Part shown: in pieces, positions 1 through 64,000 of the stretch | Position numbering within the stretch: position 1 is the stretch's first letter | How the letters are laid out: each line of letters starts with the position of its first letter | NCBI RefSeq assembly: GCF_964213995.1 | Contig: NW_027590498.1 | Coordinates: forward strand, 1 to 64,000 | Source of the DNA: Mustelus asterias | Taxonomy: Eukaryota | Reading direction: 5' to 3' | DNA length: 64,000 nt | Made by a program: the position numbers and the translations under genes | Notes under the pieces: generated by a model | Told to the model about the DNA's origin: nothing | The model's input: only the letters and a program-made list of their open reading frames with translations | The model's database searches: none

Positions 1-666
1 AGATCATTGAAGGTTGCCATTCAAGTGGATAGAGCTATGAAGAAGGCCTATAGTGTGTTAGCTTTTATTAACAGAGGGTTGGGGTTTAAGAGTCGTGGGG
101 TTATGCTGCAACTGTACAGGACCTTGGTGAGACCACATTTGGAATATTGTGTGCAGTTCTGGTCACCTCACTATAAGAAGGATGTGGAAGCGCTGGAAGG
201 AGTGCAAAGGAGATTTACCAAGATGCTGCCTGGTTTGGAGGGTAGGTCTTATGAGGAAAGGTTGAGGGAGCTGGGGCTGTTCTCTCTGGAGCGGAGGAGG
301 TTGAGGGGAGACTTAATAGAGGTTTATAAAATGATGAAGGGGATAGATAGAGTGAACGTTCAAAGAGTATTTCCTCGGGTGGATGGAGCTATTACAAGGG
401 GGCATAACTATAGGGTTCATGGTGGAGATATAGGAAGGATGTCCGAGGAGGTTCTTTACTCAGAGAGTGGTTGGGGTGTGGAATGGACTGCCTGCAGTGA
501 TTGTGGAGTCAGACACTTGAGGAACATTTAAGCGGTTATTGAATAGGCACATGGAGCACACCAGGATGATAGGGAGTGGGATAGCTTGATCTTGGTTTCA
601 CATAAAGCTCGGCACAACATCGAGAGCCGAAGGGCCTGTACTGTGCTGTACTGTTCTATGTTCTAT
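1..666 (+). mobile_element. CR1 LINE 3' end (RT C-terminus, 3' UTR, tail)
   Basis: ORF 7-531 has the LVRPHLEYCVQFWSP...RGDLIEVYK CR1 ORF2 C-terminus with a frameshift near 424; ends in a TTCTATG-type tail. Near-identical to 18900-19623 and 48869-49360. Confidence 0.95.
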
Positions 667-953
667 AAACCCTGAATCCACTCAACAGCAAAACCTGAGC
701 GTGCAATTAAAAAGCATTTGCCGACAAGACGGCGCCAAATTCAAACCCCAGCGTCACAACTTAAACCTGTATGGATGGTAGGCTCGTGAGGTCACGATGG
801 ACTCCTCCCCCCCGCTCCCCCCCCTCCCCCCACCCCGCCCTCTCTCTCTTTCACACACACACTCACTGCAATCAGCTGAACCAAGCCCGGGTTCTCTCTT
901 TCTCAATCTCTGACTCATTCCGTTCCGATTCACTGAGAGGGATCCAATCAGAC

Positions 954-1434
954 ATGTTTCTGCTCATACTGGCGACGCTCTTGCACAGTAAGTACTGGAA
1001 AACGTTCACCAAGCCAGATAAACAGATTGATGGCAACTTAATTAACAATCTGAAATATCCATGTGATGCGTAGAATAGGTTCCTCAAACTATCGCAGATA
1101 CAAACACATTTACATTAACTCTTGACATTTAATTCCTCTATCTTCACAGGCGGACGTGGCGCCGATCCAGTCACCAGTGACAATAACCGCATCAGAAGGA
1201 GGTTCGGTACAGTTAGATTGTAACTATACAGACAAGGGTATGTACAGCATGCAATGCTATCAGCAGAAACCGGCACAACCACCGACATGGATTATTTCTA
1301 AAATATTAGCAATGAAGGATGATGAAGTTTCAGGACGACATCTGGCGGCTGCTGATAAGTCTAAGCAGAATGGTTACCTCAATATAAGCGCCCTCAGTGT
1401 GGAGGACGGGGCGGTCTATTACTGCGCAGTGAGG
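954..1434 (+). pseudogene. TCR alpha/delta V segment 1 (probable pseudogene)
   Basis: Leader 954-987 MFLLILATLLH with donor gtaagt; acceptor cag at 1149; V domain VQLDCNY...DGAVYYCAVR; RSS cacagcg(1435-1441)-22bp-tcaaaaacc. The leader-spliced frame (GRGADPVT) is out of frame with the V domain, and the conserved Trp is replaced by Cys (MQCYQQ). Confidence 0.85.
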
Positions 1435-1789
1435 CACAGCGTTAGATTACAGCTAAACACCGTTCAAAAACCTCAGCGAGTATTTACAGCTCCACTAAGT
1501 TTCCTTCTGCGCGAATGCAGTCAGGTCTATTTACCGGGTATTTTGTCCTGATTGAGATCGGCAGTGGAGCGGTTTGGGAAAACTAGATGCTAATCTCCAT
1601 GCCGCGATTTATGTAGCAAACAGAAACAATGAGTATCTCGCTACCAGCTGAGGGATGCACTTAGAAGTGGAGTTAATATGGCAGAAATTTGCAGGCTGTT
1701 CTTTCTGAATTGTTAGCTCAAATAAGCCCACGGACACCTGTAAAAAAATGCAGAACGGATAAAAATCTACTGTCGTATTTGGGAACCTG

Positions 1790-2222
1790 TCTCGGGGGCA
1801 GGGAACTCATATGGTGTTCGTGGAAGTGGAAATGACTAGGGTTGGGAAGCATTTTCCGATCGGGGCCATTGTGATCTCCTGGACTCGTTTCGATCGCCTC
1901 AGGGGGTCGGAGAGGAATTTCCCAGATTTTTTTTCCCCATATTGGCCCTGGGGTTTTTCACTCTGGGTTTTCGCCTCTCCCTGGAGATCACATGGTCTGG
2001 AATGGGGGGGGGGGGGTGGGGGTGAGTTAATAGGTTGTAATGAACAAAGCATCGTAGCTGTGAGGGACAGCTCGGTGGATAGGATATTGGTATGTAGATA
2101 GGCTGGAAAATTGGGCGGGGATCCTGGATTCAGGATTCAATCCTGGACCGGGGAGCGGCGCGGGCTTGGAGGGCCGAAGGGCCTGTTCCTGTGCTGTATT
2201 GTTCTTTATTCTTTGTTCTTTG
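1790..2222 (+). mobile_element. CR1-type LINE 3' UTR fragment
   Basis: Ends in ggccgaagggcctgttcctgtgctgtattgttcttt, the same 3' motif as the other CR1 copies in the window. Confidence 0.55.
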
Positions 2223-2341
2223 TATTTAACAAATGAGATGTCGAATAGCCGCCACAGAGACTCACCCAGCAACACGACTGTTATTATAACTCTGGGACAC
2301 AGAAACTCACCCAACAACACGAAGATAGTCGAGTGTATTGT

Positions 2342-3120
2342 GTGGTGGTGAGCTGCCTTCCTGAAGCTCTGCGGTCCCTGAGGTGCAGGTACACCCACTG
2401 TGCTGTTAGTGAGGGAGTTCCAGGGTTTGACCCAGTGACGGTGAAGGAACAGCGATATATTTCCAAGAAAGGATGTGGAATAACTTGGAAGGGAACGTCT
2501 AGGTGGTGATGTTCCCATGTGCCTGCTGCCCCTGTCCTCCTAAATGGCAGTGGTCGTGTGTTTGGATTGTGCTGCCTGAAAAAGGTTTGCTGAGTTGCTG
2601 CAGTGTTTCTTGTAGATGGTGCACACGGCTGCCACTGTTCGTCGGTGGTGGCAGGAATGGATGTTTACGGAATGGTGAGCAATCAAGCGGACTGCTTTGT
2701 CCAGTATCGTGTCGAGTTTATTGAGTTATTGGAGCGACACTGATCCACGTAAGTAGGGAGCATTCCATTTACACTCCTGACTTGTACTTTGTAGATGGTG
2801 GATAGGCTTTGGGGAGTCACAAGACGAGTTACTCATCGCAGGATTCCTAACCTTTGACCTGCTCTGGTAGCCACGGTCCTGGGTCCAGTTCAGTTTTCAG
2901 TCAACTCCCAGGATGTTGATGGGGTGGGGTGTGGAGAGGGGGGGCGTGGGGGGGGGGCGGGTGTGGATTCAGCGATGGCAATGCCATTGAATGTCAAGGA
3001 AAGTTGGTTAGATCCTCTCTTTTTAGAGATGGTCAATGCCTGGAACTTGTGGGACGTGAATGTTGTTTGCACTTATCAGGCCAAACCTAAGTACTGTTCA
3101 GGTCTTGCTGAATTTGGGCA
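2342..3120 (-). mobile_element. Old CR1/L2-clade LINE 3' fragment
   Basis: Minus strand encodes degenerate RT C-terminal residues (RAGQRLGILR..PQSLSTIYKVQVRSV). Related 3' ends lie at about 17140-17400 and 38200-38430. Confidence 0.65.
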
Positions 3121-3430
3121 TAGACCAAATGTCTGATTCGAGACAGTGGAATGTCATCCTTAAATTGAAGAATTTGAATGATTTCCTCACCAGAAAGCCC
3201 ACTCTCACTGAGTGACTGTTTCTTCAATCGGATAGGTTATGCCCTGACTGTCAATATGTCTGAGCAAAGTCGCTGTCAGGAATTGCAAAGCCCAGGGCAA
3301 CCTCATGCTTCATTTCCTGCTCTCGTTCTGACATGTCTTGCCGGCAGTCTGCTATTTGTTTGATCGCTGCAGCAACTGTAAACAGGTGTGAGGTTTTTCT
3401 ACAATGACTGCCGTTTTTCCTCTCAGTGTG

Positions 3431-3828
3431 GGCATTAATGCACAGCAGGATCCACGCTCTCCGTGTCTTCAGTAACCAACTGACCCAATTTACCCGCAGT
3501 GGAAAGTTTCAACTCGAATCAGTCATTTTCTCTTTGCCATCCGAGAATCTGCTTATTATCCACTTACGTCCCTGATCGGGTTTTTTGTCTGTACCAATAC
3601 ATTCCATAAATACTGGACATGCCATAGCTGCAGTTTATCTGTGCCGAATCCCCGCTCTGGACTGTTTTCGCTGTGTGAGTTTGTGAAACTTGGTCCGAGT
3701 GACATCGACCTATGAAAACATTCAGACAATGAAGCAAAATTAGTATAAATATACAGATTCACAAGTTATAGAATAAGTATCCTGCACTTAAAAGTTAGCA
3801 TCACCAGAATGACAAGGAATAGATTCAT
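3431..3828 (-). pseudogene. TCR V segment 2 pseudogene
   Basis: Leader-like MNLFLVILVMLTF (ATG 3828); acceptor at 3710; AQINCSYGMSSIYGMYWYRQK followed by a frameshift/stop; ends CCALM; RSS cacactg(3424-3430)-23-agaaaaacc(3392-3400). Confidence 0.85.
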
Positions 3829-4714
3829 TTGCACCGTGTGATACAAAAGCATTGTCAATAGGAATACGGGGCACAGCTCACAGCAGAAGGGCACGAAGTG
3901 AATCAACATCTTCAATATTCCGCTAATGTAAGATGCAACAGATAAAGTTCCAGACACTCGGTTTCTCTGCAGTTTGATGGGCTGGAATCAGTTTCTGCTC
4001 GTCCGGTGTAAGGATGTGGGTTGTTGATCCGCTGCTGCTTCTCTTTCGGGTCACGTGTGAACAGGCCAATTGTCTATAAACCAGGACGCTACTTTACTGC
4101 AGTAACTGTAAATTATAAAAGTGGTTAAGGATTAACTGTTCACCAATGAAGGCATTGATTTCAAACTGAGTTTTGCCCTCATTTTAAAGTTATATATGAT
4201 AAATGCATAATCAATGATATGTTGGAAATATTTTACTTGATTTACTTTTGCAAATTTAATTGATTCTCCTTGGTTTCAACAGTGCCATTTCCTCAAATCT
4301 CCGAGTCCCTCCCCATTTCATTTCTATTTGTGTAACTTGGACAGCAGCTGTTCAAGTCAGCAGCTCAGCGCCACATTCTCAAGAGCAAATAGGGATCCCC
4401 TTTTTCCCACAATCAATAACAATATCCCCACTTTAAGTCTCTAACGGACCAATATTACTCCTGATCACCTTCTTTCCCTTTATGTAACTAATATTTCCTT
4501 ATTGATCTCGATCTGCTTTGCAAGTTTCATTTCATAATCCATTTTACTAGCTCTTCTATGTTGCTTCATAGACCTTTGCAGGTCTTTGGGCTTTTCGGAG
4601 GTGGTTGAATTATCGCTCTTGCTTTGTTAGTGCGGGAGCGCATATTTGTGACATTAACTGGAAATTTCGATGTGCAATTTTGTACCGAATCCGCTGTATC
4701 TCGGCAGCAATTTG

Positions 4715-5342
4715 GGGCTTAAGGCACAGAAATAGCGGTAGCGGATATGAGAGCTTTTTATATCATTAATTCTTTAATGTCTGCTGCTTTACTAAGTATA
4801 GAAGCGTATTGCTGTGTAAAGCCGGGGTTCTGCTTTGCTGTCCCTCCCCAGAGCTGAAACACAGACTGTAGAAATGCCCATGTTCTACTTGTACCGAACA
4901 CATAAGGACTTGGTTTGTTTACAGGATGGAATTTGTGGTAAAATGATCCCCTCTTCAACCATCATTTTCGGCACCGACTCCTCTATTGAACTGGGTAATG
5001 AATATTCATCACTACATCAGCACTTGTTAAATAAAAATGTTTGGGATACGGCAGCCGGGTTAGGCCGGGGCACTAAGGAGAGTTCATTTTACTGGGAAAC
5101 ATCTACTTAATCCGAAGTGATATAATAATTAGTGGTCTGCGATACTTCCACAGTCTGTTCCCTATATCTTCGCAATATGTGAAATTCTCTGTCAGGGTAG
5201 AAATATAAATCCCCTCTCCATTGGACTGCGGATCCAAACAATGACAAACATAAAAAATTGGCAGCAATCTCTCCAATAAAACAGGACAGGTGAGAAGGGT
5301 CAGTGTGAGAACAGCACAGGACAGTCTGGGCAGTGTTTTCAC
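4715..5342 (-). pseudogene. Degenerate TCR V segment 3 relic
   Basis: Ends YFCALS then degenerate RSS caaattg(4708-4714)-24-acaaaattg(4675-4683); hydrophobic leader-like stretch RLSCAVLTLTLLT near 5290-5340; several stops and shifts. Confidence 0.6.
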
Positions 5343-5720
5343 AGGTAGGATTTAACTACAAGGAACTGAACTCAGTAACAAAGCAACATTGAAAAATTAC
5401 ATAACGTTGCCTCTCTGTAGCAAGTGTCGTTAATCTTCATTCCATTCTGCCGACCAATAGTTTCGTACCAACTTTGTTAGAGTCAGTAAATTATTCAATC
5501 CTAAACGAAATCTTCATCAGGCGCCTCACAAAAATCTTGCGTTGATTTTCCCGCTTATATATCTTTGAGATCCAGCTGCCTACACTCAGAAATCTTATTC
5601 TCTGATGAGCGGGATATGGCATTAATGTTTGCGTTCCCCTATATAAACACGTAGCCCTGGTTAAGAAACATCAGAGTGGTGAGGGGCAACTCCCACAGCT
5701 CCATCCGTGTGATATGCTGC

Positions 5721-5744
5721 AGGAAGTGACATCAGAAATGTGGT
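5721..5744 (+). promoter_or_regulatory. TCR V promoter module: Ets + CRE-like decamer + Runx site
   Basis: AGGAAG (5721-5726) overlaps AGTGACATCA (5725-5734), followed by TGTGGT (5739-5744), about 90-110 bp upstream of the V4 ATG. Confidence 0.65.
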
Positions 5745-5830
5745 TGCTCTGAGTCTGTGTTGTCCTGCAGCAGATGACATTTGCTCTTTTACAGTTATCT
5801 GTTCTGCACCTTTCTGGGACAGCAGCAGCA

Positions 5831-6838
5831 ATGCAGATCCACGTTCTCGTTGTGCTCTGGGCAGCTTTCTGTGTCGGTGAGAAATTTAAAACTTTTAGAT
5901 GAAGATTAATTTCAGAGAATTAGATTTTAAAAGTAAATAGTCTATTTATCACTTGTATCGAAACTTGGTCAGACCACATGAGGAGTGTTAGGAAATAATG
6001 CCAGGGCACAGGAGAAAATGAGGAAAAATCTGTAAGAAGGTGATACCGCAATTGGCATGAGCTAACTATCAGCAATAATTGTGCTGGCTGAGATTATTTG
6101 ATCTCGCAAAGCGAGGTTGGAGGGACAGCCTGACAGAGGTCTTCAAATGTGATTGAAAGGTGGTTAATAGGTTAGTGCTGCAGAGTTCTTTTCACTTCTG
6201 GATCATTGATTATGATAAATGCAACGGTTCAAAGAGATGCAAAAGGGCATTGTGGACAGGCCTCCATACCCAGCGTGTGTTTATATTCTGTACATCACTA
6301 CCACAAGGGAAGCTAAATAAAGAGATGATGCAGAAAGAAATGGATGGAAATTCTGAGAGATTGAGACGAAGTAAGGCGAATTACGCTCTCTAGGATTTAA
6401 AACAGACAGATCAATTTTGTAGAAAGTTTATTTTTCTAAGGTCTGTACTCCACCTTTTTGTATGTGATACTAACCACTAATTGTCACATTTCAGTTCAGT
6501 TGATTATTTGCACTTTTTAAACTGTGTGTTCCAGATCAGAGCGATGGAGATTCTGTTACTCAGCGGGAATCCTCACTCACACCGCCAGAGGGAAAATATG
6601 TCACTTTAAGCTGCATCTTTACCGACGATGCTGATTATTTATTCTGGTACCGTCAGTACCCAGGCAGACAGCCCGAGTTTGCCGTCCGCCGGGACCCGAG
6701 CGACAGTTATGAATTCAAGGCCGATTTCGCTCGGACACGGTTTTCGGATAGAGTCCAGCAGTCAGACAAGTTGTACCGATTGACAATCTCGGAGCTGCGG
6801 CTGTCTGACACCGCGGTCTATTACTGTGCACAGAGTCT
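5831..6838 (+). CDS. Intact TCR alpha/delta V segment 4 (exons 5831-5876, 6535-6838)
   Basis: Leader MQIHVLVVLWAAFCV, phase-1 gt..ag intron, open V exon DSVTQRESS...VTLSCIFT..YLFWYRQYPGRQPEF...RFS...LTISELRLSDTAVYYCAQS with canonical C-W-C. Absent from the ORF track because it is spliced. Confidence 0.95.
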
Positions 6839-6877
6839 CACAGTGATGAGAACGAGTGAAATTCTCGTACAAAAACT
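6839..6877 (+). other. 23-RSS of V4
   Basis: cacagtg, 23-bp spacer, acaaaaact. Confidence 0.95.
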
Positions 6878-7839
6878 GCCGCAGGTTTCTGGGTCACAGC
6901 TGCTGTCTGCTGAGGACTGTTTACAACAGCCAGTCACACACTGACACTGGAAAATATTCCTGTGCACAAAGACCCAGAGAACAATCAGCAGAAACAGCAT
7001 CAGAAACGGTACAAACCGAACATTCTTTCTGCCTGATTATTGCATTCACGTCGTGGCTGCAAAACTGGCTGCCCACCATTGACAACACAAACTCCAGTTG
7101 GTTCCCTGAAACTAGCTCTGTCGATGCAGTGAAATAGGGTAAACGGAAAGTAAGATAACACTGTTTAAAATATCAGTCTGCAATGGAGACAGGCTTACGC
7201 CAGGTCAAAATGTTGATAATTAAATGAAACGTGTTAATTGTCCCTCACTGTTACAGAGATGTGGAAATTTTAACCGAACGGACCGCTACAATATCAGTAG
7301 GTTCTGAGCGTTGCTGCCACCTTGTGGGAGAGTTCACAATTTCTACCTGTAATGTTCAGTTCCATTCAGAGCATGATTGTTCAGGAATTATTTTTACAAG
7401 AAATTCAAAAGCTTACACCAAAATATCTTGTCAGTAAATATTGCGTTGTTCGGTGTAAATGCTGTACTGAACTTTACTCTATGCTCTATATTTCCTATTG
7501 TAACCTTAAACTATGTTTCCTGTATTCATTTATGAGACAATCTCCTTGTTTCGATTACAGCAGGATGGTTAACAACTGTCCAGACCGTATTTCTTCTCAC
7601 AGGGCACAAACTAGTGTCTCAACTAATACTACACTGATCCCACATATCTGTTCATATTTCACTGGATCCAGTGCCTGTTTACATGATACTGGCGCTGTCT
7701 CCTTCCTTCAACTTTATTTGCCGTGTAATCCATTAGAGACGTTGTCGGTTGTTACTGGTCTTAGACCATGCTCATGTTTATATCGCAAATTTTACAAACT
7801 TGTCTAAATTCTCTAAGACATTTTGAATTAGATTTGAAT

Positions 7840-8617
7840 TCAGATTATGACCTGAATGGCTGTAAATTGGGACAGGGGAGTGTGCAGCGGGACCTGGGTG
7901 TCCTTGTGCACCAGTCACTGAAGGTAAGTATGCAGGTGCATCAGGCAGAAAAGAAGGCAATTGGTATGTTGGCCTTCATTGCGAGAGGTTTCGAGTACAG
8001 GAGCGGGGATATGTTGTTGCAATTATACAGGGACTTGGTGAGGCCACGGTTAGAGTATTGTGTGCAGTTTTGGTCTCCCTTTCTGAGGAAGGATGTTCTT
8101 GCTCTCGAGGGAGTGCAACAAAAGTTTACCAGGCTGATTCCGGGGATGGCGGGACTGATGTAAGAGGAGAGATTGACGACGTCAGGATTGTTTTCACTGG
8201 AGTTCAGACGAAAGCAGGGGGGGGGGGGGTGGTTCTCAAAGAGACTTATAAAATTCTAACAGGTCTAAACAGGGTAGATGCAGAGAGGATTTTCCCGATG
8301 GTGTGGAAATCCAAAACCAGAGGTCACAGTCCGAGGATTCAGGGTAGACCATTTAAGACGGAGATGAGGAGAGATTTCTTCACCCAAAGAGTGGTGAGCC
8401 TGTGGAATTCATTACCACAGGAAGTAGCTGATGCCAAAACATTGAATGCATTCAAGAGGCGGCTGGATAAAGCACTTGGGGCGAATGGGATCAAAGGTTA
8501 TGGGGAGAAAGCAGGACTGGGCGATTGAGTTGGATGATCAGCCATGATCGTGATGAATGGCGGAGCAGGCTCGAAGGGCCCAATGGCCTCCTCCTGCTCC
8601 TATCTTCTACGTTTCTA
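7840..8617 (+). mobile_element. CR1 LINE 3' fragment
   Basis: ORFs 7768-8163 and 8058-8528 give the CR1 RT C-terminus with a stop and frameshift; typical 3' UTR. Confidence 0.9.
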
Positions 8618-8977
8618 GGTTTGTATGAATTATGCCCAAAATATATTTGATATAAATGGAATAAATGGAACCTTCCCCAAATCTGTTACTCTCGGCTTGT
8701 AACTTATTGACATTTATTTGAAACCAACACATTCTGCTGATACGTTTAGAAAGAACAGAATTCCCTCCATTTTGCCCTATCCCAATCACCCTGTCACATT
8801 GCGGCAGTGTTTTTCCACCTAGCTCCCTCTGGTTCTTGTCACTCTGTCTCTCAGTCCGCAGTAATACACCACGCTGTCAGACAACCGCAGCTCAGGGATG
8901 GTGAAAATCCCCTCACTTTTTGAACTGTCGAGGAATGCAGAAAATCGAGGCCCCACACCCTCTGGTCTGAAAATATC

Positions 8978-9076
8978 GTAAGAAGTCTCACAACACCAGG
9001 TTAAAGTCCAACAGGTTTATTTGGTAGCAGACACCATAAGCTTTCGGAGCGTGCTGCTCCTTCGTCAGATGGAGTG
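8978..9076 (-). mobile_element. 99-bp Penelope-like terminal fragment with 9-bp TSD
   Basis: Matches the terminal repeat of the element at 24248-25498; flanked by gaaaatatc at 8969-8977 and 9077-9085. Confidence 0.85.
9034..9072 (-). ncRNA. Minimal type I hammerhead ribozyme motif
   Basis: Minus strand reads ccat-CUGACGA-a-ggagc(agcac)gctcc-GAAA-GC-UU-atgg: full core, stem II, 4-bp stem I, palindromic AGCU stem III. Confidence 0.75.
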
Positions 9077-9384
9077 GAAAATATCCCCAGCAGAAGGAAT
9101 ATAGATCAAGAATCTGGGAGCTTTGTCCCGATCCTGACGGTACAGGTGTAATAATTAGAAAGCAGCAGTGGTGGAATAGCTGAAATTGATTATCACAGAG
9201 TCGCCTTCGAACTGTGTCGCTGTAACCCGGCTCCTGTGAGACCGAGTCTGCAGCATGAACACCTGCAGAAATGAAGAAATAGAGAACATTTTGTTGCCAT
9301 TTTATTGCAGCCAAGATTGTCAAGTTAACAGAATATATTGCAAATGCAGGAAACACATGGTTAAAAGTAAAAATACTCTGTGAG

Positions 9385-9720
9385 CGGCATGGTAGCACAG
9401 TGGTTAGCACTGCTGCTTCACAGCTCCAGGGTCCCGGGTTCGATTCCCGGCTCGGGTCACTGTCTGTGTGGAGTTTGCATATTCTCCTCATGTCTGTGTG
9501 GATTTCCTCCAGGTGCTCTGGTTTCCTCCCACAGTCCAAAGATGTGCGGGTTAGGTTGATTGGCCAGGTTAAAAAAAATTGCCCCTTAGAGTCCTGGGAT
9601 GCGTGGATTAGTGGGTAAAATATGTGGGGGTAGGGCCTGGGTGGGATTGTGGGCGGTGCAGACTCGATGGACCGAATGGCCTCCTTCTGCACTGTAGGGT
9701 TTCTATGATTCTTTCTATGA
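9385..9720 (+). mobile_element. tRNA-derived SINE (abundant family)
   Basis: A-box/B-box head (ggtagcacagtggttagcac...gggttcgattccc), conserved body and CR1-like tail; many copies in the window. Confidence 0.85.
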
Positions 9721-10558
9721 GTAACGTTAACAAGTTGAAAACTGAGTAACTTGGGAGTTAACAAGTTAGGAGGCCAGTAGCTGTGAGGAATGAATGAAGG
9801 GTATCACCCAAAATGCTCACAGAGCTGATGCTGGATCTGAACTCAGTGAGTTAAAGCTCAATAGTTTTAGGTAAGAGTTGAGAAGATGAGCAGTGACATT
9901 CGGCCTGGCAACCTGATTGGTCTATTCCTGACAGAGCGACAAGTGACAACCAATCGGTTCATTGCTCCATTGTCCCACATTTCATCCAATCAACTCGCAG
10001 TTTGTGACGTCAGTGAGCTGGGTAGATGAAAGACCAGCAGTGGCCACTTTGCCTTGCAAAAATGCTCCTACTATCTACCTGTCTATCTCTCACCATCTTC
10101 ATGCACTACCCGAAGTCCCATTTTACTCTTAAAATCCACAAATGTATCATCATCAGTTCGAAATAAACCCAAAGACTGCACAATCACTGCTCTGTGGTGT
10201 AGAGAATGATAAGAGTTGCTTTAAACTCAATATGGCTTCATTAACAGGGTCAATATTTAAGTTGGAGGTGATGGGTAATTGTTAAAATGGTTCTATTATC
10301 ATGGCCGGAGTTTCTCATTAAGAGAGCTGCTCGCTGAAAATGAAAAATAAAATACTTACCGCTGATAGAAACAGGACTTTGATGTATAACGACACATTGT
10401 GCAGCACAGAACGTAAAAATTCTGGCAAATTGGTCTTTATATGATTTGGGTCATACTATAAAACCCTAATCCAGTTGACAGATCTGATTCAGTGAGAGGA
10501 GGCGAGAGTGCCCTTGCTGTTTTTTTGTGCGGGCTGACTGTGCCTCTGTAACAGTGCG

Positions 10559-10995
10559 GGGCTCAGCGCACAGTAATACACAGCAGAGTCAGACACACGG
10601 ACCCCGGTGATATTTAACGGAACTGTTTTCTTGTCTTGGTCCAAATCAGCAGAATACCGGTCCGGGAAATCGGGAGACTTATCCCCCTGCCGCTTCCCGT
10701 AACTCTTCAGTAAATATCTCGGAGCTTCACCAGGATTCTGGATGTACCAGAAGAGAGTTGGCATTACTTTTTTTGTAGTGTAGTTGCAGTTCAATATTCC
10801 CTCCTGTCCTTCCTGAACCGTGAATTCAGGCGCTGCTGGGAAGCTGAATCTTGGCCATTGGTTCCTGTAACAACATATAGAATGTGTGAGAAATCTGTGA
10901 GTGAATATAACCCGTGAAACACACACTGAGGATTTGAGCTCAGACTAACCGGGCAATGTGACCATTATTATCAGTAAAGCACACAGGGAACACAT
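10559..10995 (-). pseudogene. TCR alpha-like V segment 6 (1-nt frameshift)
   Basis: Leader 10995-10950 MCSLCALLIIMVTLP; acceptor at 10865; spliced frame GTNGQDSASQQ shifts near 10830 relative to PEFTVQEG..LNCNY..FWYIQ..DSAVYYCALS; RSS cgcactg(10552-10558)-23-acaaaaaaa. Confidence 0.85.
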
Positions 10996-11898
10996 GGTTC
11001 CTGATTGGCAGTAAACAGCGACACTGCTTAACATTTGTCGCTGTTTCTAGTCTTATATCACAGAGCGAACTCAGATCAGAGACAGCTTCAATTATAGGAA
11101 AGGGGGGGGCGTTTCTTAGTGCTACGATTGGCTAGTCTCCCTGAGGATCACCTTTGGACCTGGTAGCTTTGGACCAATCACTCTTAGTTGAGGAGGAAGT
11201 ACAGCTGGCGATCTCCAATCAAATTGTAGCCCCGGCTGCGTGTGTCTTTCTCACTCTCACCTTCTCTGTCACAATATCAGTCATTCTTTCTCCGTTTAAC
11301 TCGCTTGCCTTCGAACTCAATGTCAATGTATTTTTTTAGGTAGATCTTTCCCCCTAATTAAGGTGAAAATTGAAGCAGATAATTTGAAATCCCTCTGATG
11401 CACAGTTTTTGAGTGCCGCCCAGTGCATGAGGATAATTAATAGATACCGTTTTAAGAACACTGGGGAAAAGTAATCACCCAGCTCCACATTGAGATGAGC
11501 TTCCACTGGGAAGGCATGGATTTCAGTCAGTCAATATTTTTAACCCAGCAACTTCAACATGTGGCAACTCTGAGTCTGCCTTTGATATTTGATCACTTCT
11601 GAAATGTGTGATCTGTCAGACAGTCAACTGATTAGGAACATTCAAAATACAACTTGATAACGTTTTTCACTTGGGAGATTTGCAGATTTGTGTGAATGTG
11701 ATATGGGAACGATTGGACTTGATCTGGTAGTAATATGAGTAAAAATGTCAAACTTCCCAACAGTGACAATCATTGACCTCAGTGAGCAAAAACCCTCAGA
11801 CGGGACTGTATTGTCACCTTCACTATGGGTGCATTCTCTCTGAATTTTCAACCCCATGTGTTGCCCTGACAATGAATCATTGATTTTCGACCTGTGCC

Positions 11899-12079
11899 AG
11901 TTTTTGTATGAGGCCCGCGGGATCCTCATTCACTGTGGGCCTCCGTGCACAGTAATACACGGCGCTGTCTGTCATCTTCTATCCTTTCACTGACAAGTGA
12001 AAAGTGCTTTATTTCAGGTTGTGATTCCCGCTGAGGTGTTCAAAGCCGGGAGCCGTATCGGTAAACCCATAACTCCCAA
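11899..12079 (-). pseudogene. 3' half of TCR V segment 7 with canonical 23-RSS
   Basis: ...STFHLSV..MTDSAVYYCARR with two stops; cacagtg(11931-11937)-23-acaaaaact(11899-11907); 5' half replaced by CR1; possible leader relic near 13380-13430. Confidence 0.85.
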
Positions 12080-13222
12080 ACCAGATCCTTGCGGTACACC
12101 ACTAATAACTGAACTCCAGGATGAACATTTCCCATCAACCACCACCCTCTGTCTTCTTACAGCTAGCCAATTTCTGATCCAAACCGCTAAGTCACCCTCA
12201 ATCCCATGCGTCCGTATTTTCTGCAATAGCTTACCGTGGGGAACCTTATCAAACGCTTTACTGAAATCCATATACACCACATCAACTGCTTTACCCTCAT
12301 CCACCTCTTTGGTCACCTTCTCAAAGAACTCAGTAATGTTTGTGAGGCACGACCTACCCTTCACAAAACCGTGCTGACTATCCCTAATCAAATTATTAAT
12401 TTCCAGATGATTATTAATCCTATCTCTTCTAATCCTTTCCAAAACTTTGCCCACAACAGAAGTAAGGCTCACTGGTCTATAATTACCAGGTTTGTCTCTA
12501 CTCCCCTTCTTGAACAAGGGGACAACATTTGCTATCCTCCAGTCTTCTGGCACTATTCCTGTAGACAATGACGACATAAAGATCAAAGCCAAAGGCTCTG
12601 CAATCTCCTCCCTAGCCTCCCAGAGAATCCTAGGATAAATCCCATTCGGCCCAGGGGACTTATCTATTTTCACACTTTCCAGAATTGCTAACGCCTCCTC
12701 CTTATGAACCTCAACCCCGTCTAGTCCAATAGCCTAGATCTCAGTATTCTCCTCGACAACATTGTCTTTTTCCTGTGTGAATACTGACGGAAAATATTCA
12801 TTTAGCGCCCCTCCTATCTCTTCGGAATTCCCGCTGCTGTCCTTGACTGGCCCTAATCTTATCCTAGTCATTCTTTTATTCCTGATATACCCATAGAAAG
12901 CTTTAGGGTTTTCCTTGATCCTACCTGCCAAAGACTTCTCATGTCCCCTCCTGACTCTTCTTAGTTCTCTCTTTAGGTCCTTCCTGGCTAACTTGTAACT
13001 CTCAAGCGCCCTAACTGAGCCTTCACGTCTCATCTTTACATAAGTCTCCTTCTTCCTCTTCACAAGAGATTCAGCTTTTTTAGTAAACCACGGTTCCCTC
13101 GCTCGACCACTTCCTCCCTGCCTGACAGGTACATACTATCAAGGACACGCAGTAGCTGTTCCTTGAACATTTCAATTGTGCCCGTCCCCTGCAGTTTCCT
13201 TCCCCATCATATGGTCCAATCC
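12080..13222 (-). mobile_element. CR1 ORF2 internal fragment
   Basis: ORFs 12734-13063 and 12014-12673: [45 protein letters not shown]. Confidence 0.92.
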
Positions 13223-14349
13223 AGCTCCTGTTCCCTATTCTCTGTTGTTCTTCTGTCCAGTTCATTGTTCTGAGAAAAGAATCAACTGAATGAGGAATTC
13301 CAGAAGAAGAGATAAATATCTCATAATGAAACTAGTACATAATAAGGAATAGCGTGATTTCGGAGGGCTGCTTGTTCATCTGGAATACTAGACAGCAGCA
13401 TATCCACAATGCTATTGCTCCCGTAATCGTTGCAGCAAACATACAAACTTGGTGAGGCAGCTCCATCCGGTGGCAATCTGAGGTAAATGACCATTTCCTG
13501 GAAAGTCACAGAATTCATAAATTACTGAAGGCTGTTCGTTTAATATTATTATTATGTCACATTATTCCTGAAAGTATTTTTACTATTGCAATGCAGTGAA
13601 CATATCCACCAGAGCTAATTCTACCTTAATTTGAAATCCCGGTGAACAGTGATAGGGCAAGTAGCTGAGGGGAGGAATAGTCAGTCCCTCTTCGTATGAA
13701 AAAATATTTCGGTTACTATTGCTCACAAACTCAAAGTATCCAGAAAACAACAGGACCCGCAAATCTTGTCACTCCACTCTGACGGTCAAAGTGACAACTC
13801 TTTCTGGCAGAGACCCATAAGTCTTCTGTATAAATAATGTTTCTAACAACATAACAGCGGCAACACTGGAGATCAATTTCCATAGTGTGTAAAGTGCTTT
13901 CAAATGTCCAGGGTGCTGGACCAGTAGAAACTCTTCTTTCTCTTGTCGAGTAATAGTTCGTTCCAAGGGTTAAATTTATTGTCCGGCTGTTTCCACCGGG
14001 CCCAGTAATGTTTTTTTTTAATTTCCGTTTTTTTTAAATTTCGATCCAGCTTTTCCATGATTGGGTTGATGAGCAGTCACCACTTTCAGGGATTCCAAGT
14101 ATTAGGTATCCAGTCTGTTCCGAGATTCTTTCCTCTCCACAGGAGTGCTTCAGGAAAAACAACCTGAATAGATACTTGGGTGACGCTGATGGAAAGTGAC
14201 CGAAGCACTGAATGGCTGCTTGCTATCTATCTCTCAGTTCTGATCCTGGTCACCTCGATTAAAGGTTTACACTAATCTACCTTCATGTGTAAATATAAAC
14301 TAAATATTAATTGTCAAAGCGGTGCAATATCTAAAATTAGCAGTACAAG

Positions 14350-14902
14350 CGAGGCCGAATTTGGAGTATTGTGTACAGTTTTGGTCACCTAGTTACAGGA
14401 AGGATGTAAATAAGATTGAAAGAGTGCAGAGAAGGTTCACAAGGATGTTGCCGGGACTTGAGAAGCTGAGTTACAGAGAGATTGAACAGGTTGGGACTTT
14501 ATTCCCTGGAGCGTAGAAGATTGAGGGGAGATTTGATAGAGGTGTATAAGATTTTGATGGGTATAGATAGAGTGAATGCAAGCAGGCTTTTTCCGCTGAG
14601 GCTGGGGGAGAAAAAAACCAGAGGGCATGGGTTAAGGGTGAAAGGAGAAAAGTTTAAAGGGAATATTAGGGGGGGCTTCTTCACGCAGAGAGTGGTGGGA
14701 GTGTGGAATGAGCTGCCGGATAAAGTGGTAAATGCCACTTTATCCGGCAGAAAAACTTGGACGGGTTCATGGATGAGAGGGGTGTGGAGGGATATGGTCC
14801 AAGTGCAGGTCAGTGGGACTAGGCATAAAATGGTTCGGCAGAGACAAGAAGGGCCAAAAGGCCTGTTTCTGAGCTGTAATTTTCTATGGTTCTATGGTTC
14901 TA
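14350..14902 (+). mobile_element. CR1 LINE 3' fragment
   Basis: LEYCVQFWSP...RGDLIEVYK; TCTATGGT-repeat tail. Confidence 0.9.
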
Positions 14903-15384
14903 AGCGCTAATCTACAAACGCCGCTCCCCAGGTGAGGTTCAGTTGTTAACTCTATCGCCTCTGAAGCAGATGTTTTCAGAATTCCACTCTCTCTACAGAG
15001 ACTCTACTTACAGGACCCATTCAGATGCGGCAGTGCAGCCCTAGGGGAATGGTGAATTGTCCGGGGTGCCGAATGAGACGTTAAATGGAGGGCACCGACT
15101 CCCCTCTCAGAGGGAGGTGATAGTTCACAAGGACACGATTGTGAAGAAGAGCAGTTGAATTACTCTAGTCAATTACTACCCAAAATAAACGTTCTGAAAC
15201 AAGCGATCCATTAAAATGTTGCTGTTTGAAGGATCAACCGGGGATCAAATTGGCTGCCGTCTCTTCTCTACTCATTGTAACAGTGACGGTGAACACTCTG
15301 TGGTACATCAAGGAAGGCGCCATATAAATAGTTCATTCTTATTCACTCAACTACCCAAGTTTACATGCTGAGTGATATTCTAAG

Positions 15385-15423
15385 AGTTTTTAGACAGCTT
15401 CAGCGCAGCTCTGCGTCTATGTG
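15385..15423 (-). other. 23-RSS of V8 (non-consensus)
   Basis: cacatag, 23-bp spacer, ctaaaaact; the CAC is intact. Confidence 0.8.
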
Positions 15424-16185
15424 GGTCTCAGTGCACAGGAATACACCCTGGAGTCTGTCAGATCAGTTTTAGATATCTTCATTGTGCTCTTCACAAAATC
15501 AAACTCCGCAGAGAAACGGTCCCCTCGGAATCTCTCTGTGCTCCCGCTGTATGTATATCTCTGCAGCAGAAACTCCATCGACCCGCCGGGATGCTGACGG
15601 TACCACAATATGTTAGGATAGTCGCTGGCTGTAGCTGTAAAGTTACAGAACAACTGAACATCCTTCCCTGTACTCACTGTGACGGCAGCCGGTGTCTGTG
15701 TAACAGAGTCTCCTCGACAATGTCCTGCAAGTGTCCAGAGGGACATCAAATCCAACAATATCAATTAACTACGTTTATCAGGCAGTATTGGCTTTTTGAC
15801 CCGAATTAAAGCCCGGTAAATAAATAGATGCCGCTAAAGTGAAAAATATTTTCCACAGCTCAGGATCTGTCACTGGAAGGCGTTTGGATCGAATATGCAA
15901 ACTTTTCATGAACGCACATTTGGCGCCGTCTATCGAGATCAGTTTCCCAAACGCATTTCCTGCAATTTGAAGGGAAAACTGAAAACTGCCCCCAGTTTTA
16001 AATTGCAGTGTTTGTCACAGGCTGCGTGGAGACAATGTGGGTAGGATTAATTTACGGTTCTGTGATCAATCCATTGTTAGCTATGTATTAATGTTAAAGA
16101 TGTCAAACAGGTTTGTGCAACTTGGGAACTTACCGATTAACAGAGCTGTCGCTGTGAGGACTGAACACAAAGTGACAGGAGGCAT
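15424..16185 (-). CDS. TCR alpha/delta V segment 8, open frame (exons 16185-16134, 15724-15424)
   Basis: Leader MPPVTLCSVLTATALLI with donor gtaagt, in phase with GHCRGDSVTQ..VQLFCNF..LWYRQHPG..RFSAE..DSRVYSCALR; YSC replaces YYC. Confidence 0.88.
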
Positions 16186-16596
16186 TTTCCAGACACCTCC
16201 CGGCACAGTTAACAGCAATGAGCTGAAGCTGAAGTTGTTTCACTCAAGACTTTAGAGGGTGAGTAACACGCACGACATTGCTGATTGGTTCATTGCCGGC
16301 TGAGTCATCAGTTGACATTCAATCATCTTAAAGCGTCTTCTCTTCAATCAAATATATCAAATTCCTTGGATATTTAATTCCTACCATCGGAATGGGGCGA
16401 AAAGAACAAAGGGTTTCTGTTCAAATCTAAGCTGAGTATTTTCTGAGGAAATACTCCAAGATCGGTCCTTTCACAGGTTCAATCTGTCAGGGGGAGACAG
16501 AGAAAGAAAACAGTGAAGGTTGTTCTGGTCCAAAAGCCGGATTCCCCAATTGGAGGAGCTGCTCTCTGACTACATTACATTCCGCTTTCGGTTCCG

Positions 16597-16850
16597 GGCG
16601 GCACGGTAGCACAGTGATTAGCACCGCTGCTACACAGCAGCCGGGACCGAGATCGATTCTCAGCTGCGGTCACTGAGTGTGTGGAGTTTGCACATTCTCC
16701 ATGTGTCTGGGTGGATTTTCTCCAGTGCTCCCTTTTCCTCCCACATTCTGAAAGACGTGCTGTTAGCGGCATTGACCCGAACAGGCACCGGACTGCGGCG
16801 ATTAGGGTAATTTCGCAGTTACTTCATAAGCCTTACTTGTGACTTTTAAA
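16597..16850 (+). mobile_element. tRNA-derived SINE
   Basis: Same head and body as 9385-9720, different tail. Confidence 0.8.
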
Positions 16851-17723
16851 AAAACTTACAACAATGAATGGAATAGAAGCACCAAATGTTTTTAATGAAT
16901 TATATAGCGGGGGTTGTATGTGGAGGCGACTGTTTAATGGATTTGAGCTGAATGGGAGTGAGGATACACGCATTGACTCAGTGATCTTGGATTAGTTGAT
17001 CATCAGAAATATTCGCAACACACATACAATAAAAATAACGTTTTCCCTGTAATTTATTGCTTAACCGTCAGAAACACAGGCGTCCATCGTCACCGATTTC
17101 CGAATTTAATATCATTAAATAAACAGGTTGAACCTTTATTGACAGCACCTCCCAAACCCGCAATTACTTCCACCAGATGATGCATGGGAACATCAGCACC
17201 GATATGTTCCCCTTCAAGCAATGCGATATCCTAACATATTGTGTTCATTTCACTGAAGCTCAAAATCATGGAAACCCCTCCCTGACAGTACTGCGAGTGT
17301 CGCCACATTACGTGGAATGCGAAAGGCAGCTCACCAAGATCTTTCCATGGACAATTAGTGGTAGGTAATAAATACTGGTCTTGATAGCAACGTTCACTTT
17401 TATTAAATGTTTTAAAAACACTCAATCTGTAACCAATCCCGAGCATCAAACCAACAACTGAACAAATCTTCTCCTGCCGCCTGGTGGCGAATGCTTGTAA
17501 AGTTTCTGAAACTAATTCAGAAGAGGTGGATGACTCGGGCTAATTTTCACCAAGCAAAGACAAAGGAAGCTAAAATCGTGAACTAACACAAACAAATAAC
17601 AGATTGTACGAATCAATGTTATTCACAATTGATCTGTTCTACAACAGACGTCAGCTGCAAGAGTTTCTATTGCACAAAGAGGCGAGATTTTCTTTCCGAG
17701 ATTTAACTGTTTTTATCACTATA

Positions 17724-17995
17724 AGTCTCACGGAGCAGTAACAGCTCAGAGATTGTTCAAGTGAAATTTCTTGTCAAGATGTTGAGTTGTTCCAAAAATG
17801 GTCTTTGGCTTGAATGCTGAACCGCTCGGGTGTTTTATCAGAATAAACTCTGGCTGTATTTCAGAGTCTTGCCAATAGCAGTCTAATGCTTAACAGTCGC
17901 TCCATGTATTGTTAGAGATTCATTTTAAAGTAACCGCGTCTCCTTCCGTCTTAACTGCTGAGGGTAGCAGCTGGTGGCAACCTCCACGAATTAGA
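17724..17995 (-). pseudogene. Degenerate TCR V segment 9 relic
   Basis: AVKTEGDAVTLK*...QPEFIL...PERFSIQ...CYCSVR; RSS relic tatagtg(17717-17723)-23-agaaaatct(17685-17693). Confidence 0.7.
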
Positions 17996-18899
17996 TCTAA
18001 AGGACATGTCACCATGGTGAAAGATAAAACAAGCGGGAGTTTAAAACTCAGATTCAAAACACGTTGGAAATATTAGCCATGATGTGGAGTTGCCGGCGTT
18101 GTACTGGGATATATCTGGACTTTACCCTGATGTTGTGAGACTACGTACTGGAAATATTGGCAACATCTTTACCCCGCAAATACCGTCATTATTTCCATTT
18201 TACAAACAATAGTGTGCCGCTTAGTGCGACCAAGGGGGAGAATAGATTTTTAGCCGGGAGAAAGTACTCACTGAGATGTCATAGGAAAAGCAAGAGGTGG
18301 TCACAAATGTCTCCGGCCTTGTCTGTAACTGCAGACCATGAACTCCTCTGTCACAGCAAATACAGATCCCCACCCACAGCACTGCTGATCCAACCGTTGG
18401 CAATGATGGAAGAGGAACAACAAGGTCTCCACGAGCAGAGATCAGGGAAGGCGGGTCAAAGGGAAACTGTGTGAGACTCGATAACTAGCGCTCTTGTCCA
18501 ACGCAGTGTCAGTCTGCGATAAATTATTACACTTCTCTCACTTTCTAGCTCTGTGATCCCTTCATTCCTTCTGTGAAATAAATTCCCCAACAAGACAAAT
18601 TCCAGCCGCTGTGACCCGCTCCAGAAATTACACATTTCCTTCAATCAGAACCCGATCCAACTCACTGAATGGCGCCTACAACAATATCAGATGCTGCAGT
18701 CTTAAATCATATCCTGCAATTTTAATCCAAATTGAATTGTTGAGACTTACACCAAGAGATAGGTTTAAAGTATGAAAAATAATTATCGGATAATATCGAG
18801 ACATCCATCTTATATATCCTGGAAAGTGTGAAATGTGTGAAATAAGTTTCCAGTTGGAATGGAAGAGGAGTAGACATTGAGATAGTTTAAGGAGGTGTC

Positions 18900-19623
18900 T
18901 GGAGGAACGTTGGGAAAGGAAGTTACTACAGAGAGATCTTGGGGTCCATATCCACAGATCTCGAATGGTTGCCACTCAAGTGGATAGAGCTGTGAAGAAG
19001 GCCTATAGTGTGTTAGCTTTTATTAACAGGGGGTTGGAGTTTAAGAGCCGTGGGGTTATGCTGCAACTGTACAGGACCTTGGTGAGACCACATTTGGAAT
19101 ATTGTGTGCAGTTCTGGTCACCTCACTATAAGAAGGATGTGGAAGTGCTGGAAAGAGTGCAGAGGAGATTTACCAGGATGCTGCCTGGTTTGGAGGGTAG
19201 GTCTTATGAGGAAAGGTTGAGGGAGCTAGGGCTGTTCTCTCTGGAGCGGAGGAGGCTGAGGGGAGACTTAATAGAGGTTTATAAAATGATGAAGGGGATA
19301 GATAGAGTGAACGTTCAAAGACTATTTCCTCGGGTGGATGGAGCTATTACAAGGGGGCATAACTATAGGGTTCGTGGTGGGAGATATAGGAAGGATATCA
19401 GAGGTAGGTTCTTTACGCAGAGAGTGGTTGGGGTGTGGAATGGACTGCCTGCAGTGATAGTGGAGTCAGACACTTTAGGAACATTTAAGCGGTTATTGGA
19501 TAGGCACATGGAGCACACCAGGATGATAGGGAGTGGGATAGCTTGATCTTGGTTTCAGATAAAGATCGGCGCAACATCGTGAGCCGAAGGGCCTGTTCTG
19601 TGCTGTACTGTTCTATGTTCTAT
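18900..19623 (+). mobile_element. Young CR1 LINE 3' end
   Basis: ORF 18965-19546 is an uninterrupted CR1 ORF2 C-terminus, followed by the tail. Confidence 0.95.
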
Positions 19624-20959
19624 TTCCGGATTATTCATACATAATTTGTCACATGACCTCCCTCATTCCCAGTGGTCACATGAACCGGAATACAGCAGGA
19701 GAGGCTAAATAGTGTCTAAAACGTCAAAGCACAATTCTGGAATTGTTCAAATGGACTGGCTGCAGCTTTGAAGACAGAAATAGAGTGAACATTTTAAACG
19801 ATTATGCTTATCAGAACTGGGGAAAATGTTGTAGATGTAACAGGTTTTAAGCATTTGGAGTGACAGCTAAAGACGAGAGGGCAGAATGAAAAAGGGGCAG
19901 GTCAGTAATTCAGTGGAAGACAGGTAGCCCTAAATGATGAAGCCGATGATGGCCCAAGGGGAAGATGTGGTACTGGGACAGGTGGACAAACAATTAGTAA
20001 TTGTGGCAGCATTTTACTTATGAAAAACAGAAACATCACCCCAAGGTGCCGTCTAAAATACAAAGAGAAAACAATGTAAACTGTTGTATGGTGGAGAATC
20101 AGTAAGTGTTGAAAGCAATCTTGATTCCGGGAGGTGAACAAATCTGTTTGTTTTGTTAATGCTGCTGCCACCAGAGTAGTGAGAGGTTGCTTGGGTTTAA
20201 TGTTGGGACGAGTTTCAGACTCACAACAGTGTTCAGTTCTTTATTATATTAAAACAAATGAACCGAGCAGCTGTGGAAACTCACTATTATTAACAAAAAT
20301 AGGATGTTTATATTTAACGTAATGTATTCTTATGCGTGGTTAATGTTGCTATTGATGTTGGTAGGTTACAAATATTCAACATTATGGCTGCGATTCTCCC
20401 ATTGCGCCCCGCCACTTTTCTGGCGGGTCGGGCTGGGAGATGCGCGTGTCGGCCATTTCGTGGTTTCCCCGACAGTTTTTTTCGACCCGCTCGCATCACC
20501 AAGCCAGAGAAAAATGGCGCCGCCGGGAACCCGCTGAAAATCGGCGGGCCGTTGTTTAGCATGAGTTTAAATACTTCTGCATGCTATTATCGGAGTCCAC
20601 ACGGCAATCTCCGCACACGTCTGCGTCTCCCAATTCTTTGGCATGATGTAATTTTGGCACGAATCAGAATAGGTATTTGAAAGTTGCAACCTGGCATGGC
20701 AGCCTTGAACTGGCGTGAGGAGGTAAGTGCTGCTAACGGGGCACGAGGGGGGTTGCAGGCAGGCCCTGGAGATGTCTGGTGGCCTTCCTCCTGCTGCCTT
20801 TATGTTTTGGCCCATTGACGAGTGACATCTGTGGGAGGCGTGGGGGTGGGCGGGGGGGGGGGGGGGGGGGGGCTTCCATTTCCTCACAGATCGCTGGGTG
20901 ATGTTCCATCAGGGAGTCCCGCTCCCCACCGCCCCAATCTTCAAAGATATAAAATGAAA

Positions 20960-21300
20960 AAGTGTGGCTAAAGTAAACATTTGTCCTTTAGAGGACGAGA
21001 AGGGGGATGTAATAACTGGAAATGAGAAAATGTCTGAGGCATTGAACAGGTATTTTGTGTCAGTCTTCACAGTGGACGACGCAAATAACATGCCAAAAAT
21101 TGATGACAGGAAGGCTATGGAAGGTGAGAACCTAGAAACTATCATTATCACGAAAGAGGTAGTGGTGGGCAGTTTAATGGGGCTAAAGGTAGACAAGTCT
21201 CCTGGTCCTGGTGGAATGCATCCCAGGGTACTAAAAGAGCTGGTGGGAGAAATAGCAAATGCACTAGTGGTAATTAACCAACATTCGCTGGACTCTGGGG
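20960..21300 (+). mobile_element. CR1 ORF2 internal fragment
   Basis: LNRYFVSVFT...DKSPGPGGMHPRVLKEL. Confidence 0.85.
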
Positions 21301-21778
21301 TTCAGAGTTAAAGATTTCAGAGAAAAGGGAGTTGAAAGCAGGTCCCATGGACAAGATGAACAATCAGAGGCTTTGATGGGAAATAGGAGAGAGACTGGAG
21401 AAAGATGTGAGTTCAGAGCTTGGACACAGAGGAGCTTTACAGACAGTCTGGCCCAGTGGGTGAGTGGAAGAGAAGGAAGCAGCTGATCAGATTGTCTCAA
21501 TCTTAATGACAGAAACTCATCAGCTCCTCACACTTTGTTGTTGGAGGTGAGGATGGAGGAGACAAGAGAAAGAGAGAGTCCTTCAAAAGGAACTAACGTG
21601 TTAGAGATATTAGAAAGGCTCGACACAGCATGTTTAAATCAAAGACAACATATTTGATTTTTGTCCAGAATATTAGTCTCTATAACTGACCTGACGTTTA
21701 TTAACATCAGCAGAAACAGACCCCATTGGACATAGCTCAGTTCTCAATCTGATTGACAACACAATCCAATCTCTGGAG

Positions 21779-22816
21779 TTAACTGTGAATTTGCTGGTGT
21801 CTCAGCAGATTGGGTGACTGAGTAAATCCCATCGCACACTCAGAACACGTAAATGGTCTCTTTCCAGTGTGAACTCGCTGGTGTGTCAGCAGGTTGGATG
21901 ACTGAGTGAATCTCTTCCCACAATCATTGCAGATGAACAGCCTCTCCCCAGTGTGAACTCGCTGGTGTCTGAGCAGTGCTGATGATTGAGTGAATCTCTT
22001 CCCACACTGAGAGCAGGTGAATGGTCTATCTCCAGTGTGAACTCGCTGGTGTCTCAGCAGAGTGTATGACTGAGTGAATCCCTCCCCACACTCAGAGCAT
22101 GTGAATGGTCTATCTCCTGTGTGAGTGCGCTGGTGAACGGTGAGATGAGATGATCGCCTGAACCCAGTTCCGCAGTGAGAGCATCTGAACGGTCTCTCAT
22201 CAGTGTGAACTTGTTGATGGTACATCAGTTCCTGAGAGGTTTTATAACACTTCCCACAGTCCAGACATTTAAACGGTCTCTCGTCAGTGTGACTTCTTTG
22301 ATGTGTTGTCAGGTTGGATAAATTAATGAATCCTTTCCCACACACGGAGTAGGTGAATGGTCTCTGCCTAGTGTGAACTCGCTGGTGTGTCAGCAGGGTG
22401 GATTGGTGAGTGAATCCCTGCCCACAGTCAGAGCAGGTGAATGGTCTCTCCCCAGTGTGAATTTGCTGGTGTGTCAACAGCGTGGATGATTGAGTGAATC
22501 CCATCCCACACATAGAGCAGGTGAATGGCCTCTGCCCAGTGTGTGTGTGCTGGTGTGTCAGCAGGGTGGATGACTTAATGAATTCTTTCCCGCAGTCCGA
22601 GCAGGTGAACGGCCTCTCCCCGGTGTGACCACGCTGGTGAGTTTCCAGCTGGGATGTGTAATTGAATCCCTTCCCACAGTCCTCACATTTCCACAGCTTG
22701 TCCCCATCATAATTGCATTTATGTTTTGACAGGTCAGGTGATCGATTGAATCCTTGTCCACACACAGAACACGAATATGGTTTCTCTCCGCTGTGAACGG
22801 TGCTTTTTTCTTCCAT
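21779..22816 (-). CDS. Tandem C2H2 zinc-finger protein (12 fingers, 2 degenerate), no KRAB in this exon
   Basis: 345-aa ORF of CxxC-x12-HxxxH repeats with TGERP/TDERP linkers; splice acceptor (tttcacag) upstream near 22926. Confidence 0.9.
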
Positions 22817-23574
22817 GTTTAAAATATGACAATATTCAGGTTACAATAAATTAGCCGACGGTATCAGTCCCTAATGTGATGTTTGGTTTCAGTTTCCCAA
22901 CTGCAAATCGTCCCCTTCTAAAACCCTGTGAAATTGATTTAAAACAGAAAAAAGGGAGTGAGAGAGAACCCACAAAAACACAAAGACAGGTTGTGAAATT
23001 GAGCTGAATGAATCTGGTCACTTGTGGGGCCGGCACTAGGAAAAAGTGACCATGAAAACTGCTGGATTCAATTGATTCACTCATGTCCTTCAGGGAAAAA
23101 CCTGCCAACTTGTCTGGACTCTGCACCCAGGTCCTATCCCCGTAGCCCCACATATCCTGTTACTTCCCCGAACCTACACATCTTGGGGCACTAAGGAGCA
23201 ATTACCATGGCCAATCCACCTAGCCTGCACGTCATTGGACTGTGAGAGGAAACAGGAGCACCCAGATGAAAACCCACGCAGACACGGGGAGACACAGTCA
23301 CCCGAGGCTGGAGTTGAACCTGGGTCACTGGAGCTGTGAGGCAGCAGTGCTAACCACTGTGCTGCCCGTTTTCAAAGAACTGTAACAATTTTGTGAAATG
23401 TCTGGGACTATTTTATTTTGTTAAAGACACAGTATGAATACAAATTATCTTCGCTGCCCTGATTTTGTTGTTCTGCTCATCAGTAAGAAATTGGAAGTGA
23501 AAGAGTGAAGCACTTTGATGGACAAGTTGTTCAAATTCTGTCACTGGGAAGAATTTCAAAACATTGCCCCTAAC

Positions 23575-23600
23575 AAACATGGCGGCTACGCATGCGCCCT
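23575..23600. promoter_or_regulatory. YY1 + NRF1-like promoter motifs
   Basis: aacatggcgg followed by cgcatgcg in a CpG-rich patch upstream of the ZNF gene. Confidence 0.5.
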
Positions 23601-24247
23601 GCTGTTCCATCCCTTTCTCCAATTCCTCTCCGATCTCCCATCCGCCAAGGAACAGCGGCCGGGCCGGAACGGGCAAGAGGTGACACCCAATGGGAGCAGC
23701 AGCCGAGAGGGCTACAGCGAACCCTGGTGGACTGGAGGGGAAACAGCAGCAGCACAGTATCTGCCCAAAGGCTTCCACTGTTCAGCTGCTCAAAGACTGA
23801 GAACCTCTTCAAATGTAAACTTCAGCTTCTCACATTCACCTATCCATCCCTTCCTCCATCCATCTCGCCCTCCCTCCCTCTCTCCATCCATCCTTCTCCC
23901 TCCATCCACCCCTCCTTCCATCCATCTCACCAACCCTCCCTCTCTCCATCCATCCTTCCCGACAACAAGAACCATTCACTCTGCACAGCAGTTTCACCCT
24001 CATTCCTCCAGTCTGTATTCCAGCCTTCATCACATCCACTCTGCTCCCAGATATTTTAGACCAATAGATATTACAATTCAAACTTCACAATCTCTACAAT
24101 TTAATATTTTTTCAGTAACCTTATAGACAGCAGAGAAATCATCAATTCCAAACCAACCCGAGCGAGAGGATATATTTATACATTTTCTCATTTCACAATA
24201 AAACCCACACACTGAGTTTCAAATTTGCTTCTGTCATTATTTTAGTG

Positions 24248-25498
24248 ATGATGTGGAGATGCCGGCGTTGGACTGGGGTAAACACAGTAAGAAGTCTCAC
24301 AACACCAGGTTAAAGTCCAACAGGTTTATTTGGTAGCAAAAGCCATTTGCTTTCGGAGCACTGCTCCTTCATCAGGTAAGTAGGAGTTCTGTTCACAAAC
24401 AGGGCATATAAAGACACAAACTCAACTTACAAAATAATGGTTGGAATGTGAGTCTTTACAGGTAATCAAGTCTTAAAGGTACAGACAATGTGAGTGGAGA
24501 GAGGGTTAAGCACAGGTTAAAGAGATGTGTATTGTCTCCAGCCGGGACAGTTAGCGAGATTTTACAAGCCCAGGCAAGTCGTGGGGGTCACAGATAGTGT
24601 GACATGAACCCAACATCCCAGTTGAGGCTGTCGTCATGTGTGCGGAACTTGGCTATCAGTCTCTGCTCAGTGACTCTGCGTTGTCGTGTGTCGTGAAGGC
24701 CAGCTTGGAGAACGCTTACCCGAAGATCAGAGACCGAATGCCCGTGACCGCTGAAATGTTCCCCAACAGGAAGAGAACACTCTTGCCTGGTGATTGTCGA
24801 GCGGTGTTCATTCATCCGTTGTCGCAGCGTCTGCATGGTCTCCCCAATGTACCATGCCTCGGGACATCCTTCCCTGCAGCGTATCAGGTAGACAACGTTG
24901 GCCGAGTTGCAAGTGTATGTACCGTGCACCTGGTGGATGGTGTTCTCATGTGAGATGATGGCATCCGTGTCGATGATCCGGCATGTTGTGCAGAGGTTGC
25001 TGTGGCAGGGTTATGTGGTGTCGTGGTCACTGTTCTCCTGAAGGCTGGGTAGTTTGCAGCAGACAATGGTCTGTTTGAGATTGTGCGGTTGTTTGAAGGC
25101 AAGAAGTGGGGGTGTGGGGATGGCCTTGGCGAGATGTTCGTCTTCATCAATGACATGTTGAAGGCTCCGGATACGATGTCGTAGCTTCTCTGCTCCGGGG
25201 AAGTACTGGACGACGAAGGGTACTCTTTCCACAGTGTCCTGTGTTTGTCTTCTGAGGAGGTCGGTGCGGTTTTTCACTGTGGCGCGTCGGAACTGTCGAT
25301 CGTTGAGTCGAGCGCCATATCCTGTTCTTATGAACAGGATTATGTAAATTATTTTGTAAATTGAGTTTGTGTCTTTATATGCCCTGTTTGTGAACAGAAC
25401 TCCCACTTACCTGATGAAGGAGCAGCGCTCCGAAAGCTTGTGGCTTGTGCTGCCAAATAAGCCTGTTGGATTTTAACCTGGTTTTGTGAGACTTCTCA
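24248..25498 (-). mobile_element. 5'-truncated Penelope-like element with GIY-YIG endonuclease, inverted terminal repeat and 13-bp TSD
   Basis: ORF 24588-24929 NVVYLIRC..C...YIGET...LRQRMNEH...VGEHF (GIY-YIG); 24284-24436 is inverted at 25348-25498; cattattttagtg at 24235-24247 and 25499-25511. Confidence 0.92.
25406..25444 (+). ncRNA. Minimal type I hammerhead ribozyme motif in the inverted Penelope repeat
   Basis: ttac-CUGAUGA-a-ggagc(agc)gctcc-GAAA-GC-UU-gtgg. Confidence 0.75.
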
Positions 25499-27005
25499 CA
25501 TTATTTTAGTGCCCAGTCGATGATTTGGACTGAAATTGGTCTCAGTCTGTTTCTGTGTTGTGAGTGTGTGTGTATTTGTGAAGTCAGAGTGTTTTTTTGT
25601 CTGCATGTCTGTGTGTGCGAGTTTGCCTGTGTCTGTCTGAGAGTGCATTTCTGTGAATGTGTTTGTCTTCGAGTTCGCCTGTTGCTTTTTCTTAGGTTAG
25701 TTTCAATTCTCTAAATAGATTCGTCTGCGTTAATATAAAAAATAGGAACAATAAAAATACAGCAGCACAATCCTCCAACGTTTCTATGTTTTAAAATGAC
25801 CCTTCAGTCGCCTGAGGGTTCAGTGATCTCCCAGGCAGAGGCCATTTACCTCACTTCGCCACTAGAGGGAGCTCCCTCACTGTGATTGTGTGGAATGAAG
25901 GAGTCTTGTGTTATTGTCAGTATTTTCATGTTTAAAAGATGTTTTTGTTAAAAGCTCATTGTCCGTCCAGTGACTCTGTTCATCCACATTTCTAGAACAA
26001 AAAGGTAAAAGTTACGGTCAATTGAGCCAGGATTTTATTCTGGGACCTCCCTGCCCAGAAGTAACATCAGCTGGGATTGTAACTTAGCAGCAGAAACCCA
26101 TCTTCTGTTCTATTCCCCCAATTCCCACAAAATAGTTTTTAGATTTGGGTGAGTTTGTATAAAATTGACAAAGGTGGAGATTCAAGACACTTAACAAGTG
26201 AATAAAGGCACAAGATTCCACAGATTCTGCACAAACAAATTAAACGTTTCTATACACAATGATAAAGGGAAAACAAGTTACAATATGTGGAAGGTAAAAC
26301 ATTCAAGGACTTTAGAGAGGAAAGGGAGATGGGATGGTAGTTCACAAGGGCATGTGTCAAAGATATTTTATTGAGAAGTGGGTGATGATATCGGATTTGA
26401 AGGAGAGGAAGATATTGACAATATCAGCTGATATGGAGAAGTTGTGCTGTCAGTAGCCCAGTGGGAATAGGATTGAGGGATCAAGAGATGGGTCTCATGG
26501 GGAAGATGAGCTCTAAGAGGACATGAGGGGTGGCAGGAGAGAAACTGCAGAAAGATGAGAGTTCAGAGCTCAGAAAGGGGAGCGTTAGAGGTGGTTTGGC
26601 CCAGTGGGTTAGGGGAAGGAGGGAAGCAGGAGAGACAGCTGATTGGATTGTCTCAAACTTAGTGACAAAGAAGATCGTGAGTTTTATTCCAAATGAGCAC
26701 TTGCAGGGAGGTGAAGATGGAAGAGGGACAAAGGGAGAGCAACTCAAAAGGAATTCAGTTGTGCTGATGATATTAAAAAGATTCACAGTACTGAACACAA
26801 AGATAATTTATTTGACTTTTATTCAGAATATTAAACCGTACAACTGGCTGGAGTTCATTAACATCAACAAAAACAAACGCAATGAACATATTACAGTCCT
26901 GGATAGGATTAACAGCAGATTCCGATCACTGTGGTTACTAGTGAATTCTTTGGTGTCTAAGCAGGTAGGATGACTGAGTGAATCTCTTCCCACTTTCAGA
27001 GCAGG

Positions 27006-27926
27006 AGGGATGGGTTGGTAAGTTTGCTGACGACACCAAGGTAGGTGGTGTTGTGGATAGTTTGGAGGGATGTCAGAAGTTGCAGCGAGACATAGATAGA
27101 ATGCAAGACTGGGCGGAGAAGTGGCAGATGGACTTCAACCCGGATAAGTGTGTGGTGATCCATTTTGGCAGATCCAATGGGATGAAGCAGCAGTATAATA
27201 TGAAGGGTACCATTCTTAGCAGTGTAGAGGATCAGAAGGACCTTGGGGTCCGGGTCCATAGGACTCTTAAATCGGCCTCGCAGGTGGAGGATGCGGTCAA
27301 GAAGGCGTACGGCGTACTGGCCTTCATTAATCGAGGGATTGAGTTTAGGAGTCGGGAGATAATGCTGCAGCTTTATAGGACCCTGGTTAGACCCCACTTG
27401 GAGTACTGCGCGCAGTTCTGGTCACCTCATTACAGGAAAGATGTTGAAGCCATTGAAAGGGTGCAGAGGAGATTTACAAGGATGTTGCCTGGATTGGGGG
27501 GCATGCCTTATGAGGATAGGTTGAGGAAGCTTGGTCTCTTCTCCCTGGAGAGACGAAGGATGAGAGGTGACCTGATAGAGGTTTACAAGATGTTGAGAGG
27601 TCTGGATAGGGTAGACTCTCAGAGGCTATTTCCAAGGGCTGAAATGGTTGCTACGAGAGGACACAGGTTTAAGGTGCTGGGGGGTAGGTACAGAGGAGAT
27701 GTCAGGGGTAAGTTTTTCACTCAGAGGGTGGTGGGTGAGTGGAATCGGCTGACGTCGGTGGTGGTGGAGGCAAACTCGTTGGGGTCTTTTAAGAGACTTC
27801 TGGATGAGTACATGGGATTTAATGGGATTGAGGGCTATAGATAGGCCTAGAGGTGGGGATGTGATCGGTGCAACTTGTGGGCCGAAGGGCCTGTTTGTGC
27901 TGTGGCTTTCTATGTTCTATGTTCTA
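27006..27926 (+). mobile_element. CR1 LINE 3' part inserted antisense in a ZNF coding exon
   Basis: Open frame from KFADDTK to the ORF2 stop at 27844; TTCTATG tail; ZNF sequence on both sides. Confidence 0.95.
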
Positions 27927-28722
27927 ATGGCCTTTCCCCAGTGTGAGCTTGCTTGTGTCTCAGCAGGCTGGAGGACTGAATGAAGCCCTTCCCACATTCA
28001 AAGCAAGTGAATGGCCTTTCCCTAGTGTGGGTGCGCTGGTGTAGAATGAGGTCATATGATCGCCTGAACCCAGCCTCACAGTGAGAGCACCTGAACGGTC
28101 TCTCATCAGTGTGAATACGTTGATGGGACATCAGTTCACCAGAACTTTTATAGCACTTCTCACAGTCAGAGCATTTAAAAGGTCTCTCCCCAGTGTGAAT
28201 ACGTTGGTGTGTCAATAGTTGGGATGACCGAGTGAATCCCTTTCCACACTCAGAGCAGGTGAATGGTCTCTCCCCAGTGTGAATTCGCTGGTGTACAGTA
28301 AGGTTATGTGAATGCTTGAACCCAGTCCCACAGTGAGAGCACCTGAATGGTCTCTCATCAGTGTGAACACGTTGATGGGACATCAGTTCCCAATAACTTT
28401 TGAAGCACTTCCCACAGTCTGAGCATTTAACAGGTTTCTCATCAGTGTGAACTCGTTGATGAGCAAGTAGATTGGATGACTGAGTGAATCCCTTCCCACA
28501 CTCAGAGCAGGTGAACGGTCTCTCCCCAGTGTGACTGCGCCGATGAATTTCCAGCTGGGATGGGGAATTAAATTCCTTCCCACAGTTCACACATTTCCAC
28601 AGTTTTTCCATGGAGTGACTGCACTTACGTTTTGACAGGCCAGAGGATCGGCTGAAGCCTCGTCCACACACAGAACACGTGTACAGTTTCTCGCCACTGT
28701 GAATAGTGCTTTTTCCTTCCAT
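27910..28722 (-). CDS. Tandem C2H2 zinc-finger protein (9 fingers), C-terminus truncated by CR1
   Basis: 270-aa ORF starting [12 protein letters not shown]; the original last finger ([21 protein letters not shown]) lies at about 26938-27005 beyond the CR1. Confidence 0.85.
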
Positions 28723-29068
28723 GTTCCAAATCCACTGATATTCAGTTATGATAAATTAGATGACTCTGGCAGTTCCCGATATGATATTTACTTTCAGTTT
28801 CCTGACTGCAAATCGTCCCCTTCTAGTCCCTGTGAAACTGATTTAAAACAGAAAAAGGGGGATTGAGAGAAAACCCACAGAGACAGGTGATGAATAGAGT
28901 CCAGACCAAAGCAACAATTTTTTAAAAAACACGCAGGAGGCCAGGAAATGAGGATCGTCGAGATATTCAGCAGACTAGGCAGCCTGTGAGAGCTACAAAC
29001 ATTATTGAGGGCTCAGGTTGCTGACTTGCCCTCAGTCTATAATGAAACATCTAGAGTCACGCACTGAC

Positions 29069-29102
29069 TAATGGCGGTCACATCTCCCACAATGCTCTGC
29101 GC
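29069..29102. promoter_or_regulatory. YY1 + ZNF143/Staf-like site
   Basis: aatggcgg followed by acatctcccacaatgctctgcg, about 350 bp upstream of the ZNF ATG. Confidence 0.5.
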
Positions 29103-29582
29103 CCCAGAAACCCCTCTATTAAAAAGTTGCTCACCGTAATTCACTAATCATAGAATCCTTACAGTGCAGAAAGAGGCCATTTTACCCATCGAGTCTCTAC
29201 TGACTCTGAGAGCATCTTTCCCAGGCTCACCCCCTATCCCAGTAACCCCACGCACTTACTCTGCTAATCCCCATCCTGACCTTTTTCTTCACCCTGCCTG
29301 CAATCGCAACAATATATTCTGTCCCCGACTCTTTTCCTTCCCCCCTCTGTACTTTATCAAGTTCTGACTTTTTTTCTGTATAACACGCAAGAAATAATTT
29401 TCACTGTATCCCAGAACATGCAACAATAATAAATCAAATTAGACCCTACGCATCTTGGGACACTAAGGGACAAATTTAACATGGTCAATTCACCGAACCT
29501 GCACACCTTTGGGCAGTGAGAGGAAACCAGAGCACCCAGAGGAAATGCACACAGACTGGGGGAGATTGTGCAAACTCCACAC

Positions 29583-29862
29583 CTGAGGTGGAGATGTTGG
29601 ACTGGGGTGGGCACAGTAAGAAGTCTCACAACACCAGGTTATTTGGAACCCCGAGCTTTTGGAGTGCTGATGAAGGAGCAGCTTTGACACACGGTCATCT
29701 GGACTCAAAATGTCAGTTCTTTTCTCTCTTTACAGATGCTGCCAGACCTGCTGAGATTTTCCAGCATTTTCTCTTTTGGTTTCAGATTCCAGCATCCGCA
29801 GTAATTTGCATTGATTCCAAATAACTTATTGGACTTTAACCTGATATTGTGAGACTTCTTAC
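29583..29862. mobile_element. Inverted Penelope-like mini-element containing a second repeat family, nested in a SINE
   Basis: Terminal sequences in opposite orientation; tgtgcaaactccacac duplicated at 29567-29582 and 29863-29878; internal 29681-29810 matches 31838-31972. Confidence 0.75.
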
Positions 29863-31838
29863 TGTGCAAACTCCACACAGACAGTCACTCACCCACGGCT
29901 GGAATCGAACCCAGACTCAATGAGGCAGCAGTGCTAACCACTGTGCCACAGTGAAGGGAGTTTGCCGCAAATTTCGGGTGATAACAATGGGCTGGGTGTT
30001 GCTCAGAATGTGGAGCACTGCAGCAAAGTACAGAGAGACAGAGACAGAGCAGCAGACTGGACTGAGAAATGGAGTCTGCAGACTGGAACTGGCAGCATGA
30101 GGAGAGGTTATTTAGTCTAACACTCACAGCAATCTACAACCCACCCCCATTACCGAGACAGTGAGCCAGAGATTACAAACACTCACCAACACAGCTCCAC
30201 TGAAGCGTCCCAGGAAAAAGGGGGAATCTGTGGCAGTTCCTGTCCTGATATAGCCCCAGGACTGTCACTCAAACCCCCAACCCGGCCCAGTTCACAGCTC
30301 AGCCTCTCAGCTTGCAGCTTCCTGCACCTTGAGCCAACCCTGCCCAGGTGAGGGAGGGATGTGGAACCACAGAGTGGGGGGAGGGGTGACCTCCTGCTGT
30401 GCCCCAAATAGTTTCTCCTTCCCCTCCCCTTGGCGCTCTAAGGTCTCAATGTGGATGTGTTGATGGACATTGCAGAGCCTCACTGAACTGTGCCTGTCCC
30501 TTATCCTGGGTCACCCCCTCCCCCTGGGTCCAGTGTGTTCAGTTCGCTGCTTCTTTCCCTGCTGAACCTTCAGTTGATCAAAAACAGAAAGTGCTGGAAA
30601 ACCTCAGCAGGTCTGACAGCATCTGTGATCATCCAGACTGGAAGCATTAACTCTATTCTCTCCACAGATGCTGAGATTTCCAGCATTTTCTGTTTCTGTT
30701 TCAGATTCCAGCACCCGCAGTATTTTGCTTTTATCTTAAACAAGCATTCTTTGATGGCCTTTACCCTGATTGCTCCTTTCCAGAGCTTCCCACCTTCTGC
30801 TATTGTCCCTGACTCCCACATTAACTCTGTCATTCCTCCCCTTTTCCCCACTCACTCTGTCTGAAGTCAGGCTCAGAGTTTTACCGCCATCTCCCCCTCC
30901 CCCAGCTCCCACATCCCAACACCCGGAATCTCTAACCCAGCGGTTCAAGTTTGTCTGGTGTGAGTTCAGATTTGCCGCAGCACCGACAGGATTTCACTTC
31001 AAACCAGCCGGAACTGACTGCTCACAAATCCCTAAATGTTTCTCCAGCAGCCCGGGCTTGTTAATGTTGTTTAAAGTCAGCGCCCAAATGCAGTTACTCT
31101 CCTCAGTTTAAAAAACTTCTCCGTTTAATCTAAGGGATTATTCACACCAGACACCCACCCCGCCCCCCCTCCCCCCACCCCCCGCCCCGCCCCCCCCCCC
31201 CCCCCCCGGCCACCCAGACCAGAGCTGGGGTGTCCTGAGTAAGAGACATCTGTTCCAGGTGTGACAATTCTTACACATTGTCTGGTTGACATCAAACGGA
31301 AAACGCTGGAATTATTCATGAATGAAAGCAAATTGCTGCTTTTGTCAAAGGGGTCACCTGGACTCGAAACCTCAGCTCTTTTTGTCTCCTTACAGATGCT
31401 GCCAGACCTGCTGAGATTTTCCAGCGTTTTCTCTTTTGGCTGGAAATACTCAACAAGTCAGGCAGCCTCTGTGGAGCGAGAAACAGACTGAATGTGACCT
31501 GTCATCGGAACTGGGAAATATAATATTATTTCTCGCAACTGAAAGAGACACTTTACAGCCTTCAGAACAAAACTGAGCTCAACAATTTTACACCACAATC
31601 TCTGCCCCCATTGTGTTCTGTGTTTCGTTGCTGCTTTTTTCACCTCATTTCCCTCTTGTTTACTTTACATTCAGACTATCGCTCACCGGCTATTCACACC
31701 TCATCCAGAACATCTTTTGTGTCTTTACTTGTCCCATTACCACTCGCTTTGGTCTTGGGCCGTGAATCATTTTGTCAGTTTGCGGATCTTACATTTTGTT
31801 CTTCTCCACCTCCCTCTCTCAATTCTTCAGAGGTCAGT

Positions 31839-31873
31839 CTTTGACAAAGGGTCATCTGGACTCGAAACGTCAG
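31839..31873 (+). ncRNA. Hammerhead ribozyme-like motif, U3-A8 core variant
   Basis: ct-UUGACAA-a-gggtc(atctg)gactc-GAAA-CG-UC-ag; palindromic ACGU stem III; stem I only 2 bp in this copy. Confidence 0.55.
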
Positions 31874-32410
31874 CACTTTTCTCTCCTGACAGATGCTGCC
31901 AGACCTGCTGAGATTTTCCAGCATTTTCTCTTTTGGTTTCAGATTCCAGCATTCACTGTAATTTGCTTTTATCCTGATTTTCCCTGTGTGGCTCTGGGGA
32001 GCGCTTGAGACGTTAGGGACAGAGAGAACGAGATTTTTCTCTCTCTCTCAGGGGGTCTTTGGTCTGTGGAATTCTCTTCGCCAGAGAGCAGTGTAGACAG
32101 AGTCATTGAATATTTTTAAGACTGAATAAATGGATTCCTGATTGACAAGAGAGTCAGAGGATTTGGGGGTGGGGGGAGGGGAGAGGGGACGGGGGGGAGG
32201 GGGGGGGCGGAGACAGAAAAATGGAGTTCTGGCCACAATCAGATCAGTTGGGATCTTGTCAAATGCTGCAGCAGAGGGGCCCAATGGTCCACTGCTGCTC
32301 CTCATTCATATGGATGTTTGGCTGTATGTTTCACTCTGTTTCTGCCTTCATAGAAGCTGCTGGGCCTGTTGACTATTTGTGGCATTGACTGTTTTATTTC
32401 AGATTTTAAG

Positions 32411-32578
32411 ACTCTGTAACGTATCACTGCGTAATCCAACAATTAATCCAGTTCTCCTGGATTTCTACTCTGTAACATATCACTGTGTAATCCAACAATT
32501 AATCCAGTTCTCCTGGATTTCTACTCTGTAACATATCACTGTGTAATCCAACAATTAATCCAGTTCCCCTGGATTTCT
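32411..32578. repeat. 3 x 56-bp tandem repeat
   Basis: actctgtaacatatcactgtgtaatccaacaattaatccagttctcctggatttct at 32411, 32467 and 32523. Confidence 0.9.
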
Positions 32579-32584
32579 GCTCTG

Positions 32585-34592
32585 TGGCATAGTGGTTAGC
32601 ACTGCTGCCTCACAGCGCCAGGGACCCGGGTTCGATTCAAGTTTTGGGTCACTGTCTGTGTTGAGTTTGCACATTCTCCCCGTGTCTGCATGTGTTTCCT
32701 CCGGGTGCTCCAGTTTCCTCCCACAGTCCAAAGATGGGCGGGTTATGTGGATTGGCCATACTAAATTGCCCCTTAGTTTCAGGGGGAATTAGCTAGGGTA
32801 AATGCATGGCATTAAGGGGGTGGGGCCTGGATAGGATTGTGGTCGGTGCAGACTCAATGGGCCGAATGGCCTCCTTCTGCACTGTTGGATTCTATGATTC
32901 TAGTTAGAAGTCTCACAACACCAGGTTAAAATCCAACAGGTTTATTTGGTATCACGGGCTTTCGGGACGCACGCGCATGCGCGCACGCACGCACCCGCAC
33001 ACACGGGTTGATGTCAGTCTCAGTCTAATCCAACTGCTGGGCACCAAAATAATAACAGAAGCCAATCTGAAACTCAGTGTGTGTGTTTTATTGTGAAATG
33101 AGATAATGTATAAATATATCCCCATCGCTCCGGGTGGGAGTGGAATTGATGATTTCTTGACTGTCTGTCTGCACTGCTGCCTCATAGTGCCAGGGACCTG
33201 ATTTAATTCCCGGCTTGGGTCACTGTCTGTGCAGAGTCTGCATGTTCTCCCCGTGTCTGTGTGGGTTCCCTCCAGGTGCTCTGGTTTCCTCCCATGGTCT
33301 GAAAAATGCACTGTTTAGGTGCATTGACCCGAACAGTTGCCAGACTGTGGTGACAAGGGGAATTTCACAGTGTTAATTGCAGTGTTAATGTAAGCCTTAC
33401 TTGTGACTAATAAATAAACTTTAACTTTTAACTTGAATTTTGTGATCTCATAGAAACGTAGAATCTTACAGTGCAGAAGAAGGACATTCAGCCCATCGAG
33501 TCTGCACCAACCACAATCCCACCCAGGCCCTATCCCCGTAACTCCACATATTTAACCTGCTAATCCTCCTGACACTAAGGTCAATTTTGCATGGCCAGTC
33601 AACCTAAGCAGCACATCTTTGGACTGTGGAAGGAAACCGGAGCACCCGGAGGAAACCCACACAGACACGGGGAGAATGTGCAGACTCTGCACAGACAGTG
33701 ACCCAAGCCGGGAATTGAACTCAGGTCCCTGGCGCTGTGAGGCAGTAGTGCTAACCACTGTGCCACCATGCCGCCCTCATCTTCCAGAACAAATAGTAAA
33801 TTGTTGAGATTATAAAGTTTGAATTGTAATATCTAATGGTGTAAAGTATCTGGGAGCAGAGTGGATGTGATAAAGGCTGGAATACAGACTGTGGGAATGA
33901 GGCTGAAACTGCTGTGCTCAGTGAATGGTTCTTATTGGAGGGAGGGATGGGAGGAGGGAGAGAGGGATGGATGGTGAGAGGGAGGGATGGAGAAAGGGAG
34001 GGAGTGTGAGGTGGATGGAGGGAGAGAGGGATGAATGGGGGAGAATGTGAAAAGCTGAAGTTTACATTTGAGGAGGTTCCCAGTCTCTCTGATCTCCAGT
34101 CTCCAGCTGAACTGGGGAAGCTTTTGCACAGACTGTGCTGCTGCTGTTTCGCCTCCTGTCCACCAGGGGTCGCTATATGCCTCCCAGCTGCTGCTCCTCC
34201 CAGTGTCACCACTTGCCCACTCCAGCCCCTCCAGTACACCTCACTGGAGCCCCAGGCCATTCTTGCCATCCTGCCAGGTCTCGGGTACTGAGGCCAATAG
34301 TAAAGTTTATTTATGTGTCACAACTAGGTTTACATTCACACTGTAATGAAGTCACTGTGAAAATCACTTTGTTGCCACACTCCGGCACCTGTTCGGGTAC
34401 ACTGAGGGAGAATTCAGCATGGCCAATGCACCTAACCAGCCTGTCTTTTGAACTGTGGGAGGAAACTGGAGCAAATCCACACAGACACGTGGAAAATGTG
34501 CAAACTCCACACAGTGACCCAGCCGGGAATCGAATCCAAACCCCTGGTGCTGTGAGGCAGCAGTGCTAACCACTGGGCCACTGTACCACCCA
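32585..34592. mobile_element. Cluster of tRNA-derived SINE copies
   Basis: Copies at about 32585-32900 (+), 33170-33430 (+), 33450-33775 (-) and 34300-34590 (-), plus a Penelope terminal fragment at 32903-32966. Confidence 0.8.
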
Positions 34593-36007
34593 GTGCTCTA
34601 AGGTTAAGTTTCTTCTTCAAATCAAAGAAGATTCAGTGTCACATCAGGACGGGGAAAAAGGAGTCCATTGGCTTCAGATGGATAATGGTAAAAGTGAATA
34701 TCCCAATTTATTCACTTTATTCCTTCAAGCTGAGGTTTACAAAGTGAAAATTCCGCTGTTTATAGCAGTGACTAAATAAGCAATGACCCACCACATAGCT
34801 AGTAATGCAGAATTTATCCCATAGGCAGCTCCTTGGCTCATTGTCTGCTGATGTGTCATCCAGAGCTGTTTTGCTGGCAGTTTGTGTCTGTAGCAGGCTG
34901 CCGTTACCATCCACTCTTGGGCAGGGTGAGGAGACAGCTCCGACACCGACCTCAGCTGGAATGGGGATTGAACCAGACATTAGTCCGCAGGCCAGCAACG
35001 CTGCAAGAATTGCAAAGGGGCTCCACAGAGGCCCAGAATTAGAAGAGGGGGTTGTGAAGATGGAGGAAGTGTCTGCAAGACATGGGGACATTTTGGATTA
35101 TCTCAAAATTACAGAATATGGGAGACCAGTCAGAAATGTGTTGAAATTGTCAAGTCTGACGGTAATGTGTGGATGTGGGCTTCAGCAGCAGATGAAGGGC
35201 TGCACGGTGGAACAGTGGTTAACACTGCTGCCTAACAGCACTGGGTTTGAATCCAGCCTTGGGTTTCTGTGTGGAGTTTGCACCTTCTCCCTGTGTCTGA
35301 GTTTCCTCTGGGTACTTCAGTTTCCTCCTACAGTCCAAAGATGTGCAGGTTAGGTGGATTGGCCATGTTAAATTATCTGTTTGCGTCCAAAGATGTGTAG
35401 GTTAGGGGGGTTAGCAGGGTAAATGCACAAGGGTACAGGGCCCATCGAGTCTGCACAGACTCTCCAACAGAGCATCTTACCCAGGCCCTATCCCCGTAGC
35501 CCCACATATTTATCCCGCTATTCCACTGTGTTACTTATTCATTACAATAGGGACCAGAGTCTGAGGTTATAAATGGGTGAGTTTACTCCAATAGTAATTC
35601 TTTCGACATCTGACAAGTTTACAGCTATTAACATCGTGCCTATCAAATAGCTCCAGTCTACATATGAGAGGGCCAACATTCAGAGCTTTCAAATCCTTAT
35701 CCTGAAGTTACAAAACAGACTTTAGTCATCGGCCTGCTGATACATCGGCACATTCACACAGGGGTGGATTGGACTGTCATCTGTTTATTATTCATCTTTA
35801 GTTCAATACAGTTTCTGAGTGATTTAAATTTAAAACAAGGTCTGCAGGCGTGAAGATTTATTGACACATGAATGAGAGATGCTGTGGGGTATTCTACAAG
35901 TCCAACAGGGCTGATTTACATCAGATAAACTCCAACTATCAGTATAAACATTATTTAGTTGGGATGTAATTAACAGCAGCAATAACAGCAGAATCACACC
36001 CCTGTGA

Positions 36008-37219
36008 TCACTGGTGAACTCGCTGGTGTCTCACCAGGTTGTATGACTGGGTGAATCTCTTTCCACACATTGAACAAGGGAACGGCTTCTCCTCACTGTG
36101 AACTTGTTGGTGTCTCAGCAGAATAGATGACCGGGTGAATCCTTTCCCACACTCAGTGCAGGTGAACGGTTTGTCCTCAGAGTGATTTCGCTGGTGTGCG
36201 AGCAGAAGTTTTCTGCTTTTAAAGCTCTTCTCACAGTCAGAACATTTGAACGGTCTCTCATTTGTGTGAACAAGTTGGTGTGAAGTGAGAGAGGATAAAC
36301 AAGTGAATCCCTTCCCACACACAGGGCAGGTGAACGGCCTCTCCCCAGTGTGAATTCGCTGGTGTACAGAGAGGTCGCCTGATCGCCTGAAGCCAGTCCC
36401 GCAGTGAGAACACGTGAATGGTCTCTCGTCAGAGTGAACACGTTGATGGTGACGTAGTTCCTCAGAACTTTTATAGCCCTTCCCGCAGTCTGGACATTTA
36501 AACGGTCTCTCTTCACTGTGAACTCGTTGGTGTTTCTGCAGGTTGGATGATCGGTTAAATCCCTTCCCACATTCAGAGCAGGTGAATGGCCTCTCTCCAG
36601 TGTGAATGCGCTCATGTGCCACAAGGTGGAATGATGTCCTGAACCCCTTCTGGCAGTGGGAGCAGCTGAACGGTGTGGAACCGGTGTGAATGTACTGGTG
36701 CTCCCGGAGTGTGCGTGGAGTTTTAAAACTCTTTCCACACTCAGTGCATTTAAACTCTCTCCTGTCGGTGTGAACCCGCTGGTGTCTCTGCAGGGCAGAG
36801 AAATCTGTGAATCCCTTCCCGCACTCAGAGCAGGTGAAAGGCCTCTCCCCTGTGTGAATGTGCCAATGTATCAGCAGGGCCGATGACTGAGTAAATCCTT
36901 TTCCACATTCGGAGCAGGTGAACTGCCTCTCCCTGCTGTGAATGCGCTGGTGAATCAACAGGCCAGCTGTCTGAGTGAATCCCTTCCCACACACAGAGCA
37001 GGTAAAAGGTCTCTCTCCAGTGTGAGTGCGTTGGTGATTTTGCAGGTCAACTGGATAATTGAATCCTTTCCCACAGTCTCCACATTTATACGGTCTCTCC
37101 CTGGTGTGACTGCGCTTGTGTCTCGACAGGCCAGATGATCGATTGAAGCCTTGTCCACATACAGAACACTTGTACAGTGTCTCCTCTCTGTGAATGGTGC
37201 TTTTTTCTTCCATGTTCAA
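36008..37219 (-). CDS. Tandem C2H2 zinc-finger protein (14 intact fingers)
   Basis: 403-aa ORF starting MEEKSTIH; all fingers have canonical CxxC/HxxxH. Confidence 0.92.
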
Positions 37220-38599
37220 AGGCCGATGATGTTTAGATCCTGATGAATCAAAGCTCCCTGTCTGATCGTGATGTGATCCTTGATTTACAATTTTCTGTAA
37301 TTCCTCACCTTCTAATCCGCTGAAAAATGAATTGAAAACAGAAAGAGAGACAAGCCATAAATATACAAAGACAAAATGTGAAATTGAGTTGAACTAATCT
37401 GGTAAATTGTGGGATTCGGACGAGGACATAGTGGATATGAAAGCTGCTGGATTGTGACAAAGCCTCAAACTGTTCACCAATGCACTGAGGGAAAGGAGCC
37501 CTCCACCTCTTCAGAGCCAACAACAAGAATCCAGCCTTTATGCGTGAAGAGGGAGAGGTCGGGAGGAGGGTGACGGAGAGAGACTTTATACATCAGCAAC
37601 TCAACCAGGATTTTGGCAGAATCTCCTCAACCCACAATCTTCCCCACCTGGAAGTACCAGAGCAGCTGGGACATGGGCAAACCAAACAACTTCCTGACTT
37701 GGACAAATATCACTGTCCCTTCAACGTGACTGGGTTAAAATTCTAATACTCTTGCATTGTGGGAGCACCTTTACTATATGGACTGCAGAGGTTCAAGAAG
37801 AAGAAGGCCAACTATCACCATCACAAAGGACAATTGGTGATTGGTAACGTATCGCTGTCTGTGATAGTAATTCAGGACAAATACCTGGGCCTTTTTTGTT
37901 CTTTTGCAAATCTGTATGAAACCTGCAATTTCATAAGATATAGGAGCAGAATTAGACCATTCGGCCCCTCGAGTCCGCTCCGCCATTCAATCATGGCTGA
38001 TATGCTTCTCATCCCCATTTTCCTGCCTTCTCCCCATAACCTTTCAACCCATAACCAATTAAAAATCTGTCTAACTCCTCCTTAAATTACTCACTGCCCA
38101 GCATCCACCGCACTTTGGGGTAGCAAATTCCACAGATGAAAGGAAAACAAGGAAACAAAACCAATGACCGCTACAATCCAGGAGGACAAGGACAGTGGAC
38201 AGGTGGGGAAAACCACTACCTGGAAGTCCCCCCCCAAGCCACTCAGCATCTTGACTTGGAAATATGTCACTGTTCCTTCAATGTCATTGGATCAAAATCC
38301 TGGAATTCCCTCCCTAACAACACTGTGGATGTACCTACACCACATAGACTGCAGCGATTCAAGAAGGCAGCTCACCACCACCTTTTCAAAGGCAATTAAG
38401 GATGGCCAATAAATGCTAGTCTAGCCAACGACTAGAATCAATTGAACAATTTAAAAAATGACTTGGAATATCCATCAGAAAACAATCCTGACAGTTACTC
38501 AAATAAATACTTCACTCAGTCACACCAGCTTCTGAGTTTATATTTGACTGAAATAGTTGGATTTTGCTGCTGTTTGTGGAAAACTTTGGGGCATTTTCC

Positions 38600-39297
38600 C
38601 AGTCCATTACGCAAACTAGCCTCCCATCCATTGACTCCATCTACACTTCCCGCTGCCTCGGAAAAGCAGCCAACATAATCGAGAATGTCACACACCCCGG
38701 ACTTACTCTCTTCAACCTTCTTCTGACAAGAAAAAGGTACAAAAGTCTGAGATCATGTGCCAACCGATTCAAGAACACCTTCTTCCCTGCTACCATCAGA
38801 CTTCTGAATAACCTAATTCTCATTAATTTGATCTTCCTCTACAGCCTAACTGTGACTGTAATACTACATTCTGCACTCTCTCCTTTCCTTCCCTATGTAC
38901 AGTATGCTTTGTCTGTATAGTGCACAAGGAATAATGCTTTTCACTGTACACTAATACATGTGACAATAATAAATCAAATCAAAAAAGAACCCCACACACT
39001 CCGGACACACTCTCTTCCACCTTCTTCCATCGGGAAAAAGGATAAAAAAGTCTGAGATCAGGTACCAACTGACTCAAAAACAGCTTAATGCCTGCTGCCA
39101 TCAGACTTTTGAATGGAGCTGACTTATATTAAGTTGATCTTTTGCTACACCCTGGATATGACTGTAACACTACATTCTGCACCCTTTTCTTTCCTTCTCT
39201 CCTATCTGCTCTATGAATGGAATGCTTTGTCTGTACAGTGCGCAAGAAATAATAATTTTCACTGTAAACCATAACGTGACAATAATAAATCAAAATT
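38600..39297 (+). mobile_element. Two tandem Rex1/Babar-type LINE 3' ends
   Basis: RYKSLRS..RFKNTFFPATIRLLN C-terminus and aataataaatcaaatc tails; same family as 48085-48868. Confidence 0.8.
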
Positions 39298-40679
39298 ATC
39301 CACCAGTTCCCACTTCTGTTCTTTCTGATGAATGAAGGATCTGTGCACAGCTTTTTCGACCCTCCTCCCAATCTCCACATCACAGCAAAAAAATCACCAG
39401 TCAATAATAACGACTTTCAATGACGGAGGGTTTACCCAGCATTCGCCGCGGTGGTGAATGTCCCCTATTTACACCAGAGGAAGGTACTGCGCAGCCGCAG
39501 TATCGCTCAGTATTGGAGCATGCGCACTGTCAGTCATGGCGATGGGGTGAGTCTCTCTTTTTGTCTCTTTGCCACGGGGAAGGAAACGGAAACTCTGAGG
39601 GAGCGATGGAGCCGGCTCTGGAGAAGAAGAGTTTCTAAACACCTGGCGGGTGCCTCAAACCCCGATTGAGATTCGTGTTTGCAGCTCCGGATCTTTTTTC
39701 CCCCCGAAACCCAAGTCCAGTCCAACGGCCACCATCTTGGATCAGCGAGAGGCGCATGCGCCAGGGTCTTCATGACGCAACAGTGAGGGCGGGGCTTAGG
39801 TTTTACAGTTCCTCCCGGGTCCCAGTTTCCAGCACATCAGCGTGAATATTATTGATTAGTGTCAGAAGGAGGCTTACATTGACACTACAATGAAGTTACT
39901 GTGAAAATCCCCCAGTCGCCACACTCCGACACCTGTTCAGGTACACAGAGAGAATTTAGCACGGCCAGTGCACCTAACCAGCACATCTTTCGGACTGTGG
40001 GAGGAAACCTGAGCACCTGAAGGAAACCCACACAGACACAGGGATAATGTGCAAACTCTACACAGACAGTGACCCAATCCGGGAACTGAAGCCAGGTCTA
40101 ACCACTGTGTCACCGTGCCTCCCAGCAAACTGGGCAACAGGTGTCTAAACAGTTTCACCCGCTCCCAGCCTGCAGCTGATGTTTGCAGAAGTCCATGAAC
40201 CATGTACATATTCAGTGTGAGAGGTTGCAGTCCCTGAAGGAGCTGCTTCTCCACTTTTAGTTCCACTTCTATTCTGCCCCACGCTCCTAATCATTGGCTG
40301 CCCATGTGGAGGAGGCTTGGGAGGTCAGAGGATCTTTTCCTGGATCTGCTCTTGGGGCTGGTTAAAACAGTGATTTGTAGATCTGCATGGGGTAACTTGG
40401 CTGTCGGCCTCTCTCCCACGGTCTTGTCCATGCTCGTGTGGTCCTGGAGAAGAACCGTGCAGTGTCGACTGGAACACTCGATACCTCCCACAACTCAGGG
40501 TACAGAGTGTCTCATAGACACTGGAAACAAAGTTCTGGTTTAGTTGAGATGGAAGTTTGATTGGACCACAAGATTGGGGAAACAAAAGATAAAAGAATAT
40601 TCCATGGAAACTAGAATTGTCTGTTCTGACTTTCTATCCTGTGCTGACAGCGATACTGACTCTGTCAATATCTTTTACA

Positions 40680-41349
40680 AGGTCCACGAGGGCGATGAAT
40701 TGCTGATGGGAAACTGAAACCAAACATCACATCAAGAGCTGACAGAGTCCCTCAATTCATCAGAACCTGAATATCATCGACCTTTAAATGTGGAAGGAGA
40801 AATGTTTTTCTATTTTGGCGGTGAGGAAAGATTTCAAACATCAGTGTGACTGGAAAAGCACCAAGACATACACACACACCTGGGTGAGAGTGTTCCAGTA
40901 AACTGACTGAGGAAAGAGCTTTAACCAGTTACACAGCCTGATTTTTTTTAAAAACTCACTATTCACAGCAGAGAGCCAAAGGATGAGAAGATCTTGGAGC
41001 AGAATTAGGCCATTGGGCCCATTCAGTCTGCTCACTATTCACTGATCTGATATAATCCTGAATTCCACTTTCCTGCCTTATCCCCATGACCCTTGATTCC
41101 TTTACTGAGAAATAATACACACGTTCTTTGTGTGGACAAGGCTTGAACAGATTGTTTAACCTCGACGGACACAAGGACACCCAAGGAAACCACGGAAATG
41201 TGGGGACTGTGGGAAGGGATTCAGTTACCCTTCGCTGCTGGAAATACATCGCCGCAGTCACACTGGGGAGAAACCATTCACTTGCTCTGTGTGCAGGAAG
41301 GGATTCATTCAGTCATCCCACCTGCTGACCCACCAGCAAGTTCACATTG
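40680..41349 (+). pseudogene. C2H2 ZNF pseudogene fragment
   Basis: Frameshifted fingers ([49 protein letters not shown]) cut off by a CR1 at about 41350. Confidence 0.75.
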
Positions 41350-42170
41350 AAGATGGAAGACAATGTGGAGAAGTGTGAGGTTATGCACTTTGGAAGGAGG
41401 AATGGAGGCGTAGACTATTTTCTAAATGGGAAAATGCTTAGGAAATCAGAAACACAAAAGGACTTGGGAGTCCGTGTTCAAGATTCTCTTAAGGTTAACC
41501 TGCAGGTTCAGTTGGCAGTTAGGAAGGAAAATGCAATGTTAGCATTCATGTCGAGAGGGCTAGAATACAAGAGCAGGGATGTACTTCTGAAGCTGTCTAA
41601 GGCTCTGGTCAGGCTCCATTTGGACTATTATGAGCAGTTTTGGGCCTCGTATCTAAGGAAGGATGTGCTGGCCTTGGAAAGGGTCCAGAGGAGGTTCACA
41701 AGAATGATCCCTGGAATGAAGAGCTTGTCGTATGAGGAACGGTTGAGGACTCTGGGTCTGTACTGGTTGGAGTTTAGAAGGATGAGGGGGGATCTTATTG
41801 AAACTTACAGGATACTGCGAGGCCTGGATAGTGTGGATGTGGAGAGGATGTTTCCACTAGTAGGAAAAACTAGAACCAGAGGGAACACAACCTCAGGCTA
41901 AAGGGATGATCCTTTAAAACAGAGATGAGGAATTTCTTCAGCCAGAGAGTGGTGAATCTGTGGAAGTCTTTGCCGCAGGAGGCTGTTGAGGCCAGGTCAT
42001 TGAGTGTCTTTAAGACAGAGGTCGATAGGTTCTTGATTAATAAGGGGATCAGCGGTTATTGGGAAAAGGTAGGAGAATGGGGATGAGAAAAATATCAGCC
42101 ATGATTGAATGGTGGAGCAGACGCAATGGGCCAAGTGGCCTAATTCTGCTCCTATGTCTTATGGTCTTAT
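41350..42170 (+). mobile_element. CR1 LINE 3' fragment
   Basis: ORF 41347-41901 [11 protein letters not shown]...RGDLIETY; 3' UTR and tail. Confidence 0.9.
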
Positions 42171-42344
42171 TGGGAAGAGTGTGGGGTTGGGAGTTATTTA
42201 AGACAAAGATTGATATCGGATACAAAGGGAATTTAGCATTATGGGGAGGGTGAAGATCAGGCATGATCTTATTGAGTAGCAGAGCAGGCCTGAAGGGCTG
42301 AATGGCCTCTTCCTGCTTCTATTTCTTATGTTTAATCAGCAACT

Positions 42345-42381
42345 TCCTCATTAGTGTAGAGGTTAGTATCCCCGCCTGTCA
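42345..42381 (+). pseudogene. tRNA-Asp(GTC) 5'-half relic
   Basis: tcctcattagtgtagaggttagtatccccgcctgtca matches the vertebrate tRNA-Asp 5' half through the anticodon; a SINE (about 42382-42735) follows directly. Confidence 0.7.
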
Positions 42382-43429
42382 GGGGACGCGGTGGTATAGT
42401 GGTATCGTCACTGGACTAGCAATCCAGAGACCCAGGGTGATCCTCTGGGAACCCAGGTTCAAATTCCAGCGCGGCAGATGGTGAAATTTGAATTCAATAA
42501 AAATATGGAATTAAATGTCTGATGATGACCATGAAACCATTGTCAATTGTTGTAAAAACCCATCTGGTTCACCATCTGATCCTTTAGGGAAGGAAATCTG
42601 CCATCCTTACCCGGTCTGGCCTACAATGTGACTCCAGATCCTCAGCAATGTGGTCGACTCTTAAATGCCCTCAGAGATGGGCAACAAATGCTGGCCCAGC
42701 CAGTGACCCTCACATCCCATGGACGAATAAAAAAAGATTAACCCTCAGTCTGGTTCCCCTCAAACTGCTGAGTGAGTGAAGTTAATCTTCTTTCACAAAT
42801 TACCAAGACATCAGACTATACGTCAGGACATGAACATTATTTGTTGGTTACAAATTGCAGTTAAATTTGGCACACAGACCCTTTCTAGACATGTCTAAAT
42901 GTAATCAGAGTTATCCTGCAGTTCAAAACTAATGGGGAGAACTAGTTCACAAAACAAGTAACCAAGGTCCTACAGGATAGTCAGTGATTCACTGTAAGTC
43001 AGCCCTAATGGATGCTGAGTATTCATTACAGCAGGGACCAGAGTCTGAGGATATAAACTGTTAAATTTACTTTCAGAATAATTCCTTCAATATCTGACAA
43101 GTTAATAACTTTGAACAACCTGTCAAACAGCTCAAAACAACATGTGATTACCAACATTCAGAGCTAACACAGTCTCATCCTAGAGCTGCAAGATTGGACT
43201 GTGATCTGTTTATTGTTCATCTTTATTTCAACACGGTTTCTAAATGATATAAATTTAAAATGAGGTTTGCAGACATGACGATCTATTGTTTGAGAGATGC
43301 GGTGGGGTACATGCTCAGTCTAACATGGGTAACTGACATTAGAGATCAGCTTCAACTGTCAGAATGAACATGTTTCAGTCCTGGATGGGATTAACAGCAC
43401 CAATACCTGCAAAATATAACTTCTGTAAT

Positions 43430-43799
<370 letters not shown>

Positions 43800-44689
43800 T
43801 TATTAGTCACAAGTAAGGCTTACATTAACACTGCAATGAAGTTACTGTGTAATTCCCCTAGTCGCAACAGTCCAGCGCCTGTTCGGGTCAATGCACCTAA
43901 ACAGCGCATCTTTCAGAATGTGGGAGGAAACTGGAGCACCCAGAGGAAACTCACGCAGACACGGGGAGAACATGCAAACTCCACACAGACAATGACCCAA
44001 GCCGGGAATCGAACCTGGGTCCCTGGCGTTGTGAGGCAGCAGTGTTAACCTACTGTGCCACTGTGCCATCCCCGTGTCTGAAGGTGGGGTTATGTCCTGA
44101 AACTCTTCCCACACTGTGAGCAGCTGAACGGTGATCTGCTGCTTCCGGCTTCTTCCCACAATCTCCAACAAAGAAAGCAGCTCCCTCCGCCAGCCACCCA
44201 CACAACCCGCCCAGATAGATAAAAGCAAAATACTGCGGATGCTGGAATTTCAAACAAAAACAGAAAATGCTGGAAAATCTCAGCAGGTCTGACAGCATCT
44301 GTGGCAAGCCAACGTTTTGAGTCTAGATGACCCTTCCTCAGAGCCGATTGACTGCAGGTTCAGAGATGTGGATTCAGGGTTAGGGAAACTGGGAACTTGA
44401 TCCAGTGGTCTAGCGGAAGGGAGGGAAACAGCAGAGGAATCTGATCAGATTGTCTCAATCTTAGTAACGAAGAAGCTCCATGAGCTCCTCACACTTGTTG
44501 GAGGTGAGGATGGAGGAGACAGGGGAGAGGGAGAGCCCTTCAAAAAAAACTAACTTGTTTCAGAGATATTGAAGAGTTGGCATTGTATTTAATACATAGT
44601 TGATTTATTTGACATTTATTTTCAATTTCCTAAACCTAGTCTGAGAAGTCTCTCATTGGTCAGAATACGTTGCTTGTAGATCATTTCAA

Positions 44690-45937
44690 AGGTTTCTCCA
44701 GTGGGAACTCAGTGTCCTTTCTGCTGAAATGACACTAAGTGAATCCCATCTGTCATTCGGGGCAGCTGAATGGTCTCTCCCCAGTGAGAAGCTGCTGTTT
44801 TGTCGGGGTGGCACGATAGCACAGTGGTTAGCACTGCTGCCTCAAAACGCCAGGGACCTGGGTTCAATTCCTGGTTTGGGTCACTGTCTGTGTGGCGTTT
44901 GCACGTTCTCCCCGTGTCTGCGTGGGTTTCCTCCGGGTGCTCTGGTTTCCTCCCACATTCTGAAAGACGTGCTGGTTAGGTGCATTGACCCGAGCAGGCA
45001 CCGGAGTGTGGCAACTAGGGGATTTTCACAATAACTTCATTGCAGTGTTAATGTAAGCTAACTTGTGATGAATAAACTTTACTTTTTTCTACTTTAGGAG
45101 GGTGGCTGTTGAGTGAATCCGTTCCCAAACATGGACAAAGTGAATGGTCTCTCCCCAGTGTGAGCTCGTTGGTGTCTCAACAGGTTGGATGACTGAGTGA
45201 ATCTCTTCCCACACTTGGAGCAGGTGAACGGCCTTTCCCCAGTGTGACTGCGCTGGTGTGTAATGAGGTCAGATGATCGCCTGAACCCAGTCCCGCAGTG
45301 AGAGCATCTGAACGGTCTCTCGTCAGTGTGAGTACGGCGATGGGACCCCAGGTCCCAGGAACTTTTAAAGCACTGCCCACAGTCTGAGCATTTAAAAGGT
45401 CTCTCATCAGTGTGAACTTGCTGGTGTCTCTGTAGGTGGGAGGACCGAGTGAATCCCTTCCCGCACATGGAGCAGGTAAAAGGCCTCTCCCCAGTGTGAA
45501 TTTGCTGGTGTGTTAGCAGGTCGGATGACCGAGTGAATCCCTTCCCACACACAGAGCAAGTGAAGAACCGCTCCCCAGTGTGAACTTGCCGATGTGTCAA
45601 CAGATTGGTAGAATTAATGAATGCTTTTCCACACTCTGAGCAGGTGAACGGTCTCTCCCCAGTGTGAACTCGCTCGTGTGTCCGCAGCGTTGATGACTGA
45701 GTGAATCCCTTCCCACACTGAGGGCAGGTGAATGGCGTCTCCCGAGTGTGAATGCATCGATGAGTCTCCAGCTTAGATTGGTAATTGAATCCCTTCCCAC
45801 AGTCCCCACATTTCCATGATTTTTCCTTGTTATGACTGCATTTATGTTCTAACAGGTCAGATGATTGGTTGAAGCCTCGTCCACACACAGAACATATGCA
45901 GATTCTCCCCACTGTGAATGGTGCTTTTTCCTTCCAT
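44690..45937 (-). pseudogene. C2H2 ZNF gene, probable pseudogene
   Basis: The family ATG ([11 protein letters not shown]) is out of frame with finger ORF 45094-45912 (shift near 45900); the 3' end is interrupted by a SINE at about 44805-45090. Confidence 0.75.
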
Positions 45938-46870
45938 TTTCAAAATCCAATGATATTCTGGTTAAAATGAGCGACTGTCAGATCTTGATGTAATGCTCAC
46001 AGTGAGCTTCGTGACTGCAAATCCTCCTGTTCTAATCCCCTGTGAAATTGATTTAAAATAGAAAAAAGGGAATGAGAGAGAATCCACAAAAACACAAACA
46101 CAGGTCATGAAATTGAGGCCAGCACTAGGAAAAAGTGACCATTAAAACTGGTGCGTTGTCATAACCCAACTGATTCACTCATGTCCTTCACGGAAGGAAA
46201 CCCGCCACTTGGTCTAAAGTTTTAAAGTTTATTCATTTATGTCACAAGTAGGCTTACATTAACACTGCAATGAAGTTACTGTGAAAATCCTCTAGTTGCC
46301 ACACCCGGCGCCTGTTCAGGTACACTGAAGGAAAATTTAGCATGGCCAATGCACCTAACCAGCACGTCTTTCGGACTGTGGGAGGAAACCAGAGAACCCA
46401 GAGGAAACCCACGCAGACACGGGGAGAATGTGCAGACTCCATGCAGAAAGTGACCAAAGCCAGGATTCAAACCCGGGTCCCTAGCGCTGTGAGGCAGCAG
46501 TGCTAACCACTGTGCCACCCGACCTAGAATGTAGCCTCAATGGGAGGAGGAGAGTTGGGGTGGGGGAGAGGGCCTAGGTAAGACACTCTGTCACAAAGCC
46601 GGTGCAGACTTGATGGGCTGAATAGCCTCCTTCTGCACTGTAGGGATTCTATGAATGGACTCAAGGCTGGGTGAAGCATATTTTTAACCCACACGGGAGC
46701 CAAGGGTTACCAGTGGTGTGGGTATGCAGGGCAGGGTCAGGAAAGTTGTGTGCACACAAGCCATGATCCTGCTGAATTGAAAGTATTATTGATGGACCGA
46801 ATGGCCTCTTCCTGAACCTAATTCTGATGTTCCTCTGATGGAGGGACACGTGGCCATGAGCAGATGGTGA

Positions 46871-47163
46871 CCCTGAGCCCGGGCCCGTCGCCACGTCCTG
46901 AGCCCGGGCCCGTCACCACACCCTGAACCCGGGCTCGTCACGTGCCCTGAACCCGGGCTCGTCGCCGTGCCCTGAGCCCGGGCCTGTCACCGTGCCCTGA
47001 ACCCGGGCCCGTCACCGTGCCCTGAACCCGGGCCTGTCACCGCGCCCTGAACCCGGGCCCATCACCGTGCCCCGAACCCGGGCCCTGAACCCGGGCCTGT
47101 CGCCGCGCCCTGAACCTGGGCCTGTCACCGTGCCCTGAACCCGGGCCTGTCACCGCGCCCTGT
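46871..47163. repeat. GC-rich 25-bp minisatellite (about 12 units)
   Basis: Unit cctgaacccgggcctgtcaccgtgc with variants and one partial unit. Confidence 0.9.
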
Positions 47164-47244
47164 GCTCAGACTGAGGAGACAATGATTTTCTCTCCTGGTA
47201 ACTGGGACCCTGAAACCCCGCCCACTATCTATTGCGTCACGGGG

Positions 47245-47535
47245 ATAGCCACGCATGCGCCCTGCTCCCTGCTGAACAAAGATGGCGGCAGCGGCACTGG
47301 GCCTGATCCCGGGAAAATCCCCACTGCGAAACACCCGGGACCCGCAGGCTCTTATTCCAGTCTTGCGGCCTACAGTGGGTGTTTGTGAAGCCTCCGCTCC
47401 CTCCCCACGCCGACTCCCGGCTCCATTCCTCCCTCCGCCCCACCGACTCTCACCACCTGAAAAAACGCGTCTCATGCACTCGGAGCAAAGTGACACCGCG
47501 CATGCGTCCCAAAAGAGCACCACGCCTGCGCACTG
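47245..47535. promoter_or_regulatory. CpG-island promoter with NRF1 and YY1 motifs
   Basis: cgcatgcg at about 47252 and 47499, cgcctgcgca at about 47523, aagatggcggc at about 47279. Confidence 0.55.
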
Positions 47536-48084
47536 GACTCCTGTGGAGTGAATAGCGCACCTTCACATCCGCAACGAATGTTGGGTAATAGCAGCGCCAT
47601 TGAATAATGAACCTGAGGATCAAAATAACGTCACCCAATTAAGAAAAATTACTTTAAAAAAAAATCTCACATTTTTGTGAATCGGTACTCTGTTATGTTC
47701 CATTCCTGAAAATTATTTAAACACCTGCTCTCCTCTGCGAATAAGCAGAAGTTTTTTGAACTGAAAGTTTTAAAGTTTATTTATCATACACAAGTAAGGC
47801 TTACGTTAACGTTGCAGTGAAGTTACTGTGAAACTTCCCTAGTCGCCACAGTCCGGCACCTGTTTGGTTCAATGAACCTAACCAGGACGTCTTTCAGAAT
47901 ATGGGAGGAAACCCTCGCAGACACGGGAGGAACATGCAAACTCCACAGTGACCCAAGCCAGAAATCGAACCTGGGGCCCTGACGCTGTGAGGCAGCAGTC
48001 CTCATCACTGTGCTACTACAGTGCTGTCCTGGCTTTCCAAACTGTTGTCCTATCTCTCCCCCCCCGCCCCCATCGTAGTGGGTC

Positions 48085-48868
48085 ACATCTCAAACAATGA
48101 CGAGACAGAGTACAGGAATGAGATAGAGAATCTGGTGAACTGGTGCAATGACAATAATCTCCCCCTCAATGTCAAGTAAACAAAGGAGATTGTCATCGAC
48201 TTCAGGAAGCATAGTGGAGAACATGCCCCTGTCTACATCAACGGGGACGAAGTAGAAAGGGTCGAGATCCTCAAGTTTTTAGGTGTCCAGATCACCAACA
48301 ACCTGTCCTGGTCCCCCCATGCAGACACTATAGTTAAGAAAGCCCATCAAGGCCTCTACTTTCTCAGAAGACTAAGGAGATTTGGCATGTCAGCTATGAC
48401 TCTCACCAACTTTTACAGATGCACCATAGAAAGCATTCTTTCTGGTTGTATCACAGCTTGGTATGGCTCCTGCTCTGCCCAAGGATCTACAAAAGGTCGT
48501 GAATGTAGCCCAATCCATCATGCAAACTAGCCTCCCAACTATAGACTCTGTCTATACTTCCTGCTGCCTCGGCAAAGCAGCCAGCATAATTAAGGACCCA
48601 ACGCACCCCGGAACAATCTCTCTTCCACTTTCTTCCGTCAGGAAAAGATACAAAAGTCTGAGGTCACGTACCATCCGACTCAAGAACAGCTTCTTCCCTG
48701 CTGCTGTCAGACTTTTGCATGGACCTACCTCGCATTAAGTTGATCTTTCTCTACACCCAAGCTATGACTGTAACACTACATTCTGCACTCTCTCCTTTCC
48801 TTCTCTATGAATGGTATGCTTTGTCTGTATAGCCGCACAAGAAACAATTCTTTTCACTGTATCCCAAT
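48085..48868 (+). mobile_element. Rex1/Babar-type LINE 3' part
   Basis: ENLVNWCNDNNL.LNV..TKEIVIDFRK...FLGVQITNNLSW...LYFLRRL...ESILSGCITAWYG; its (aaatc)n tail resumes at about 49361-49386 after a CR1 insertion. Confidence 0.85.
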
Positions 48869-49360
48869 AGAACATAGAACACTACAGCACAGAACAGGCC
48901 CTTCGGCCCATGATGTTGTGCCGAGCTTTATCTGAAACCAAGATCAAGCTATCCCACTCCCTATCATCCTGGTGTGCTCCATGTGCCTATCCAAAGCCGC
49001 TTAAATGTTCCTAAAGTGTCTGACTCCACTATCACTGCAGGCAGTCCATTCCACACCCCAACCACTCGCTGCGTAAAGAATCTACCTCTGATATCCTTCC
49101 TATATCTCCCACCATGAACCCTATAGTTATGCCCCCTTGTAATAGCTCCATCCACCAGAGGAAATAGTCTTTGAACGTTCACTCTATCTATCCCCTTCAT
49201 CATTTCATAAACCTCTATTAAGTCTCCCCTCAGCCTCCTCCGCTCCAGAGAGAACAGCCCCAGCTCCCTGAACCTTTCCTCATAAGACCTACCCTCCAAA
49301 CCAAGCAGCATCCTGGTAAATCTCCTCTGCACTCTTTCCAGCGCTTCCACATCCTTCTTA
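48869..49360 (-). mobile_element. Young CR1 3' end nested in the Rex1 tail
   Basis: ORF 48964-49377; same subfamily as 1-666. Confidence 0.92.
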
Positions 49361-49846
49361 TACATGAGACAAATCAAATCAAATCACCCACTGCTTCCTC
49401 ACGGCAGAAAGGAAACCACTCGTTCACTAATTCAAACTCTAAGTGATTATAGATATTGCTGGTAAGAGCCCAGGATAAATTGTTATTTGTAAAGTGAAAA
49501 CAGGAGTTAGTGAGGAGGGTGATGGTAATAACCAGGAAAGGTGTTTCAGAGGGGATTCCTTGGTATCCACCCAAAACACAGTCATTGTCACAGTTAAACC
49601 TTATTTAAACACTTGTCAGGACACGGACCCTGGTGTGACTGTGGTCAAAGAGACTGTACACCATAGGAAAGACTTTCCCTCATCGTTCACAGCAAATAAG
49701 GACTTACCCATCCTGCCCGATGAGAGTTTCTATCACAAAGATATCTCTAATTTTACTTGGGCCACACCTTAGAAAATAATTAATTTTGTTTATGCATCAA
49801 ATTGAACAGATTTCTCTTTCCAGTCTTCAATATGTTAGATGATTAC

Positions 49847-50506
49847 TGTTGTAGGTAAAGATACCTCTCAGTCTATTCGTAGGTCAAAATACATTGGTTT
49901 ATTTTCACAATTGTGGGAGACCGTCCGGTGCCTAACACGGCCGCAGACCTCTCAGCAAATACAGGTTAAGAACATACATTTATACCCTTCCTTGCACGTC
50001 CGCAGTTTCCGAGGCCTCACAGGTTCCCAGGCTGTTGCTTGTGAACCTTGCTGCCTTGGGGTTTTCTTCACGGTTATCCCAAGGCCGTGAGTGTTGTTGT
50101 TCTCTGTGAGCACAGGTGGGGTATCTTACTAATGTACAAGGTTACAGTCTTCGCACAAACAAGTTAATTGGCATACAACAATTTATACGTAGGTACTTGT
50201 ATAATGTATATCGGTACAGGCTATGAATATATATGAAGATATCATTATACGTCACAGAAGGCCGACATGTAGGTTTCCACTGTTACACAGCAAATACATA
50301 ATTAAAGAATACAAAATGGTGGGTTAGCCAAATTCTTAAACAGAAAAACATACAACAGCTGTGCTCTTATCTGTTCTTGGATACATGAGCATGAAAACAC
50401 CCAAACGTAAACATGAGTTCCACAGTATTTCTCACAATCCCCAAATATCACAGAATTCACTTTGACACTTTGAGTATTAGAGTTCATTAACCCATTCCCG
50501 ACTTCA
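49847..50506 (-). mobile_element. Putative ERV 3' LTR
   Basis: Begins TG right after polypurine tract aaaaggggggag (50518-50507); TATAAA near 49980, AATAAA near 49900; candidate end ...caaCA at 49847. Confidence 0.6.
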
Positions 50507-50559
50507 CTCCCCCCTTTTGGTCGGGTGCCAGGTGGTCCACACATGGCCCCATGACCAAT

Positions 50560-51180
50560 TCAGAACCACATGTTATCGGCGAATCGGCCTAGCTCCAGCT
50601 CCTTTGTCGGGGGGCCTGCCCCCTCTGCCTGTACACTTGCGCCTGCTGTTACTGTTTTGCAACAGGCGTTCAATAATGCCATACAAACACAGCAAGTAAT
50701 TACAATTACAATTAATACAATCAATCCATGCACCCGGTACGCACCCACGACCCGAACCATTGCCCCAGCCATCCCAGAAGGTAATAATTGTGATATTGGT
50801 TCCCCTCATCCTGTATTGTTTTCGCCAGGTGTTTATTATGATCTGCTAAGCGAGTTATATTCTCCGAAGCATCGGGAATATACGTACAGCATTCCGAGCC
50901 AACTATGTTCCACCTTGGGAGGCTAGCACATAATCGAGTGCCAATCGGTTCTGTAATGCCACAGTCTGAATAGCTACGACCACTGCTGATGTTTCAGAGA
51001 CGGCCGTGCTCACCTCCTCGAACCCGTCCTTAGTCTCATTCGCAATTCCCTTTAGGGTCGAGGCCATCCATATAAGTTCCTGTGCTGCCTTTGCTGTCCC
51101 ATAAAGTGGGTAGGCTATCATGAAGAACCGTTCTGTCTCACAAATGGCTCGCTTAGCCCCAAGGGTGTTGGGGCCTCCAG
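50560..51180 (-). pseudogene. env: Endogenous retrovirus env TM-subunit remnant (gamma-type)
   Basis: AKR cleavage-like site, heptad region, immunosuppressive domain LQNRLALDYVLASQGG, then (shifted) IVGSECCTYIPD and (shifted) TM GLIVLIVIVITCCVCMALL. Confidence 0.85.
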
Positions 51181-51519
51181 CGGGTGTTTGTGAATCCCCC
51201 CCGCCCACCTCCCAGGGTTTCCTTCCTTCCCAGAGATCAGAGTCCTCATTGATTTGAGGCCAAAGTGTAACCTCTTATTTATTGTCCCCCTCCCCCATCC
51301 TCTGATGTGAACCATCCTCCAGTGGCTGAGCCAGGATGGGGCCGTTAACCTGGGCCTGTTCCCGGGAGGGAGGGAGAGAGAAGCCCCGCAGCTGCAAACC
51401 AGGGAGCTGACAATGATTCTGAAGGGTTTGCGGATCCACAAAGTGTTTCCAAATCCTCCCAGCCACCGCCTAACGCTGACTCCGCTTCTCCGGGACAAAC
51501 AAGCGCCAAGGCCAGCAAT

Positions 51520-51700
51520 GACACTGCGCATGCTCCACATCACAATGCCCGGGGACTGATTGACGGCAGCTCCGGACCAATAGGAAGAGGGGGCGGGGCT
51601 GGAGGACAGAGCGGGAGTGGCTGATCCTCCAACCAATCAGAGTGAATGAGGGGCGGGGCCAGAAGCATGCGCAGTGTGGGTAATGGCGCGGACGGTCGGT
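51520..51700. promoter_or_regulatory. CpG-island promoter module (NRF1, CCAAT x2, GC box x2)
   Basis: tgcgcatgc, ccaat at about 51577 and 51633, ggggcggggc twice, gcatgcgca; a related module lies at 54030-54085. Confidence 0.55.
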
Positions 51701-51942
51701 TTTAATTTGGAAGCGCGATCAATACGAGGTAGAGGGCGGCGTGCGGGGAATGATAAATGTGGCGGGTGGGTGGAGAGGCTTTGTAAACATGTTGTTCAAT
51801 CCCAAACCCCGGAAATGAACTTCCCGGTCCCCCCCCTTTGTACCAAATGGAGCGGCAGCTTGTAGTGTTAGACCCGGGCTGACTGCCGCCATTGAGGCTG
51901 CATGTGGGAGGCCGGCAGGGATTGTGATCGGAGAGTGAAGCC

Positions 51943-52306
51943 CTGACGTCACAATGGAATGGGTGGGGGTGTGATGTCACAATGGAATGGGCGATGGTGT
52001 GATGTCACAATGGAATGGGCGATGGTGTGACGTCACAATGGAATGGGTGAGGGTGTGATGTCACAATGGAATGGGTGATGGTGTGACGTCACAATGGAAT
52101 GGGTGAGGGTGGGACGTCACAATGGAATGGGTGAGGGTGGGACGTCACAATGGAATGGGTGAGGGTGGGACGTCACAATGGAATGGGTGAGGGTGGGACG
52201 TCACAATGGAATGGGTGAGGGTGGGACGTCACAATGGAAATGCGAGAGGGTGTGACATCACAATGGAATGGGTGATAGTGTGACGTCACAATGGAATGGG
52301 TGAGGG
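51943..52306. repeat. 28-bp minisatellite (about 13 units) with CRE core
   Basis: Unit tgtgacgtcacaatggaatgggtgaggg. Confidence 0.92.
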
Positions 52307-53079
52307 TTCCAGATGAGCTGAGACTGGGCTGGAGTCGGGCGATGGCACTGACATGTGGCCCGGTGGCACAGTGGTTAGTGCAGCTGCCTAACAGCGCCAG
52401 GGACCCGGGTTCAATTCCAGCCTCGGGTCGCTGTCTGTGCAGAGTTTCTACATTCTCCCCGTGTCTGTGTGGGTTTCCTCCGGGTGTTCCGGTTTCCTTC
52501 CACAGTCCAAAGATGTGCCGGTTAGACGGATTGGCCATGATAAATTGCCGCTTGGTATCAGGGGGATTAACAGGTAAATATGTGGATAGGGCCTGGATGG
52601 GATTTTTGTCGGTGCAGGCTCGATGGGCTGAATGGCCTCCTTCAACACTGTATTTTATTAATCATTATTGTTAATTAATTACTATCAATGCTTCTATGAA
52701 TGAAGGTGGTCTTGATGATGATGTGGACATGTGGCTGGAAGCTCATCTTGGGATGAACTATTTCACCCTGGTTGTCAACAGTGTGGTTCAGCCTCAGACA
52801 GTTGCCAGGTGGAGAGATAAAGTTGTTGGCGAGGGAGTGGAGTTTGTAGTGGGGACTGAACACAATGGGTTCAGTCTTCCCAGTATTTGTATGAAATAAA
52901 TTTCTGTTCTTTCAGTACTGGATGTCAGACAAGTCAGGATGGTGTGTGAGTTGGAGAGGAACTTGGAGCTGATCATGTTCACAGGGTTTGGAAATTCTGT
53001 CAAAGTTCCTGTTGAGTTGTAGATGTATAAAATCTCTCTCCTCACCTCCGGCCTCTCCTACTTCTCTCTGTTTCCACTC

Positions 53080-53475
53080 AGGGTGGAGATGCCAGCGTTG
53101 GACTGGGGTAAGCACAGTAAGAAGTCTCACAACACCATGTTAAAATCCAACAGGTTAATTTGGTAGAATAAGCCACAGGCTTTCGGAGCACTGCTCCTTC
53201 ATCAGGTGAGTGAGAGTTCTGTTCACAAACAGGGCACAGAGACACGAACTCAATTTACAAGATAAGATAATGGTTGGAATGTGAGTCTTTACAGGTAATT
53301 AAGTCTTAAATGTACTGACAATGTGAGTGGAGAGAGGGTTAAGCACAGGTTAAAGAGATGTGTATTGTCTCCAGCCAGGACAGTTAGTGAGATTTTGCAA
53401 GCCCAGGCAAGTCGTGGGGGTTACAGTTAGTGTGAGATGAACTCAAGATCCTGGTTGAGGCCGTCCTCATGTGAT
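53080..53475 (-). mobile_element. Penelope-like terminal repeat fragment
   Basis: Colinear with 24250-24640; contains a hammerhead motif at about 53172-53210 with U16.1 changed to C. Confidence 0.85.
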
Positions 53476-54156
53476 TGACAGATCCATGCTCACTGCTTCC
53501 TGCCCTGGACGCAGAGAGCTGAAAATTTCCATGCAGGCTGCCAGACAGATAGATGTCCACATTACTGGAGTAAAAATGTGTGGAATATACAGACCAAATT
53601 CACTTCATTCCCTACAGTTGCTGCAAGTCCCCAATTTCCCCCAGAATGAGGAAAGAAATGGAAAGGGGGAAACATTGATTTCCTCCCAGATGTTGGACAG
53701 AGGAGTAAGTTTCAATCTGAAGCTCATTGGACAACGTCCACAATGCCTGAATCAGCCAATAGGAATCACTCTGCTCCGTGTTCATGTCTCCGGGTTCCAG
53801 TGCGCAGGCCCGGGCGCGCGGACCCGGGAGCCCCGCCCCCACCCATTGTTCCCCTCCCCCTGCACCACATCGAGCCAAGATTTCCAGGCAACCGGCTGGC
53901 AGCTCCGGCCAGAGCGAGAAGCTGATCAGTGATCTCCCCCTCCCCGGGACTGTAAATGTGCGAGGGAGAGGGGAAGCTGTGCATGTGCAGGGGAGAACCC
54001 ACCCTCTGATCTTCATGCTGAGGTGTTGACCAATGGGAAGAGTTGGAGGACCGGAAGGACTCTGGTCCTCCAGCCAATCAGAGCGTGGGCTTTGTGTGAA
54101 TGAAGATTGATCTTCAGACAGACTCAAACCTCCTCCTGTCTCAAACATTGGAGTTT

Positions 54157-54227
54157 GTTTCTGTAGTGAAGTGGCTTCACGTTCGCCTGAAACGCAGAAG
54201 TCCCCGGGTCAGAACCGGGCAGAAACT
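54157..54227 (+). pseudogene. tRNA-Val-derived pseudogene with GAA anticodon
   Basis: gtttctgtagtgaagtggcttcacgttcgcctGAAacgcagaagtccccgggtcagaaccgggcagaaac: tRNA-Val body, paired acceptor stem, damaged T-loop/B-box. Confidence 0.75.
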
Positions 54228-54802
54228 TGGACTTGTTTCTCTGATACATCTGTGAGTAACACACTTTCTTTTTCCACCACAGTTTGTTCACAGGTTTTTG
54301 GCTTCCTGCAGGGAGGAAGGGAAGGGGGAAGGGAAGGGGGAAGGAAGGTGGGAGGTGAACTGTTGCCTGCCTGCCTGCTGCCTGGCCTGCCTGCCTCTGG
54401 AGGGTGTGCTCTCCCCGGAGGGAGGGAGGAAGAGAGGACGAGGAGTGACTGGAGAGGAGGGGGGGGCGAAGCCATTTCAGACTGTCTATTTTTTCCATCT
54501 GCAGTGGGGGGGTGAAGATAACAGACTTTAACTGTTTGCGCCCGACAGGGCCCCAAGACCCAAGTCCCCCACCCACTGCTGCTGACCCCAACACCGGCAC
54601 CCCCTCCCCTCCTGACTGGGGCACCGGCCCCCCCTCCGTGCCTTGTCCCTCGTCTCCCTCCTGCTCCTGACCTCCTCTCTCACTCCAGGGAGAGAGCACC
54701 TGGACCCCCATCCACCTACCCTCCCTTATTTTTCCCTCCTCTTATACGTCGTGCCGTGCATCTGGGCAGTCTCGGGGTGGGCGTAGCACTCCCTTGATTA
54801 CT

Positions 54803-56220
54803 ATGGCGGCATCGCCAGTGTCGCCGGTGGCAGAGCCTTCTCAGCCCACTTATGCGGGCGTGACGGCTACCAGAGCCCCCGCCGCTCCCAAGGCCCTGCC
54901 GCCATTCTCTCTGATCACCAGACAGCTCGGGGTGAAGTGCTACGCCCACCCCGACATGTCCATCGAGGCCTGTGTCAAGGCAATGGCTGGGGTTGTCGGC
55001 CCCTCAGCCATTGTCGCGGCCTCGAAGATGTACGGCCGGGCCGTATTTTTCCTGAAGGCCGAGCGGGCGGTCCACCTCGCCCTGGAGAGGGGGCTCACGG
55101 TGGGCGGGACGTTCCTGGCGGTGGACCCATTGGAGGCCACCGCCCATAAGATCATGTTATCGAACGTCCCGCCCTTCCTACTGAGTGAGCTCCTCCTCCC
55201 CCACCTCCATCTACTGGGGGAGGTCAGGTCCGGGGTGCAGCCGATCCCGCTCGGCCTCCGGGACCCCTCCCTCCGCCACATATACTCCTTCCGGCGCCAG
55301 GTTTTTGTCCGCCTGGCCCGGGAGGAGGAACTGGAGGAAGGGTTCAATGTCCCCCACGAGGGGACCACTTACCGGGTCTTTTGGTCCGCGGACGGTGTGC
55401 GGTGCCATGCCTGTAAGGAGGTGGGGCACGTGAGGAAAAACTGCCCCGTCTCCAAGGCCGCCGACCACCAACCCAAGGCGGCCGCAGCTGGCACCGCAGC
55501 CCCCTCTCCCCCCAAGCGAGTACCATCTGCCCCCCCGCGAGGGGAGGCCACGCCGGCAGCAGCTGCCACCTCAGCTGCCGGCGGGGGGAGAGTGGAGCCT
55601 CCGCGTGGCCAGAAGGCCCAGAAGGGCACGACAAAAAAGAAGGGGGTACCGGAACCCCGGCCCCCAAGAAAGACACCCCAACCACCCCGGCAGCCGGCTC
55701 GGGGACTACCTCAGTCTCCACCTGCACCCCCCCCCCCCCATCTGCCGGGCCCATGGGCTCTCCGGGGCCGCAGATGCCCAGGATCATGGGCCCGAGCATG
55801 GGGAGGGGGGTTAGCGACCCCGAGCCGTCAAAACTGGCGACGCCGCCACCTCGGGGGGACGTGACGGGGGAGCAGGGGGGGGTGCGGCAAGGCGAAGAGG
55901 GGCCTCACTTGCCCGAGAGCAGGTTAACAAAAAGAGGCAGGGCCCCTCGGGCACCGTAGAGTTCGAGGTCTGCGTGCCCCTCCCCCCTTGTGAATCATCT
56001 CCTGCCGTGCCCCCACCTGTCTTTGTGCCTTGTCCCCTGAAAAAAGGGGGCAAGGCACCCTATAAATCGAAACGTGTGCTGCCTCAGTCCCCCGACGAGG
56101 AGTCTCCGGGGCCGGGTGGCAGCGGGGCCCCCGCGGCTCTGTTCCACCCGGTCGATTACAACCTGGACTTCTTCTTTAGCATGTCAGGGGACTGGGGCAA
56201 CACCCCAATGTTCGTGTCCC
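54803..56220 (+). mobile_element. Tx1-type (L1 clade) retrotransposon ORF1, 3' truncated
   Basis: IVAASKMYGRAVFFL, LSNVPPF, HIYSFRRQV and CCHC knuckle CHACKEVGHVRKNC; Pro-rich, frameshifted C-terminus. Confidence 0.88.
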
Positions 56221-56224
56221 TATC

Positions 56225-58400
56225 ATCAGGTGGTCCACGGGAGGAGGCCAAGTGGGTGACGGCCAGGAAGGGTAAAGCTCGGGTGATTGAGAGCACCCCG
56301 GTGGATGTGCCCCCACACAACAAGTACTCCTGCCTGAGTACTGTTGGGAGGGACAGCCCGCCTGGGGGAAGCAGCAGTGACCGTGTCTCCGGGGTGGAGT
56401 CCGGCCCTGTAACTCAGAGGGCTAAAGAAAAGAGGGGAAGGCAGTATTAATCGGGGACTCGGCAGTCAGGGGGACGGACAGGCGATTTTGCGGAGGCAGG
56501 CGGGAGTCTCGGATGGTGGTCTGCCTCCCTGGGGCCGGGATCCAGGATGTCGCTGGGCGAATCCCAGAAATCCTGAGGTGGGAGGGAGAGGAGCCGGAGG
56601 TAGCGGTACATATTGGTACCGCTGATGTGGGAAGGAAGGGGGAAGGGGTCATGAAAAGGGAGTATCGGGAATTAGGGAGACAGCTGAGAAGGAGGAAAGC
56701 AAAGGTAGTAATCTCAGGATTGCTGCCTGTGCCACGGGAAGGTGAGGGCAGGAATGGAGTGAGGTGGAGGATGAATGTGTGGCTGAGGGACTGGTGTAGG
56801 GGGCAGGGATTCAGGTTCCTGGACCATTGGGACCTCTTTAGGGGCAAGTGTGACCTGTACACAAAAAACGGGTGGCACTTGAATCCCAGGGGGACCAATA
56901 TCCTGGCAGGAAGGTTGGCGAAGGCGACTGGGGAGAGTTTAAACTCGATAGGTTGGGGGGAGGGGATCAGAGTGAGGAAGGTCGCTCGCAAACAGAGAAG
57001 GGTTAAAGAGGGTGGATGGACAGGGAATTAAGGGGAGAGCTCAGACCATAGGATTGAGATGTGTTTACTTTAATGCCAGGAGTATAGTGAATAAAGGGGA
57101 TGAGCTCAGAGCGTGGATCGATGCCTGGAAGTATGATGTGGTGGCCATTACGGAGACTTGGATGTCTCAGGGACAGGACTGGATACTCCAGGTGCCGGGA
57201 TTCAGATGTTTCAGGAAGGACAGGGAGGGAGGCAAGAGAGGGGGTGGAGTGGCACTGCTGATCAGGGATAGTGTCACAGCTGTAGAGAAGGTGTATGCTG
57301 TGGAGGGATTGTCCACCGAGTCTCTGTGGGTGGAGGTACAGAGTGCAAAGGGGCCGGTCACTTTGCTGGGAGTTTTCTACAGGCCGCCTAATAGTAACAG
57401 GGAGGTGGAGGAGCAGATAGGGTAACAGATCCTGGAGAGATGCAGTAATAGCAGAGTTGTTGTGATGGGAGACTTTAATTTCCCAAACATAGATTGGAAT
57501 ATCCCGAGGGTAAGGGGATTGGATGGGAAAGAGTTCATTAGGTGTGTTCAGGAGGGTTTCCTGACACAGCATGTGGACAAGCCTACAAGAGGAGAGGCTG
57601 TACTTGATCTGATACTGACCAATGAACCTGGACAGGTGTCAGATCTCTCAGTGGGAGAGCATCTTGGGGATAGCGGTCATAACTATCTCCTTTAGGCTTG
57701 CATTAGAAAAAACGAGAGGATCAGGCAAGCCAGGAAAGTGTTTATATGGAGTAAGGGGAAATATGAAGACATTAGACAGCAAATTAGAGGAGTAAATTGG
57801 AAGGAGGTATTCTCAGGGAAATGTACTGAAGAGAGGTGGCAGTTTTTCAAGGAATGCCTGTCTAGAGTTCTACAGAACAATGTTCCGAGCAGACGGGGAG
57901 GTGTTGGTCAGTTAAAGGAACCGTGGTGCACGAAAGCTGTGCGGGACCTAGTCGAGAAGAAAAGGAAAGCGTACAAAAGACTCAGAGCTTGGCAAAGATA
58001 GGGATTTAGAAGAGTATACGACTTGTCGGAAGGGACTAAAGAAGGAAATTAGGAGAGCCAGAATGGGTCACGAGAAGGCCCTGGCAGGTAGGATTAAGGA
58101 GAACCCCAAGGCATTCTATAAATATGTGAAGAGTAAAAGGATGAGACGTGATGGAATAGGGCCTATAAAAGGTGAAGGCGGGAAAGTCTGTACGGAACCA
58201 GTAGAAATGGCAGAGGTGCTCAATTAGTATTTTGCCTCTGTTTTCACAGAGGAGAAGGACCTGGGTGGATGTACTGCGGGCTTGTGGTGGACTGAAAAGA
58301 TTGAGTATGTGGACTTTAAGAAAGAGGTTGTGCTGGAATCTTTGAATGGCATCAAGATAGATAAGTCGCCGGGTCCGGATGGGATGTACCCCAGGTTACT
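56225..58400 (+). mobile_element. CR1 element A: ORF1 esterase + APE endonuclease, ends before the RT core
   Basis: GDS...CLPGA...HIGT.D...WHLN (SGNH-type); YFNARS, ITETW, YRPP, GDFN; stops at DGMYPRL. Confidence 0.9.
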
Positions 58401-60414
58401 CGGCCTGGGGAGGTTTGTTGCTGGCTTTAAAAAGGGATTGCCTTGGAGGTTTCAGCCTCACTGTTCCACAGAGAGAGCTGAGGGTAAGAGAGAGTGTTTT
58501 TTAGTGGAGATTTATTTTTTTTTTCAGTTAATTTTGTGCGTAAAATCGGAGGGTTTTTTTTTCAAAACCGGAAGTAGGCCTGGGGAGGTTTGTTGCTGGC
58601 TTTAAAAGGCAGGCAGCACTTACGAGCGGGCAGTGGAGCAAGTGAAGCAGAGTGGGAGCTGTCAGGGCTTTGGCTCAGAGGGCTTAGGCGGTAAGGGCGA
58701 GGCAGGGCAAGTTATTTTTATCCAAACCTATACAGGAAAAGGGTAACTATGAATGATAGGCCAGTTCTGTGCTTCCGCTGTGGGATGTGGGAGTTCCTGG
58801 AAACACCTAGCCTCCCGGAGGACCACATTTGTGCCAGGTGCGTGGAACTGCAGCTCCTGAGGGACCGTGTCACGGAACTGGAGCTGCAGATTGCTGACCT
58901 TGGTCTAGTCAGGGAGAATGAGAGAATAATTGACACGAGTTACAGGGAACTAGTTACACCGGGGCATCGGGAGGAAGACATGTGGGTCACAGTTAGGAGG
59001 AGTAAAGGTCAGAAGGGTAATGTACCAGAGAGTACTCCAGTGGCTGTCTCTCATAATAGGAAGGGCTCGGCGACAGGTGTGAGAGGGGAGGGGAGTGAGC
59101 AATTAGTGGAGGGGTCACCCGTGGTTGTCCCCCTCCAAAACAAGCATATTGTTTTGGATAGTGTGGAGGAGGATGACTCTCCAGGGGTAAGCCACAGTGA
59201 CCAGGTCACTGGCAGAGTCAGGCTCTGTGGCCCAGAAAGGAAAGAGAGGGGTTAGGAGAGAAATAGTGGTGGGGGATGCGTCGGTTAGAGGCACGGACAG
59301 GCGATTCTGTGGGTGCAAACGGGACTCCAGGATGGTAGTCTGCCTACCTGGTGCTGGGGTACTGGATGTCTCCAAGCGGATAGGAGGCATCTTAAAAAGC
59401 GGAAGATAAAGAAACGGATGTCATTGTACACATTGGTGCAAATGACGTAGATAGGAAGAGCAGGGGGATCCTACGAGAGCAATTCAGGGAGTTGGGAAAT
59501 AGACTAAAAAGTAGGGCCTCCAGGGTGGCCATCTCTGGGCTGCTCCCAATGCCTCATGCCAGTGAGGCTAAGAATAGGGAGTTAGTACAATTGAATGCTT
59601 GGCTAAAGGACTGGTCCAGGAGGGAGGGCTTCATTTTCCTAGTTCAATGGGAAGTTTTCAGGAGAGGATGGCACCTGTACAAGGAGGACGGGTCACAACT
59701 AAGTTGGAAGGGCACGAATATCCTGGCTGGGAGTTTTGCTAGTGCAGTTCGGGGGGGTTTAAACTAGTATGGCAGGGGGGTGGGGATCAAAATATTAGGT
59801 CTACAAGTGTAGAGGCTGGGGACGAGATTGGGGCTGGGACAAGGCTGGCAAAGAAGAAGTGCACTCTGGGGGAGGATGACCTCACTGGGCCTGGAGGTCT
59901 GGAGTGCTTATACTTCAATGCAAGGAGCGTAGCAGGTAAGACAGACGAACTGAGGGCCTTAATGCTCACGAGGAATTTGGATGTGGTTGCGGTGACAGAG
60001 ACTTGGTTGAAAGAGGGACAGGACTGGCAGCTGAACATTCCGGGCTACAAGTGTTTTAGGTGAGACAGAGGAGGGGCCAAAAGAGGTGGGGGAGTAGCAG
60101 TATTAGTTGGAGAGCATATTACAGCGGTGCAGAGGGAGGACAATTCAGAGGGGTTGTGTAACAAGTCACTCTGGGTGGAGCTTAGAAACAGGAAGGGTGC
60201 AGTCACTATGTTGGGAGTATACTACAGGCCCCCCAACAGCCCAAGGGAAGTGGGAGTTCGGATATGTCAGGAGATACTGGATAGGTGCAGGAAAAATAGG
60301 GTTGTTGTAGTGACTTCAATTTCCCTGGTATAGACTGGAAATCGCTGAGAGCAGGGACTCTGAATGGGGAGGAATTTGTGAAATGCGTACAGGAGAGTTC
60401 TTTGGAACAATATG
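58401..60414 (+). mobile_element. CR1 element B: 5' UTR, ORF1, start of ORF2
   Basis: ORF1 CFRCGMW...CARC zinc finger, leucine zipper and esterase (frameshifted); the endonuclease breaks off near 60414. Confidence 0.9.
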
Positions 60415-60431
60415 GCAGGGGGGTGGGGATC

Positions 60432-63400
60432 GACCTCTTTGTTTGACTGGGGGAGAGAGTCTTAGCAGGAGTGCTGAGAGTAAGCAAAGAAGTGATTTAA
60501 TTATTCATTTAAGGGTATTCCTAGTATATTTCGCGGGCTTTTTTCAGGGTTTTGAATTGAGGAAGTGAGGTCAGCTGAAGGGGATTCTGGGAGGTTGAGT
60601 CTTAGTATAAAAGGCAGTTACCTGGGGGGTTCGCAGGGAGCATAAAAAGCCGGCTGCACTATACAGTGGGCAGCGTCGGGAGCGGGCAGTGGAGTGAGTG
60701 GGTAGCAGAGTGTGCACTATAAGGGCTTTGGCTCACAGGGCTTAGGCTGAAAGGGCGAGGCAAGGCTAGTTATTTTTTTACCCAACCCTATAAAGAATAA
60801 GGGCAGGTATGAGTGATCGGCCAGTTCAGTGCTTCCGATGTGGGATGTGGGAGTTCCTGCAAACACCTAGCTTCCCAGAGGTTCACATATGTGCCAGGTG
60901 CGTGGAACTGCAGCTCTTGAGGGACCGTGTCATGGAACTGGAGCTGCAGATCGCTGACCTTAGTCTAGTCAGGGAAAATGGGAGAAAAATTGACAGGAGT
61001 TATAGGCAACTAGTTACACCGGGGCATCGGGAGGAAGACACGTGGGTCACAGTTAGGAGGAGTAAAGGGCAGAAGGGTAAAGTACAAGGGAGGACTCCAG
61101 TGGTGGTCTCTCAAAATAGGAAGGGCTTGGTGACAGGTGTGAGAGGGGAGGGGAGTGAACAGTTAGAAGAGGTGTCACCTGTGGTTGTCCCACTCCAAAA
61201 CAGGTACATTGTTTTATAGTGTGGAGGAGTGTGCCTCTCCAGGGGTAAGACACAGTGACCAGGTCACTGGCACACAGTCAGGCTCTGTGGCCCGGAAAGG
61301 GAAGAGAGGGGTTAGGAGAGCGATAGTGGTGGGGGATGCATCAGTTAGAGGCACAGACAGGCGATTCTGTGGGGGTGAACAGGACTCCAGGATGGTAGTC
61401 TGCCTACCTGGTGCTGGGGTCACGGATGTCTCCAAGCAGATAGGAGGCATATTAAAAGGGGAAGATAATGAAACGGATGTCATTATACACATTGGTGGAA
61501 ATGACGTAGATAGGAAGAGTAGGGGGATCCTAAGAGAGCAATTCAGGGAGTTGGGAAATAGGTTAAAAAGTAGGGTCACTAGGGTGGCCATCTCTGGGCT
61601 GCTCCCAATGCCTCGTGCCAGTGAGGCTAAGAATAGGGAGTTGGTACAAATGAATGCCTGGCTAAAGGACTGGTCCAGGAGGGAGGGCTTCATTTTCATA
61701 GATCAATGGGAGGTTTTCAGGAGAGGATGGCACCTGTACAAGAGGGAGGGGTCACAACTAAGTTGGAAGGGCACAAATATCCTGGCTGGGAGCTTTGCTA
61801 GTGCAGTTCGGGGGGGTTTAAACTAGTATGGCAGGGGGGTGGGGATCAAACTATTAGGTCTATAAGTGTGGAGGCTGGGGACGAGCTTGGGGCTGGGACA
61901 AGGCTGGCAAAGAAGAAGAGCACTCTGGGGGAGGATGACCTCACTGGGCCTGGAGGTCTGGAGTGCTTATACTTCAATGCAAGGAGCGTAGCAGGTAAGA
62001 CAGACGAACTTGGGGCCTTAATGCGCACGAGGAATTTGGATGTGGTTGCAGTGACAGAGACTTGGTTGAAAGAGGGACAGGACTGGCAGCTGAATATTCC
62101 AGGGTACAAGTGTTTTAGGCGAGACAGAGGAGGGGCCAAAAGAGGTGGGGAGTAGCGGTATTAGTTGGAGAGCATATTACAGCGGTGCAGAGGGAGGACA
62201 ATTCAGAGGGGTCGTGTAACGAGTCACTCTGGGTGGAGCTTAGAAACAGGAAAGGCGCAGTCACTATGTTGGGGGTGTACTACAGGCCCCCCAACAGCCC
62301 AAGGGAAGTGGAAGAATGGATATGTCAGGAGATACTGGATAGGTGCAGGAAAAATAGGGTTGTTGTAGTGGGAGACTTCAATTTCCCTGGTATAGACTGG
62401 AAATCGCTGAGGACAGGTACTCTGGATGGGGAGGAATTTGTAAAATGTGTACTGGAGGGTTCGTTGGAACAATATGTAAACAGCCCGACTAGAGAGGGGG
62501 CTATACTGGACCTGGTACTGGGGAATGAGCCCGGTCAGGTCTTCAAAGTTTTGGTAGGGGAACATGTGGCAAATAGTGACCACAATTCTGTTAGCTTTAG
62601 GATAGTGATGGAAAAGGATGAGTGGTGTCCCAAGGGTAAGGTGTTGGATTGGGGGAAGGCTAACTTTAGTGGGATTATGCAGAAATTGGCAGCTGTTGAT
62701 TGGGAGAGGCTGTTTGAGGATAAATCCACATCTGGCATGTGGGAGTCTTTTAAGGAACAGTTGTTAGGGCCACAGGACAGGCATGTGCCTGTAAAAAAGG
62801 ATAGGATTCGAGAACTGTGGATAACCAGGGAAATTGAGGGACTGGTCAAAAAGAAAAGAGGCGCATGTTAGGTCCAGGCAGCTAAAAACGGAGGGAGCTC
62901 TGGAGGAGTACAAAGAAAGTAGGAAAGAACTCAAACGGGGAATTAGAAGAGCAAAAAGGGGTCACGAAATGTCCTTGGCAGACAGGATTAAGGAGAATCC
63001 AAAGGCATTTTATTCATACGTTAGGAACAAAAGGGTTGTCAGGGGAAAAAAAAAAATCAGACCTCAGGGACAAAAGTGGGGAATTATGCTTGGAGCCCAA
63101 AGAAGTAGGGGAGATCCTAAATGAATACTTTGCGTCGGTATTCACAATGGAGGGGGATGTGTTGACTGGGAGTGTCTCAGAGGGGAGTGTTGAACCGTTG
63201 GAGAAAATCTCCATTACAAGGGAGGAAGTGTTAGGTTTGTTAGAGAATATAAAGACTGACAAATCCCCAGGGCCTGATGGAATCTATCCAAGGCTGCTCA
63301 GGGAGACGAGAGATGAAATTGCTGGGCCTCTGACGCAAATCTTTGTCTCGTCACTGGGCACAGGCGAGGTCCCAGAGGATTGGAGGATAGCTAATGTGGT

Positions 63401-64000
63401 CCCGTTAGTTAACCCGGGTAATTATAGGCCGGTGAGCTTGACGTCCGTGGTGGGGAAGTTGTTGGAGAAGATTCTTAGAGATAGGATGTATGCGCATTTA
63501 GAAAGGAATAAACTCATTAACGATAGTCAGCATGGTTTTGAGAGAAGGAGGTCATGCCTCACTAACCTGGTGGAGTTTTTTGAAGAAGTGACCAGAATGG
63601 TTGACGAGGGAAGGGCCGTGGATGCCATCTATATGGACTTTAGTAAAGCATTTGACAAAGTCCCTCATGGTAGGTTGGTGAAAAAGGTTGGATCTCATGG
63701 GATAAAGGGGGAGGTGGTTGGATGGGTGGAGAACTGGCTTGGTCACAGAAGACAGAGGGTGGTAGTGGAAGGGTCTTTTTCCGGCTGGAGGCCTGTGACT
63801 AGTGGTGTTCCGCAGGGCTCTGTATTGGGACCTCTGCTGTTTGTGATTTATATAAACGATCTGGAAGAAGGTGTAACTAGGGTGATCAGTAAGTTTGTGG
63901 ACGACACAAAATTGGCAGGACTTGCAGATAGTGAGGAGCATTGTCAGAGGCTACAGAAGGATATAGATAGGCTGGAAATTTGGGCAAAGAAATGGCAGAT
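60432..64000 (+). mobile_element. CR1 element C: 5' UTR, ORF1, ORF2 to the RT core (runs off the window)
   Basis: Closely similar to element B; ORF2 with APE and RT motifs ([24 protein letters not shown]) and several frameshifts. Confidence 0.92.

What the first reader, a model, noticed from the sequence alone, without database searches (positions are those of the whole stretch)
31839..31972. Second repeat family with a compensated U3-A8 hammerhead core
Seen: the repeat head reads UUGACAA-a-stem II-GAAA-CG-UC. Copies at 29684 (TTGACAC) and 31342 (TTGTCAA) also have T3 and A8, while the 44308-44344 (-) copy has canonical C3/G8 (CUGAGGA). Established: C3-G8 is a tertiary Watson-Crick pair in the hammerhead core, and U3-A8 can substitute. 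Inference: a subfamily amplified with a compensated core, suggesting ribozyme function was needed for its mobility. This may be an undescribed non-autonomous ribozyme-bearing retroelement lineage. Caveat: G8 to A could be CpG decay.
Basis: partly seen in the sequence, partly recalled or inferred. Interest (0 to 1): 0.7.

Follow-up and report, generated by a model that had tools for sequence, protein, structure and literature searches.

The report
Shark Penelope end, U3-A8 hammerhead
This repeat is the short leftover end of an abundant protein-coding Penelope-type jumping gene, whose tiny hammerhead RNA motif carries a swapped core base pair already described in flatworm Penelope elements; the swap likely reflects selection on the motif in the source element, but this copy is likely inert and cutting is untested.

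Summary
The 134-bp repeat is the terminal repeat (pLTR) of a roughly 3.3-kb Penelope-like retrotransposon (Neptune-type anatomy) that encodes RT and GIY-YIG. Full-length copies carry the same U3-A8 head at both ends. U3-A8 was fixed in the source element: 2,231 exact copies against 51 C3-A8, 39 U3-G8 and 2 C3-G8. Copy-by-copy CpG decay is therefore ruled out. The sister subfamily is C3-G8 and shows symmetric CpG decay. Within each subfamily, positions 3 and 8 vary independently, so the covariation is one inherited event. All six differences between the two hammerheads are structure-compatible (0.2% of random trials), which points to selection on the fold. 'Needed for mobility' is not shown: 16 of 30 copies begin at the likely RNA start, upstream of the ribozyme, and none at the cut. 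A published in vitro study found cleavage dispensable for insertion. U3-A8 hammerheads in Penelope pLTRs were published in 2014 (Schistosoma). All window copies have broken hammerheads. This scan has noted the same family before, in this genome and in others. New member of a known kind; low interest.

The parts
31839..31972 (+). Focal solo pLTR stub (subfamily A): hammerhead head plus tail, ending at the outer of two 3'-end sites
   Evidence: 93-94% identical to both pLTRs of full-length copy L239; itself multiplied inside a segmental duplicate of the zinc-finger cluster
31841..31847 (+). Core U3 U4 G5 A6 C7 A8 A9 (U3 at 31841, A8 at 31846)
31848..31863 (+). Extra A between positions 9 and 10.1, then helix II GGGUC/GACUC with 5-nt loop
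31864..31875 (+). GAAA, palindromic minimal helix III (A-C-G-U), C17, predicted cut 31871/31872, 3' strand of helix I (AGCA here; AGCU in the family)
   Evidence: family form
31876..31972 (+). pLTR tail: pyrimidine tract, ACAG-ATG, and two family 3'-end clusters about 35 nt apart (likely RT initiation sites)
   Evidence: 3' ends 17 of 30 at +89..+102 and 13 of 30 at +128..+133 from U3
29682..29815 (+). Second subfamily-A stub, core TTGACAC, decayed; it interrupts a copy of the other (GGAGCAG-stem) hammerhead family at that motif's helix II
31341..31439 (+). Third subfamily-A stub (short 3' end), core TTGTCAA, decayed
44218..44344 (-). Sister subfamily-B stub with C3-G8 core (CTGAGGA), G12A decayed
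30581..30735 (.). Headless inverted pair of B-type tails (30581-30628 minus, 30629-30735 plus)

Best explanation
The repeat is the terminal repeat (pLTR) stub of an RT- and GIY-YIG-encoding Penelope-like retrotransposon whose source element had a fixed U3-A8 hammerhead core, likely reached from C3-G8 by one compensated double change that likely kept a fold under selection. Shown: the anatomy pLTR-ORF-3'UTR-pLTR; the fixed U3-A8 state; C3-G8 in the sister and older relatives; two 3'-end clusters; 5' ends piling at AGCU, 30 nt behind a TATAAAT. Inferred: transcription starts at that AGCU, so the hammerhead forms the first ~36 nt of the RNA and recurs near its 3' end. The element's protein nicks DNA and starts reverse transcription at one of two internal tail sites. 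Starting in the 5' pLTR tail gives the abundant ~100/134-bp solo stubs such as this one; starting in the 3' tail gives longer copies. Most templates are uncut. The likely route to U3-A8 is G8A by deamination of the C7-G8 CpG in a source copy, rescued by C3U (order not shown). The likely selected role is occasional, protein- or dimer-assisted cleavage (possibly circularisation) that favours promoter-bearing, more-than-unit-length copies. It is not a requirement for each insertion. The window copies are inert fossils.
For: ORF attached: 2 of the first 30 exact-head copies run upstream into a recognisable endonuclease reading frame reaching the AEH motif, 2 more into its last codons. Long copies show RT motifs and GIY-YIG; GIY-YIG 25.3 bits against cutoff 22.6, RVT_1 weak at E 0.003. 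Direct pLTRs 3,250 bp apart in L239 and ~3,290 in L240, both with U3-A8. Fixed core: 2,231 / 51 / 39 / 2. 0 of 25 tail-selected copies covering the core have G8, while the two true CpGs of the motif are intact in 21 of 29 and 18 of 29. Sister B: first 100 of 1,308 matches give C3G8 68, C3A8 22, U3G8 4, U3A8 1, with CA 21 versus TG 20. No amplified mismatched source seen. A and B differ at 29-39% of four-fold sites (19 of 66, 18 of 46; includes decay of the single B copies), yet the six hammerhead differences are 3, 8, two loop-2 bases, H17 and a helix-I wobble; 0.2% of random six-change sets keep the descriptor, and P(U3 given A8) is 5-8%. Older relatives have AGUU/AACU helix I, a compensated change. 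5' ends: 16 of 30 at AGCU, 9 further upstream, 0 at the cut. 6 of the 7 long copies that keep a 5' head carry sequence upstream of AGCU.
Against: No cleavage was measured. The compensated swap is a single evolutionary event here: no second origin among 77 matches of a looser pattern. The whole pLTR is conserved (8 differences in about 96 nt of tail), so part of the motif's conservation could come from promoter or protein-binding constraints. The simulation is post hoc and uses my own descriptor. The monomer's best predicted fold sequesters the core (z -1.1). No copy with an intact ORF was found among those fetched. RVT_1 is below its cutoff. The transcription start is inferred from a TATA match and copy ends, not from RNA.
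Confidence: 0.7

Rival explanations
1. Neutral history: the hammerhead had already lost its function in this lineage. G8A (CpG) and C3U were fixed by chance in a successful source, and the motif looks conserved only because the pLTR is constrained as promoter and protein-binding site.
For: One event only. CpG makes G8A the commonest lesion (22 of 100 B copies). Templates are mostly uncut. Ribozyme mutants did not affect insertion of an Anolis PLE in vitro. The tail is nearly as conserved as the head.
Against: P(U3 given A8) is only 5-8%, and none of the other four changes breaks the fold (0.2% overall). The same swap occurs in unrelated Schistosoma PLEs and other natural hammerheads.
Confidence: 0.2
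2. One reading: cleavage is an obligatory step of every retrotransposition event, and the 134-bp unit is itself a non-autonomous retrozyme-like element.
For: Solo ~100/134-bp copies are the majority class (21 of 30 lack upstream sequence). Retrozymes are described as PLE pLTR derivatives (bioRxiv 10.64898/2026.07.22.740005, abstract).
Against: The identical head flanks an RT + GIY-YIG ORF. No head-to-tail tandem of the short unit was seen in the 30 + 30 copies inspected. Solo copies start upstream of the ribozyme, not at its cut, and end at the two internal sites expected for PLE RT initiation.
Confidence: 0.05
3. One reading: each copy lost G8 independently by CpG decay of a U3-G8 or C3-G8 source.
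For: This does happen in sister subfamily B.
Against: In A, G8 survives in only 41 exact-background copies against at least 2,231 with A8, and TG-type decay products number 8. True CpGs in the same copies are 62-72% intact with CA about equal to TG.
Confidence: 0.01

Closest known systems
Minimal type I hammerheads (min-HHR) in pLTRs of metazoan Penelope-like elements, including the U3-A8 variant of Schistosoma mansoni Cercyon PLEs (Cervera and De la Pena 2014, PMC4209133; parts 1-2 of 4 read)
   Same: 4-bp helix I, extra nucleotide between 9 and 10.1, G10.1-C11.1, palindromic 15.2-16.2, position in the pLTR, mostly solo copies, U3-A8 core swap (about 1,300 hits there)
   Different: Vertebrate host; helix II of 5 bp rather than 7-8; here the U3-A8 state is tied to one countable subfamily with a C3-G8 sister. 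The parts read name no shark elements; supplements not seen.
Neptune-clade EN+ Penelope-like elements (Craig et al. 2021, PMC8557442, passages; Arkhipova et al. 2013, PMC3846280, passages)
   Same: Single RT-linker-GIY-YIG ORF, DKG motif, CX4CxxC linker finger, CCHH, direct pLTRs, partial tandems, head-to-head inversions, TATA plus initiator in the pLTR, optional 30-40 bp tail
   Different: Clade placed by motifs only, no tree built; Nematis also has a linker finger. Repbase/Dfam name could not be checked.
PAc (Poseidon of Anolis carolinensis; Frangieh et al. 2024, PMC11167929, parts 1-2 of 4 read)
   Same: Two internal 3' ends about 35 nt apart; uncut RNA as the apparent main template
   Different: PAc has a C3-G8 core and its ORF starts in stem II; here the first ATG lies 18 nt behind the cut; Poseidon lacks the linker finger.
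Animal non-LTR retrozymes (PMC7229834, passages; bioRxiv 10.64898/2026.07.22.740005, part 1 of 5 and passages)
   Same: Type I hammerhead, PLE-related, short dispersed monomers
   Different: Retrozymes are protein-free tandem repeats with canonical hammerheads; this unit is the end of a coding element and was not seen in head-to-tail arrays.

Membership tests
EN+ Penelope-like element | RT plus C-terminal GIY-YIG in one ORF | tested here: met
   RT motifs (IKPADKG, LPKIHK, GVAMG, YIDD) then GIY-YIG, in pieces across decayed copies; GIY-YIG above Pfam cutoff, RVT_1 below it
EN+ Penelope-like element | Direct pLTRs flanking the ORF; partial tandem and inverted 5' structures | tested here: met
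   L239 and L240 pLTR pairs; L237 partial tandem; many inverted heads
EN+ Penelope-like element | Optional 30-40 bp tail (two 3' ends) | tested here: met
   17 of 30 and 13 of 30 ends in two clusters
Neptune clade | CX2-5CxxC linker finger and CCHH | tested here: met
   CNRRRCNIC linker; CSQC...AEH...ACHF; definition
Neptune clade | RT phylogeny | not tested
   No reference PLE proteins were fetched
Minimal type I hammerhead (min-HHR) | Core, helices I and II, extra nucleotide, G10.1-C11.1, palindromic 15.2-16.2 | tested here: met
   Met by the family form; not met by any window copy
Minimal type I hammerhead (min-HHR) | Self-cleavage activity | not testable with these tools
   Needs a bench assay. 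The indirect genomic footprint test was inconclusive
Non-LTR retrozyme | No protein coding capacity | tested here: not met
   The head is continuous with the RT + GIY-YIG ORF
Non-LTR retrozyme | Head-to-tail tandem repeats of the hammerhead unit | tested here: not met
   Not seen in 60 inspected copies (some overlap between the two sets); no genome-wide tandem search was run
Non-LTR retrozyme | Expression as circular RNA | not testable with these tools
   Only assembled contigs were offered

The most novel reading that the evidence does not exclude
This family is a natural compensatory-mutation experiment in a vertebrate germ line. The C3-G8 to U3-A8 swap shows that hammerhead catalysis was selected in the source lineage even though nearly all inserted copies came from uncut RNA. 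The ribozyme would then act only on the rare route that makes new source elements: cut-and-ligate circles giving more-than-unit-length copies that regain the upstream TATA promoter. That would explain why PLEs keep a ribozyme that is dispensable for insertion in vitro.
Probability: 0.3. Interest if true: 0.55.

Novelty: new member of a known kind. Interest (0 to 1): 0.25.

Why it matters
As it stands it is an ordinary PLE terminal fragment with a published core variant. Its modest value is as a clean test pair. Two sister subfamilies in one genome (U3-A8 and C3-G8, each with thousands of copies) give sequence evidence that the PLE hammerhead fold is under selection, and ready natural constructs for the open question of what PLE hammerheads do, given that cleavage was dispensable for insertion in vitro.

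Tried and rejected
Rfam scan: no hammerhead model matches. Best-hit genome search with the focal copy returned segmental duplicates of the zinc-finger cluster, not independent insertions, so these were dropped from all counts. Linkage among copies as a test of selection was rejected as non-diagnostic: within A (Fisher p 0.24) and within B (p 1.0) positions 3 and 8 vary independently, as expected for neutral decay after insertion. Search for an amplified mismatched intermediate: none evident among 100 of 113 and 93 of 93 listed matches, read by eye. Search for a second U3-A8 origin in older relatives: the 15 U3-A8 matches among 77 all have A- or B-like loops (hand count). Cleavage footprint in subfamily A (a lead from earlier notes): of 30 loci examined out of 439 matches, 4 start at the cut but all as the same fold-back junction, 1 is an AGCU-to-AGCU deletion, and 0 start there against unrelated flank. 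The fold-back can arise from the AGCU palindrome without cleavage, so the test is inconclusive. Target-site duplications for the three window copies: none convincing. Folding z-scores of monomers are not significant (-1.1 to +0.9). Expression: no RNA holder listed; only contigs were offered. The second read-laying could not report core positions because they lay too near the ends. Przybilski and Hammann 2007 was not held; its result is known to me only through PMC3088659. Literature searches for a shark instance found none, but the library lacks most subscription papers, Repbase and Dfam, and no supplements were seen.

Full report
Observation. The motif is present as described: TTGACAA at 31841-31847, an extra A, helix II GGGTC/GACTC, GAAA, CG-TC, with the predicted cut at 31871/31872. 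The copies at 29684 and 31342 have T3 and A8, and the minus-strand copy near 44344 has C3 and G8. None of the four is an intact hammerhead. The focal copy has lost the 5' AG of helix I and has AGCA for AGCT; the others carry core substitutions (A9C/G10.1C/G12A; A6U/G16.2C; G12A). The window is contig C466 of a 3.68-Gb genome, in a cluster of zinc-finger genes. That the host is a shark is my recall of its repeat types, not a call result. The 40 best genome hits of the focal copy are 96-100% identical; the 29 others inspected share its flanks. They are segmental duplicates and were left out of all counts.

Two subfamilies. Randomly placed stretches (820 kb) showed subfamily A (U3-A8, loop AUCUG, C17) and sister B (C3, loop AUCYA, U17), plus older relatives. 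Exact-pattern counts in the A background are: U3A8 2,231 (37-nt pattern, control 0); non-U3 90, of which C3A8 51, C3G8 2, C3C8 2, G3 26, A3 9; U3 with non-A8 62, of which G8 39, C8 13, U8 10. The last two patterns are 35 nt, so 2,231 is a slight undercount for the comparison; the breakdowns are hand counts of the listings. A tail 46-mer has 5,197 exact matches. In the B background the first 100 of 1,308 matches give C3G8 68, C3A8 22, U3G8 4, U3A8 1, others 5, with CA 21 and TG 20 at positions 7-8, the symmetric signature of CpG decay. In 30 A copies chosen only by their tail, 0 of 25 covering the core have G8, whereas the motif's two real CpGs are intact in 21 of 29 and 18 of 29. So A8 and U3 were fixed in A's source, and the CpG caveat fails copy by copy. 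Within each subfamily the two positions vary independently (p 0.24 and 1.0), as expected for neutral decay. No amplified mismatched intermediate and no second origin was seen. Older relatives are mostly C3-G8, so U3-A8 is likely derived.

What the repeat belongs to. A copies extend upstream through a pyrimidine-rich 3' UTR into a GIY-YIG C-terminus, then RT. A search with the RT 5' region recovered copies with the same U3-A8 head in front of the ORF. L239 and L240 have direct pLTRs 3,250 and about 3,290 bp apart, and L237 is a partial tandem. Pfam: GIY-YIG 25.3 bits (cutoff 22.6) in 1 of 5 pieces and RVT_1 17.8 bits (cutoff 29.6) in 1 of 5; earlier, weak hits in 2 of 4. The linker CX4CxxC and CCHH motifs fit Neptune as defined in PMC8557442 (passages). 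All fetched ORFs are broken; long copies are about 8% from their majority. The element is therefore autonomous in design, though no intact copy was seen. B is also a coding PLE.

How the short copies arise. 3' ends fall in two clusters, 17 of 30 at +89..+102 and 13 of 30 at +128..+133, matching the two internal RT initiation sites and optional tail described for the Anolis element (PMC11167929, parts 1-2 read). 5' ends: 16 of 30 at the AGCU that opens helix I, 9 further upstream, 4 inside the motif, 1 beyond it, 0 at the cut. A TATAAAT lies 30 nt before that AGCU in A and in B copy L155. Contigs from coded organisms also pile their loose ends there. I infer that this is the transcription start, that solo stubs are reverse transcripts begun in the 5' pLTR tail, and that templates are mostly uncut. 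This agrees with the in vitro result that ribozyme mutants still insert and that cleavage is protein-assisted. Six of the 7 long copies that keep a 5' head (of 9 fetched) carry sequence upstream of AGCU. A unit-length linear RNA cannot supply that; circles, tandem read-through or template jumps can. Circularisation by the hammerhead is the published hypothesis (PMC4209133).

Selection on the fold. A and B differ at 19 of 66 and 18 of 46 four-fold sites (single decayed B copies, so an overestimate), and their 3' UTRs barely align. In the 39-nt motif they differ at six places: 3, 8, two loop-2 bases, H17 (C/U) and a helix-I wobble. Random six-change sets keep my descriptor in 859 and 799 of 400,000 trials, and U3 accompanies A8 in 5-8%. 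Older relatives show a compensated helix I (AGUU/AACU). Against this: it is one event, the test is post hoc, the tail is also conserved (8 differences in about 96 nt), and monomer folds are unremarkable with the core sequestered. Contigs of four coded organisms lie on the A-type stretch with no difference listed at 3 or 8 among the 40 rows shown (11 not shown), and one organism has U17 nearly fixed. This is weak evidence that the U3-A8 lineage is shared among species.

Cleavage footprint. Earlier notes report a cut-site excess of 5' ends in the other hammerhead family of this genome. For A, 439 copies lose similarity just before the cut. Of 30 examined, 4 start at the cut, all as one fold-back junction (full inverted head joined to AGCU); 1 is a deletion between the two AGCU; none starts there against unrelated flank. 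The palindromic AGCU explains these without cleavage, so the test is inconclusive.

Comparison and verdict. U3-A8 minimal hammerheads in PLE pLTRs were reported for Schistosoma, about 1,300 hits (PMC4209133). Natural U3-A8 covariation and prior in vitro activity are stated in PMC3088659 (passages). My searches found no paper on a shark instance, but Repbase, Dfam, supplements and most subscription papers were out of reach. Earlier notes of this scan reached the same reading on other DNA; they are not independent support. Verdict: observation confirmed, interpretation partly supported, new member of a known kind, interest 0.25.

Noticed in passing
window 29584-29875: The 29682 copy sits inside a copy of the other hammerhead family, right at that motif's helix II (GGAGCAG), with AGC shared at the junction and about 14 nt of the host motif missing: one PLE stub landed in another's ribozyme.
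   Followed up: partly
window 24375 (-), 25411 (+), 53205 (-), 9068 (-): Copies of the GGAGCAG-stem hammerhead family with intact C3-G8 cores. In 930 kb of random stretches, 38 of 40 such motifs passing my scan are C3-G8. A decayed Penelope endonuclease piece lies at 24639-25100 (-).
   Followed up: partly
L331, L335, L338, L342; L282, L300, L308: Recurrent head-to-head junctions join at the palindromic AGCU, either start-to-start or start-to-cut-site. This would fit two cDNAs made by a dimeric enzyme annealing through AGCU ends.
   Followed up: partly
window 31540-31830: Sequence just upstream of the focal copy resembles, by eye, the endonuclease end and 3' UTR of an older related PLE; the BLAST check showed only tail matches at 31440-31494 among its top hits.
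   Followed up: partly
window 30335-33475 and L002-L030: The focal region is part of a segmental duplicate present on many small contigs of the zinc-finger cluster (89-99% identical over 0.9-3.1 kb).
   Followed up: partly
window 54157-54227 (+): tRNA match in Rfam (41.6 bits) at the edge of a GC-rich stretch (54-56 kb, GC 0.63).
   Followed up: no
window 51879-52335 and 46842-47212: Tandem repeats of 28 nt (containing TGACGTCA) and of about 25 nt; strong G-skew from 56 to 64 kb with 2-kb direct repeats.
   Followed up: no
window 31876-31960: The pLTR tail has two or three pyrimidine-tract/AG motifs and a short ATG-initiated 22-codon frame in the family form; splicing into the main ORF was not worked out.
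   Followed up: no
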